Below, in pieces: positions 1 through 51,233 of a stretch of 51,233 nt of DNA. The notes below the pieces were generated by a model. That model searched no databases and was not told where the DNA came from. It saw only the letters and a list, made by a program, of their open reading frames with translations. Origin of the DNA: Methanobacteriota archaeon (GTDB lineage: Archaea; Thermoplasmatota; Thermoplasmata; SG8-5; JAGLSY01); the NCBI GenBank assembly GCA_020697715.1, contig JAEHCO010000008.1:1-51233 (forward strand), in the 5' to 3' direction. Position 1 is the first letter of the stretch. Every line of letters begins with the position of its first letter. The translations under genes were made by a program, and so were the position numbers.

Positions 1-2525
1 TTTGTACCATTTGCGATAAAGTACATAAGACCTCCAGACATGTCTGGTTTTCCATCTATATTTGTATCTATTGTGGCCAATGGATTACTCTTATTTACAA
101 CAATGTCTGTATCATCTATTATATAATCTGTATTCATATCAATATATACCTTATCCCACATACCTTCTGTTGTTGATTCTACAACGAGGATAGATACAGG
201 ACCCAGTACCTTCGTAAGGGATTTGCTTGGATGGTATCCAAAGTGATATGTGTTGGTTGGGCTCACACTTGTGATCTTTGCATGGTCAATTGTTGTTGTA
301 GGGATGTATGAATGACCCCATGCACTGATACCCACCATTTCAGTGGATGTGAGATCTACCCAAACAGAAGTTGGTGGTGATGGGACATTACAATCCATTG
401 GGATCGTGTCCTGTGGTGCAGATCGTTCCCAACCACAGATAAATGAACTGATATACAGGTCATTTGTGTCTGGCCAGTCTGTGTAGTTCCTTGGCAGTGC
501 CCACTCGACGAAACCGACCTCTGTGAACTCTCCTGCCAATGATCCTTTGTATCTGTGATCTCCGCCTATTGCAGAAAGGTTAGTGGATTCCCATATAGAG
601 TTTCCTTCATCCCATCTATACACATCAGGATCTGGTAATTGATCACGAGTTGTCAGTGTCTGTTGACCATTTGAGTCAAAAGTATAATATTCTCTCTCAT
701 AATCCATATATATCATGACATCTGGCTTTTGAGCCGCAAAGGGTGTTGTTGTGCCCCAATCACTGCTGAATTTTGTGACAAGACAATCCTCAGTACCCAA
801 GAAGAATTCTCCAGTAGTTTCTTTGATGTCAAAAGAGTATATTGCTTCATTATTGATGCTGCGATCTATACTTTTTATTGTATAATTTGAATCATACCAG
901 TGAATTATCTTACCATCATCTCCACCAGAAATGATCTCGCCAGTGTCCTGCCATTTTATTGTGTTCACGGAGGAATCTGAATTATGCCCGCCAGTGATAT
1001 TGGCGATCCATGCTCCAGAGCTGGCATCCCATATCTGCATGACACTTGTACCTATTCCTGCCATACCTGTGATGATCTTGGTCTCGTCAGGGCTCCATGC
1101 AACAGTTTCGATATTGCTACTTAATATTGGATCTTTGAATTGCAAGAGTTCTATATATGGGAAAGTTCCGTCAAGGATCTTCGCATAGCCATCTCCAAGA
1201 CCAACAGCTATCTTATCTCCTGATATTGGATTGAAGGCCAATGAAAATACCTTACCACCTATGCTTTTAGCCATGTGAGTTCCATTGTTCATGAACAGGA
1301 ACCCTATCCTTGGCAGCTTCATACCGAAGTATAGAATTGAGCTGTCTGGGCTGAATGTCATAGATTCCTTGTATCCATCTGATTCGGATATTGTCAACAC
1401 TCTCCAAACCTCGGTCCAAGTTGTTGTTTCATAGACCACAACCTCTTTCAATGTCTGATAGGCCAGATAATTGCCATCGGGGGACCAGGCTATTGTGAAG
1501 ACTTCACTTATTTCATTTGGTAGATTTGAAACAAGATTTGCATTCACATCCCATATTTTAACTGAATTTGTGCTGTAAGATGAGGTGGGGGCGTCAGTAC
1601 TACCGGATGCAGCACAGGATGCAATGAGATTCTTGACAGAACTGTATGCCACCTGTTCTATGGGTGCTGAATGAGATGCATTGAAATGAAGATAATTACC
1701 TCGAGGATCGGTCAATGCACCACTCGTAGCTCCATCAAAATCAAGGGCAAATCCAAAGGTTCGGTTCATTTCAGCATATCTTGTATTGATACCACCATAC
1801 CAAAATGTATCATCCCTTGTGACGTACAATTCATTTAAATCAAACTCTGCATTTGTAGAAGAACCATTTACTCTTACATCTGAAAATCTATCTATGCCAG
1901 TCAATTCTGTTTGTGAGAAGTCGTTCTTTCCATCTATCTTTATTGTGTGATCGACATCGAATGGACCTGTTCCATTCTTGGATGTGTTTGCATACCATCC
2001 ATTTCCTTCTCTTACCTCTTTAGCTTGTAAATATGATGATAATGCCAGAGGATCAAAGGCCATTGGCCATCCATTATAAGGAGATGATGGATCATCCACT
2101 GTCATGTATTTATTTGCAAGATTGTCATTGCCGAAGTCGATACCTGTATCAACAAGAGCCACGGAAACACCATTTCCCATGTAGCCCATATCTGCAACTG
2201 CAGGGACATTATGTGCTTCCCTGTAGCTCCAATTTCCCCAGGGCGCCAGGAATGGTTGGGCACCACTTGTGGAATAGACCCCCATCATCTCTGCAGGGTC
2301 TCCATATTCCATAGGTTTTGAAGAAGCCTGGGTATTCGGTAAGTTCTTACCTGCGACATCCGTGTCTGCGATAAGAGGTGCTTCAACAATATCACCTGAA
2401 TCTGGGGTAGATGGGTTTAAAACTCCATTATAGCTTTCTCTGACACTTGCGCCGCCTAATGGACCTAGCACAAGAGCCATAACTAACAGTATGCTCATTG
2501 TCTTAACAGTTTTATCAACTGGCAT
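1..2525 (-). CDS. Secreted pyrolysin-like subtilase (peptidase S8) with inserted DOMON-like domain and 7-bladed WD40 propeller; partial, runs off the left edge
   Basis: Hand translation from ATG 2525 (GGAGG RBS upstream): MPVDKTVKTMSILLVMALVLGPLGGA signal peptide; GYMGNGVSVALVDTGIDFG subtilase catalytic-Asp motif (codon 2148-2150); WD40 blades (VKIWD, AWSPDGNYLA, AWSPDETKII..MQIWD, ISGGDDGKIIHW); no stop found to base 1, which explains its absence from the ORF track. Confidence 0.85.
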   Translation of the reverse strand, partial: MPVDKTVKTMSILLVMALVLGPLGGASVRESYNGVLNPSTPDSGDIVEAPLIADTDVAGKNLPNTQASSKPMEYGDPAEMMGVYSTSGAQPFLAPWGNWSYREAHNVPAVADMGYMGNGVSVALVDTGIDFGNDNLANKYMTVDDPSSPYNGWPMAFDPLALSSYLQAKEVREGNGWYANTSKNGTGPFDVDHTIKIDGKNDFSQTELTGIDRFSDVRVNGSSTNAEFDLNELYVTRDDTFWYGGINTRYAEMNRTFGFALDFDGATSGALTDPRGNYLHFNASHSAPIEQVAYSSVKNLIASCAASGSTDAPTSSYSTNSVKIWDVNANLVSNLPNEISEVFTIAWSPDGNYLAYQTLKEVVVYETTTWTEVWRVLTISESDGYKESMTFSPDSSILYFGMKLPRIGFLFMNNGTHMAKSIGGKVFSLAFNPISGDKIAVGLGDGYAKILDGTFPYIELLQFKDPILSSNIETVAWSPDETKIITGMAGIGTSVMQIWDASSGAWIANITGGHNSDSSVNTIKWQDTGEIISGGDDGKIIHWYDSNYTIKSIDRSINNEAIYSFDIKETTGEFFLGTEDCLVTKFSSDWGTTTPFAAQKPDVMIYMDYEREYYTFDSNGQQTLTTRDQLPDPDVYRWDEGNSIWESTNLSAIGGDHRYKGSLAGEFTEVGFVEWALPRNYTDWPDTNDLYISSFICGWERSAPQDTIPMDCNVPSPPTSVWVDLTSTEMVGISAWGHSYIPTTTIDHAKITSVSPTNTYHFGYHPSKSLTKVLGPVSILVVESTTEGMWDKVYIDMNTDYIIDDTDIVVNKSNPLATIDTNIDGKPDMSGGLMYFIANGT

Positions 2526-2590
2526 TTACAATCCTCCGTCCTCGAATCCTCTCGTAATGAGAGACCTCACGAATGTTTATTGTTTAGACC

Positions 2591-2600
2591 CTTATATAAA
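2591..2600 (-). promoter_or_regulatory. Probable TATA box of the leftward subtilase
   Basis: Minus strand reads TTTATATAAG preceded by A-rich AATGCAAA, ~65 nt before ATG 2525. Confidence 0.5.
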
Positions 2601-2767
2601 TTTGCATTATAAGAACTGGTAAAGTTTGGGTTTAAAATAGAATAGGCGTGCGGTTCTGATATTTTATTGCTATTTTACATATTTTACATTGAATGATAGA
2701 TGTTTTATACATATTACTTACTATAATAGGTGCGCATATATGCACAAATTATTGGTTAATGCGATTA

Positions 2768-2778
2768 TTTTATATAAT
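2768..2778 (+). promoter_or_regulatory. Probable TATA box of the rightward subtilase
   Basis: TTTTATATAAT ~115 nt upstream of TTG 2892; strong GGAGG RBS at 2879-2883. Confidence 0.4.
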
Positions 2779-2891
2779 ACAAAGTTCATATGATATAGCA
2801 ACAGCATAGATTTTGGACAATACTGAAATAGTGAGGAAAAGAGGAGAAATCTTTGCTTCTAAAATAAGATATAAGGAAGGAGGAATGTATA

Positions 2892-5800
2892 TTGGGCAAT
2901 AAGAACAAGAAATTATCAACAGTGATTTCGATGATCGTTGTGGTTTCTATGATCTCTATGTCTTGGTCGATATTGGCGTCAAATCTTGGCGACAACTCGG
3001 TCGATGCAATAGAATCAACGGATATTGTCCTGGTGACTTTTGATTCACCAGAACAAGCCAAGGAATTACAGGATCTCGGAACTGAAATTGTGAGCTTGAA
3101 TGAATGGGGAGCATATATTAAAGTAACAAACTCCCAGAGAGGATTACTCTCAGGAAAAATGAACATTGTGGACCTTAATGAAAGGACACAGATGAACTTC
3201 CTGGAGCAGGGTATCAACTTCAACACAGAAGTCGGATACAATGTTCCATCAAAACTCCAGAACGCTGGAACTCAGAACTACATTATCCAGTTCGTTGCAC
3301 CAGCTAACCAGGAATGGTTCAATGGCGTAGAGGCAGCCACTGGCGGTATCAGAAGATACGTCAATGACAATGCAGTCGTCGTCAAGCTGAACTCAGTAGA
3401 GAAGGCCAATGTCGAGAAATTGGACTATGTCCAGTGGGTCGGCCCATACGAGCCAGCATTCAAAGTGGATGCAAAACTCAATGGAAGGGTCGGAACCGTC
3501 AAGATGACCATCAACCCATTCCCTGGCATCAGTGCCGCACAGATCATGAATGAACTGAGCAGCCTTGGAGCATGGGATGTGATAGACACAGAATTCGGTC
3601 CAATACAATGCACAGCGGATGCATCATTGATAGCCGATGTCGCACAGCTGGAATCTGTGGATCAAGTCTGGAACCTACCAGAGATGAAACTTCTGAACAA
3701 TGTAGGTGGAAGGATATCACAGGCATGGGATCTGTGGGACCGTGACATCTCAAATCTGCCACAAGACATAGCAGGTGAGGGTCAGATCGTCCACGTCCAG
3801 GATTCTGGAATAGACGCATCTCACCCGGATTTCATTCAGGGTCCATTAGGCGACAGGCTTGAGAATCCAGATTCAACATCCGATGCAGAGTACCACGGAA
3901 CTCACGTTACAGGTACAGTTGCTGGAGATGGTGGAATGATGGAAGAATATCTCGGTCTAAGCTCTACAGACAGACTTTACAATGAGATAGCAGGGTCCAA
4001 CCCAGCAAACCGCCCAGATAGGGCCGGATTTGCAGGTAGGGCTCCAGAAGCTACCATCTACTTCAGAGCAGGCTTGACCTCATCTGAATGGTCAGCCGGT
4101 TATACCTTTGGTGCAAGAATATTCACCAATAGCTGGGGTCCAGCTACTATGTCTACAGGATATCAGGCAGATGCAGACAACTTCATGGAATCAAATGCAA
4201 ATTCCATTGTTTTGTTCGCCGCCGGAAATGATGGCCCAAGGACATTGACAGCAAGTGGAGACGGAAACGGTAAGCTTGCAGTTTCAGTGGGTGCAGCAGA
4301 GAACATGCGTGCTATCGACTTCGATTCGTCTGATAACTACGGCCAGATGGCCAGTTTCAGCAGCCGAGGACCTGCGGGTCCAGGCGATGACAGGATCAAA
4401 CCAGATGTCGTCGAGTCCGGAACAGCTGTTTACTCTGTCAAATCTGACGACACAGCAGAAGCCGAACTTCCAGGTCTTTATGATGAGATCATCGTTATAG
4501 ATGAAGACAACGATGGTATCGGTGACTACGCATCACTTCAGGGAACCTCAATGGCTTGCCCAGCAGCTGCTGGTGACACAGCCCTTATAAGGGACTACCT
4601 GGTAGATGTCGTTGGCATCACACCACATGGTAACCTTTTGAAGACTCTCCTTATCCACGGAGCCGTTGACATGGGACACGGATACCCAAGCAACGATCAG
4701 GGATGGGGACGTGTCAATGTGAGGAACTCAATCTGTCCACCTGCACCAAACACACTGCAGTGGTACCACTCAGCAGGAACAACAGGTACAACAGATGACT
4801 CAACAATGGGATTCGACATGGTCGTTACAGATGAGAGCGTGCCATTGAAGATCACCTTCTCACACTGGGACACAACATCCTCGGGTACATTGTCAACAGA
4901 CTATGACCTGGTTGTTACTTCTCCTGATGGAACAAGGTATGAAGGAAACGCTTTCAAAGAGGCAAAGTCGCTTCCAATGTCAGCTCCTGGTCAATGGGCA
5001 GATGCTGCTTATCCAAGTTGGATGGGCGGAGCAAGCTACGACTTCGACACAGCCAATGATGGCGGTGACGATATAAACAACGTAGAGATTGTCACCATCG
5101 CCGAGCCAAGAGTAGGAACATGGGACATAGACGTCATCCTTAAGGCTGGCGCAACATTCCCATGGTCTATTGCTATGACCGGTGGAATGGATACAGCCTC
5201 TGATGTTAACGCACCAGACAATGCTTACAAAGTAAGTATGTCACTTGACACACCAAGAGTAGTCCCAGAAACAGACGGATACGGAGAAGGTGTGTTCAAG
5301 GCAGCACAGAGTGGTAGCGTAATTGTACCATACTGGATAAACAATGGTGGATCAACAGCAGATTCTTACACGATCACATCATCTGTGCCAGGTGGTTTCA
5401 CAGCCGCTTACTTCCCAGCATCTGGTCTTTCAGTTGCAGTAAATGAGAGGGTACACGGATATGCAAGGATAAATGTAGGAGCAGTCGCAGCTGGAACATA
5501 CACTGTTACACTGACCGCAACATCAAACAACGATGCATCCGCACCTATCGCACAGTCAACTATAGCTTTCCAGGTGGATGTCGTAACAGAAGAGACACCA
5601 ACACAGTGGAAGATAGCAGACTCTCCAGTGCACGAGGACGCACCAGCATTTGTCTCCTGGGAATCAGGAGGTAATGATTATGTTGCATGTACCTACAGGC
5701 AGGATGAGAACTTCGGTGACAAGGCATACTTCACATACTCCAGCGATGCTGGTCTTACATGGAGTACACCAATACCAATATCCCAGGATTCATGGACACC

Positions 5801-8800
5801 AGGCTACTTAGGAATAACAAGGGCTACAGCAGGTGCATATGAAGGCAGACTTATGATCGGATACAATGCATGGAACCCCGATGGATATGGTGGTAGTACA
5901 GCAGATACACGATGTTCATACGTCAAGGTACACTACGCAGATTTCCCATACGATACATGGACAGAGGTAGATGCTTTCATTGAAGGAGAAGGATACACTG
6001 GCGGTGGCAGAGACACTTACAGGACGACCAATATCGTTTACTATCCAAATGGTGATCAATTCTACTTGGTAGTTGAGGACTTCGGTTACTCCGGTACTGA
6101 TTTGGGAACCGCAACCATGCAAACCATCTCAACCATTGGAAAATCATCTAGCGATGGCGGAGCAACATGGTCAGCTTGGACACAGATCGATCCAGGTGCA
6201 GCTGGTATGTACTACTTCTTCCCATATGCCTACACCGATCGTGATGGTGGCATAGGTCTATGGTACTACGAGAGGGACTCAAGTGACGCAGCTCAGGACA
6301 GAGATGCAACATTCCAGTACTACGACGGATCATGGGGCGCAGTTAGAATGGCTCTGGATTCACCAGACAACATGATGTTCCCACAGGGTGTAGCAGCAAA
6401 CCAGGGTGTCAACAATAACAGGCATTATGGTGCTTACCTGAAAGGTGCAAACACAGATGGCGACCGAAGTGTCGTTGTCATGTGGACCGATGATAATGGT
6501 GCCACCTTCGAGAACAATGGAAATGCTGGATACGGACCATACGGACCTGTAGCAAGTGACCACGATTATGGAACAAGGTTCCTTCTGGACATGGATTACA
6601 CGGTAGATGACTACATGTACGTGTTCCTGCACAGAAATGTTAGGTACGACCCATACGGTCAGCCAAACTTACTGATGTTCTATGACGACGATTACACAGG
6701 TGGAGCAGCTACAACGATCCAATACTTGACACTTGACAGCTTTGTCAAGGGCAAGCAGCGATCTGCATCATGGGAGAACTCCAACACAGTGATGATAGCA
6801 ACCAACCAGTTTACCAAGGAAGGCGGACATGACATTATTGCCATGCACGTGTTCAATGGCTGGGAATCTGCAGCAGATACTGTTGGACCAGTTACAGAAT
6901 ATGTCTCAACAGACAAGGTTCTGTGTACACCAGGTGACACTGTTGTGGTCGTAGGTAATGTACACGAGTGGACGACTGGCGGAAGCCTTGTCGCAGCTGC
7001 TCAGTACAAGACCGATGTGAACCCAACACCAGTCGCAATGGACACAATGGATGGTTCCTTCAACTCCCGAGCAGAGGCAGTTGAGAGTACTACCCCAATA
7101 GACACTACTGGCTGGGCTGGTGGATGGCACAAGATATGGGTACAGGGTCAAGACGCAGCCAACAACTGGGGCGAATGGGCCGAGACACAGATCTTCATCG
7201 ATTCACCAAGGAGACCATATGAACCAGTTAACCCAGATCCATACGATGGTGAGGCCGATGTAGTATTGAGCAAGACATTCAGTGTCGATGTTTCTGATTA
7301 TGAAGCAGAGAACATGGATGTTGTGTTCTACTGGTCACCATCTGGCACCCCATTCGCAACTGTGAACAATGTTCCACATGGTACAACTGCAACCACAGGC
7401 GCAATAGCACTCGCATCAGAGACAACATACGACTGGTACGCTATCGCAACAGACAGCATTGGATCAACACAGTCCGAGATCTGGACCTTCTCAACATTGG
7501 ACCAGACAGCACCAATACCTGTGACAAACCTGAATGTCATACACGATGGACCAGCAGGTTCCTCGACAGTTCAGCAGAGGTACATGAGAGGAGTAGCCAG
7601 TGAAGTGACCGTCAACACATTGACAGCCAACTTATTGGGTACAGCTCAATCAAGCAACATCCAGACCTCTGGATCACTTGGAAACCGTGCTGACATCTAT
7701 GTAGGTATTAGGGTGTGGAAGAACAGCGCAACTGGTGTGGAGACTGAGATAACCTCTGGAACCGCAGTCGCTATAACTGGTAGGACAGCTCAGTCTAGTG
7801 GATACCAAACCGCGGCATGGACTCCACCAGTGACTCCATTGAACCCAACTGACTCCATTATCGTCAGATTGTATGCATCAACGTCATCACCACCAACTGC
7901 ATTGAGGGCAACATTCACAACAGAGATACTTGGTGCTAATCAGCTTGATGCAAGCTCATGGACCTGCAGTTACTGGACACAAGTGGCCGGTATTGCTCAG
8001 GGCGGTAGTAATGTTCAGTGGGGCGCAGCAACTAGGAACACCAACATTGCAGGCTTCAGCTGGACCATAACTGCTAACCCATTGGACCACAACACAGTTA
8101 GCTGGACAGAGTCTGTATCTGGCGATGTTATGGAATATAACATCTACAGGTCAGCTACATCCGGAAGTGGATTTGTCCTTGTGGACACTGTTTCAGCAGG
8201 AACATCCAGCTGGGTCGACACAGGTGCAGGAGAGGCAGATGCTACACTATGGTGGTACATTGTCAGGGCTGTCGACACATCCTCCAATGAGGACACAAAC
8301 ACCGTTGAAAAGCAGGAACCAGGCGGATCATTCATAGTATATGATGTGGATGTAAGCGCCGCAAGTAATGGTGACTGGGTCTTCGTATCCTTCCCAATAG
8401 CAATGTCTGGTGACATAATAACTGTCCTGGACGATGCAACATGGGGAGATGGTGACACCACTTGGGACATAGCAATGTGGTATGACCCAACAGATGTAGA
8501 CCATTGGAAGACCTACGATAAGGCACAGCAAGCTGCTGGTCTTACCCAGGATATGCCAACCATCAACAATCAGATGGGTATGTGGGTCAAACTCGGAACC
8601 GCAGGAACTGAGCTGACCGCAGGTGAAGGTGTGGCACAGGGAACAGTAAACATCGATCTGTTCACTGGCTGGAACCTTGTTGGATACCCAGCAACCGATG
8701 ACTCGACCTATGATGTGTTTGATCTGAAAACAGATACTGGTGCATCAAAGGTTGAAGGCTACGGAGCTGGACCATACAACATAGTCACTATGGGTGATGC

Positions 8801-8873
8801 AGATGTTCTTACGAACGGTGCAGCCTACTGGGTCTATGTTGATGCAGACACAACCTGGACCATCGACTGGTAA
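2892..8873 (+). CDS. Large secreted multidomain subtilisin-like serine protease (S8, Kp43-like) with BNR/Asp-box propeller, Ig/FN3-like modules and C-terminal GWNLV-type domain
   Basis: Signal peptide; intact triad motifs VQDSGID, HGTHVTGT, GTSMACP; oxyanion FAAGNDG; FSSRGP..D.RIKPDV and QGWGRVN typical of Kp43-like subtilases; Asp-boxes SSDAGLTW, SSDGGATW, TDDNGATF; FN3-like YNIYRS..WYIVRAVD. Confidence 0.95.
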   Translation: MGNKNKKLSTVISMIVVVSMISMSWSILASNLGDNSVDAIESTDIVLVTFDSPEQAKELQDLGTEIVSLNEWGAYIKVTNSQRGLLSGKMNIVDLNERTQMNFLEQGINFNTEVGYNVPSKLQNAGTQNYIIQFVAPANQEWFNGVEAATGGIRRYVNDNAVVVKLNSVEKANVEKLDYVQWVGPYEPAFKVDAKLNGRVGTVKMTINPFPGISAAQIMNELSSLGAWDVIDTEFGPIQCTADASLIADVAQLESVDQVWNLPEMKLLNNVGGRISQAWDLWDRDISNLPQDIAGEGQIVHVQDSGIDASHPDFIQGPLGDRLENPDSTSDAEYHGTHVTGTVAGDGGMMEEYLGLSSTDRLYNEIAGSNPANRPDRAGFAGRAPEATIYFRAGLTSSEWSAGYTFGARIFTNSWGPATMSTGYQADADNFMESNANSIVLFAAGNDGPRTLTASGDGNGKLAVSVGAAENMRAIDFDSSDNYGQMASFSSRGPAGPGDDRIKPDVVESGTAVYSVKSDDTAEAELPGLYDEIIVIDEDNDGIGDYASLQGTSMACPAAAGDTALIRDYLVDVVGITPHGNLLKTLLIHGAVDMGHGYPSNDQGWGRVNVRNSICPPAPNTLQWYHSAGTTGTTDDSTMGFDMVVTDESVPLKITFSHWDTTSSGTLSTDYDLVVTSPDGTRYEGNAFKEAKSLPMSAPGQWADAAYPSWMGGASYDFDTANDGGDDINNVEIVTIAEPRVGTWDIDVILKAGATFPWSIAMTGGMDTASDVNAPDNAYKVSMSLDTPRVVPETDGYGEGVFKAAQSGSVIVPYWINNGGSTADSYTITSSVPGGFTAAYFPASGLSVAVNERVHGYARINVGAVAAGTYTVTLTATSNNDASAPIAQSTIAFQVDVVTEETPTQWKIADSPVHEDAPAFVSWESGGNDYVACTYRQDENFGDKAYFTYSSDAGLTWSTPIPISQDSWTPGYLGITRATAGAYEGRLMIGYNAWNPDGYGGSTADTRCSYVKVHYADFPYDTWTEVDAFIEGEGYTGGGRDTYRTTNIVYYPNGDQFYLVVEDFGYSGTDLGTATMQTISTIGKSSSDGGATWSAWTQIDPGAAGMYYFFPYAYTDRDGGIGLWYYERDSSDAAQDRDATFQYYDGSWGAVRMALDSPDNMMFPQGVAANQGVNNNRHYGAYLKGANTDGDRSVVVMWTDDNGATFENNGNAGYGPYGPVASDHDYGTRFLLDMDYTVDDYMYVFLHRNVRYDPYGQPNLLMFYDDDYTGGAATTIQYLTLDSFVKGKQRSASWENSNTVMIATNQFTKEGGHDIIAMHVFNGWESAADTVGPVTEYVSTDKVLCTPGDTVVVVGNVHEWTTGGSLVAAAQYKTDVNPTPVAMDTMDGSFNSRAEAVESTTPIDTTGWAGGWHKIWVQGQDAANNWGEWAETQIFIDSPRRPYEPVNPDPYDGEADVVLSKTFSVDVSDYEAENMDVVFYWSPSGTPFATVNNVPHGTTATTGAIALASETTYDWYAIATDSIGSTQSEIWTFSTLDQTAPIPVTNLNVIHDGPAGSSTVQQRYMRGVASEVTVNTLTANLLGTAQSSNIQTSGSLGNRADIYVGIRVWKNSATGVETEITSGTAVAITGRTAQSSGYQTAAWTPPVTPLNPTDSIIVRLYASTSSPPTALRATFTTEILGANQLDASSWTCSYWTQVAGIAQGGSNVQWGAATRNTNIAGFSWTITANPLDHNTVSWTESVSGDVMEYNIYRSATSGSGFVLVDTVSAGTSSWVDTGAGEADATLWWYIVRAVDTSSNEDTNTVEKQEPGGSFIVYDVDVSAASNGDWVFVSFPIAMSGDIITVLDDATWGDGDTTWDIAMWYDPTDVDHWKTYDKAQQAAGLTQDMPTINNQMGMWVKLGTAGTELTAGEGVAQGTVNIDLFTGWNLVGYPATDDSTYDVFDLKTDTGASKVEGYGAGPYNIVTMGDADVLTNGAAYWVYVDADTTWTIDW

Positions 8874-8893
8874 GCAACAAACCTAAGCAAAAT

Positions 8894-8948
8894 GAGAGAG
8901 CCTTCGGGCTCTCTCCCTTTTAACTTTTTTAATTTTTAACTTCTTTAA
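8894..8948 (+). terminator. Hairpin plus T-tract terminator after the subtilase
   Basis: GAGAGAGCC-TTCG-GGCTCTCTC (9-bp stem, cUUCGg loop) followed by several T runs. Confidence 0.8.
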
Positions 8949-9090
8949 TTCGAAATAGAACATAACAATATTAATCATTTTTATAATTAGTATAGTTCAT
9001 TAGACTATTGTTATATATAGTTAATAATACAAGAGAAAAATCCAATATCTTTATCATCATGAAATATATGTCTCCTCGGAGGCAATTCCC

Positions 9091-10542
9091 ATGGAGTATA
9101 TCGAGGAGCTGAAAGCTGTACTTGGAGATAAGGTTCTCACAGAGAATTTTGAGAGATTCATATTTGGAGCAGATTGGTCACCCAGGACACAGAAAGAGAT
9201 TTTCCCTCCTGATGTTGTCATATGCCCGAGATGCACGGAAGATGTTGTTGAGACGGTCAAGATCGCGTACAAACATGGTATTCCGGTCACAGCAGGCGGT
9301 GGATTGACAGGCATGGCTGGTGGAGCAGTTCCGATACATGGTGGGATATACATAGATGGAGCCTGCATGAACAAGATAATGGAAGTTGATGTGGCCAATC
9401 AGACCATACGCACACAATCCGGAGCCACGCTCCAGGAATTGGTGGATGCGGGAAAGCCTCACGGTCTCTGGTTCCCTGTTCTTCCAGAGAGTAAGTGGAG
9501 TTGTACTATCGCATCCGCGATAGCATGCGACAATGATTCCACATTTGGTATGAAATACGGAAAGCCTCTCAATCAAGTTCTTTCTATCGAAATGGTGACC
9601 GGTAAAGGTGAGATTATTGAAGCAGGACACAGAAAAGCCCGCTTTTCTGCCTCAGGATACAAGCTTAAGGACCTTATTATCGGCAGCGAGGGTACACTCG
9701 GAGTGATCACTGCCGCAACTGTCAAACTTGAGCCAGTTCCCGAACACAGGCATGTGGATATGATAATCTTCGATTCAATGGGCAAGGCCGTTGATTATCT
9801 GAATAATATATTGAAGGCCGGACTTATTCCGGAGGGAGCTCATATCAATTGTAAAAGAAGATTGAAGTTCTACACCCATGCTTACAAGGAAAAGCATGGT
9901 CATGATCCAGAGATCCCTGAATGGGCGGGATCATTATTGGCGATAATATTTGCAGGCGACAAGGATGTTGTTGATTTCTCATTGAAGAAAGCCTATGCCA
10001 TGGCGGATGAGATGGGCGGACAATTGATCCAGGAAAGAGAGATAATTGATAATTGGTGGATCAGCAAGCACACGCTTGATTTCCCGGCCTTCAAACAGAA
10101 ATGGCCGGCATCCCAGAAAGTGAAGAAGTTCGGAGCCGCAGATCCAGGAATACCAATGGGGCGGTTGGAAGAATATTATGACATATTTGTTGAAACAGCT
10201 GAGAAATATGAACTTGACATCCTTGGGATGAATGCATATCTTGAACATCCCGGTAGTATTGGTTTCTCACTTTCATGCGCATTGTTCGTTAATTATCGTG
10301 ATCAGGATGAGGTTGATCGCTTTCGCAAGTATTTCGAGGAGATGTCAAAGAGAGCTGTCGATCTTGAAGGTACGATGTCCACCTATATGTCGGATACAGA
10401 TCTCAAAGTTCCATACTTCGAATATGAGCATGGGCTCGGAGCAGAGTATATGCTGGAGATCAAACGTCTATTCGATCCGAAATGCATCATGAACCCTGGA
10501 AAGAAGTTCACCCGGGAAAAAGTATTGGGAAAGGAGGGTTGA
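9091..10542 (+). CDS. FAD-binding oxidoreductase, GlcD/D-lactate dehydrogenase superfamily (divergent active site)
   Basis: PDVVICP..TEDV, GGGLTGMAGGAVP FAD-binding motif, GYKLKDLIIGSEGTLGVIT, C-terminal KRLFDPKCIMNPGK. Confidence 0.9.
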   Translation: MEYIEELKAVLGDKVLTENFERFIFGADWSPRTQKEIFPPDVVICPRCTEDVVETVKIAYKHGIPVTAGGGLTGMAGGAVPIHGGIYIDGACMNKIMEVDVANQTIRTQSGATLQELVDAGKPHGLWFPVLPESKWSCTIASAIACDNDSTFGMKYGKPLNQVLSIEMVTGKGEIIEAGHRKARFSASGYKLKDLIIGSEGTLGVITAATVKLEPVPEHRHVDMIIFDSMGKAVDYLNNILKAGLIPEGAHINCKRRLKFYTHAYKEKHGHDPEIPEWAGSLLAIIFAGDKDVVDFSLKKAYAMADEMGGQLIQEREIIDNWWISKHTLDFPAFKQKWPASQKVKKFGAADPGIPMGRLEEYYDIFVETAEKYELDILGMNAYLEHPGSIGFSLSCALFVNYRDQDEVDRFRKYFEEMSKRAVDLEGTMSTYMSDTDLKVPYFEYEHGLGAEYMLEIKRLFDPKCIMNPGKKFTREKVLGKEG

Positions 10543-10544
10543 AC

Positions 10545-11624
10545 ATGTCCATAGAAGAACACAGGGACGACATTGAGACATGTTTCGGAACCTCATGCAA
10601 TTTCTGCGAGAGGAATTGTCCAGTTTACAAGATATTGAGAGTTAAAACTTATACGAGCAAGGGAAAGAACAGAGCCATGCTCGGATTGATAGATGGACAT
10701 TATGATGCAAGCATGGCATTAGCCGAGGTAGCCTTTACCTGCACGCTTTGCGGTGCATGTGATGCTCATTGCGCACTACCGAACACGGAAAGATTCATCG
10801 AACTAAGAAGGAAACTTGTCAAAGAAGGATTGATAAGACCGGAATATGATCGATCTATTGAAAGCATCAAGAAGACCGGGGATGTATTTGGTCGAAGCAT
10901 CGAGACAAGCAAGATCTTTGAGGAAACTGCAGATGGAGATGTTCCTATTTATCTCGGCTGTCAGTACAAGGGAGAAAAAAATGAAGTTAAGCTTATCATA
11001 AAAGTACTCGATAAGATGGGGATCAAAGCCAAGATAACAGATGATGAATCTTGTTGCGGATATATCGCCCATGTTCTTGGATATGAAGATGAGATGCCAG
11101 AGATAGTTAACAAGTTCAAAGAAGCTTATCCGCATGATGATTTCATAACTCTCTGTCCATCCTGTACGATGTTCACACAGGAAGAGATGGATCTTAATTC
11201 GGTGCATGTGATCAAGCATATTCATGAACTGATAATGTCTGGAAAAATAGAACTAAAGGACCTGGACATGGATGTGACATATCATGATCCATGTGACCTT
11301 GGAAGAAAACTTGGTGTCATCGAAGAACCACGTGAGATACTCAAGGCCATGGGAGTGCGTGTCCATGAGATGGAGAACAATAAGGAATTCAGCATGTGCT
11401 GTGGAGCTGGCGGTGGTATGCTCATAACTGACCCCGAGCTTGTGGATGATATGTCGAAGGAGAGAATGAAGCAAGCGATAGACACTGGTGTTGATGTTCT
11501 TGTTACGGTTTGTCCAACCTGCGAATCCACGCTTCTAACAGGATCGATGCTTGCAAGAAAAGAATATAAAAAGAGGGTCAAGGTAATGAGTATTTGGGAA
11601 TTGCTGGATGAAGCTGTTGATTAA
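10545..11624 (+). CDS. Fe-S oxidoreductase, HdrD/GlcF-like (two 4Fe-4S motifs plus two CCG domains)
   Basis: CFGTSCNFCERNCP, CTLCGACDAHC, SCCGY..CPSC, YHDPCDLGR..CCGAGGG..CPTC; start placed at ATG 10545 behind GGAGGG RBS. Confidence 0.9.
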   Translation: MSIEEHRDDIETCFGTSCNFCERNCPVYKILRVKTYTSKGKNRAMLGLIDGHYDASMALAEVAFTCTLCGACDAHCALPNTERFIELRRKLVKEGLIRPEYDRSIESIKKTGDVFGRSIETSKIFEETADGDVPIYLGCQYKGEKNEVKLIIKVLDKMGIKAKITDDESCCGYIAHVLGYEDEMPEIVNKFKEAYPHDDFITLCPSCTMFTQEEMDLNSVHVIKHIHELIMSGKIELKDLDMDVTYHDPCDLGRKLGVIEEPREILKAMGVRVHEMENNKEFSMCCGAGGGMLITDPELVDDMSKERMKQAIDTGVDVLVTVCPTCESTLLTGSMLARKEYKKRVKVMSIWELLDEAVD

Positions 11625-11709
11625 ACATTCCTTATCCACACCCCCATTTAACAAATGAAATCCATCCAAACCTTTATAAATTATCAGACCTAAGGAGGTT
11701 TGTGAGTAT

Positions 11710-12909
11710 ATGAAAGCTGTGATACTTGCTGCTGGAGAAGGAACAAGGCTCAGACCCTTTACCAACTCCGAGCCAAAAGGGATGCTACCTATTTCCAATC
11801 GCCCTATATTGGAATATATTATCAAGGCCTTGGCCCAGAATAAGATAAGAGATATCATCATTGTTGTGGGTTATCATAAAGAGCGTATAATGAGCTATTT
11901 TGAAGATGGCAAGGACTTTGATGTTAATATATCCTATATTGTTCAGAAAAGGCGTGTTGGAAAAATAGGAACTGCCTATGCATTGAGCATGGCGAAGAAC
12001 AAGATTAAGGATGATTTTATTGTTTTACCTGGAGACAATCTGATAGATGCACAAACAATATCAGATGTCATATCTGGTAAGCAAAAACATAAAATAGCCA
12101 TAGTTCAAAGTGACATCCCTTCAAAATATGGGGTCGTGGAACTTTCGGGCAATGTAGTTCGCAATATCATTGAAAAACCAGAAGAGGAAATAAGTAATCT
12201 CATCAGCACAGGGATATACAAATTGCCTGTTAGCATATTTGATGACATCGAGAAAGTAATGAAGAGTGGGCATTATGATATGACAAGCGTCTTACAGTCC
12301 ATTCTTACCAAGAAAAAGATCATCGCCGTCACTACCAAAGGCATGTGGCAGGATATTGTTTATCCATGGGATATATTGGATGTTAATTCAATGGCTCTCA
12401 ACAATAATGAATCACATACTTCTGGAAGGATAGAAAGAAATGTTACATTGAAAGGCTCTGTCTCAATAGGAGAAGGGACCATAATTCGATCTGGTGCATA
12501 CATTGTAGGACCTGTAAAGATCGGAGAAGGGTGTGAGATTGGACCCAATGTCACGATCTATCCCTCAACAAGCATCGGCAATAATGTAAGAGTTGGACCA
12601 AACTCCGTCATAGAGCATAGTGTCATCATGAGCGATGTAAATATTGGCGCGACATGCCATATAATCGATTCTGTTATCGGCGATGGGGTGGAGATCGGAC
12701 CGCACTTTTGCTCAACATCTCGATCAGGAAATATCGAAATGGATGATGAGCTTCATAAGGTGGAGCACATAGGTGCATTGATAGGTGAGAGAACGATCAT
12801 AGGAGATCAGGTCAGTGTGAATGGTGGTATTATCATTGGTTCCAATTGTGATATTTCATCACAAAAGATAATATCAAAGAGAATACCTGACAACTCATCA
12901 GTTCTTTAA
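11710..12909 (+). CDS. glmU: Archaeal bifunctional sugar-1-phosphate nucleotidylyltransferase/acetyltransferase (GlmU-like)
   Basis: MKAVILAAGEGTRLRPFT...PK motif, C-terminal hexapeptide repeats, directly upstream of glmS. Confidence 0.85.
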   Translation: MKAVILAAGEGTRLRPFTNSEPKGMLPISNRPILEYIIKALAQNKIRDIIIVVGYHKERIMSYFEDGKDFDVNISYIVQKRRVGKIGTAYALSMAKNKIKDDFIVLPGDNLIDAQTISDVISGKQKHKIAIVQSDIPSKYGVVELSGNVVRNIIEKPEEEISNLISTGIYKLPVSIFDDIEKVMKSGHYDMTSVLQSILTKKKIIAVTTKGMWQDIVYPWDILDVNSMALNNNESHTSGRIERNVTLKGSVSIGEGTIIRSGAYIVGPVKIGEGCEIGPNVTIYPSTSIGNNVRVGPNSVIEHSVIMSDVNIGATCHIIDSVIGDGVEIGPHFCSTSRSGNIEMDDELHKVEHIGALIGERTIIGDQVSVNGGIIIGSNCDISSQKIISKRIPDNSSVL

Positions 12910-12926
12910 ACATTGCAAGGGATATC

Positions 12927-14714
12927 ATGTGCGGAATTATTGGATACACCGGGCCAAAGGCGGCAAAAAATATCTTACTTAATGCCCTAAAGCGATTGGA
13001 ATATAGGGGCTATGATTCCGCAGGCATCGCTGTCATCAATAATGAGCTAAATGTCTTCAAGGACAAGGGAGACATCGACCATCTTATTGATATAACTCCC
13101 GAATTCAAAGGCACTCAGGGCATCGGACATACAAGATGGGCGACACATGGTAAGCCTATCAAAAATAATTCTCATCCTTTCAAAGGCTGCAAAGGTAATT
13201 TTGCAATTGTGCATAATGGAATCATAGATAATTTCAATGAGTTGAAGGATGATCTATTAAAGAAAGGGCATATATTCTCATCCGAAACAGATACCGAGGT
13301 AATTGTTCATCTCTTGGAAGATAATTATGAAGATAATCTTGAAGATGCCATGAGAAAAGTGGTTAAAAAGTTGAGAGGAAGCTTTGCGATTGTCGCGATA
13401 ACGACCTTTGAGAAAGACAAGGTCGTTGGTGCAAGGATGATCAGCCCATTGATAGTGGGTGTAGGACATGATGAGAACTTTATCGCATCGGATGTACCTG
13501 CGGTCCTCGAATATACAAATAATATGATCTATCTTCTTGATGAGGAGATCGTCACGATAACAAGTAAAAGCGTCGATATCCAAACCTTTGATGGTGATCC
13601 GGTTGAAAGAGATTCTCAGAAAGTGGACATGACCCTTGATGGAGCCGAGAAAGGAGGTTATGAGCATTTCATGTTGAAAGAGATATTTGAGCAACCAAAA
13701 GCAATTCATAATACGCTTTTGGGTGAGGTGCTTAACTTCGACAGCTATGTAAATAGCAATCATATATCAAATATCAAGATAATTGCCTGCGGAACATCAT
13801 ATCATGCAGGGTTGGTGGGTAAGCACATAATCGAAAATCTGGCGAACATTCCAACAACCGTTGAACTCGCATCAGAATACCGATTCCAGGCCGAGGCTGG
13901 TGAAAGGCCATTGGTCATCGCGATAAGTCAAAGTGGAGAGACATTGGACACGATGAGCGCGATAAGATTGGCAAGAAGACGCGGTCTCAGAACCATGAGC
14001 ATTGTGAATATCGTAAGCAGTACTTTGACAAGGGAGACCGATGAAACTTTTTACACACGAGCTGATCTGGAGATCGGTGTTGCCGCGACAAAGACCTACA
14101 TCACACAGATAATCGCCATGTACATACTTGCAATAAGATTCGGCCGGGCAAATGGATCGCTTAGCCCGGACAGAGCAAGACGGATGACCAATAGATTGAG
14201 AGATCTTCCAAAGCAGGTGAAGATAATACTCAATGATGCTCAGGACATAAAGAGGATCGCGGAGAAGATCGCGGATTCAAGAAGTATGTTCTTCCTGGGG
14301 CGCAATATAAACTATCCTGTTGCATTGGAAGGCGCATTGAAGATGAAGGAGATATCCTATATCCATGCGGAAGGCTACCCTGGCGGAGAATTAAAGCATG
14401 GGCCACTCGCTCTCATAACTGAAGAGACACCAGTCATTGCCATTGCAGTTAAGGATTATACTTATGAGAAGATGCTAGGAAATATCGGAGAAGTATCTGC
14501 AAGAGGCTCCCCGGTAGTTGGCATCGGCAATAAAAGTGATAATGAGCTAAAGCGATATGTTGATGAGGTCATCAAGATACCTGATGTGCATTATCTTTTC
14601 ACACCAGTATTGACAAGCGTGGTCATGCAATTGCTGTCATATTATGTCGCTGATGCAAGGGATTGCGAGATAGATAAACCAAGGCATCTCGCGAAGAGCG
14701 TGACAGTGGAATAA
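12927..14714 (+). CDS. glmS: Glutamine--fructose-6-phosphate aminotransferase
   Basis: MCGIIG, LEYRGYDSAG, GHTRWATHG, SQSGET, ELKHGP, PRHLAKSVTVE. Confidence 0.98.
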   Translation: MCGIIGYTGPKAAKNILLNALKRLEYRGYDSAGIAVINNELNVFKDKGDIDHLIDITPEFKGTQGIGHTRWATHGKPIKNNSHPFKGCKGNFAIVHNGIIDNFNELKDDLLKKGHIFSSETDTEVIVHLLEDNYEDNLEDAMRKVVKKLRGSFAIVAITTFEKDKVVGARMISPLIVGVGHDENFIASDVPAVLEYTNNMIYLLDEEIVTITSKSVDIQTFDGDPVERDSQKVDMTLDGAEKGGYEHFMLKEIFEQPKAIHNTLLGEVLNFDSYVNSNHISNIKIIACGTSYHAGLVGKHIIENLANIPTTVELASEYRFQAEAGERPLVIAISQSGETLDTMSAIRLARRRGLRTMSIVNIVSSTLTRETDETFYTRADLEIGVAATKTYITQIIAMYILAIRFGRANGSLSPDRARRMTNRLRDLPKQVKIILNDAQDIKRIAEKIADSRSMFFLGRNINYPVALEGALKMKEISYIHAEGYPGGELKHGPLALITEETPVIAIAVKDYTYEKMLGNIGEVSARGSPVVGIGNKSDNELKRYVDEVIKIPDVHYLFTPVLTSVVMQLLSYYVADARDCEIDKPRHLAKSVTVE

Positions 14715-14753
14715 CTATCAGGCCCTAAAGACCCTGAATGTTTTCCAACAAAG

Positions 14754-14824
14754 GCCATAAGCCCGATTCTCGGAGCTATGTTTAGCTTCGAGCTGATTCA
14801 AATATCCATTGATGGGCTTACGGC
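14754..14824. other. Nested inverted repeats forming a possible three-way-junction RNA between glmS and mcm
   Basis: GCCATAAGCCC (14754-64)/GGGCTTACGGC (14814-24) enclosing CTCGGAGCTA-TGTT-TAGCTTCGAG (14769-92) and TCAA/TTGA (14798-812). Confidence 0.45.
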
Positions 14825-15025
14825 AACCGACTACCCTTCTTATGTTTCTACTAGCACATCACTCCAAAACTCTAAAATATCTAAATGAAAAAAGCCAGAT
14901 AACTTAAATGAAAAAAATTAATGGATTATTTATATCAGAAATGATTTACCAAGAGGTTACCTTGATTTGGGCAGATGGCCGTGGACATTCTCATGGCCAG
15001 TCCATTAAAAGGGGGAGTTAGTAGT

Positions 15026-17164
15026 ATGGCCGCAGAGCAGACCCAGGAGACACTGGTCCAGAAATGGGGAGAGATCCTCGAAGAATCAAACTACGTACCT
15101 AAGATCAAATCTCTCAGTGATATCTATCCTGAGGAGAAAAGTCTCAAGGTCAAGTTTGATGACATTGATAGATATGACAATGAGATGGCAATATTATTAT
15201 TAACTGATCCAGCAAAGCTAATATCCTCTGGAGAAGAGGCCATAAAAGAATATATTCCCCCAACATCAGAAGGAGTGGAATTGAAGCTCAGGATAATGAA
15301 TATCCCAAAAGATCTCAGAACAGAGGTTCGAAGGATAAGGAGCAAACATCTTGGTAATTTTTTATCTATCGAGGGGGTTGTCAAGAGAGCTTCAGATGTC
15401 AGACCAAGAGTTCAGAGAGCTGTTTTCGAATGCGCGAGATGCCACACTAAACAGATAGTCCATCAGGATGATCCCATCCTACACGAACCATTGGAATGCC
15501 CCAGTGATATTGGAGGGTGTGGAAGAGCCCGTGGTGCTACAAGGTTCATACCTCTTATTTCAGATTCGACCTTTATCGACACTCAAAAGATAGAGATACA
15601 GGAAAGACCGGAAAAGCTTCGAGGTGGTGCATTGGCACAATTCCTCTTTTCAATAGTTGAGGACGATCTCACTGGCGAAACATATCCTGGCGACAGGATC
15701 ATCATCAATGGTGTCCTCAAAACAAGGATGCAGAGAAAAGGTCAAAATCAGATGACCACTTTTGACATATACTTGGATGTGAACAGCATCGATGTCATAG
15801 AGGCTGAGTTCGATGAGATCGAGATATCTGATGAGGAAATGGAAGAGATCGAAAGGCTCTCAACGGATCCGGATATTTACGCAAAACTTGTCCAATCCAT
15901 CTCACCGACCATATATGGGCTTGAGATCGAGAAAGAGGCTCTTATCCTTCAATTATTCGGTGGTCTCAGCAAGAAGATGCCAGATGGGACAAAGTTGAGA
16001 GGGGATATCCACATATTACTTGTTGGTGATCCAGGAACTGCAAAATCACAATTGCTGAGCTATATGTCCAGCATCACACCACGAGGTGTATACGCCTCGG
16101 GTAAATCCGCTACAAGTGCGGGTTTGACAGCAGCCGCGGTCAAAGATGAGACTGGGGATGGACGCTGGACACTGGAAGCTGGTGCCCTTGTATTGGCCGA
16201 TAAAGGACTTGCCTGTATAGATGAGCTTGACAAGATGAGCAAGCAAGACAGCAGCAGTATGCACGAGGCCATGGAACAGCAAAGAATATCCATCGCAAAA
16301 GCAGGGATCACGGCTACCCTACAATCAAGATGCTCTGTCCTTGCAGCTGCGAATCCTAAGGAAGGAAGGTTCGATCAAGCTGTTTACATATACGAGCAGA
16401 TCAATATTCCAACTACATTATTGTCAAGATTCGATATGATATTCCCAATATCCGATAAAACAGACCAGAGCCATGATGCAAAGATCGCATCACATATCTT
16501 ACGTTCACATCTTCTGGGTGAGATGACCATGAGTGAAGAGGCATCCGAGGGAGAAACTGGGATTAGCACAACAAAACAACTGGATGATCTTAAAGCCATA
16601 CATAAACCAACGATAGATCAGAAGACACTTAGAAAGTATGTATTTGTTGCAAAGAAAATATCACCGGTGATGACCGATTCGGCAATGGAAACTCTCAAGG
16701 ATTACTATCTTGAGATCAGAAAAAAGGGAGAAGAGGGAACCGTTCCGATAACTGCCAGACAATTAGAAGCTTTTGTAAGATTGGCAGAGGCCAGTGCAAG
16801 AGGCCGAATGAGCAGTGAAGTGACGATAGATGATGCAGAAAGGGCCAAGCGAATATCACAGGAATTCTTCAGACGTGTGCTTGGCCGTGGCTCATTTGAT
16901 GACTGGGACGCGGATGTGATCAATACTGGAAATCCAAAAGCCCAGCGTGACAAGATGAAAGAGGTCAGAAAGATAATAACAGAGCTTCTTAAGGTCGATC
17001 CGGGTGGTTTCAGCGAGAAGGGATTCATAGGTATGGCACATGAGCATGGCATAATGGATTCCGAGGCCACAAAGATATTTGATAAGATGAGACGTGGCGG
17101 TGAGCTATACCAGTCGGGAATGCTAGAAGGAAAACCTTTGTATAAATTAGTCCACGAGTTGTGA
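15026..17164 (+). CDS. mcm: Minichromosome maintenance replicative helicase
   Basis: Zn finger FECARC..ECPSDIGGC, Walker A VGDPGTAKSQLL, GLTAAAV, CIDELDKM, AAANP, SRFD, ITARQLE; ATG 15026 follows GGGGGAG RBS (alternative start 14975). Confidence 0.97.
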   Translation: MAAEQTQETLVQKWGEILEESNYVPKIKSLSDIYPEEKSLKVKFDDIDRYDNEMAILLLTDPAKLISSGEEAIKEYIPPTSEGVELKLRIMNIPKDLRTEVRRIRSKHLGNFLSIEGVVKRASDVRPRVQRAVFECARCHTKQIVHQDDPILHEPLECPSDIGGCGRARGATRFIPLISDSTFIDTQKIEIQERPEKLRGGALAQFLFSIVEDDLTGETYPGDRIIINGVLKTRMQRKGQNQMTTFDIYLDVNSIDVIEAEFDEIEISDEEMEEIERLSTDPDIYAKLVQSISPTIYGLEIEKEALILQLFGGLSKKMPDGTKLRGDIHILLVGDPGTAKSQLLSYMSSITPRGVYASGKSATSAGLTAAAVKDETGDGRWTLEAGALVLADKGLACIDELDKMSKQDSSSMHEAMEQQRISIAKAGITATLQSRCSVLAAANPKEGRFDQAVYIYEQINIPTTLLSRFDMIFPISDKTDQSHDAKIASHILRSHLLGEMTMSEEASEGETGISTTKQLDDLKAIHKPTIDQKTLRKYVFVAKKISPVMTDSAMETLKDYYLEIRKKGEEGTVPITARQLEAFVRLAEASARGRMSSEVTIDDAERAKRISQEFFRRVLGRGSFDDWDADVINTGNPKAQRDKMKEVRKIITELLKVDPGGFSEKGFIGMAHEHGIMDSEATKIFDKMRRGGELYQSGMLEGKPLYKLVHEL

Positions 17165-17460
17165 TCATGATAAACGCAAAGATACATAGACAAGATGGAA
17201 CTGCTCTTCTCGCGGCTTGTGATGCTGAATTGGTTGGAACCACATTGACAGATGGAGATATCAAGATCTCATTGTCCGAGCATTTTTATGGTGAGGAATC
17301 CATTGATGAAGAGGAACTTATCATATTATTCTCCCAAGCATCTTCAATGAATTTTTTTGGAGAGGAGACCATCACCTTAGCGATCAAGCATGGTTACGTG
17401 GATGAGGATACTGTCATGAAGATATCTGGCATTCCGCATGTTCAGATATATTACTGTTAG
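17161..17460 (+). CDS. DUF424 family protein
   Basis: LLAACDAELVG..FYGEE..NFFGE..GIPHVQ pattern; overlaps mcm stop (alternative ATG 17167). Confidence 0.85.
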   Translation: MIMINAKIHRQDGTALLAACDAELVGTTLTDGDIKISLSEHFYGEESIDEEELIILFSQASSMNFFGEETITLAIKHGYVDEDTVMKISGIPHVQIYYC

Positions 17461-17468
17461 GTTTTGTT

Positions 17469-18482
17469 ATGTATTGTGTTAAATGTGGATCTGAAGAAAA
17501 GACATATAGCAATCTATGCCAGAAATGTCTGATAGATGATAGAGAACTTGTAAAGATCCCTCATTATGTCAAGCGCATTATCTGCCCAGAATGTGGTGAT
17601 TATCTTATGGGAAGCTCAACATGGATCAGACCATTTGATGGAATGCAATCATTGATAGAGAATCATTTGGAATTCGATGAACTTGTAAAAGAGCCTTCCA
17701 TCGAATTTGATGAATTCCCTGATGGCACAAATGAGTTTCAGATACAATTATCAATTGAGATCAACATAGAAGAGCTATATCTTGAAATACCATTGAGCTT
17801 CATATTGAGAACAAAGAATCAAGTGTGTGATGTATGTAGCAGGAAGAAAGGGGGGTATTTTGAAGCTATCATCCAGATCCGTGGTGATGGAAGAGACCCT
17901 TCAGAACAGGACATGGAAGGTATCAAGAATTTCCTGAACAAGAGCCTTGACCTTAATAAATCCGATAGGCAGGCCTTTTTGACAAAAGAATCAAAAGTGA
18001 AGGGCGGAACTGATTTCTATATGGGTTCCTGTGTATTATCCAAATCACAAACACGGGATCTTCAGAACCGATTTGGGGGCAAGGTCACAGAAACATCCAA
18101 GATATATGGTCAAAGGGATGGAAATGATGTGTTCCGCTATACCTATCTATTAAGACTCCCAAAAATGAGGAAAGATGATATTGTGTCTGATAAGAAGAAC
18201 ATATACGTTGTTACTTCTGTATCAAAGAGCTTTGCATTCTTAAAGGATCTGAATACATGGAAAAAGAGGAAGATCAGATACGATGAGTTCAATAAATTCA
18301 ATGTGAACATTGGAGGTTACACCATCTCCAAGGCAGTGATAATCCATGAAGTGGAAAAGGAGATACAGATCCTGGACCCTATCACTATGACCCCAGTCAC
18401 TATCAAAAAACCAGAGGATTATGAATCAGAAGGCCAGGAGACCATGGTTATCTCCATTGATGATGATATTTATCTGATATGA
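17469..18482 (+). CDS. nmd3: NMD3-related ribosome biogenesis protein
   Basis: N-terminal CVKC..CQKC, CPEC..CDVC Zn motifs, GGYFEAIIQIR, GGTDFYMG, EIQILDP. Confidence 0.9.
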   Translation: MYCVKCGSEEKTYSNLCQKCLIDDRELVKIPHYVKRIICPECGDYLMGSSTWIRPFDGMQSLIENHLEFDELVKEPSIEFDEFPDGTNEFQIQLSIEINIEELYLEIPLSFILRTKNQVCDVCSRKKGGYFEAIIQIRGDGRDPSEQDMEGIKNFLNKSLDLNKSDRQAFLTKESKVKGGTDFYMGSCVLSKSQTRDLQNRFGGKVTETSKIYGQRDGNDVFRYTYLLRLPKMRKDDIVSDKKNIYVVTSVSKSFAFLKDLNTWKKRKIRYDEFNKFNVNIGGYTISKAVIIHEVEKEIQILDPITMTPVTIKKPEDYESEGQETMVISIDDDIYLI

Positions 18483-18502
18483 ATTATATGATGATAGTCA
18501 TG

Positions 18503-18553
18503 CATACGCCTTAGGAGTTATCAATCATACGCCTTAGGAGTTATCAATCATAC
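18503..18553. repeat. Perfect 23-bp tandem duplication (2.2 copies)
   Basis: CATACGCCTTAGGAGTTATCAAT at 18503-25 and 18526-48, then CATAC. Confidence 0.95.
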
Positions 18554-18663
18554 AAATGAATAAGTTCCATACATGAGAACGAATGCTTATTATTTATTTA
18601 TACACGCATAAATAATATATACTGTACTAGCTTTATCTATGTTAGTTGGTTAGCTATGCAATG

Positions 18664-18857
18664 AGGACTCCCACACCAGGCATGGAAATATGAGTTCTTA
18701 TTGAATTCAATCCAAGCTAATTCCACAATCGCTATGTATCTACAATCTAAAAATTGTGGCAGTAAATGTTCACCCACGTGGAATCAAACATTTATTGATG
18801 AAAGAATTCCAAGAATTCTTCGTATTAGAGCTTGGAGATAATTCAATAGCCATGCCT
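18664..18857 (+). ncRNA. Candidate structured RNA / long 5' leader with four-way junction
   Basis: Six nested helices found by eye: 18678-85/18850-57, 18699-707/18840-48, 18711-18/18829-36, and abutting hairpins 18723-59, 18760-97, 18798-823; G-U pairs favour the + strand; TATA-like TTTATCTA at 18632-39. Confidence 0.65.
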
Positions 18858-18880
18858 ATAGAACATTACACACGGGGTAT

Positions 18881-20548
18881 ATGATGAGTGAATTAGTGGT
18901 CAAAAGATCTATGGCAGTGATATTGAGTTTAATATTCATTATGTCCATTGTCCCTACATTCGCTGAAGCCCAAGTGGTCGATTCAGTAGATATACGCATA
19001 CCTGGACGGGATCAAGGTGGGATGAAGATCGTTGCAGGAGTATTACACAACCTGTCAGTTGAGTTGAACTCCCCTGTAAATTCAGTGGATATTTATGCCC
19101 ATTCTGTTGAAAATCTTGATTACCAGATCATTAATGTGACAGAATCTCTTGTAGGAGTGATCGATGATACAACATACTCTGGCAACCTGAAATTCAAAGA
19201 TATTGTAGGGGAAGCCGTTCTGGAAAGCAATGGGAATCTCATACCAGCTACCGAATACACGATCACAAATGAAACTGGCCAGATCAGTATTTTGCCTTCA
19301 ACTTATATTGCATTGAATTTGGATCAGGGGCTGAATATCAGCTATTCAACTCTCAGAAACATGACCAATTATTATCACTGGTCTTATAATAATTCTGTAT
19401 GGACAGATAATCTGGGCCTAGACCTGATCAATACAGGTCTTTCAGAGATATATGGCAATACATATTGTTTTTACATTGGCATGATAGGCAATGCCACACC
19501 AGGACATTGGAGCCTATCGATCATAACGGATGGCCAGACAGACCAGGCATGGGATGGGACCTTACAAGTGGAAGCTCCCGTATCTGGAATTGCATTTTCA
19601 GGACCGAACTTCTATTTCAATGTGCCTCCTTTCGAGACGGATTCCATTAATACATATGTGCCAGACAATCCTCGAAATACAACTTATTTCACAACAACGA
19701 ACTCGGGCAATGTCCCCATGGATTTTCAGATAACATATGACGATTTTAATGATCGATTCTCCACTACCAATTCCACTGGCGTTACTTATCCTTTTGAAAA
19801 AAGAACCCACCATATATCATTCCAGGCTGATGCATGGAGCCCCAGAGAATTCAAGGTAAAAGGTAGGATCCATGGTGAGCCAAAGATGCTTGTGAACCCG
19901 AGCATGATATCGTTCATACTTGCACCGGAATCTGCATTCAATGTCATCGTTACAGTTGCCAGACCAGGATTTGAGATATTCCAAATGCCCGGTCTTGTAG
20001 TTCAGTACAATGAGAGGATTCTCGCAAATTACAATGATGAATTGGCGCTTGATCTTTATATCACTGGAACAAAGAATAGCCATCTGTCCACAGAGGGCGA
20101 TAAGCTTACTTTATTGAACATACAGCAAGATGGCATAATAATGTCCCAGCCGGTATACATACAGGTTTCGGAAGAGACAGAGACGCATCTGATTGTAAAT
20201 GTCAATTGCTCGATCGCACCCCCCAGGGGAAAGCTTTCAATGATGGCCTATGTTAACTTTGTAGCGGAAACAGATGATTTTGTATCATCTGGAAACTTCA
20301 CAACGACTATTGTTGTGAAGGCCAAATCATTTCTGGAAGAAGAGGAGGATACAGGGCTTGGCTCTATGAACATATTGGCAATTATCTTGATCATTGCAGG
20401 GATCGCACTGGCATTCCTTTCAATGGCATATTACAAACGTAAAGAAGAGAAGGAGAGGAAGATAAAAGAAGAAAAAGAGAAGGCCGAGAAAAAGAACAAG
20501 AAAGGAGGTTCAGGTTACAAACGGCGGAAGAAGAAGAAATGGGTTTGA
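18881..20548 (+). CDS. Hypothetical cell-surface glycoprotein with C-terminal membrane anchor and highly basic tail
   Basis: Signal peptide ending AEA, beta-rich body with many N-x-S/T sequons, TM NILAIILIIAGIALAFLSMAYY, tail KRKEEKERK...KRRKKKKWV. Confidence 0.8.
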   Translation: MMSELVVKRSMAVILSLIFIMSIVPTFAEAQVVDSVDIRIPGRDQGGMKIVAGVLHNLSVELNSPVNSVDIYAHSVENLDYQIINVTESLVGVIDDTTYSGNLKFKDIVGEAVLESNGNLIPATEYTITNETGQISILPSTYIALNLDQGLNISYSTLRNMTNYYHWSYNNSVWTDNLGLDLINTGLSEIYGNTYCFYIGMIGNATPGHWSLSIITDGQTDQAWDGTLQVEAPVSGIAFSGPNFYFNVPPFETDSINTYVPDNPRNTTYFTTTNSGNVPMDFQITYDDFNDRFSTTNSTGVTYPFEKRTHHISFQADAWSPREFKVKGRIHGEPKMLVNPSMISFILAPESAFNVIVTVARPGFEIFQMPGLVVQYNERILANYNDELALDLYITGTKNSHLSTEGDKLTLLNIQQDGIIMSQPVYIQVSEETETHLIVNVNCSIAPPRGKLSMMAYVNFVAETDDFVSSGNFTTTIVVKAKSFLEEEEDTGLGSMNILAIILIIAGIALAFLSMAYYKRKEEKERKIKEEKEKAEKKNKKGGSGYKRRKKKKWV

Positions 20549-20623
20549 ATTCTTTGGATAATTAATATATATAATAAGGATATATGTTAACAAACCCAAC
20601 TTTACATATCTAGAGGGTAAGCT

Positions 20624-21298
20624 ATGATGAACGGGAGGAGGATGAATTCAATAGCAGTTGGAAAAATATTCGCTTTTCTAATAGTGTTCAGCTTGACCCT
20701 TGTAATGATCCCGGAGGCTGTTGATGCCCAAGCAGGTGTTGGTGTATCCAATGATCCACCAGCTATGGTCGATATATTTGTAGACGACCATAATGGTCTT
20801 ATCATGGTCCATGTCTCACTGAAAGATCTGAATGGTTGGAGTGATATTTACAATATAACATTGGTAGTTCTTGATGGCAATGGGAACGAGATCTGTAATG
20901 TCACGTATAAACAATACACCGATCTGGATGCAACCATTGCAGTCATAGATTGGGTTCAGACCAAGGGTGATTATCTGGATGAAGATAACTCCGGATATCT
21001 ACCTGTTGAAATAGATGAATGGGAAGAGAATTCAATAGATGCTGTTGGCCTGAACGTTAGCTTTGCATTGATCCCATTCTCCGGTGATATTATCAAGATA
21101 AATGCCTATGATATGAAAGAAGCCAGATGTGGTTACGAAGGCCCATTCTCAGCAGATTATGAGATCCCTCCGTATTTTGGAGATGATGTCGTTGTACCTA
21201 TCGGCATATCATTCATGACTGCAATAATTGGTGCATTCTTTATAGTTTACAGGCGAATGAAGAACAATAAGTTAGCAAGACTGATCGAAGGAAAATGA
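20624..21298 (+). CDS. Hypothetical small surface protein with signal peptide and C-terminal membrane anchor
   Basis: Hydrophobic N-terminus ending VDA, acidic beta-rich (Ig-like) core, TM VVVPIGISFMTAIIGAFFIVY then RRMKNNK. Confidence 0.8.
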   Translation: MMNGRRMNSIAVGKIFAFLIVFSLTLVMIPEAVDAQAGVGVSNDPPAMVDIFVDDHNGLIMVHVSLKDLNGWSDIYNITLVVLDGNGNEICNVTYKQYTDLDATIAVIDWVQTKGDYLDEDNSGYLPVEIDEWEENSIDAVGLNVSFALIPFSGDIIKINAYDMKEARCGYEGPFSADYEIPPYFGDDVVVPIGISFMTAIIGAFFIVYRRMKNNKLARLIEGK

Positions 21299-21319
21299 TG
21301 ATGATGATGGTAGGTTAAA

Positions 21320-24300
21320 ATGGATCGAATATGCCCTATGTGCCAAACACTGACATACGACGACTCAATTACCGAATGCGGTAACTGTGGAGCGGAGCTA
21401 CCGCCTGTTGATGAAGAGGAAGTGGTCATAGAAGAGCAAGAAGAGGAAGTGGACAGCCTTGATCTTAGTGACCTAGATCTTGATGATGACAGTGAAGATG
21501 TAAGCACAGGCCTGGAAGGATTAGATCTTGACCTTGGAGAAGAAGAGGAAATAACAGAGGAAACTGCCCCTGCAACAGAAGATGTTGAGGAGCCAGAAAT
21601 TGAAGAAGAGGCCGAGGACATCTCCGAAGATGGGGAAGAAGACGCTGGCGATTGGGATCTTGGAACTATTGGAGGAGATTCCCCTGACGAATCATTTTCA
21701 GTAGATGAGGAAGAAGAAGAAGAAGAAGAAGAAGCCATCGATGAAGACGAGATAGATGATGGTGAAGAATTAGTTGACGAGGAAGAGAGTGATGATGGTG
21801 ATGTTGAAGAGATCATCATAGAAGAGAACCAATTACTATGCCCATCATGTGATGAGATCAATAACACAGATAGCGAATCATGTTCAAATTGCGGTTATGA
21901 ACTGGGGCATTCGAAGAGATGTCCATCATGCGCGAAGGGTATAGACAAAACTGCCGAGATATGCCCGAATTGTTACACAGACCTGGCAACATTCAAACCA
22001 GATGAGCCTGAAGAGGATGAAGAAGAGATCATCGAGGAAGATGGAACTGAAGAGGATGAAGAAGACACCCCGACAGACGATGATCCTGAAGAGGAAGTAG
22101 AAGTATCTGAGGATGAAGAAGGTGTGGATGACCTGGATGAGGTCGAAGATACACCTGAAGATGGAACCGAGGAAGATACAAAAGAGAAAAAGTCATCACG
22201 ATGGGGAAAGAAATCCAAAAAGAAGAAAGGTGATCCTCAAGAGGATGTTGATGATGATACCTCTGATATCGACGATGAGTCTCTGGATGCAGATGAAAGA
22301 TCCGAAGAGATGAAAAAGGACAAGTTAAATGCAAAGATCAGAGACAGAAGAAAAAAGGATGAGATAGACCAGATACTGGAAGAAGAAAAGAGAGAAGGCT
22401 TCTTCAATTATTACAATATGAGCTTGATAACACTGTTCTTCTACGTGTTCCTTGCCATATTCGTCCTTGTCGAATTCATCATGATGGTTACAAATATGGT
22501 GAGTGACACAGGAATACCAACAGTATCATTCAGCCTTGTTCCAACTTATGGTGATGTCTCAAGCATATCCATCCTGCTTTTCGCTATGTTATTGTCCATG
22601 AGTTCCGCTTTGCTTCATTTATGGGACAGGAAACTGAACCTCATGCTCTCACTGATACCTTCCACACTTATGGCAGTTGGTCTCGGTATGGATGTGGTAT
22701 ATTCATCCCTGTTCCTTGGTGGCGATCTTATCGTGATAATCATCATGCTCTTTTTGCTCCTAATGATGATATTCCTTGATTTCTTCCTGATATTCTTCAA
22801 GTATCCAGAAGTTCTTGAAGATAATTCCAGGGACGAGCTGGAGCTTTTCCTGGAGAAAGAAGAGGAACTGGAGGAGATCCAGCAACAACTGGAAGAAGAA
22901 CATGAAAAGATGATCCAGGAAGAAGAAGAGAAGTTACGGCTCAAAGATGAAGAGATCAATGAGATCAAGACCGAGCTGGAATCACTTTCAGACCAGATCC
23001 AGATGGAAGAAGAGAAATTGAGAATGAAGGAAGAAGAGGTCTCAGCTATCCGTTCAGAACTGGAACTCAAGACCCAACACATGGCAGAAGAAGAAGAGAA
23101 ACTGAGGATGAAGGAAGAAGAAATGGAAAGCCTCATCCAGACCGAGCTGGAAAAGCGCGCTGATGACATGATGATGGAAGAGGAAGAAAAACTCCGTATG
23201 AAAGAAGAAGAATTGATCCATTCCAGAAGCGAGCTGGACATACAGAAGAACCTCCTTGATGATAGTAGAGAGAAATTGAGAATGAAAGAGCAGGAGATGA
23301 TGAATCTCCGAACTGAACTGGAAAGCCAGATGAGACATCGAATGGATGAGGAAGACAAGCTGAAATTAAAAGAAGCTGCGAACAAGATGCTTGACAGGGG
23401 AAAGCAAAAGCGTGTCCTTTTCCCATTCACTGCCATGGTCGGCCAGGAAAAGATGAAGAGCGCACTTACCCTAAATGCGATCTATCCTGAGATCGGTGGT
23501 GTTCTTATCAGAGGACAGAAAGGAACCGGAAAATCTGTTTCGGTCAGAGGTCTTTCAGAGATCCTTCCAGATATAGAGGTCACTGGATGTAAGTTCAATT
23601 GTGATCCTAAAGAAGAAGATAAATTCTGTACGGAATGTGCGGCTAGACATAAAGCTGGAAATCTGAGAGTTGAAACACGCCAGGTCCAGGTCGTTGATCT
23701 GCCACTGAATGTTACAGAAGATAGATTGGTTGGAAGCATTGATATCGAGAAGGTCCTTACAGAAGGTGTGAAATCCTTCGAGCCAGGTATACTTGCCGAG
23801 GCTCACAGAGGAGTTCTGTATGTGGATGAGATCAACCTGCTGGATGATTACATTGTTGATATATTACTTGATGCCGCAGGTTCTGGTGTCGTTACCATAG
23901 AAAGAGAAGGTATCAGTCTGAGCCATCCATCAAGATTCTTGATAGTTGGAAGTATGAATCCAGAAGAAGGAGAATTGAGGCCACAGATATTGGACAGGAT
24001 CGCACTTCAGACGGATGTTGTGGGTATCAAGGATGTCGCCAAGAGAATAGATATCGTGAGACGTCGGGAAGAGTTCTCCACCGAACCATTGGTGTTCAGA
24101 GAGAAGTTCGAGCCCTCGAGAAAGGAATTGGTGGATAAGATAGAGAGGGCAAGTGGACTCATATCCAAGGTGACCACACCAGAGAGAATATTCAAATTAA
24201 TAGCTCAGGTATGCATGGACTTCAATGTCGATGGGCACAGAGCGGACATTATCATAGAAAGAGCAGCACGTGCTAATGCGGCCTTTGAAGGACGCATGGA

Positions 24301-24442
24301 AACAGCCACGGAAGACGTGGTCGTGGCTGCCTCAATGGCCTTACCACACAGAATGAAGAGAAGGGCATTTGAAGATGATGAGGAGTTCAGCGAAGAGATG
24401 CTAAGACGGCTTGTTGATAAAAGGGAAGCTGAGCTAGAATAA
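21320..24442 (+). CDS. Membrane-anchored ChlI/BchI-type AAA+ ATPase fusion (zinc ribbons, acidic linkers, 4 TM helices, coiled-coil repeats, AAA+ domain)
   Basis: CPMC..CGNC, CPSC..CSNC, CPSC..CPNC; D/E-rich tracts; four hydrophobic segments ~22418-22800; EEEEKLRMKEEE repeats; [56 protein letters not shown]. Confidence 0.9.
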   Translation: MDRICPMCQTLTYDDSITECGNCGAELPPVDEEEVVIEEQEEEVDSLDLSDLDLDDDSEDVSTGLEGLDLDLGEEEEITEETAPATEDVEEPEIEEEAEDISEDGEEDAGDWDLGTIGGDSPDESFSVDEEEEEEEEEAIDEDEIDDGEELVDEEESDDGDVEEIIIEENQLLCPSCDEINNTDSESCSNCGYELGHSKRCPSCAKGIDKTAEICPNCYTDLATFKPDEPEEDEEEIIEEDGTEEDEEDTPTDDDPEEEVEVSEDEEGVDDLDEVEDTPEDGTEEDTKEKKSSRWGKKSKKKKGDPQEDVDDDTSDIDDESLDADERSEEMKKDKLNAKIRDRRKKDEIDQILEEEKREGFFNYYNMSLITLFFYVFLAIFVLVEFIMMVTNMVSDTGIPTVSFSLVPTYGDVSSISILLFAMLLSMSSALLHLWDRKLNLMLSLIPSTLMAVGLGMDVVYSSLFLGGDLIVIIIMLFLLLMMIFLDFFLIFFKYPEVLEDNSRDELELFLEKEEELEEIQQQLEEEHEKMIQEEEEKLRLKDEEINEIKTELESLSDQIQMEEEKLRMKEEEVSAIRSELELKTQHMAEEEEKLRMKEEEMESLIQTELEKRADDMMMEEEEKLRMKEEELIHSRSELDIQKNLLDDSREKLRMKEQEMMNLRTELESQMRHRMDEEDKLKLKEAANKMLDRGKQKRVLFPFTAMVGQEKMKSALTLNAIYPEIGGVLIRGQKGTGKSVSVRGLSEILPDIEVTGCKFNCDPKEEDKFCTECAARHKAGNLRVETRQVQVVDLPLNVTEDRLVGSIDIEKVLTEGVKSFEPGILAEAHRGVLYVDEINLLDDYIVDILLDAAGSGVVTIEREGISLSHPSRFLIVGSMNPEEGELRPQILDRIALQTDVVGIKDVAKRIDIVRRREEFSTEPLVFREKFEPSRKELVDKIERASGLISKVTTPERIFKLIAQVCMDFNVDGHRADIIIERAARANAAFEGRMETATEDVVVAASMALPHRMKRRAFEDDEEFSEEMLRRLVDKREAELE

Positions 24443-24455
24443 GCGGGTGTGAGAG

Positions 24456-25523
24456 ATGGATAATGAAGGTCAAAGTGGATCCAAAGCTCAACCGAAGAGG
24501 GTTGTTTACCCATTCAATGCGATAGTTGGCCAGGAAGTTTTGAAAAAAGCCCTTTTGCTAAATATAATAAACCCCAATGTGGGCGGTGTATTGATCAGGG
24601 GTGAAAAGGGAACTGCCAAGTCCATCGCTGTGAGAGCCTTATTGGATATCCTTCCAGAGATCAAGGTCGTGGAGGGATGCAAGCTGAATTGCCATCCCAA
24701 GGACCCTGAAAAATATTGTACGGAATGTAAGGCCAAGCATGAGAAGGGCGAGATACAGGAAACATTGAAGCCAATAAATGTGGTTGATCTTCCATTGAAT
24801 ATCACGGAAGATAGATTGGTTGGTAGCATAGATATCGAGAAAGTTTTATCCCAGGGAGTCAAGGCTTTCGAGCCAGGTATACTTGCGGAGGCCCACAGAG
24901 GAATCCTATATGTTGATGAGATAAATCTGCTTGAGGACAATATAGTAGATGTTCTTCTGGATGCCGCGGCAATGGGTGTTGTGACCGTTGAAAGAGAGGG
25001 AATAAGTCTTAATTTCCCATCCAAGTTCATTCTTATTGGAAGCATGAATCCTGAAGAAGGGGAACTGAGACCACAGCTTCTGGATCGTCTGGCACTTCAG
25101 GCCGAAGTGAAAGGAATTGCGGATGTGGATCAGAGAGTGGACATAATCAAGAAGACAAAGGCCTTTGCCAATGATCCATGGCTTTTCAGGGAAGAGTTCA
25201 AGGATGACATTGAGGAATTGAAGAAGACCATTGTTAAGGCGCGAGACATCCTTCCAGAAGTGACAACCGCTGATCACACACTTTCCATCATTACAAGACT
25301 GGGAATTGATTTCAATATTGATGGTCACAGAGGCGACATTATAATTGAGAAGACAGCGAGGACCAATGCCGCCCTGGAAGGCCGCAAAGAGGCCAATGCG
25401 GACGATGTTATCGTTGCCGCGGAGATGGCCCTGCCCCACAGGATGAGGAAGCAGCCCTTCGAGGAAGAGAGCTTCAGCGTGGAAGTATTACGCAGGCTGG
25501 TTAGAAAGTATCAAGATGAGTGA
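24456..25523 (+). CDS. Stand-alone ChlI/BchI-type AAA+ ATPase (Mg/Co-chelatase subunit I family)
   Basis: [18 protein letters not shown] Walker [10 protein letters not shown] Walker [29 protein letters not shown]. Confidence 0.93.
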
Positions 25524-25545
25524 GTATAAACACCTAGTTTATACT
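25523..25545. terminator. AT-rich hairpin between convergent genes
   Basis: AGTATAAAC-ACCTA-GTTTATACT immediately after the stop codon. Confidence 0.4.
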
Positions 25546-25601
25546 ATGTTATAATAGATACTATAATATTTTACAGTAATATAGATATCAATTAATCAAT
25601 A

Positions 25602-27008
25602 TCAGGACATCTTCCACTTCACACCATCGTTAGTGTCCTCGATGGTGATGCCCAGTTCCTTCAACTTGTCACGTATCTTATCGGCTGTTGCCCAGTCCTT
25701 GTTGGCCCTCGCATCCTTGCGGATATCGATAAGTACCTGCATGATACCGTCCACCAGCTCATTGTCCAGGCTTCCTGTGGATTCTCTGAAGATCGTGAGG
25801 CGGTCGTCGAATTCATCGAAGCTTCTCAATATCGCTTCGATGCTGTTCTTGCTTATTGAAGTGGATTCAAGGTACTTGTTCACCTCTTTTGCAAAATCGA
25901 ATATGCTGGCGATCGCGTCCCGGGAATTGAAATCATTGTCCATGGCCTCGTCAAAGTTAATGATCGCCTGCTCTGCAACGCCGACCAGGCCATCGGTTAT
26001 CGTATCATCGGCCTTTGCAAGTGCATTCCTGGCATTATCCAGCGTGTTCTGGATCCTGCTCAGAGAACGTTTTGCCTCTTCCAGGGCGGTATCATTGAAA
26101 TCTATTGGTTTCTTGTAATGAGTGTTCATCAGGAAGAAACGAACCACAAGCGGATCGAACTCCTTCAGCACATCCTTGATAGTGAAGAAATTGTTCAGAG
26201 ATTTGGACATCTTCTCACTGCCAACATTCATCAGACCACCGTGAAGCCAATATTTGACAAATGGCTTGCTTGAGAGGGCTTCGGATTGCAGGATCTCATT
26301 TTCATGGTGTGGGAACACTAATTCTGTTCCTCCGCCGTGAAGGTCGAAGGTCTCGCCGAGATATTTCATCGACATCACCGAGCACTCGATATGCCAGCCA
26401 GGTCTTCCCTCGCTCCATGGCGAGCTCCAAAATGGTTCATTTTCTTTCTTAACTTTCCAGAGCGTGAAGTCCATTGGATTTTCTTTCTTCTCGTCCACAT
26501 CGATGCGGGCTCCGGCCTGCATATCCTCCAGCTTCTGCTTCGAAAGCACGCCGTAATTCTTCACTTTGGAAACTCGGAAGTAAACATCCCCGCCAGATTC
26601 ATAGGCCATTCCCTTGTCGATAAGCTGTTGAATTGCATCGATTATGTCTCCCATATGATGGCTTGCCACAGGGTAGACATCCGCCTTTCTAACACCCAGG
26701 GCGGTCATGTCCTTATGGTATTCGGCAATATATTTGTCAGTTAATTTATCCAGGGGCCAGTCAAGTTTGATAGCCCTCTCGATACAGTGATCCTCGATAT
26801 CTGTGAAATTGATAACATATTTCACATTGTAGCCTTTCTTCTCCACATGTCTTCGGATAATATCGAAGGTGACCGCGGCCTTTGCGTGTCCCATGTGGGA
26901 GTCATCGTATGTGTTGATACCACATACGTACATGCCGACCTGGTCTTCTCTGACTGGTACGAATTCCTCAAGCTTGCCGGATAGTGTATTTTGAACCATC
27001 AAGGTCAT
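25602..27008 (-). CDS. cysS: Cysteine--tRNA ligase
   Basis: MYVCG..YD..HMGH, GRPGWHIECS, DLHGGG..LVFPHHENE, KMSKS; ATG 27008 follows AGGTGA RBS. Confidence 0.98.
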   Translation of the reverse strand: MTLMVQNTLSGKLEEFVPVREDQVGMYVCGINTYDDSHMGHAKAAVTFDIIRRHVEKKGYNVKYVINFTDIEDHCIERAIKLDWPLDKLTDKYIAEYHKDMTALGVRKADVYPVASHHMGDIIDAIQQLIDKGMAYESGGDVYFRVSKVKNYGVLSKQKLEDMQAGARIDVDEKKENPMDFTLWKVKKENEPFWSSPWSEGRPGWHIECSVMSMKYLGETFDLHGGGTELVFPHHENEILQSEALSSKPFVKYWLHGGLMNVGSEKMSKSLNNFFTIKDVLKEFDPLVVRFFLMNTHYKKPIDFNDTALEEAKRSLSRIQNTLDNARNALAKADDTITDGLVGVAEQAIINFDEAMDNDFNSRDAIASIFDFAKEVNKYLESTSISKNSIEAILRSFDEFDDRLTIFRESTGSLDNELVDGIMQVLIDIRKDARANKDWATADKIRDKLKELGITIEDTNDGVKWKMS

Positions 27009-27114
27009 TGTATCACCTGTGTTTGGGGTGCTTATACCCAATCTTTCATATATTGTTTATGCAGGAATATGGAAGCACAAGATATTTATCTCTCATTTCC
27101 TCTACATGTTATCA

Positions 27115-28413
27115 ATGACATCAAAGGTCAAGCTCCAGGTGGCCCTGGATATTATTCAGGGAGACAGAGCGATACAGATAGCCAGGGAAGCCGTGGAAGG
27201 CGGAGCCGATTGGATAGAGGCTGGCACTCCTCTCATCAAGAGTGAGGGCATGGATATTATTAGAAGATTAAAAGCCGAATTTCCTGACAAGACCATTGTC
27301 GCGGACATGAAGACGATGGATGTCGGAGGCCTGGAGGTGGAGATGGCCACACGCTCGGGGGCTGATGTCGTGGCGATCATGGGATTGTCAGATGATGGAA
27401 CTATCACGGAAGCGGTAAAATCTGCAAGCCAGTACGGTTCACTTGTAATGGCCGATCTGATGAACGTGGAGAACATGGAGGAGCGCGTTAGACAACTGGA
27501 AGGCTTTGGAGTTCACATTCTCTGCGTGCACGCGAGCATTGATCATCAAATGACTGGCGGCAAACCATTTGATCTTGTCAAGACACTTTTCCAGATAACG
27601 AAATTACCTATCGCGGTCGCTGGCGGGATAAATTCCGAGACTGCATCAACAGCCATCGCCAATGGTGCTTCGATCATCATTGTCGGAGGAGCGATCATCA
27701 AGGCGAATGATGTCACCCAGGCAACTGCTGACATTCAGAAGGCCATTGATGAGATGATACCAGTCAGTACAGATCTTTTCAAGAAATACAGTGCGGAGAG
27801 CATAAGAGAGGCACTGGAGAAAGTATCCACACCCAATATTGCGGATGCCATGCACAGAGAAGGCGCGATGATGGACATTAACCCCATCATCAAGCGAAAT
27901 GGAAAGATGATAGGCAGAGCACTTACAGTCAGCACGATTGACGGGGACTGGGCAAAGCCAGTTGAGGCCATCGACCAGGCCAATGAGGGTGATGTTCTCG
28001 TGATAAATGCAGGTAGTGGCAAAATTGCAGTATGGGGAGAGCTGGCATCATGGAGCTGTAAACAGCGCGGCATATCCGGAGTTGTCATCGATGGTGCGAT
28101 AAGGGACATCGATGAGATCCAGGACATGGATTTCCCGGCATTTGCAAAACATGTGCGACCATGCGCGGGTGAGCCAAAGGGGCATGGGGAGATCGGCAGT
28201 AAGATAATCTGTGGAGGCCAGAAGGTCGAGACTGGCGATTGGATAGTCGGCGATGAAACTGGTGTCGTGGTCATTCCAAAACATTCAGCTGTTGAGATTG
28301 CCAACCGTGCGCTTGATGTTTATGAGCGGGAGAACAGAATACGTGAAGAGATCAAGCGTGGCAGCACTCTCTCGAAGGTTCTTGATCTGACAAAATGGGA
28401 AAAAACTGGCTGA
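27115..28413 (+). CDS. hxlA: 3-hexulose-6-phosphate synthase fused to an RraA/MenG-like domain
   Basis: LQVALD, IEAGTPLIKSEG, ADMKTMD, AVAGGI (HPS barrel); C-terminal STPNIADAM, WGELAS, VIDGAIRD, GDWIVGDETGVVVIP (RraA); probably leaderless start at 27115. Confidence 0.92.
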   Translation: MTSKVKLQVALDIIQGDRAIQIAREAVEGGADWIEAGTPLIKSEGMDIIRRLKAEFPDKTIVADMKTMDVGGLEVEMATRSGADVVAIMGLSDDGTITEAVKSASQYGSLVMADLMNVENMEERVRQLEGFGVHILCVHASIDHQMTGGKPFDLVKTLFQITKLPIAVAGGINSETASTAIANGASIIIVGGAIIKANDVTQATADIQKAIDEMIPVSTDLFKKYSAESIREALEKVSTPNIADAMHREGAMMDINPIIKRNGKMIGRALTVSTIDGDWAKPVEAIDQANEGDVLVINAGSGKIAVWGELASWSCKQRGISGVVIDGAIRDIDEIQDMDFPAFAKHVRPCAGEPKGHGEIGSKIICGGQKVETGDWIVGDETGVVVIPKHSAVEIANRALDVYERENRIREEIKRGSTLSKVLDLTKWEKTG

Positions 28414-28544
28414 TGCAAATATATCCCATCCCAAATCATCCAGATATCTGTATATTTTCTATTTCCAGGTATCATTATTAAGTATATGATGTAGTATCAG
28501 AGATAGTTGCGTGTGTGTATGCATGTGCGACCAGAGGTGAAAAG

Positions 28545-29999
28545 ATGAAATGGCAAGGCGAACTGAAAAAGATAGATGACTTCAGATACGAGATACCGCA
28601 AGCTTACAAACAGGAGATGAACACCTCTGGTATCATCTATGCAGATGACAATTTGATAGAACTGGTTATGCAGGACAATGCTCCAGAGCAAGTTGCCAAT
28701 GTGGCTGCTCTTCCTGGTATCGTCGGCAAGTCACTGGCCATGCCAGATATCCACTGGGGCTATGGTTTCCCAATAGGTGGAGTGGCTGCCACAGACATTG
28801 ATGAAGGCGTTATTTCTCCAGGAGGAGTTGGCTTCGATATCAATTGCGGTGTGAGACTGGTCAGGACCAATATGACCGAAGCCGATGTCAGACCGAAAGT
28901 AAGGAACCTTATTGACGAAATATTCAATAATGTGCCATCTGGCCTGGGATCAAAAGGTAAGGTCAAATTGTCGCCAAATGAGCTCTCTAATGTTCTGGAC
29001 AATGGATCCGAATGGGCTGTTAAGAATGGATATGGCTGGGAATCAGACCTCGAATTCACAGAAGAAAATGGAAATATGGGAGCCGCGGATTCTTCCAAGG
29101 TCAGCGACAAGGCAAAGAAAAGAGGAGCCCCACAGCTTGGAAGTCTTGGTGCTGGCAATCATTTTCTTGAGATACAGAAGGTTGAAGAGATATACGATCC
29201 AGAAGCTGCCAAGGCCTTCGGGATAACTGGCAAGGGTCAGATCACGGTCATGATCCACACAGGCTCAAGAGGTGCTGGCCACCAGATAGCGACAGATTAT
29301 CTACGTGAGATGGAGTCCGCCATCAAGCAATTCAATATCAAACTTCCGGACAGACAACTTGCATGTGCGCCAATATCATCCAAGGTGTCTGAGAATTATT
29401 ACGGGGCGATGGCCAGTGGTGCGAACTATGCATGGGCCAACCGCCAGATGATACTTCATTGGGTTCGTGAGTCATTCGAGAATGTCATGAACCAGAAAGC
29501 AGAGGACATGGACATGAAACTTGTCTATGATGTATGCCACAATATCGCGAAGAAAGAAGAACACATTGTTGATGGAAAACGCAGGAAGGTCATGGTACAC
29601 CGCAAAGGAGCGACTCGCTCCTTCGGGCCTGGCATGAGTGATATTCCAAACATATACAGCGATGTGGGCCAGCCAGTTCTAATACCTGGCACGATGGGAA
29701 CTGCGAGCTATGTCCTCGCAGGAACTCAGACAGCCATGGAAGAAACCTTTGGATCAACCTGCCATGGTGCAGGTCGTATGATGTCCAGAAAGAAGGCGAT
29801 AAATTCCTTCCATCCTGATCAAATAAAAAGCGAAATGGCAAAGGACGGTATCTATGTCAGAGCCGCGAGCGGACAGGTGCTGACCGAAGAAGCGCCTGGA
29901 GCTTACAAGTCCGTTGATGATGTTGTTGGTGTCGCGGATGGTGCTGGCATTTCCAAACTGGTCGCTAAGCTCATACCAATGGGTGTTATGAAAGGTTGA
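28545..29999 (+). CDS. rtcB: RNA-splicing ligase RtcB
   Basis: MPDIHWGYGFPIGGV, GFDINCGVR, GSLGAGNHFLE, HTGSRG, HRKGAT, STCHGAGR, EEAPGAYK; GAGGTGA RBS. Confidence 0.98.
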   Translation: MKWQGELKKIDDFRYEIPQAYKQEMNTSGIIYADDNLIELVMQDNAPEQVANVAALPGIVGKSLAMPDIHWGYGFPIGGVAATDIDEGVISPGGVGFDINCGVRLVRTNMTEADVRPKVRNLIDEIFNNVPSGLGSKGKVKLSPNELSNVLDNGSEWAVKNGYGWESDLEFTEENGNMGAADSSKVSDKAKKRGAPQLGSLGAGNHFLEIQKVEEIYDPEAAKAFGITGKGQITVMIHTGSRGAGHQIATDYLREMESAIKQFNIKLPDRQLACAPISSKVSENYYGAMASGANYAWANRQMILHWVRESFENVMNQKAEDMDMKLVYDVCHNIAKKEEHIVDGKRRKVMVHRKGATRSFGPGMSDIPNIYSDVGQPVLIPGTMGTASYVLAGTQTAMEETFGSTCHGAGRMMSRKKAINSFHPDQIKSEMAKDGIYVRAASGQVLTEEAPGAYKSVDDVVGVADGAGISKLVAKLIPMGVMKG

Positions 30000-30002
30000 A
30001 TA

Positions 30003-30056
30003 GAGCTTGTAGAGTTATTGGAGTTCATTGAGTCAACTCCATAAACTCACAAACTC
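30003..30056. repeat. ~22-bp imperfect inverted repeat built from GAGTT/AACTC units
   Basis: GAGCTTGTAGAGTTATTGGAGTT (30003-25) versus AACTCCATAAACTCACAAACTC (30035-56). Confidence 0.7.
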
Positions 30057-30098
30057 AACCGAATATTATATATTCAATGCCAGAATATTGCGGTTCGC

Positions 30099-30722
30099 AT
30101 GACTGAGTATGATTATTCACAGCTATTGAAATCCGCCAAGGATAAATTGCCAAAGGGCATCACAAAGGAAGAAAGGTTCCAGGTTCCGGAAGTTGACCTA
30201 TTCGTAGAGGGTAAATCAACTGTTTTCAGGAACTTCGTGGACATAGCTGAGACCATAAGGCGCAAGCCAACCGATCTACTCGCATATTTCCAGAGAGAAC
30301 TTGGAACTCCTGGCAATATAGATGGCAGGAGAGCGGTCTTCAAGAGTCGACTTATACCAAAACAGGTAGACACTCGATTAAAGGCCTATGTGAATTCTTT
30401 TGTCTTGTGTACTGAATGTAAGAGGCCAGATACCCACATTGTCAAGGAAGGCAGAGTGGATGTTCTTGAATGTGAGGCATGCGGAGCAAGAAGGCCAATA
30501 GGTGTGAGAAAGAGCACCACATCCACACAGGATATGAAAGCTGTTATCGCGAACAAGGTCTACGAGGTCATGATCCAGGATGTTGGGAAGAAAGGCGACG
30601 GTATCGCAAAGATCGATGATTTCATAATATATGTGCCAGGGACTGCAAAGGGTTCCATTGTCAAGATTAAGGTCACAAAGGTCATGGGAAAAATGGCCTT
30701 CGCCGTATTGCACACCGAGTGA
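30099..30722 (+). CDS. eif2b: Translation initiation factor aIF-2 beta subunit with C-terminal TRAM domain
   Basis: ERFQVP, NFVDIA..RELGT, CTECKRPDT..CEACGA Zn ribbon, GKKGDGIAKIDDFIIYVPG TRAM. Confidence 0.95.
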   Translation: MTEYDYSQLLKSAKDKLPKGITKEERFQVPEVDLFVEGKSTVFRNFVDIAETIRRKPTDLLAYFQRELGTPGNIDGRRAVFKSRLIPKQVDTRLKAYVNSFVLCTECKRPDTHIVKEGRVDVLECEACGARRPIGVRKSTTSTQDMKAVIANKVYEVMIQDVGKKGDGIAKIDDFIIYVPGTAKGSIVKIKVTKVMGKMAFAVLHTE

Positions 30723-30726
30723 TATC

Positions 30727-31671
30727 ATGAGCCTGTCCAAAGGTGAGATATATTCCATCATCGGGATGGGAGCTATTTTTATATTCACCCAGGTTCTTGC
30801 CCTAATTATATCGGGCCCGATGTCCGATGCTGGCTATCAGGCCTTTGAGGATCCTGAAGACCCCATGAACCCCATCATGTACATGGTCATCATCCTGCTT
30901 TTTACAGGAGTTATACTTCTACTTATCAAGGCTGGCAAAAAGAACTTCGTTCAGATGCTGATACTCTTTGCTTCATGGCTCGCCCTGTACTCTGTGATCC
31001 TGCTTCCGCTCTTTTACATATTCTGGTATTTCGGAGGAAATCCACCCCCTGTGAGTTCCCAGGAAGCAATTATCAATCTCATCAATATACTGGCTCTTGT
31101 AATCGCATTCATTCTTACATACATACTTTACAAGTTCCCTGAATGGTATGTTGTGAACTCCCTCGGGATCATTATCGGAGCTGGAGTTACCGCGATATTG
31201 GGCATCTCGCTTGGATTGTACCCAATACTCATACTTCTGATAGGATTGGCGATCTATGATGCCATAGCGGTCTACAAGACAAAGCACATGGTCTCACTTG
31301 CAGATGCTGTAATCGAACAACACCTCCCAGTCCTACTTGTGGTTCCAAAAAGCAAGAAATATTCTTTTAGAAAGCAAAAAGGGATCAAGAGAAACTTGAA
31401 GAAAAAGAAGAAAATAGAGGCGATGTTCATGGGTCTGGGAGATATCATAATCCCTGGTAGTCTCGCGGTCTCTGCCTACACATTCTTTTCCAGCGGGGGA
31501 CCAACATTTGAAAGCTCAATGGTGGCAATGGCAACAATAGTTGGAGGTCTTATTGGCTTCCTTGCTTTGATGAAGTTCGTCATGAAAGGTAATCCACAGG
31601 CGGGTTTGCCTCTACTGAACACAGGTGCCATCCTGGGTTTCGCCATAGCTGTACTTATATTCACAATATGA
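30727..31671 (+). CDS. Presenilin-family (A22) intramembrane aspartyl protease
   Basis: Multi-TM; catalytic YDAIAVYKTKHM and MGLGD motifs; QAGLPLLN. Confidence 0.93.
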   Translation: MSLSKGEIYSIIGMGAIFIFTQVLALIISGPMSDAGYQAFEDPEDPMNPIMYMVIILLFTGVILLLIKAGKKNFVQMLILFASWLALYSVILLPLFYIFWYFGGNPPPVSSQEAIINLINILALVIAFILTYILYKFPEWYVVNSLGIIIGAGVTAILGISLGLYPILILLIGLAIYDAIAVYKTKHMVSLADAVIEQHLPVLLVVPKSKKYSFRKQKGIKRNLKKKKKIEAMFMGLGDIIIPGSLAVSAYTFFSSGGPTFESSMVAMATIVGGLIGFLALMKFVMKGNPQAGLPLLNTGAILGFAIAVLIFTI

Positions 31672-31717
31672 GTGATATATGAGAAATACATTAGGTGTGG
31701 ATGATGAAGGTGTGACC

Positions 31718-32383
31718 TTGAAGATATTAGCTCTCAGTGATATACATGGAACAAGAACTGGAGAGGAAGTTCTTGTTAGCCTTATTTCAAAACATCATCC
31801 AGATATCATCGTGCTAGCAGGAGATATAACGCACTTTGGACCAATATCCTGGGCGACGGAACTCATGAGGAATATCGATCTCCCCATCCTTTTTGTTAAT
31901 GGGAATTCAGATCCCAGAGAGATGATCACGGAAATAATAAGGGATGAGTACCTGGATGCAGACACTCACATGTCCTTCAGAGGAGTGGAGTTCCATGGGA
32001 TCGTGTATCCCTTTGATCTTTTCAAGAAGGAAGAGGTACATGAGAAAGTGGCAGAATTGGCACTCCCTAAATTAGAGACCGTTGAAGACATTCAGGGTAT
32101 AGAGGATATCAATGAGAAGACCATTGATATTCTGGTAACTCACGTCCCACCATTCGGCTTCAATGACAAGACAGAAGGTAAGCATGTGGGTGATCGAGAT
32201 ATCCTTGAATACATACGCATGGTCAAGCCGAGGCTTGTTATATCTGGACATGTGTCAGATGCAATAGGCACCATTGAGAAGAAGGGGCGCACATATGTCA
32301 ATCCTGGAGCGGCAAAGGATGGCCATGCGGCATTGATCGATTATGGTGATAAGATAAGTGTCAAGCTGCTTTCTATCAAATGA
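31718..32383 (+). CDS. Calcineurin-like metallophosphoesterase
   Basis: ALSDIHG, AGDIT, GNSD, THVPP, SGHV, VNPG; start placed at TTG 31718 (alternative ATG 31679). Confidence 0.88.
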   Translation: MKILALSDIHGTRTGEEVLVSLISKHHPDIIVLAGDITHFGPISWATELMRNIDLPILFVNGNSDPREMITEIIRDEYLDADTHMSFRGVEFHGIVYPFDLFKKEEVHEKVAELALPKLETVEDIQGIEDINEKTIDILVTHVPPFGFNDKTEGKHVGDRDILEYIRMVKPRLVISGHVSDAIGTIEKKGRTYVNPGAAKDGHAALIDYGDKISVKLLSIK

Positions 32384-32427
32384 TCATAGCTCACACTATT
32401 CAAAATGATCGAGAATAACTCGGGGGA

Positions 32428-32811
32428 TCAATATGAACCGCGTATCTTGTTCCTGTCCACCATAATACCATTGGATGTAGCCAATAACATATGATGGCCA
32501 ATGCCAGCAACATCACCGTTCGTATCATCGGTGATGGCTTTCAGCTCATTTGTGATCCTTCTCATGACCAGCTCATCATTGGCCAGGGATGAATAATCTA
32601 TAATGATCGTGTGACCCTCATATAGGAATTTGGTAAGGTTCTTGAGATCCTCAAAACGATAGATCTCAGCTATCTTGATAGATGAGCCTGCAAATTTTGC
32701 TAGACTTTCATCTTCATATCCCATCGCCCCGAGATCAAGATATTGTTCTTCTCTGGCGGAGCCTTTCGCATGTGGTTTTTTCTTACCTATTGTAGATGGC
32801 AAAGTAATCAC
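32428..32811 (-). CDS. sepF: Cell division protein SepF (archaeal type)
   Basis: YLDL, IKIAEI..EDL....YEGHTIIID, ELK....NGDVAG....LLAT..GIMVDR.K pattern. Confidence 0.85.
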   Translation of the reverse strand: MITLPSTIGKKKPHAKGSAREEQYLDLGAMGYEDESLAKFAGSSIKIAEIYRFEDLKNLTKFLYEGHTIIIDYSSLANDELVMRRITNELKAITDDTNGDVAGIGHHMLLATSNGIMVDRNKIRGSY

Positions 32812-32843
32812 GACCTTTTATTGTTCACTAGGTATATATCTTG

Positions 32844-32924
32844 GTAATATAAGTCTTATGCAGGATTTCCACCATGAAGCTACTGTTTCATAGCTTATAT
32901 TCCGTAATTTAAGTCTTATGCCGG
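32844..32924. promoter_or_regulatory. Two 21-bp direct repeats, 60 bp apart, with palindromic core (putative operator pair)
   Basis: GTAATATAAGTCTTATGCAGG (32844-64) and GTAATTTAAGTCTTATGCCGG (32904-24); core TAAG-T-CTTA. Confidence 0.55.
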
Positions 32925-33186
32925 GTATTTTCTCCACACAGTAGAATTTATTGCGCGTTTCACATATGTTCTAGGTAATTTGACTTGTCTAAAGATATTG
33001 AGATATTTAGAAAAATAGTATTTATGGCACAAAATACATTGAAAATTATCATTTCTATATACTATCTATCCAATGTTATACAATAACATTAAAGTAGATA
33101 AGTTATTACCGCTCCCCATCCAGAGATTGGATTGAAATCCATTCCCCAAGCCACACAGGCAAGGATTGGAATTTAGAGGTATTAAT

Positions 33187-36100
33187 ATGTCAAAAGATAA
33201 AATGAAATCAATGGATGGCAATACGGCCGCGGCGCATGTTGCGTACGCGTTCAGTGATGTGGCTGCCATATATCCCATCACACCGTCTTCCACCATGGGT
33301 GAGATCGCAGATGAATGGGCCGCGCACGGAAGAAAGAATATCTTTGGCCAGGTCTTGAAAGTGGCTGAAATGCAGTCAGAGGGTGGTGCCGCTGGCGCTA
33401 TTCATGGTTCCCTAGCTGCGGGTGCGTTCACAACGACATTCACAGCTTCCCAGGGACTTCTCCTAATGTTGCCAAATATGTTCAAGATATCTGGCGAGTT
33501 GATGCCAACTGTATTTCATGTTTCAGCACGTTCCCTCGCAATGGAGGTTCTCTCAATTTTCGGAGACCACTCCGATGTGATGGCCGCTAGGCCATCCGGA
33601 TATGCAGAGATATGTTCATCCTCCATTCAGGAGATAATGGACCTTGGGCTTGTGGCTCATCTTGCCACCTTGAGGTCATCTGTACCTTTCATACACTTCT
33701 TTGAGGGTTTCAGAAGTTCCCACGAGATCCAGAAGATCAATGTATTGGACTATGATGATATGGCCGATCTGGTCGATTGGGACTGCGTCGAGAAGTTCAA
33801 GGCCCGGGCACTCAACCCCGAGCACCCGCACATCAGAATGGCGGCTGCCGGACCAGACACATATTTCCAGATAAGAGAGAGGAGTAATGAGTATTATGAC
33901 AGAGTTCCACAGATAGTCCAGGAAGAGATGGATCGCGTCGCAAAGCTCACCGGAAGACAGTATCACCTTGTTGATTACTTCGGAAGCCCGGATGCCGAGA
34001 GAGTGATCATCGCTATGGGGGCAGGTGCGATGACCACATGCGAGGTCGTTGATCATCTTTGCTCGAAGGGTGAGAAGATAGGCGTAGTCAATCTCAGGCT
34101 TTTCAGACCATTGCCAGTCGAGGAGATATATAATGCGATCCCAAAGACCGCGAAGACTATAGCTGTTCTCGATAGAACAAAGGAGCCAGGTGCTTACGGC
34201 GAGCCACTATTCGAGGATATCTGTACCATATTCCAGCAGAAGGGTGACATGAGGACCATTGTCGGTGGCAGATATGGTCTGAGCTCAAAGGAGTTCACGG
34301 CGACGATGGCCAAGACAGTATTTGACAATCTCGCACTGGAAACTCCCAAAAATCACTTCACTATCGGTATAACTGATGATCTCACACACACAAGCTTGGA
34401 ACTGTCCGAGAAGATAGACACAGAACCAGAATCCACGGTCAGATGCAAGTTCTGGGGTATAGGTGGTGACGGAACCGTTGGTGCCAATAAGGAAGCTATA
34501 AAGATAATCGGAGACAATACAGATAAATTCGTCCAGGGTTATTTTGAATATGATGCAAAGAAATCCGGTGGTGTTACTCGTTCTCACTTGAGGTTCGGCG
34601 ATGAGGCCATTAAGGCCAGATACAATCTGGATACTGCAGATTACATCGCGGTCCACAGCACCACGTATGTCGAGAAATATGACGTACTGGAGGGTATAAA
34701 GGAGGGAGGAACTTTTGTTTTGAACTCTCCAATGACCCTTGAGGACATGGAAAAGAGATTCCCTGGAAAGCTCAAGAGAGACATAGCCCAAAAGAACTTA
34801 GAATTCTACAATATCGATGCTTTTGCGCTCGCACAGGAACTCGGCCTTGGCCAAAGGATCAATATGATCATGCAGTCTGTCTTTTTCAAACTGGCAAAGA
34901 TCATGCCAGTCGATGACGCATTCGCTCTTTTGAAGGACGCCATCAAGAAAACATACGGTAAAAAGGGTGATAAGGTCGTTCAAATGAACTACGACGCTGT
35001 TGATACGGCCTTGGCCAAGCTTCAGAAGATCGAATATCCCGATTCATGGAAGAATGCTGTTGATGCTCCTGTCCATGTTGACGAGAGCCGACCTGAGTTG
35101 ATCAGAAGGGTCGTGGACACCATGGGCAATCTCAAGGGCGATGACCTCAAGACCTCTGATTTCGGACCTAGTGGTTTCTTCCCACCTGGAACTTCCAAAT
35201 ACGAGAAACGTGGAACAGCTGTCACGGTTCCCAAATGGATATCCGAGAACTGTATCCAGTGTAATCAATGTGCATTTGTCTGTCCACACGCTTCCATAAG
35301 GCCATTCCTTGTCAAGAAAGATGAGGCTGGAAAGGCTCCAGAAGGCTATGTGGGATTACCCGCAATGGGTAAAGACATGGGAGAATACGAGTTCTCCCTT
35401 GCAGTATCCGTTATGGACTGCCAAGGCTGTGGAAACTGTGTTGATATCTGCCCAGCAACCAAGGGCAAGGCACTGGAGATGACATCCATGGAAGGCCAGA
35501 GGGAAAAGGGTGCTGAAGCGCTCTGGGATTATCTGGATTCATTGCCTGTTCGCGATGGTGGAATGAACAAGTACACTGTCAAGGGTTCCCAATTCCGCAG
35601 ACCATTGCTTGAATTCTCAGGTGCCTGTGCAGGTTGTGGAGAGACACCTTATGTTAAGGCTATCACACAGCTTTACGGTGACAGGATGATGATAGCAAAT
35701 GCAACTGGTTGTTCATCTATTTGGGCCGCATATTCACCATCAACAGCATACACTGTGAACGAACTGGGACATGGACCCGCATGGGCCAATTCCCTCTTCG
35801 AGGACAATGCCGAATACGGTTTCGGAATGCAGTTGGCTACATCTGCCAGGAGAGACAAGCTTGCAAGCTATGTCAGGATCGCACTTGACGAGAACAAGGT
35901 CGAGGGCGAATTCAAAGAACTTCTGACCAAATGGCTCGAGGTAATGCACATCGGTGACGATTGTAAACCAGTATCTCTAAAGATCCAGGAGTTCCTCAAA
36001 GAACGCTCGGATGATAAGATCCTTGCAGGAATGTATGATGAGAAGGACATGTTCACCAAACCATCACACTGGATATTCGGTGGCGATGGCTGGGCTTATG

Positions 36101-36711
36101 ATATTGGATACGGGGGACTTGACCATGTGTTGGCTATGGGACATGACGTGAATGTTCTCGTTATGGACACCGAGGTTTACTCCAATACCGGCGGCCAGGC
36201 TTCCAAGGCGACACCCGTAGGTTCAGTTGCGAAATTCGCAGCCAGCGGGAAAAAGACAGTGAAGAAGGATCTGGGAGTCATCGCAATGTCCTATGGTTAT
36301 ATCTATGTGGCAATGGTGGCTATCGGAGCCAATAAGAATCAGTACCTCAAGGCTGTCAAGGAAGCGGAATCCTACCCAGGACCGTCCCTGATAATTGCTT
36401 ATGCGCCATGCATAAACCATGGAATTAAAGCAGGTGGAATGACCAAGACCCAGTCCGAGGAGAAGAAGGCTGTCGAGGCCGGTTACTGGTTCCTGTACAG
36501 ATACGACCCAAGGCTCAAGGAAGAGGGAAAGAACCCATTCCAGCTGGACTCCAAAGAACCAACTGGTGACATACATGAATTCCTGATGGGAGAAGTGAGA
36601 TACCACACACTCACCCTCCAGTTCCCCGAGGACGCAAAGAAACTGCATGCACACCTTGCCGTGAGCCAGAAAGAGAAATATCTCAAGTACAAGGCCATGG
36701 CAGAGGAATAG
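33187..36711 (+). CDS. nifJ: Single-chain pyruvate:ferredoxin (flavodoxin) oxidoreductase, NifJ type
   Basis: DGNTAAAHVAY, YPITPSS, EMQSEGGAAG, GGDGTVGANK, CIQCNQCAFVCPH, CQGCGNCVDICP, FSGACAGCGET, GGDGWAYDIG, YSNTGGQ. Confidence 0.97.
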   Translation: MSKDKMKSMDGNTAAAHVAYAFSDVAAIYPITPSSTMGEIADEWAAHGRKNIFGQVLKVAEMQSEGGAAGAIHGSLAAGAFTTTFTASQGLLLMLPNMFKISGELMPTVFHVSARSLAMEVLSIFGDHSDVMAARPSGYAEICSSSIQEIMDLGLVAHLATLRSSVPFIHFFEGFRSSHEIQKINVLDYDDMADLVDWDCVEKFKARALNPEHPHIRMAAAGPDTYFQIRERSNEYYDRVPQIVQEEMDRVAKLTGRQYHLVDYFGSPDAERVIIAMGAGAMTTCEVVDHLCSKGEKIGVVNLRLFRPLPVEEIYNAIPKTAKTIAVLDRTKEPGAYGEPLFEDICTIFQQKGDMRTIVGGRYGLSSKEFTATMAKTVFDNLALETPKNHFTIGITDDLTHTSLELSEKIDTEPESTVRCKFWGIGGDGTVGANKEAIKIIGDNTDKFVQGYFEYDAKKSGGVTRSHLRFGDEAIKARYNLDTADYIAVHSTTYVEKYDVLEGIKEGGTFVLNSPMTLEDMEKRFPGKLKRDIAQKNLEFYNIDAFALAQELGLGQRINMIMQSVFFKLAKIMPVDDAFALLKDAIKKTYGKKGDKVVQMNYDAVDTALAKLQKIEYPDSWKNAVDAPVHVDESRPELIRRVVDTMGNLKGDDLKTSDFGPSGFFPPGTSKYEKRGTAVTVPKWISENCIQCNQCAFVCPHASIRPFLVKKDEAGKAPEGYVGLPAMGKDMGEYEFSLAVSVMDCQGCGNCVDICPATKGKALEMTSMEGQREKGAEALWDYLDSLPVRDGGMNKYTVKGSQFRRPLLEFSGACAGCGETPYVKAITQLYGDRMMIANATGCSSIWAAYSPSTAYTVNELGHGPAWANSLFEDNAEYGFGMQLATSARRDKLASYVRIALDENKVEGEFKELLTKWLEVMHIGDDCKPVSLKIQEFLKERSDDKILAGMYDEKDMFTKPSHWIFGGDGWAYDIGYGGLDHVLAMGHDVNVLVMDTEVYSNTGGQASKATPVGSVAKFAASGKKTVKKDLGVIAMSYGYIYVAMVAIGANKNQYLKAVKEAESYPGPSLIIAYAPCINHGIKAGGMTKTQSEEKKAVEAGYWFLYRYDPRLKEEGKNPFQLDSKEPTGDIHEFLMGEVRYHTLTLQFPEDAKKLHAHLAVSQKEKYLKYKAMAEE

Positions 36712-36744
36712 TGCTGAAGTAGCAGGATGGTCCAAAGCAGAAAA

Positions 36745-36785
36745 TGGGGAGCGTTCCAAGCGCTCCCCAATCTTTCCAATTTTTA
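36745..36785 (+). terminator. Hairpin plus T-rich terminator after nifJ
   Basis: TGGGGAGCG-TTCCAAG-CGCTCCCCA then ATCTTTCCAATTTTT. Confidence 0.75.
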
Positions 36786-36985
36786 AATGCGCATTCTCTC
36801 TTTGATATGCACGCATTTATTTTATCAAACTTGTTTTTAAATTATTTACATAATGAGTTTGATTCGATCATTTTTGACATTCTTTATTCTATAATTAATC
36901 ACAACCCTTATTATCCCCATTTCTATACCCATCCGCATAACTGATTGAGACATCGTCTCAAGCATTTATCAAGGAGCTGAATAAA

Positions 36986-37882
36986 TTGTACGAAGTAAGA
37001 TTTCATGGCCGAGGAGGCCAGGGTGCTGTGATGGCAGCCCAGGCACTTGCTTCCGCAGCTTTCCAGGAAGGGAATTACGCAGTCGCGTTCCCCTACTTTG
37101 GAGCTGAGAGGAGGGGTGCCCCGGTGATGGCTTTCACAAGGGTCGATAAGGACAAGATATTCTCCAAGACGCTCATTTACGAGCCGGATTATATCGTGGT
37201 CCTGGATGACAAATTGTGTGGACTTGTAGATGTTTCAGATGGATTGAAGGATAGCGGAATGGCTATTATCAATTCCGCCGAAAAGCCAGAGGACATCAAG
37301 CTGGGTAAAGCAGTCAAATGTGCAACCGTGGACGCTACCACGGTCGCCCTGGAGACATTGGGCCAGCCGATAACTAACAGTGCGATCCTTGGGGCTTTCG
37401 CCAAGGCCACTGGCCTGGTCTCGATAGACTCCGTGGTCGAGGGTATCATGGATATATTCGGCAACCGTATCGGAGAGAGACTGGCAACCAAGAACGCGAA
37501 TGCAGCAAAGGCTGCTTATGAAGTTACTCAGGTCGGAACCTGCCAGGGCGGATTCGAATGTGAGAAGGCAGACAAGTGGCTTCCGGGATACGATGAACTT
37601 CCTCTGGGTCTAGCAACCAGACCGATGGAAACACCAGAGGGATTGGTCGGACCAGGCAGTTTTGTGGACAACAAGACTGGAAGCTGGAAGACCTTTGCAC
37701 CGATCTATGATCCTGATAAATGCATCATGTGCAGAATGTGCTGGTTCTACTGTCCAGACGGTGCTATCAAGGAAGTGGGAGAGGGTGATGCAAAGACCCT
37801 GGAATTCCACCATGAATACTGCAAGGGTTGCGGAATATGCGCCAATGAATGTCCAAAAGATGCAATAAAGATGGAGCGGTGA
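36986..37882 (+). CDS. porC: 2-oxoacid:ferredoxin oxidoreductase gamma subunit fused to delta (2x4Fe-4S) subunit
   Basis: [21 protein letters not shown]; C-terminal [30 protein letters not shown]; TTG start after AGGAG. Confidence 0.92.
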
Positions 37883-37888
37883 TTCATT

Positions 37889-39070
37889 ATGGTTAAAAGA
37901 GTAGTTACAGGTAATTATGCGGCTGCATTTGCGGCCATGCTTGCAAAAGTGGATGTCATCGCGGCATACCCGATCACACCCCAGACCTTCATTGTGGAAC
38001 ATCTTTCAGAGTTCGTGAACGACGGATTGCTGGACTCGGCCTTCATGAGGTGCGAGAGCGAGCACTCGGCAATGTCTGCTTGTGTGGCAGCCAGCGCAAC
38101 AGGTGTTAGAACATACACAGCGACAGCATCACAAGGACTGGCGCTCATGCATGAAGTTCTTTTCATAGCAGGTTCAGCCCACCTTCCAGTGGTCATGCCC
38201 GTCGTTAATCGAACAGTTGCAGGACCTATCGGCATCTGGGCAGAGCATAATGACACCATGCCTCAGCGGGACTGTGGCTGGATGCAAGTTTACGTCGAAG
38301 ATAATCAGGAAGTGATGGACATGACGATCCAGGCTTTCAAAATTGCAGAGGACAAGCGCGTTCTTCTGCCTATCATGGTGTGCCTGGATGCTTTCATCCT
38401 ATCTCATACAGTGGAGCCTGTTGATTTCCCAGAGCAGGACAAAGTGGACAAGTTCCTACCACCATACAGACCAGATCATGCAGTGTTGGATCCAAAGGAC
38501 CCAATGATCATCGGTTCCTTCTCTCCTCCTGAGTATATTCAGGAAGTGAGATACCAGACAGATGAGACCATGAGAAATGCCCTTGAGGTCGTTGAGGAAG
38601 TTAATGCAGAATGGGCCAAGGAATTTGGTCGCGACTACGGTGGACTTATAGAAGAATACAAGACTGATGGCGCGGATGCCATCCTCATCACACTGGGTAC
38701 AGTTACATCCACGGCTCGTGATATAGTCGATGAGTACCGAGCAGCAGGCAAAAAGGTCGGTCTTGTCAAACTAAGATTCTTCAGGCCATACCCAACCGAG
38801 GCAATCAGGAAGGTCGCCAGCAAGTGTAAGGCGATCGGAGTCTATGACAGAGCTGTGAGTTTCAGTGCTGGCGGTCCGTCATGGATAGAGGCCAGAAATG
38901 CTCTGTACGGCTACACCATACCAGTGATCAATGTACTGGCAGGCCTGGGTGGCAGAGATGTCACAGAACCAGATATTCGCTTGATGTTCGACAAGGTACT
39001 GGAAGCTGCCGAGAAGGGTGAAGCAGAGAATGAAATTGTATGGATAGGCACCAGGGGGGTGAAACCATAG
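37889..39070 (+). CDS. porA: 2-oxoacid (pyruvate-type):ferredoxin oxidoreductase alpha subunit
   Basis: GNYAAA, YPITPQT, ESEHSAMS, TATASQGL, GLGGRD. Confidence 0.93.
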   Translation: MVKRVVTGNYAAAFAAMLAKVDVIAAYPITPQTFIVEHLSEFVNDGLLDSAFMRCESEHSAMSACVAASATGVRTYTATASQGLALMHEVLFIAGSAHLPVVMPVVNRTVAGPIGIWAEHNDTMPQRDCGWMQVYVEDNQEVMDMTIQAFKIAEDKRVLLPIMVCLDAFILSHTVEPVDFPEQDKVDKFLPPYRPDHAVLDPKDPMIIGSFSPPEYIQEVRYQTDETMRNALEVVEEVNAEWAKEFGRDYGGLIEEYKTDGADAILITLGTVTSTARDIVDEYRAAGKKVGLVKLRFFRPYPTEAIRKVASKCKAIGVYDRAVSFSAGGPSWIEARNALYGYTIPVINVLAGLGGRDVTEPDIRLMFDKVLEAAEKGEAENEIVWIGTRGVKP

Positions 39071-39978
39071 CTATAACCATTAAGACATTACCAAAAGAAG
39101 AACTGTTCACAAGCGGTCACACCGCCTGTGGAGGATGCGGATCTCCAATTGTTGTTAGAGCTGCTATGAAGATACTGGGAGAGAATACGGTCACGTACTT
39201 CCCAGCATGTTGTTTGCTTGTCTTTGGTGGAACTTATCCACACAATGCATTCAAGGTACCTTATCTGCACGTATTGTTCGAGAACTCGGCAGTATGCGCG
39301 GCTGGGATCAAGCATGCTCTTAACAAGCAGGGCAAGGAGGACGTCAATGTGGTGGCCTTTGCAGGAGATGGTGGGACCGGAGATATCGGTTTCCAGGCTC
39401 TTTCTGGAGCTGCTGAAAGGAATGAGGACATTCTTTACATCTGCTATGATAATGAGGCTTATATGAACACAGGTATCCAGAGAAGTGGAAGCACACCTTT
39501 CGGAGCCTGGACAACCACTACGCCAGCCGGAACCAAGATCGGTGGCAAAGAACTGTTCAAGAAGGACCTGCCAAAGATCATGATGGCTCACAATGTGCCA
39601 TACGTGGCAACAGCCAGTGTCGGTCACCCCGCAGATATGATCAGGAAGATCGAGAAGGCCAAGAACATGAAAGGTTTCCGATACTTGCAGATATTCGCAC
39701 CATGCCCAACAGGCTGGAGGATGGACACATCCAAGACTGTGGAGGTCGCAAAGAAAGCGGTCAACTCAGGCATGTGGACCCTCTTCGAGATGGAGGATGG
39801 AGTTGTCACCCTCAATGTGAAGCCAAAGATGGAGCCAGTCGATGATTACCTGAAAATGCAGGGCAGGTTCAGACACCTCACGGATGAGCAGATAAAGATC
39901 ATCCAGGGATGGGCCTACAAAAAGAACGAGATGGACTTGAAGTTCGTCGAGGCCTTTTCAGAGGATAAGAAAGAATAA
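39067..39978 (+). CDS. porB: 2-oxoacid:ferredoxin oxidoreductase beta subunit (TPP-binding); probable ATA start, alternative ATG 39040
   Basis: GHTACGGCG, LFENSA, GDGGTGDIG, YDNEAYMNTGIQRS, PCPTGW. Confidence 0.92.
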   Translation: MAITIKTLPKEELFTSGHTACGGCGSPIVVRAAMKILGENTVTYFPACCLLVFGGTYPHNAFKVPYLHVLFENSAVCAAGIKHALNKQGKEDVNVVAFAGDGGTGDIGFQALSGAAERNEDILYICYDNEAYMNTGIQRSGSTPFGAWTTTTPAGTKIGGKELFKKDLPKIMMAHNVPYVATASVGHPADMIRKIEKAKNMKGFRYLQIFAPCPTGWRMDTSKTVEVAKKAVNSGMWTLFEMEDGVVTLNVKPKMEPVDDYLKMQGRFRHLTDEQIKIIQGWAYKKNEMDLKFVEAFSEDKKE

Positions 39979-40003
39979 GATCTGCGAGCCATAAATAAAG
40001 AAT

Positions 40004-40051
40004 ATGCAGGCCGGTTGAAACGGCCTGCATCCCTTTCTATTTTCTAATTTT
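40004..40051 (+). terminator. Hairpin plus T-rich terminator after porB
   Basis: ATGCAGGCCG-GTTGAAA-CGGCCTGCAT (10-bp stem) then CCCTTTCTATTTTCTAATTTT. Confidence 0.8.
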
Positions 40052-40068
40052 AAATTAATATATCAATA

Positions 40069-41076
40069 TCAATCCGAATCCCTTATCAAATTGTTTATCA
40101 CGATCTCGGAGATACCACCAGAATACTCACCAGTCCTTCTGATGGATTCCGCAATGTAGCTTACCGCGATGTACGTCCTGCCCTTGCTCTTTATCGGATG
40201 GTCTGTGATATTCTCACACAGCTCGACCAGATGTTTCTTCTCATCGATGTTCTTGTTAGCCAGGTCAATATCCCTATTGATCCAGGCCTTGATGGATCTA
40301 TTGAAAATGTCCAGGGCCAGCTCCGCAGCCTGGCTTATCTTGGATATGAGCTTTGGATCGACCTTCTTATCTGTGAGAGGTTCAATATTCTCCGCTATCT
40401 TGACAGCGTGATCCCCGATCCTTTCAATCGCCCGACTTATCAGATAATAGTTACTGGCCTCTTCCGGCATGACGCCTATTTTCTTCGCAATACTGATATT
40501 CCTTATCACGATATTGGACTGTCTGGCCACCAGCCATTCAAGGCGATCCACATCCTGATCCCTCTTGATGACATTCTCTGCGATCGTGAGATCCTGCTCC
40601 AGCAGGGCTCTCATGGCATCCGTGTGCATTGTCTGGACCAACAGATGCATCCTGCGAATGGTCTTATTGAAGGGCATTTCCGTGGGGCTGAGGAAATCTG
40701 TCACCGTGATGGAATGCGCATCTTCCTCGATTATCTCTGGCCCGACTGCAATTTGAGTAAAATCGGTCACAGTGTCCCTCACCATGCCATCGATATTGCT
40801 TTTTGATGACACTACGATATTAGTGTAACCCATGATGTAGGCTCCAATAAGTAATCGAAATAGATGAGATGAATTTTTAATATTATCTACATGAAAGTTC
40901 TTTGTAAGAATGGCCTTATCTCCTACTTCTTGTGTTGTTATCAGGAGAGTTCCATCTGCCTGGATGATCACGCCAAGTGGATCGTTCTTCTTTATATTGG
41001 CAGAATTTATCCATTCCTTAGGCAATGTTAAAACGAATGACGAGCCGCCTGTTACCTGTACTTTGCGAGTTTCCAT
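40069..41076 (-). CDS. phoU: Phosphate uptake regulator, archaeal AbrB-PhoU type
   Basis: METRKVQVTGGSSFVLTLPKEW AbrB-like N-terminus; PhoU repeats RDQDVDRL, IERIGDHA..IAE, ESIRRTGEY. Confidence 0.92.
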   Translation of the reverse strand: METRKVQVTGGSSFVLTLPKEWINSANIKKNDPLGVIIQADGTLLITTQEVGDKAILTKNFHVDNIKNSSHLFRLLIGAYIMGYTNIVVSSKSNIDGMVRDTVTDFTQIAVGPEIIEEDAHSITVTDFLSPTEMPFNKTIRRMHLLVQTMHTDAMRALLEQDLTIAENVIKRDQDVDRLEWLVARQSNIVIRNISIAKKIGVMPEEASNYYLISRAIERIGDHAVKIAENIEPLTDKKVDPKLISKISQAAELALDIFNRSIKAWINRDIDLANKNIDEKKHLVELCENITDHPIKSKGRTYIAVSYIAESIRRTGEYSGGISEIVINNLIRDSD

Positions 41077-41191
41077 GTGTATCAGGCACGGATTTAGTTA
41101 TGCGGTATAATGTTTTCTATAGATATATAGAGATTTAGAGAGAGATATATAATCACACAGCAATATGGAATGCTGGCCGCACAATCATATA

Positions 41192-41227
41192 AAGAATAAG
41201 GAAAAGGCAGGTTTTCAAGACCTGCCT
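41192..41227 (-). terminator. Hairpin plus T-rich terminator after the DUF47 gene
   Basis: Minus strand AGGCAGGT-CTTGAAA-ACCTGCCT followed by TTTCCTTATTCTT. Confidence 0.7.
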
Positions 41228-41238
41228 GTTGTCTAGTT

Positions 41239-41910
41239 CTATTTATGCGCGACCATGATGATCTGCATCAGGTCTGCTGAAGCTTTACAGCTGTCTGCCG
41301 CGTTCTCTAGGGCATGAACTATGTCCCGGAGTATGAAGATGACCCTAGGATCTATATCGGACAGCATGACCTTCTTTTTGATCTTAAAATAGAGATCGTC
41401 AATTTCATGTTCTATCCTCTCAACATTACCCTTGTGAACCTTGAACTGGTCATCGTCCTCACCTAAGAAGTCTATGCATAATTTCACTTCTTTCGCGGTG
41501 TCGAGTACTCGACCTGCGAGCACACCGTAATATTTCCAGATCTTTTCTGGAACTTCGATCTCGGCATCTATGAGAACTTCGATATTTCTTGCCGCGCTCT
41601 TTGTCCAGTCGGCGATCCCATCCATCCTTTTGACAAGGTGCATGAGGTCTTCCCTTTCCTTTGATGGAAGACTACCAGTGGAAAGCTGTTCATTGAGTGA
41701 AATTTCAATATTATCCGCGGCCTTTTCATTCAGGAAAAGCCTGGCAATTGCCTGTAATGCCTTTTCTTCCTCATCATTCATGATGGCCTTGATGGATGTG
41801 TTCAGCTCCTCACAAGTATCTACGATCTTGAGGATATGTTCCTTCACTCCGTCCATGACGTTCTCTTCCCTTCTCCTGGCAAACCAATTGGCATATTTTT
41901 CTTCACTCAA
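41239..41910 (-). CDS. DUF47 family PhoU-like phosphate transport regulator
   Basis: Helical; EKAADNI, REDL..L....DGIAD, IEHEIDDL, LENAADSC repeats; overlaps upstream ATPase stop. Confidence 0.88.
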   Translation of the reverse strand: MSEEKYANWFARRREENVMDGVKEHILKIVDTCEELNTSIKAIMNDEEEKALQAIARLFLNEKAADNIEISLNEQLSTGSLPSKEREDLMHLVKRMDGIADWTKSAARNIEVLIDAEIEVPEKIWKYYGVLAGRVLDTAKEVKLCIDFLGEDDDQFKVHKGNVERIEHEIDDLYFKIKKKVMLSDIDPRVIFILRDIVHALENAADSCKASADLMQIIMVAHK

Positions 41911-43006
41911 GGCTAAGCACCTCCTGTAATCCCTCTTTTGGTCTGGGGTAGACCAAAAGCTTCTCTGATTTGAATATTACATTAACATTATCACCGATAT
42001 TAAAGGTTTTGTCAATGGCCTCTGCGATCTCCACCTGGACGAGATCATCAGTAGCCAACATAATTCTGTATCTCATGAAGGAGCCCATGAATATCTTATC
42101 CTGGATCTCCCCAGGTATGGAATTATCCTCCTCTTTCCGAGATATGAAAAGGTTCTCCGGCCTCACTGCGATGACCACACCAGCTCCTTTCATCATGCAG
42201 CTGTCGTTCCTGATCTTCAGCTTGTAGCCGTTCCTCGCTCTCATGGTGCAGCAATTGTCTTCATTATTATCGATTATCCGGCCTTCTATAAAGCTGGCCT
42301 CACCGATGAAATTGGCCGTGAATAGATTTTTAGGTCGATTATACAGATTCTCGGGAGTGTCCACCTCGACAATGCCACCAGCCCTCATGAGAACAATACG
42401 ATCAGATATGGACATGGCCTCTTCCTGGTCATGTGTAACGTGAATAGCTGTGAGCCCCTTGCTTTTTACAAGGTTCTTGATCACATATCTCAGATCCAGG
42501 CGCACACGGGCATCCAGTGCAGAGAGTGGCTCATCAAGTATGAGGAGCTTCGAGCCTGAGCATAGAGCCCGGGCAATACCAGCCTTCTGCTGTTCTCCAC
42601 CACTGAGCTCGAAGGGCTTGAATCCCTTTCTCTGAAGCAAGTTCACCAGTTCCAGATTCTCCGTGGTGGTCTTTTCCATGACATCCTGGCCACGATCCTT
42701 GACAATTGGAGCATATGATGTGTTCTGCCAGACGGTCATATGTGGAAAGAGGGCGATATTTTGAAAGATATAACCGAGATCACGCTCGAAAGTGGGTATG
42801 CCAGTTACTTTTTTACCATCAATAAAGCAATCGCCTTCAGTAGGTTCCCATATACCGGATAATATCTTGACAAGAGTGGTCTTGCCGCACCCGGATGGGC
42901 CGAGTATTGTCACATACTCGCCTTCCTTTATTTTGAGGTTGATGTTCGCGGCAGCAGTAACTTTACCGAAGCGCTTTGTTATGCCTTTCATCTCTATTTC
43001 GGGCAT
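41903..43006 (-). CDS. ABC transporter ATP-binding subunit (PotA/FbpC/CysA class, C-terminal TOBE)
   Basis: GPSGCGKTT, LSGGEQQ, LILDEPLSALD, HVTHDQEEA, VRPENL. Confidence 0.95.
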   Translation of the reverse strand: MPEIEMKGITKRFGKVTAAANINLKIKEGEYVTILGPSGCGKTTLVKILSGIWEPTEGDCFIDGKKVTGIPTFERDLGYIFQNIALFPHMTVWQNTSYAPIVKDRGQDVMEKTTTENLELVNLLQRKGFKPFELSGGEQQKAGIARALCSGSKLLILDEPLSALDARVRLDLRYVIKNLVKSKGLTAIHVTHDQEEAMSISDRIVLMRAGGIVEVDTPENLYNRPKNLFTANFIGEASFIEGRIIDNNEDNCCTMRARNGYKLKIRNDSCMMKGAGVVIAVRPENLFISRKEEDNSIPGEIQDKIFMGSFMRYRIMLATDDLVQVEIAEAIDKTFNIGDNVNVIFKSEKLLVYPRPKEGLQEVLSLE

Positions 43007-43058
43007 CAGACATCACCCCCATTCTGTATTGCTAATGAGCATTTGGCAATATCATCCA

Positions 43059-44168
43059 TCATACCATCTCCAGTGCTTTCTTTATTCCGCCTTCAGGTTC
43101 GGGAAATACCAGCATTCTCTGTGGAGAATAAGGAATATTTACCTTATCGCCACCATCGAACTTATTGGCCTGATATCCAGGAAGTCTAGCATGCACTATC
43201 TCACCATTACCCAGCTTGATCTCGAAATCAGAAAATCTGCCCAGGAAGAGTATTCTCTCAATACTGCCAGTGAAATTGTTTATCTCCTCACTTTCCCATT
43301 TCTCCTTGGTCATAAGTGTGAATTCAGTCTTGATGCCAGCCACAACACGCGATCCTGGTTTTAGATCGGTCTTCTGGGTTCTGTATTTATGGCCATCATC
43401 ATCCACAATTGTCGAGTATTCGTCATCCACTTCTTGCAACTTACCGCTTATGAAATTAGCTTCGCCAACAAAGTGATGAATGAATGGAATTGCTGGCTTA
43501 TTGAATATCTCCTTTGGTGTACCGGATTGTATCACCTTTCCATCGCGAAGCACAAGTATTCTGTCGGATATGGTCAGAGCCTCTTCCTGATCATGGGTAA
43601 CATGGATCGTCGTCATGCCCATGTCCTTTGACAATTGCTTCAGTTCGTATCTCAGATCAAGCCTGAGGCGGGCATCCAGTGCCCTCAACGGCTCATCCAG
43701 AAGCAGTATCTTTGCATCTGCTGACAGGGCGCGAGCCAGAGCATTCCTCTGTTGCATCCCACCACTCAGCTCACCGGGATAGGCATCCTTTCTATCGTAT
43801 AGATGGACCATCTCCAGCATCTCACGGCCTATGATCTCCACCTGCTCGGGATCCCAACCCCTGGCTATGGGGCCAAAAGTAGTATTTTCCCATACGTTCA
43901 TATGTGGGAATAATGAATAGGTCTGACTTAAGAAAGCTACCTTCCGCCTCTCGGGGGGCAGATCATCCACACATTCACCATCGATGAATATACTGCCAGA
44001 TGTCTGTTCAGCCAGTCCAGCGATCAATCGGAGAAGTGTGGTCTTTCCAGCGCCTGTCGGGCCAAGTATGGTGAGGTATTCACCGTCTTTGACATCGATG
44101 GTAAGATCATCGATGGCTACCAGGTCTCCGAAGGCCTTTTTCAGATTTGTGATCCTGATTTCAGGCAT
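43059..44168 (-). CDS. Second ABC transporter ATP-binding subunit (PotA/FbpC/CysA class)
   Basis: GPTGAGKTT, LSGGMQQR, LLLDEPL, HVTHDQEEA; ATG 44168 directly after permease stop. Confidence 0.95.
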   Translation of the reverse strand: MPEIRITNLKKAFGDLVAIDDLTIDVKDGEYLTILGPTGAGKTTLLRLIAGLAEQTSGSIFIDGECVDDLPPERRKVAFLSQTYSLFPHMNVWENTTFGPIARGWDPEQVEIIGREMLEMVHLYDRKDAYPGELSGGMQQRNALARALSADAKILLLDEPLRALDARLRLDLRYELKQLSKDMGMTTIHVTHDQEEALTISDRILVLRDGKVIQSGTPKEIFNKPAIPFIHHFVGEANFISGKLQEVDDEYSTIVDDDGHKYRTQKTDLKPGSRVVAGIKTEFTLMTKEKWESEEINNFTGSIERILFLGRFSDFEIKLGNGEIVHARLPGYQANKFDGGDKVNIPYSPQRMLVFPEPEGGIKKALEMV

Positions 44169-44169
44169 A

Positions 44170-46164
44170 TCAGTTGTCACCCGCCTTTTTCGTCATATAG
44201 CGCATGGCCATCATGGTGATGAATGAAATGAATATCAGGGCGATACATGCCAGAGCCGCGGGATAATAATCACCAGACTTGACCAGTCCAACAATATAGA
44301 CTGGGACTGTATTGGCTTCTTTGACTACCGCCAGGGTGGCGCCGGTCTCTCCAAGACTTCTTGTAAAGGCCATTATGGCTCCTGCCAGTACTGAGAATTT
44401 TATGGACGGGAACACGATCTTTCTGAAGACGAACATTGGTTTTGCCCCCAATGTTCGAGCTGTTTCCTCGTATGTGGGATCCAATTCCTCCATCGCACCC
44501 GCGACATTCCGCACGACCAATGGAAAGGTGAAGGCCAGATGGGCAGATATGACAAGAAGTGTGGTCATTCCCAGGTCCATCGAGCCCCAGAACATTCCCA
44601 GAGATATACCCAGGGCGGATGTTGGCACGATAAGTGGAACATTGACCAATATGTCCAGTATATTTGTCATTATCTTATTGGTTCCCCTTACGATATAGAT
44701 TGCAAGTGGCACTCCGAATATTAAATTGATGACGGTAATGACACCAGCCACCAGGAAGGAAAATCTCATGGCGCCCCAGAAACCGCCCCAGTCGACCGGA
44801 GATGGATCTCCGGTCAGAACAAAACTGAATATGAAGAAGGAAGGTATGAGCAATACCAGGAACATGAATAAGAAGGAAAGCCCATCTTTCAATTTTGGGA
44901 AGACTCCCTTGCTGAGAAGTCTTTCTGGCCCTGGGAATACTTTCCTGAGAGGCATCTTGAACTTCATTATCACTATCTTGATTATGACCAGCAATATAAG
45001 AGTGATAATGACCAGTATCATTGCTGTAAAAGCCAGATGTGGTTCGAACCCTCCCGCATGCTTCCAGGCTCCGATCAATGTTGGTCCAGTTTTCATGGGA
45101 TATGCCAGTTCTCCCAATGAGGGAGTCATCATGGCGAGTGCGGCCATTGTTCCACCTGTTTCACTTAGGCTTCTGGCAAAGCATAGGATTATACCAGTTA
45201 CAAGCCCGGCTCTGAAAAGAGGCAGAGTGATCGTTCTGGCAACCGTCAATGGAGGCGCGCCCAATGTGGATGCCGCGGTCTCATAGTTTATATCGATCTC
45301 ATGAAGTATGGCAGATAGTGATCGTACCATATATGGATATGAAAAGACAATATGGAGCAATATCACGAGGATAAAGGGCGATGATGTGAGACTTAGAGAG
45401 CCATAGGGATTCAGGCCAGGTGTCACAGCCCAGAACATCGCGGTCGAGAAACCAAGTGCCGCAGTGGGTATTGCCAGCGGCATATCGATCAGAGTGTCGA
45501 TGTACTTCTTCCCTCTGAAGTCCTTCCTGACCATCAGCCAGGCCATTGGTAATCCCGCAGTAAAATCTATGATCGTGACAATGGTTGCAATTACGAAAGA
45601 TACTATCAGGGCATCCTTCACCATGTCCCAGGGGAGTCTGCTGCCAGATCTAAGAACTACTTCTTCCTCCCATATCTCTGGAGTCCAGGTCACATTTGAT
45701 ACTACAAGTGTTTGAAAGCCTTCACCCACATGATGGAAATGATTGTGAGTGTCATTGGCACTGGCATTGAACCACACAGTGCCTGTTCCATTCACGATGA
45801 ACTCATCCTGGAACTCTATCTCTCTTTCCTCATCATCCATCAGATACACAGTATAATTCAAACTGGTATCTCTTTCCATATTATATCTCACCTCTAATGA
45901 ATATGGATCGGTCACATCAATTATGTCTGGTGAATGAATAATGCTGACATTATGAAAATTAAGGTCCACATCTGTGTATTGAATTTCAGGAGGTGCTTTC
46001 ATCACGGTTTCTTGAATTTCATCCCAGCCAGTGAAAGCATAAGTGAGCACGAAAAGAGTGGGAACTATGACCAGCATTATGAAGAAGATTATCACTAAGG
46101 CATACCAACCCTTGATCACCTTTTTTTGTGATATGAAGTCGGATATCTTTTCCGACAGGGTCAT
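44170..46164 (-). CDS. Fused two-domain ABC importer permease (CysT/CysW/ModB/FbpB-like) with large extracellular insertion
   Basis: Two MetI-like halves with EAA loops YETAASTLGA and YEETARTLGA, PLAIPT/PLIVPT, FARSLSETG/FTRSLGETG. Confidence 0.92.
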   Translation of the reverse strand: MTLSEKISDFISQKKVIKGWYALVIIFFIMLVIVPTLFVLTYAFTGWDEIQETVMKAPPEIQYTDVDLNFHNVSIIHSPDIIDVTDPYSLEVRYNMERDTSLNYTVYLMDDEEREIEFQDEFIVNGTGTVWFNASANDTHNHFHHVGEGFQTLVVSNVTWTPEIWEEEVVLRSGSRLPWDMVKDALIVSFVIATIVTIIDFTAGLPMAWLMVRKDFRGKKYIDTLIDMPLAIPTAALGFSTAMFWAVTPGLNPYGSLSLTSSPFILVILLHIVFSYPYMVRSLSAILHEIDINYETAASTLGAPPLTVARTITLPLFRAGLVTGIILCFARSLSETGGTMAALAMMTPSLGELAYPMKTGPTLIGAWKHAGGFEPHLAFTAMILVIITLILLVIIKIVIMKFKMPLRKVFPGPERLLSKGVFPKLKDGLSFLFMFLVLLIPSFFIFSFVLTGDPSPVDWGGFWGAMRFSFLVAGVITVINLIFGVPLAIYIVRGTNKIMTNILDILVNVPLIVPTSALGISLGMFWGSMDLGMTTLLVISAHLAFTFPLVVRNVAGAMEELDPTYEETARTLGAKPMFVFRKIVFPSIKFSVLAGAIMAFTRSLGETGATLAVVKEANTVPVYIVGLVKSGDYYPAALACIALIFISFITMMAMRYMTKKAGDN

Positions 46165-46317
46165 TGGTTATTCCTCTTGCTTTCTCTTGTCACATTAGCT
46201 TGTAGAATTCCATCGTATCTATACTTACTCTCAATAATATATATAGCCTATAGAGAACAGTGTATTGTGTGTATGATATGATAAGTTAATATCTTATCAT
46301 CACTATAACCATATTCA

Positions 46318-46863
46318 ATGCCAATAACCCCATTGCATCTTGGCTTAGTATGGCCTATCTGGCTAAAAGGCAAGGACAAATTGCATTTTGTTTGTATCAG
46401 CCTTGGTTCTGCAGTTCCAGATCTAGAAGTTCTATGGATGGCTCCTTTTGCCAGTGAACTGGAGCATGCAAGAGGACTGCTCCATTCATTCTATGGAGCA
46501 TTCACCATTGATGTTTTGATAACATTGATGGTGGCATATCTTTTTGTGCCACCATTGGGTCGCTGGCTCAGAAGCAGGGCGAGAGAGGGGGGAGAGAACT
46601 GGCATATCTTTGCAGGCATGGACATAACAAGACCGCCCAAGGATATTGGCTGGGCGGTCGTATCCGCGCTCATAGGTACGGTCAGCCATGTCACACTGGA
46701 CGTGTTCACACACCTCTACAATCCGATATTCTATCCGTATCTCACAGATCGGAACATCAATCTACTTCCTTTTGGTGACACTATCTGGACACAATTATTG
46801 TTCTACATACCTTTGGGAATTATCATGTTCTACATGCTTGTGAAGTACTGGGCGAAGAAATGA
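46318..46863 (+). CDS. DUF4184-like membrane-bound metal-dependent hydrolase
   Basis: MPITPLH, G..VPDLE, RG..HS, SHVTLDVFTH motifs with TM segments. Confidence 0.75.
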   Translation: MPITPLHLGLVWPIWLKGKDKLHFVCISLGSAVPDLEVLWMAPFASELEHARGLLHSFYGAFTIDVLITLMVAYLFVPPLGRWLRSRAREGGENWHIFAGMDITRPPKDIGWAVVSALIGTVSHVTLDVFTHLYNPIFYPYLTDRNINLLPFGDTIWTQLLFYIPLGIIMFYMLVKYWAKK

Positions 46864-46866
46864 GTA

Positions 46867-48411
46867 TCATAGTCCCCAGGCAACAAATGCTGCTGTCATG
46901 AAGCTGATGACCAATGTTATCGCAATGACAAGTACCAGATGCTTCTGCAGAACAGCACTTTCCATTTTCGCATCTCCCTTGATGGTAGCCACCGCATTAT
47001 TGATCTTGGAAGGTGTTATGGCACTGGCCACACCTCCTGCATTTCCATGAGCGGCGTACATTGTCATGAACTCAGCATCTGAAGCTCCGATCTCTGTTGC
47101 GACCTGCCTCTGGATCTTGTAGAACAGCACATTGGATCCTGTTTCAGAACCGCCCACCATGGCTCCAAATAGACCGAGCCAGGCAGCCACATAAGCGAAG
47201 TTCGAACCAAAGCTATCGGCTAATGCTCCACCTATCACGGAATTCATATTGAAGTCCGCATAATCTGCAAGTGGTACAAGTGAAGAGCCATCGTAGCTCA
47301 TGGCACTCCAGGCCATGATGTAAGCTATGCTGAAAAATAATGAATAAGCAATGACTGGCCCCCATATTCTTCTTATCCAGCCATTGAAGACATTTGTGAA
47401 CTGCTCCTTTGTTGGTTTGAGCAAGAAGATGGAAGCTCCCAGTGATATGAATATCAGTGTGTAGGTCTGAGCCAGCACATCGAAATCAACACCTCTGCCA
47501 TATATGCTCAGAGCAGTACCATCCACACCTTTCAAGGCACTGGTGATCGCTGGTATACTGACGATCAGTGCAAGTGCAATAAGTATGACCCAAGGAGACA
47601 TGGCAGTGAATAATTTCTTCATGTCCAGCTTATCTTCGAATGTTGGAAGTTTGCCTGTCATCTTTCCATAAGCAAAAAGGATTATCATGGTCAGGAGACC
47701 AGCCAGCACACCTATTATCATAACTGGTACACCGATAATGGAAAATGCAAGACAGCTCACACCTATGACAATACCAGCTATCAAAGCGTCCATGTATCCC
47801 TTCTTAATGGATTCCTTGCCACCCATTACCCAGAGCATTGCAAAGGATATGAGAACTGATACAATGGGAAGGAATATGGATATCTTGTATGTGAACTCAG
47901 AAGCATCGAAGCCGAAAATATCAGCTGGCAATGTAATTGGAATTGCCAGTAATGCGAAGCTTGTCGTGGCATTGTATCCGAGAACTGATACGGATACAGC
48001 CGCAAAAGGCGTGAATCCCATTGCCACAAGAAGTGGCGGGAACAATGATGGCGTGACAATACCCAAAGATGTCACGAAGCTTCCGAACCCAATCCCAATG
48101 AAGATGGCCTGCTGCTCTGGTGTGGATGCAACACGCTTTATGGCCTCGGATATGGTATCGAGGGCGCCGATCTCCTTCATGAGGAATATCATAAGCATTG
48201 TGGCGACCACCGCGATGGTGATCCCAAATGATTTCAAAAGTCCATATGCTGTAGCTCCAAGAGCTATACCTATATCTGTTTTGAATATTGAGACCGCGAG
48301 CCCTACAGTGACGAGCCATCCAACTATTGCCATTGTTGACCCAGACTGTTTAAAGTACAGTATACCTATCAAAACGACTATCATCGGCAGTATCGCTAGT
48401 AACCACAACAT
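46867..48411 (-). CDS. lctP: L-lactate permease family transporter
   Basis: Highly hydrophobic; LVAMGFTP, SFALLAIPI, GGSETGSNVLFYKIQ, GGVASAITPSKINNA; start uncertain (48411/48423/48459). Confidence 0.85.
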   Translation of the reverse strand: MLWLLAILPMIVVLIGILYFKQSGSTMAIVGWLVTVGLAVSIFKTDIGIALGATAYGLLKSFGITIAVVATMLMIFLMKEIGALDTISEAIKRVASTPEQQAIFIGIGFGSFVTSLGIVTPSLFPPLLVAMGFTPFAAVSVSVLGYNATTSFALLAIPITLPADIFGFDASEFTYKISIFLPIVSVLISFAMLWVMGGKESIKKGYMDALIAGIVIGVSCLAFSIIGVPVMIIGVLAGLLTMIILFAYGKMTGKLPTFEDKLDMKKLFTAMSPWVILIALALIVSIPAITSALKGVDGTALSIYGRGVDFDVLAQTYTLIFISLGASIFLLKPTKEQFTNVFNGWIRRIWGPVIAYSLFFSIAYIMAWSAMSYDGSSLVPLADYADFNMNSVIGGALADSFGSNFAYVAAWLGLFGAMVGGSETGSNVLFYKIQRQVATEIGASDAEFMTMYAAHGNAGGVASAITPSKINNAVATIKGDAKMESAVLQKHLVLVIAITLVISFMTAAFVAWGL

Positions 48412-48464
48412 GAGGTGGTGCATTATATTACATATAATAATGGTTGCGGTCAAGTGCACAACTA

Positions 48465-49130
48465 CTAGACAACCTCTGCTCCATCCACCCTATAATAGCC
48501 AGACTGTTTTTCCCATACAGTCTGGGATCCTGTGATCTTCAATGTCTTATTGAAATTCGGCCCATCCAGAACAAGTGATTCAAATTCCCCGCCTTCACCA
48601 GCCACATTGATCCTGTTCTTCTCCGATATGGCCATCAATTCGGCCAGTGCCTCTTTATCCAATTCTCTACCCAGCCAATCTTCCCCAAGGCCATCGGCAT
48701 ATACACCAGCAATGATTATTTTGAATCCTGCAGATATCATGTCCTCCATCAACATCTGTTGATCACATCGCCACAAGGGGCTGAATACCTTTATGCCAAG
48801 ATCATAACAGACGCGATTGATACGGCTGGTCTGGTAATCTGAGGCGATCGCCCCGGTTATAAGGGCATCTATGTCCATTCCGGACAGGAGCTGTTCTAGA
48901 TCATCCAGCTCCTTTTCCTCCTCGCCCTTCGTGGATATCTTTGAGAGCGGGATGCCCATACATTCCGCCAACTTATCTGTAAGACCGATATTTGGAATAT
49001 GGAACATATAGGATTCACCTTCTTCCGGTATGATGGATATCAGATCGGTCACGTCCCAGCCCCATTGCTGGGCAATGTAGATCGCATATACAGAATCCTT
49101 TCCTCCGGAGAACAGAGCGGCTACCTTCAT
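48465..49130 (-). CDS. dph6: Diphthine--ammonia ligase (diphthamide synthase, PP-loop ATPase)
   Basis: MKVAALFSGGKDS, SYMFH, GAIASDYQ, PLW, GEGGEFES. Confidence 0.92.
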   Translation of the reverse strand: MKVAALFSGGKDSVYAIYIAQQWGWDVTDLISIIPEEGESYMFHIPNIGLTDKLAECMGIPLSKISTKGEEEKELDDLEQLLSGMDIDALITGAIASDYQTSRINRVCYDLGIKVFSPLWRCDQQMLMEDMISAGFKIIIAGVYADGLGEDWLGRELDKEALAELMAISEKNRINVAGEGGEFESLVLDGPNFNKTLKITGSQTVWEKQSGYYRVDGAEVV

Positions 49131-49169
49131 GACATTGGATGGAAGTATAGAAGATAAATATTTCTTACA

Positions 49170-49250
49170 TATCTGATACGATCAATATCTTACATTATCT
49201 GATACGATCAATATCTTACATTATCTGATATGAACTGATATGAGCTGATA
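49170..49250. repeat. 26-bp tandem repeat (2.3 copies) continuing as 10-bp-period CTGATA units
   Basis: TATCTGATACGATCAATATCTTACAT at 49170-95 and 49196-221, then TATCTGATA-TGAACTGATA-TGAGCTGATA. Confidence 0.9.
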
Positions 49251-49366
49251 AAGATTACAGCAGTATTATGATGAATTAACAGCAAAATTAGTATATGGGT
49301 ATTAAAAGAATATGAAAAGCTGCATCTTCAAACAATACTAAATATCATTAATTCAATCCAGATTCA

Positions 49367-50134
49367 ATGGTAGCTACGATATCCATACCTACGGAAGAGC
49401 GCATAATTCTTTATCTGTCGGACTTTGAATCCCTGGAAGACGTCTATGAGACCACGATGGACCTCACCCAGAAAGGTATATCTCAAAATGTGGATGTTCA
49501 GAGAAAGCACATATCCAGATATCTCAAGAAATTGATGGAGGGTGGAATGATATCCGAGGTCCAATGCCATGTCGCAGGTGCGAAGCAGAGGATGAAGTGC
49601 TATTATCTATCATGGGATGGACGCAGAAAGGCAAAGGACATAAGAGAGCATGTAGGTAATAAAAAGATCAAGATGCAGATAGAGAATGGTGAGATCATCG
49701 AAATGAAGTTCTCCGAGATCGATGGAGCCACATCCGTGCACCTTACACTTTCCGATATATTAAGCGAGGCCATGAAGGTAGATGATTTCCTGGTCAAGGA
49801 CACTCTTGAGACAATAGAGGAAATGAAAAGAAGAGAGCTGGATGCAAAGACCCAGAAATCCGATGTCTACCGCCAGGCACTAAATACAGCCTGGCGTGAC
49901 GGTGTGCTGACACCCTCCGAAATGCATCTTATTGGTGCCCTGAAGGAGCATTTGGGTGTTTCAGATGAAGAGCATGATCTTATGGAGAACGAGATCATCA
50001 ACAATATGAAATATGGGCGAGCGGAGCTTATGGATGTTTTCTCAGATATCACAGGTGTAATAGGTGAGAAACCAACCAATCGGGAAAAAGAGGTGCTGGA
50101 GCTTCTCAAAGATAGATTCAAGATCGATGGCTGA
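49367..50134 (+). CDS. Winged-helix DNA-binding protein with C-terminal TerB-like helical domain
   Basis: LTQKGISQNVDVQRKHISRYLKKL...YYLS wHTH pattern; YRQALNTAWRDGVLTPSE..L...LGVS TerB-like pattern. Confidence 0.7.
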   Translation: MVATISIPTEERIILYLSDFESLEDVYETTMDLTQKGISQNVDVQRKHISRYLKKLMEGGMISEVQCHVAGAKQRMKCYYLSWDGRRKAKDIREHVGNKKIKMQIENGEIIEMKFSEIDGATSVHLTLSDILSEAMKVDDFLVKDTLETIEEMKRRELDAKTQKSDVYRQALNTAWRDGVLTPSEMHLIGALKEHLGVSDEEHDLMENEIINNMKYGRAELMDVFSDITGVIGEKPTNREKEVLELLKDRFKIDG

Positions 50135-50261
50135 AATAGATGGCCGATCGATAGTTCTTAGCAGATCATTTCTTAGTTTTAGAAAACAGATTCGGCATAA
50201 ATTGATTCTGCATAATTAGAAAACTATATTGTATAGTAGTGGTATATCATACCTGGTTAAT

Positions 50262-50963
50262 ATGGATAGAATCAAGACTTTCATACAAGGCTTTGATGAC
50301 CGAATAAGCGAGGGAATCCCAAAAGGTCATTGTGTGCTTATTGCAGGAGAACCCGGAGCATACAAGAGTTCTATTGCTTTTTCACTTTTATACAATCAGG
50401 CACTGGCCGAGGGAAGAAAAAGTGTTTATATCACTTTGGAACAGAGCAGGGATAACCTTGCGATCCACATGAAAGGCATGGGCTTCGACCACGAGAAGGT
50501 CGACCAATTGGTCACGATAGTCGACCTGGCCCTGATTAGAAAGAACCTTGATAAAGTGGGTCCACAATCATGGATGCAGATATTCAAGACATATGCCATG
50601 AACCTGAAGGATAGCCTTGATTATGAGATACTGGTCATTGATTCCATGCCAGTCCTCAGTATGCTGGCAGAATTCAAAAACCCAAGGCAGGAACTATTCC
50701 ACTTCTTCGAATGGTTACGGGATCTGAATGTTACCACACTGATACTGGGCGAAATGAGTGCTTCAAATTTGGATTATGCACAATGTGGAGAGGATTTCCT
50801 TGCAGACGGGATCATCCACCTCAAAATGGAAAGAGTGGGTGATGTCAATATCCAGAGGCGCATAAGATGTGTCAAGATGAGAGCCACAGCTCACAATACT
50901 GACTATTACACATTGATCTATCACCAGGGCAGATTCCAGGCGACCCGGGTCATCAGTGAATAG
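50262..50963 (+). CDS. KaiC/RAD55-family (RecA superfamily) single-domain ATPase
   Basis: RIKTFIQGFD...GIPKG, GEPGAYKS Walker A, YITLEQ, LVIDS Walker B, FLADGIIHL, KMRATAH. Confidence 0.92.
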   Translation: MDRIKTFIQGFDDRISEGIPKGHCVLIAGEPGAYKSSIAFSLLYNQALAEGRKSVYITLEQSRDNLAIHMKGMGFDHEKVDQLVTIVDLALIRKNLDKVGPQSWMQIFKTYAMNLKDSLDYEILVIDSMPVLSMLAEFKNPRQELFHFFEWLRDLNVTTLILGEMSASNLDYAQCGEDFLADGIIHLKMERVGDVNIQRRIRCVKMRATAHNTDYYTLIYHQGRFQATRVISE

Positions 50964-50979
50964 GCGGGTGTTGGTTAGC

Positions 50980-51233
50980 GTGGCAGGTACAGGCAGAATC
51001 CGAACTTGCCAGAGAGCATTGATATTATCCCTAAGCATAGGCTTCATCTCATTTATTTCATCACTGGTGATGTCAAGATATGGGCCTGTGGGCCTGGTAC
51101 TGGTATCTGGAGCGATATCACTTATTCTGATAATGATTTCATTGATATTGCTGTGGAAGATACTGGCAGAGGAAGAAGTACAAGTGTCAAAGATAGATCA
51201 TCATAGTGAGATCGATGAAAGTAATGATATAAC
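50980..51233 (+). CDS. Hypothetical membrane protein, partial (runs off the right edge)
   Basis: Hand translation from GTG 50980: two hydrophobic helices ALILSLSIGFISFISSLVM and VGLVLVSGAISLILIMISLILLW, then acidic stretch; no stop in window, so absent from ORF track. Confidence 0.7.
   Translation, partial: MAGTGRIRTCQRALILSLSIGFISFISSLVMSRYGPVGLVLVSGAISLILIMISLILLWKILAEEEVQVSKIDHHSEIDESNDI

Follow-up and report, generated by a model that had tools for sequence, protein, structure and literature searches.

Four genes, g1 to g4, lie together on the + strand of the window, the whole 51,233-nt stretch of DNA analysed here, separated by gaps of 75, 21 and 13 nt (Table 1). They are preceded by genes for MCM, DUF424 and NMD3 and followed by cysS on the − strand. 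No ORF of at least 80 aa was found on the + strand between the end of the NMD3 gene (18482) and g1, and this non-coding stretch is the likely promoter region of the putative operon.

Table 1. Features of the g1–g4 locus, with positions in the window; residue numbers are those of the respective protein.
Feature	Positions	Strand	Description	Basis
Non-coding stretch 5' of g1	18483..18880	+	398 nt; putative operon promoter region (likely)	
g1	18881..20548	+	555 aa; type-I anchored, surface glycoprotein-like; tandem Ig-like domains; TM 498-516; K/R/E-rich tail	ORF list; TM prediction, AF2 model
g2	20624..21298	+	224 aa; small, type-I anchored; conserved DxNGWxDI motif; TM 189-207; cytoplasmic tail motif N-K-L-A-R-L-I-E	ORF list
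g3	21320..24442	+	1040 aa; fusion protein	ORF list
g3, residues 1-218	21320..21973	+	Zinc ribbon 1 (C5-C23), acidic tract, double zinc ribbon (C174-C218)	Pfam DZR and Zn_ribbon matches; CxxC positions
g3, residues 219-355	21974..22384	+	Cytoplasmic linker, acidic then mixed-charge	Poor conservation in alignments A2, A5
g3, residues 356-495	22385..22804	+	4-TM block; invariant H433 and D436 (LHxWD motif)	TM prediction; invariant alignment columns
g3, residues 496-695	22805..23404	+	Coiled-coil stalk; six 28-residue repeats (EEEKLRMKEEE units)	
g3, residues 696-1040	23405..24442	+	ChlI-type AAA+ module; intact catalytic motifs; Cys4 insert (C757, C761, C770, C773)	
g4	24456..25523	+	355 aa; soluble ChlI-type AAA+ ATPase, paralogue of the g3 module	ORF list

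TM prediction gave both g1 and g2 an N-terminal hydrophobic signal-like segment and a single C-terminal TM helix. Their ectodomains contain more N-x-S/T sequons than expected from shuffling, 11 against 6.4 for g1 and 3 against 0.8 for g2. Structure comparison of the AF2 model of g1 (pLDDT 80.9) classified domain 232-360 as PapD/MSP/ASH-like (Z 10.4-10.9) and domain 369-484 as macroglobulin/Ig-like (Z about 10). The g1 family counts 235 representatives among 1.84 billion, and g2 matched no Pfam or NCBIfam family. A third surface component, the secreted Ig-like protein X, usually precedes the g1-g2 pair in clusters of relatives that are free of ChlI, and the X-domain profile matched the g1-adjacent gene in 13 of the 29 loci searched. 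The genome studied here (G000) carries 13 tandem X copies on contig C11, and its X family has expanded to 14 variable paralogues sharing a constant C-terminus. The structural matches of the X domain include 7ptp_A, a chain from an archaeal S-layer, with a Z of 8.8 that is not above that of generic Ig folds. The folds of g1 and X are generic Ig-like and indicate no function.

The N-terminal region of g3 holds three Cys4 zinc ribbons, and residues 1-355 consist to 42.5% of D/E. Of 21 homologues, 12 have three ribbons as well, the number ranging overall from 0 to 3. Four TM helices are predicted within residues 372-488. The stalk of about 200 residues, conserved as a coiled coil in alignment A2, showed heptad periodicity, the autocorrelation peaking at 7, 14, 21 and 28 and the repeats lying at 535, 563, 591, 621, about 651 and 677. 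The terminal ChlI module scored 392.7 bits with TIGR02030 and 454.7 bits with TIGR02442. All 21 homologues retain the 4-TM block with its LHxWD motif, the coiled coil and an intact ChlI module in which Walker A and B are preserved. This rules out that the fusion is an assembly chimera. A long ORF of this type was found in 20 of 41 related genomes.

The soluble paralogue g4 reached 417.1 bits with TIGR02030, under the cut-off of 466.95, and matched the solved structure of cyanobacterial ChlI (6l8d) with an E value of 1.9e-100. TIGR02030 and TIGR02442 are the best models for g3 and g4 alike, AAA_5 being merely a secondary match. Both proteins have Walker A, Walker B, sensor 1, the arginine finger and sensor 2 in intact form. 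In the ATPase tree, which contained a single bona fide chelatase ChlI, the g4 clade had a support of 91/98 and the clade uniting g3 and g4 a moderate one of 77/79; the trees of g3 and g4 resemble each other. The original prediction had read the locus as four co-oriented genes that encode two exported proteins with C-terminal TM anchors, a fusion of zinc ribbons, acidic region, four TM helices, coiled coil and ChlI domain with intact Walker A/B and R-finger, and a soluble ChlI paralogue. Our data agree with it in all these points.

Its statement that chelatase partners are missing was correct for one subunit and not for the other. CobN/ChlH was found neither in a search of G000 (93.8% complete) nor in any sampled carrier-family genome (f1 0/4, f2 0/2, f3 0/2, f4 0/13, f5 0/3, f12 0/7, f14 0/1, f15 0/2, f18 0/44). 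CobN is common elsewhere (f9 36/48, f20 12/43, f30 4/5). Among the window ORFs scanned, no CobN and no vWA domain was found. For the genome, however, the absence of vWA does not hold: contig C29 encodes a ChlD-type vWA-AAA-AAA protein together with a third, degenerate ChlI-like protein (I2). The former has a permuted domain order, an intact MIDAS site (6/6 proteins of this kind), two dead AAA modules and a pre-vWA segment common to canonical ChlD. Complete catalytic motifs are confined to g3 and g4; I2 has degenerate ones, as has each of the two AAA modules that follow the vWA domain. With this pair as a partner, the machine resembles an I/D chelatase motor more closely than the original prediction held.

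In G000, the vWA/I2 pair and the X genes lie on contigs other than that of g1-g4, and their linkage to the system therefore rests on relatives. The pair adjoins g1-g4 in the same orientation in G009 and G022 and lies within a few kb of it in G006 and G029. It co-occurs with the system in all 29 genomes with a strong g2 match (below 1e-50), full-length vWA-AAA-AAA matches being confined to carrier families and numbering 0/11, 0/33 and 0/10 in families with only ChlI-free g1-g2 pairs; these genomes are kin and the counts hence non-independent. Next to the vWA gene, a NikR gene was seen in G009, in that genome only, and a gene for an HhH protein in G022.

The order g1-g2-g3-g4 is kept in at least 14 related genomes and across at least nine families. 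Junctions are tight or overlapping in 12 clusters, 11 of which have a g2-g3 gap of −4 to +21 nt; in two further clusters (G006 and G031) one gene was mis-called or truncated by a contig end. Fifteen out of 15 fetched loci of the ChlI-free type indeed lack a ChlI gene, and the gene 3' of g2 encodes a 3-4-TM protein in all six examined. The TM block of g3 aligned with such stand-alone 4-TM proteins in hhalign with 97.5% probability (E 5.1e-12, 131 columns), a score that composition may inflate in TM segments; the shared polar motif supports homology. This homology is real support for a connection of the ATPase fusion with the surface proteins. The order g1-g2-4TM was also present in 3/3 loci of another class of the same phylum, where the 4-TM protein ends in a PAS domain in two, and in family f11 it ends in a zinc ribbon. 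The 4-TM protein is thus a platform for varied cytoplasmic modules (zinc ribbon, coiled coil, PAS). A TM-less variant in f18, with an HhH domain, an acidic tract and several zinc ribbons fused to an active ChlI, adjoins a gene for an anchored surface protein. The tail motif of g2 correlates with the ChlI-linked form, being present in 12/12 ChlI-linked clusters and 1/11 ChlI-free ones (absent from 10/11), observations that are non-independent since the genomes are kin.

g1-g4 are best read as half of a larger conserved system, the half that sits in the membrane and at the cell surface. The phylum-wide core would comprise secreted X, anchored g1 and g2 and the 4-TM protein, which in one set of families of uncultured Thermoplasmata would have acquired, by way of the coiled coil, an active AAA+ module of the ChlI type to give g3. 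Active g4, degenerate I2 and the vWA-AAA-AAA protein would complete the motor. At about even confidence, we propose that a chelatase-derived AAA+/vWA motor was recruited to this surface module and remodels, assembles or controls it from inside the cell. Its job is very probably other than pigment or vitamin B12 synthesis, because no chelatase catalytic subunit was found in the sampled genomes of the carrier families. If the ChlI/ChlD motor and MoxR-vWA remodellers are a guide, g3 and g4 could form a hetero-oligomeric, ATP-hydrolysing ring suspended beneath the membrane by the g3 stalks, with I2 and the vWA-AAA-AAA protein as an inactive adaptor tier. The MIDAS site may bind an acidic ligand, possibly an acidic cytoplasmic tract or tail. 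Stalk and 4-TM block might then relay ATP-driven movement to g1 and g2 through their TM anchors and tails, and this mechanical work would control the assembly, anchoring, exchange or conformation of X-family surface proteins.

The same parts could work in the opposite direction: X, g1 and g2 would sense a ligand or a contact, their signal would pass inwards through the 4-TM block, and the ChlI/vWA motor, as the regulated output, would act in the cytoplasm, for instance on DNA or a protein complex, rather than on the envelope. The 4-TM homologues with PAS domains or zinc ribbons are in line with this, the PAS-bearing paralogues suiting either direction, signalling into the cell or work directed outwards, and so are the f18 variant beside its surface protein and the HhH gene of G022. 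The ChlI-linked forms are without PAS domains, however, a client is not identifiable, and the long, rigid-looking stalk and conserved g2 tail motif suit force transmission at least equally; we regard signalling as rather unlikely. Metal insertion is likewise an unlikely function in our view, be it by a class I-like chelatase whose catalytic subunit has escaped recognition or by a MoxR/vWA-style metallochaperone for a membrane or surface client. The closeness of g3 and g4 to true ChlI and the ChlD-type vWA and pre-vWA segment of their partner would fit, as would the invariant His and Asp of the TM block and the NikR neighbour, and MoxR-vWA pairs are known that insert metal cofactors, as PMC9976466 states for NorQ/NorD. 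Moreover, G000 makes tetrapyrroles and has haem pathway genes, with neither CbiX nor ferrochelatase found in this genome. Its haem cluster, however, contains a Met8/SirC-type gene, the NikR adjacency is confined to one genome, g3 and g4 do not reach the NCBIfam equivalog cut-offs, and no sampled carrier-family genome yielded CobN/ChlH. The conserved partners, too, are extracellular Ig-like proteins without a recognisable metal or tetrapyrrole site.

AAA+/vWA modules are also known from conflict systems, and the locus might be an anti-virus system in which a receptor at the surface is guarded by an NTPase/vWA module. The 14 variable X paralogues of G000 with their constant C-terminus could reflect diversifying surface pressure. 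Yet PADLOC models matched none of six proteins (g1, g2, g3, I2, the vWA protein and the Zn-ribbon protein), g4, the seventh scanned, gave two weak, generic AAA matches, and an effector domain (nuclease, protease, toxin) is missing. The locus lies amid housekeeping genes and is vertically conserved across families, with similar g3 and g4 trees, and we consider a defence role very improbable. We give hardly any credence to the idea that an operon for surface proteins and an orphan ChlI pair are mere neighbours. ChlI-free g1-g2 clusters do exist, but ChlI and the 4-TM partner of the g1-g2 pair form one polypeptide in all 21 g3 homologues, which brings this explanation close to refutation, and the very short or overlapping junctions and the order retained over so many families speak against it as well.

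The recruited motor that we favour is close to ChlI/ChlD (BchI/BchD, CobS/CobT), the AAA+/vWA motor of class I tetrapyrrole chelatases. Both have ChlI-clade ATPases with complete catalytic motifs, a partner with vWA, MIDAS, pre-vWA segment and inactive AAA modules, and parallel active and inactive AAA+ tiers. Differences are the lack of CobN/ChlH in genome and carrier families, the tethering of one ChlI to the membrane by four TM helices and a coiled coil, the additional degenerate I2, the surface proteins as operon partners, and the order vWA-AAA-AAA instead of the AAA-linker-vWA of canonical ChlD in G026. In MoxR-vWA pairs (CbbQ-CbbO, NorQ-NorD, RavA-ViaA, CoxD-CoxE), an AAA+ ring and a vWA/MIDAS adaptor act on a non-tetrapyrrole client. 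We adopted this functional model, supported in passages of PMC9976466 and PMC3471820, for the present system, whose ATPases, however, belong to the ChlI and not the MoxR family and which has a membrane tether and surface partners that those pairs lack. The predicted archaeal secretion/surface system associated with arCOG01314 (Makarova, Galperin, Koonin 2015; PMC5898192) likewise combines an AAA+ ATPase with a vWA protein and several Ig-like proteins that are membrane-anchored or S-layer-like. There, however, the cell exports the vWA protein, the ATPase is of the COG0714/MoxR type and a flavodoxin-like membrane protein serves as anchor, and no member of these families was detected here.

Secreted multi-Ig proteins with C-terminally anchored partners are also found in two-component S-layers of archaea that have a stalk protein anchored in the membrane (Sulfolobus SlaA/SlaB) and in Ig-domain S-layers; we know of no ATPase attached to S-layer anchors. 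In MacB, FtsEX and LolCDE, a cytoplasmic ATPase moves a 4-TM protein and so performs extracytoplasmic work without transporting a substrate across the membrane. These mechanotransmission systems are a parallel in working principle only, with no homology claimed: their motor is an ABC ATPase, whereas the one described here is of the AAA+ type and joined to its 4-TM block by a long coiled coil.

The original prediction placed four co-oriented genes between nmd3 and cysS, and coordinates, strand and gaps all matched our ORF calls, which came from a simple longest-ORF script and have approximate start codons. The genes encode two anchored surface proteins (g1 and g2), a zinc-ribbon/4-TM/coiled-coil/ChlI fusion (g3) and a soluble ChlI (g4), with gaps of 75, 21 and 13 nt between them. 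They are preceded by MCM, DUF424 and NMD3 and followed by cysS, and the remaining genes of the window, which is contig C33 in its entirety (51,233 bases), are housekeeping. Close database relatives of g2 and g3 are labelled 'Thermoplasmata archaeon'. A role in ribosome biogenesis, which the NMD3 neighbour might suggest, was rejected, since this neighbourhood was conserved in the same genus only (locus L036) and was absent from other families. Elsewhere the window encodes a 1993-aa protein with a subtilase domain (2892-8873, +), an 841-aa WD40 beta-propeller protein that extends past the contig start (3-2525, -) and a 464-aa protein in which a domain of the OMP-decarboxylase/HUMPS family is fused to an RraA-like aldolase domain (27019-28413, +).

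Location of the genes and clusters discussed in the text
Feature	Location	Strand	Length	Content
g1	window 18881-20548	+	555 aa	
g2	window 20624-21298	+	224 aa	
g3	window 21320-24442	+	1040 aa	
g4	window 24456-25523	+	355 aa	
C29 part of the system	host genome (G000), contig C29, 22,006-34,209 (L097)			1872-aa surface protein, 307-aa TM protein, I2, vWA-AAA-AAA protein
Haem cluster	host genome (G000), contig C11, about 561,500-571,200 (L104)			siroheme-dependent, complete-looking
PAS-bearing 4-TM partner of g1-g2	L101:8419-9795	-		K/R-rich linker, coiled coil, C-terminal PAS
PAS-bearing 4-TM partner of g1-g2	L103:9075-10358	-		K/R-rich linker, coiled coil, C-terminal PAS

The gene order was conserved in relatives, the genomes compared being nearly all draft assemblies of related organisms. 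A search with g3 of 41 related genomes recovered a long fusion ORF in 20, and in nearly every case the next gene encoded a ChlI of about 360 aa. In 12 clusters all four genes were called, and comparison of the neighbourhoods by BLASTP gave them in the order g1-g2-g3-g4. Junctions were short or overlapping (g2-g3 gap of -4 to +21 nt in 11 of the 12), and in two further clusters (genomes G006 and G031) one gene was mis-called by the ORF picker or lost at the contig end. Identity to the window proteins was as low as 23% in g1 and about 30% in g2, whereas in g3 it was 47-78% and in g4 61-93%. In 21/21 aligned fusion homologues, Walker A, Walker B and the LHxWD motif of the membrane block were kept, and g3 proved to be a genuine fusion and not an assembly chimera. 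Its N-terminus was variable, with three ribbons in 12 of these 21 homologues and none in 5, and the extension was wholly missing from the homologues of family f18. We consider the fusion real because its core of four TM helices, coiled coil and ChlI module was invariant across the homologues.

Residues 1-355 of g3 contain three Cys4 zinc ribbons and 42.5% D/E. Four TM helices are predicted, an even number that would place both termini in the cytoplasm; H433 and D436 are invariant. The coiled coil of about 200 residues shows heptad periodicity and six 28-residue repeats, and from its length a fully extended stalk would measure about 30 nm. In the C-terminal ChlI module, which carries a Cys4 insert, Walker A, Walker B, sensor 1, Arg finger and sensor 2 are intact, as they are in g4. 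Among solved structures, g4 matched cyanobacterial ChlI (6l8d) at E 1.9e-100 and ComM at 8.5e-7. Against TIGR02030, g4 scored 417.1 bits and g3 392.7 bits; both proteins, and the best match genome-wide, missed the BchI-ChlI equivalog cut-off of 466.95 bits. The top models for g3 and g4 were the Mg_chelatase/ChlI families, with AAA_5 secondary; AAA_3 was unmatched, and their Pfam matches included neither PF00004 (classical AAA) nor any peptidase family. In a tree with thin reference sampling (one bona fide chelatase ChlI), g3 and g4 formed paralogous clades joined at moderate support (77/79). The g4 clade was supported at 91/98, and the g3 clade at 100/99 once one long row was removed. Together they were separate from the chelatase ChlI and from the fast-evolving clade of I2 (99/96), a third, degenerate ChlI-like protein. 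An additional ChlI gene in genome G009, a 479-aa ORF with a C-terminal extension (L093:1-1437, minus strand, contig C11 of that genome), clustered with the canonical chelatase ChlI; G009 has no CobN, and the contig ends within the surroundings of this gene.

The system had been described as lacking chelatase partners. This stood for CobN/ChlH, not found in the host genome or in the sampled genomes of the carrier families (those with the ChlI-linked system), but not for ChlD, since a ChlD-type vWA protein is encoded on contig C29. ChlH/BchH/CobN (PF02514) had no match in the host genome (2.12 Mb in 34 contigs, estimated completeness 93.8%), in a search that was positive in 5 control genomes. 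CobN was found in 54 of 401 genomes sampled from the class and, one weak match apart, came from families f9, f10, f20 and f30; the genomes sampled from the carrier families gave no match (f1 0/4, f2 0/2, f3 0/2, f4 0/13, f5 0/3, f12 0/7, f14 0/1, f15 0/2, f18 0/44). The C29 protein, of 955 aa, has a ChlD-type vWA domain in its N-terminal part and, after it, two AAA modules derived from ChlI, and its ORF overlaps the start of the gene for I2 (335 aa). Two further genes lie near this pair. One encodes a TM protein of 307 aa that has an acidic tract and a double zinc ribbon, the other an anchored surface protein of 1872 aa whose cytoplasmic tail is long and acidic.

In other genomes the pair is found with g1-g4 themselves. 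The order in G009 is vWA-AAA-AAA, I2, g1, g2, g3, g4, all on one strand, and G022 differs by two genes of the secreted Ig-like X family between I2 and g1; 1-3 kb separate the pair from g1-g4 in G006 and G029. Across the class, the 955-aa protein had full-length matches only in carrier families, in 29/29 genomes with a g2 match below 1e-50 and in none (0/11, 0/33 and 0/10) in families with ChlI-free g1-g2 pairs only, counts that overstate independence because the genomes are kin. The MIDAS (DxSxS, T, D) was intact in 6/6 vWA-AAA-AAA proteins, and a pre-vWA segment was common to these and the canonical ChlD of a CobN-positive genome. The canonical AAA-linker-vWA order of ChlD was present in CobN-positive G026. 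I2 has lost the Walker A Ser/Thr and the Walker B Asp-Glu, and the 955-aa protein Walker A and B in both AAA modules, so that the system comprises two active and three inactive AAA+ modules and one MIDAS site. A gene for a NikR-type nickel-responsive regulator was seen just upstream of the vWA-AAA-AAA gene in one genome only (G009, L031:16321-16740, minus strand).

The surface proteins g1 and g2 each have a predicted N-terminal hydrophobic signal-like segment and a single C-terminal TM helix followed by a charged tail. Their ectodomains contain more N-x-S/T sequons than expected (11 vs 6.4 in g1, 3 vs 0.8 in g2), and neither protein matched a Pfam or NCBIfam family. The ESM Atlas gave as leads archaeal NPCBM_assoc/FixG_C/CARDB-type proteins for g1 (0.78) and an unnamed Thermoplasmatota cluster for g2. 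An AlphaFold2 model of g1 from a 27-sequence alignment (mean pLDDT 80.9) showed a chain of Ig-like sandwiches. Domain 232-360 resembled PapD-family chaperones (Z 9.0-10.7) and equally MSP/ASH domains (Z 10.6-10.9), and domain 369-484 macroglobulin-type domains (Z about 10); as modelled, these are generic folds. The gene in front of g1 usually encodes a secreted protein, the X family: a profile made from the host copies matched 18 proteins in 13 of the 29 loci searched, directly upstream of g1 in 12 of the 13 and 1.2 kb off in one. Away from g1-g4, the host genome has 13 tandem X paralogues of 741-1795 aa (contig C11, 764,496-808,305; L094-L096), a further copy at C11 815,704-817,890 (-) and a match on C22. 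Their N-terminal parts are variable and the C-terminal strand, VPGATxEGIYQAxITFxIGYY, is near-identical. The model of the X domain (AlphaFold2, pLDDT 82.7, pTM 0.80) comprised two Ig-like domains with generic Ig matches, an archaeal S-layer chain (7ptp_A, Z 8.8) being one among many, and the best Foldseek matches were CFA/I pilin fusions with TM-scores of only 0.28-0.41. An assignment to chaperone-usher or S-layer systems was not adopted, the fold matches of g1 and X being limited to generic Ig-like, PapD/MSP and pilin-like ones.

These surface proteins also occur without the ATPases. Profile matches to g2 were found in 55 of the 401 genomes of the class, and in 15/15 loci fetched for g1-g2 pairs (families f11, f23 and f25, part of f18, and second copies in the window's own order) the stretch contained no ChlI gene. 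The gene after such a ChlI-free g2 encoded a 3-4-TM protein of 160-343 aa in 6/6 examined; three of the six ended in a zinc ribbon, and one had a motif nearly identical to LHxWDRKxNL...IPS of g3. Profile-profile comparison of the g3 TM block with the stand-alone 4-TM proteins (97.5% probability, E 5.1e-12, 131 columns) argues for their homology; TM composition can inflate such scores, and we favour homology nonetheless because the polar motif is common to both. The cytoplasmic-tail motif N-[KR]-[LM]-A-[RK] of g2 was present in 12/12 ChlI-linked clusters and absent from 10/11 ChlI-free ones, the sole exception having a 4-TM protein that also carries a long cytoplasmic extension. Searched with the TM block, 401 genomes of the phylum yielded homologues in a family of another class (24 of 53 genomes), where the order was g1, g2, 4-TM protein in 3/3 contexts fetched. 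There, locus L102 has two g1 copies, each with an X gene in front, and a C-terminal PAS domain is present in two of the three 4-TM proteins. Pfam gave no match for g2, X or stand-alone 4-TM proteins, nor for most of the neighbouring genes. These contexts show that X, g1, g2 and the 4-TM protein are a conserved surface module, and that its membrane subunit serves as a platform for differing cytoplasmic modules among lineages. In some f18 genomes, ChlI-free g1-g2 pairs are followed by genes for very large proteins (about 2100 aa) that carry integrin-alpha-like FG-GAP repeats (L081:3296-9610, minus strand; L083:4545-10910, plus strand).

We propose that a chelatase-derived motor remodels this surface module from inside the cell, a reading that, taken whole, has in our view an even chance of being right. 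In it, g3 and g4 would form the hydrolysing ring, and I2 would join the 955-aa protein in an adaptor tier; if these last two were each present twice, they would, speculatively, provide six AAA modules. The MIDAS site may bind an acidic ligand, perhaps one of the many acidic tracts in the cytoplasm. Conformational work would pass through the stalk to the TM block and from there to the anchors of g1 and g2, and would control assembly, anchoring or exchange of X-family proteins. A bolder version, to which we lend only tentative credence, is a previously unrecognised archaeal trans-membrane mechanochemical machine that has no described archaeal counterpart and exerts ATP-powered control of the surface from the inside out. 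In such a machine a two-tier AAA+/vWA motor would hang from the membrane by coiled-coil stalks, and a 4-TM transducer would pull or rotate the surface-protein anchors, leading to assembly, exchange or release of Ig-like envelope proteins from a large, variable family.

The flow of information could also be reversed, the system being an outside-in signalling device. The PAS domains on paralogous 4-TM proteins would fit this, as would a TM-less variant in family f18 (L098/G083, L099/G154, L100/G046). Its clusters begin with an anchored surface protein of about 810 aa, continue with a protein of 742-796 aa that joins HhH, an acidic tract, several zinc ribbons and an active ChlI, and further encode a degenerate AAA protein of 617-653 aa, which has a zinc ribbon at its N-terminus, and a stand-alone vWA protein (about 413 aa) in which the MIDAS is degenerate. 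We regard signalling as unlikely. A known anti-phage defence system was rejected on the outcome of a PADLOC-DB 2.0 search, in which seven proteins gave no model match beyond weak, generic AAA ones for g4 (E 1.3e-4), and a defence role of any kind seems highly improbable. Mere adjacency of a surface operon and a ChlI pair has just as little to recommend it, since the fusion of ChlI to the 4-TM block leaves it next to no room.

A role in metal insertion is a further alternative. The host genome has a full Ahb-type haem cluster, with genes for a radical SAM/SPASM protein, two NirDL-like decarboxylases, a Met8/SirC-like protein, hemA, hemB, hemL, hemC, a SUMT-HemD fusion and another radical SAM protein, and we therefore dropped the argument that chelation lacks a tetrapyrrole substrate. 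CbiX and ferrochelatase were both unmatched in this genome, and the NikR gene adjoins the vWA gene in one relative. However, the haem cluster includes its own Met8/SirC-type gene, CobN is missing lineage-wide, and the partners of the ATPases are extracellular Ig-like proteins. We consider metal insertion quite unlikely, and it is very probable that the system is not a tetrapyrrole chelatase.

To our knowledge, ChlI-type motors are known solely as Mg- and Co-chelatase engines. In several uncultured Thermoplasmata families a near-canonical ChlI engine has been kept without the catalytic subunit and is covalently joined to the membrane partner in a surface-protein module that spans the phylum; genes annotated here as 'Mg-chelatase subunit ChlI' are unsafe as evidence of chlorophyll or cobalamin metabolism. 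If the coupling of the motor to the surface module is real, it would be a clear natural case of an AAA+/vWA motor re-targeted to a new client, and its active pair, inactive adaptor tier and MIDAS would make a compact test system for I/D-type force transmission. It would also provide a first entry point to envelope construction or regulation in these abundant, uncultured archaea, whose X, g1, g2 and 4-TM families are wholly without annotation.

Several known systems invite comparison. With class I chelatases the system shares ChlI/CobS-type AAA+ modules with intact ATPase motifs (g3, g4), and its two active and three inactive modules echo the active-I/inactive-D logic; three defining features, namely an H/N subunit, the D architecture and equivalog scores, are lacking. 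ChlD/CobT have an N-terminal AAA domain, a linker and a C-terminal vWA domain with MIDAS, whereas here the order is vWA-AAA-AAA, with the MIDAS intact. The MoxR-vWA remodellers are closest in their way of working, and a vWA/MIDAS adaptor is encoded alongside here too, given its constant co-occurrence and its adjacency in G009 and G022; the ATPases, however, do not belong to the MoxR family (AAA_3/COG0714). Membrane-anchored AAA proteins of the FtsH and Msp1 type have a classical AAA domain, and FtsH a protease domain as well; neither kind of domain was among the Pfam matches of g3 and g4. An archaeal S-layer would be compatible with secreted, multi-domain Ig-like X proteins as lattice and the C-terminally anchored g1 and g2 as anchors. 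The open-access full-text literature searched yielded no publication that describes a membrane-tethered ChlI or this surface module. The nearest published concept found was the predicted arCOG01314 system (PMC5898192), in which a MoxR and a secreted vWA protein are combined with Ig-like surface proteins; it is made of other families than the g1-g4 system. Judged by their sequences, the parts described here are members of the ChlI/ChlD family; what is new is the architecture of this chelatase-type AAA+/vWA motor and the context in which it occurs.
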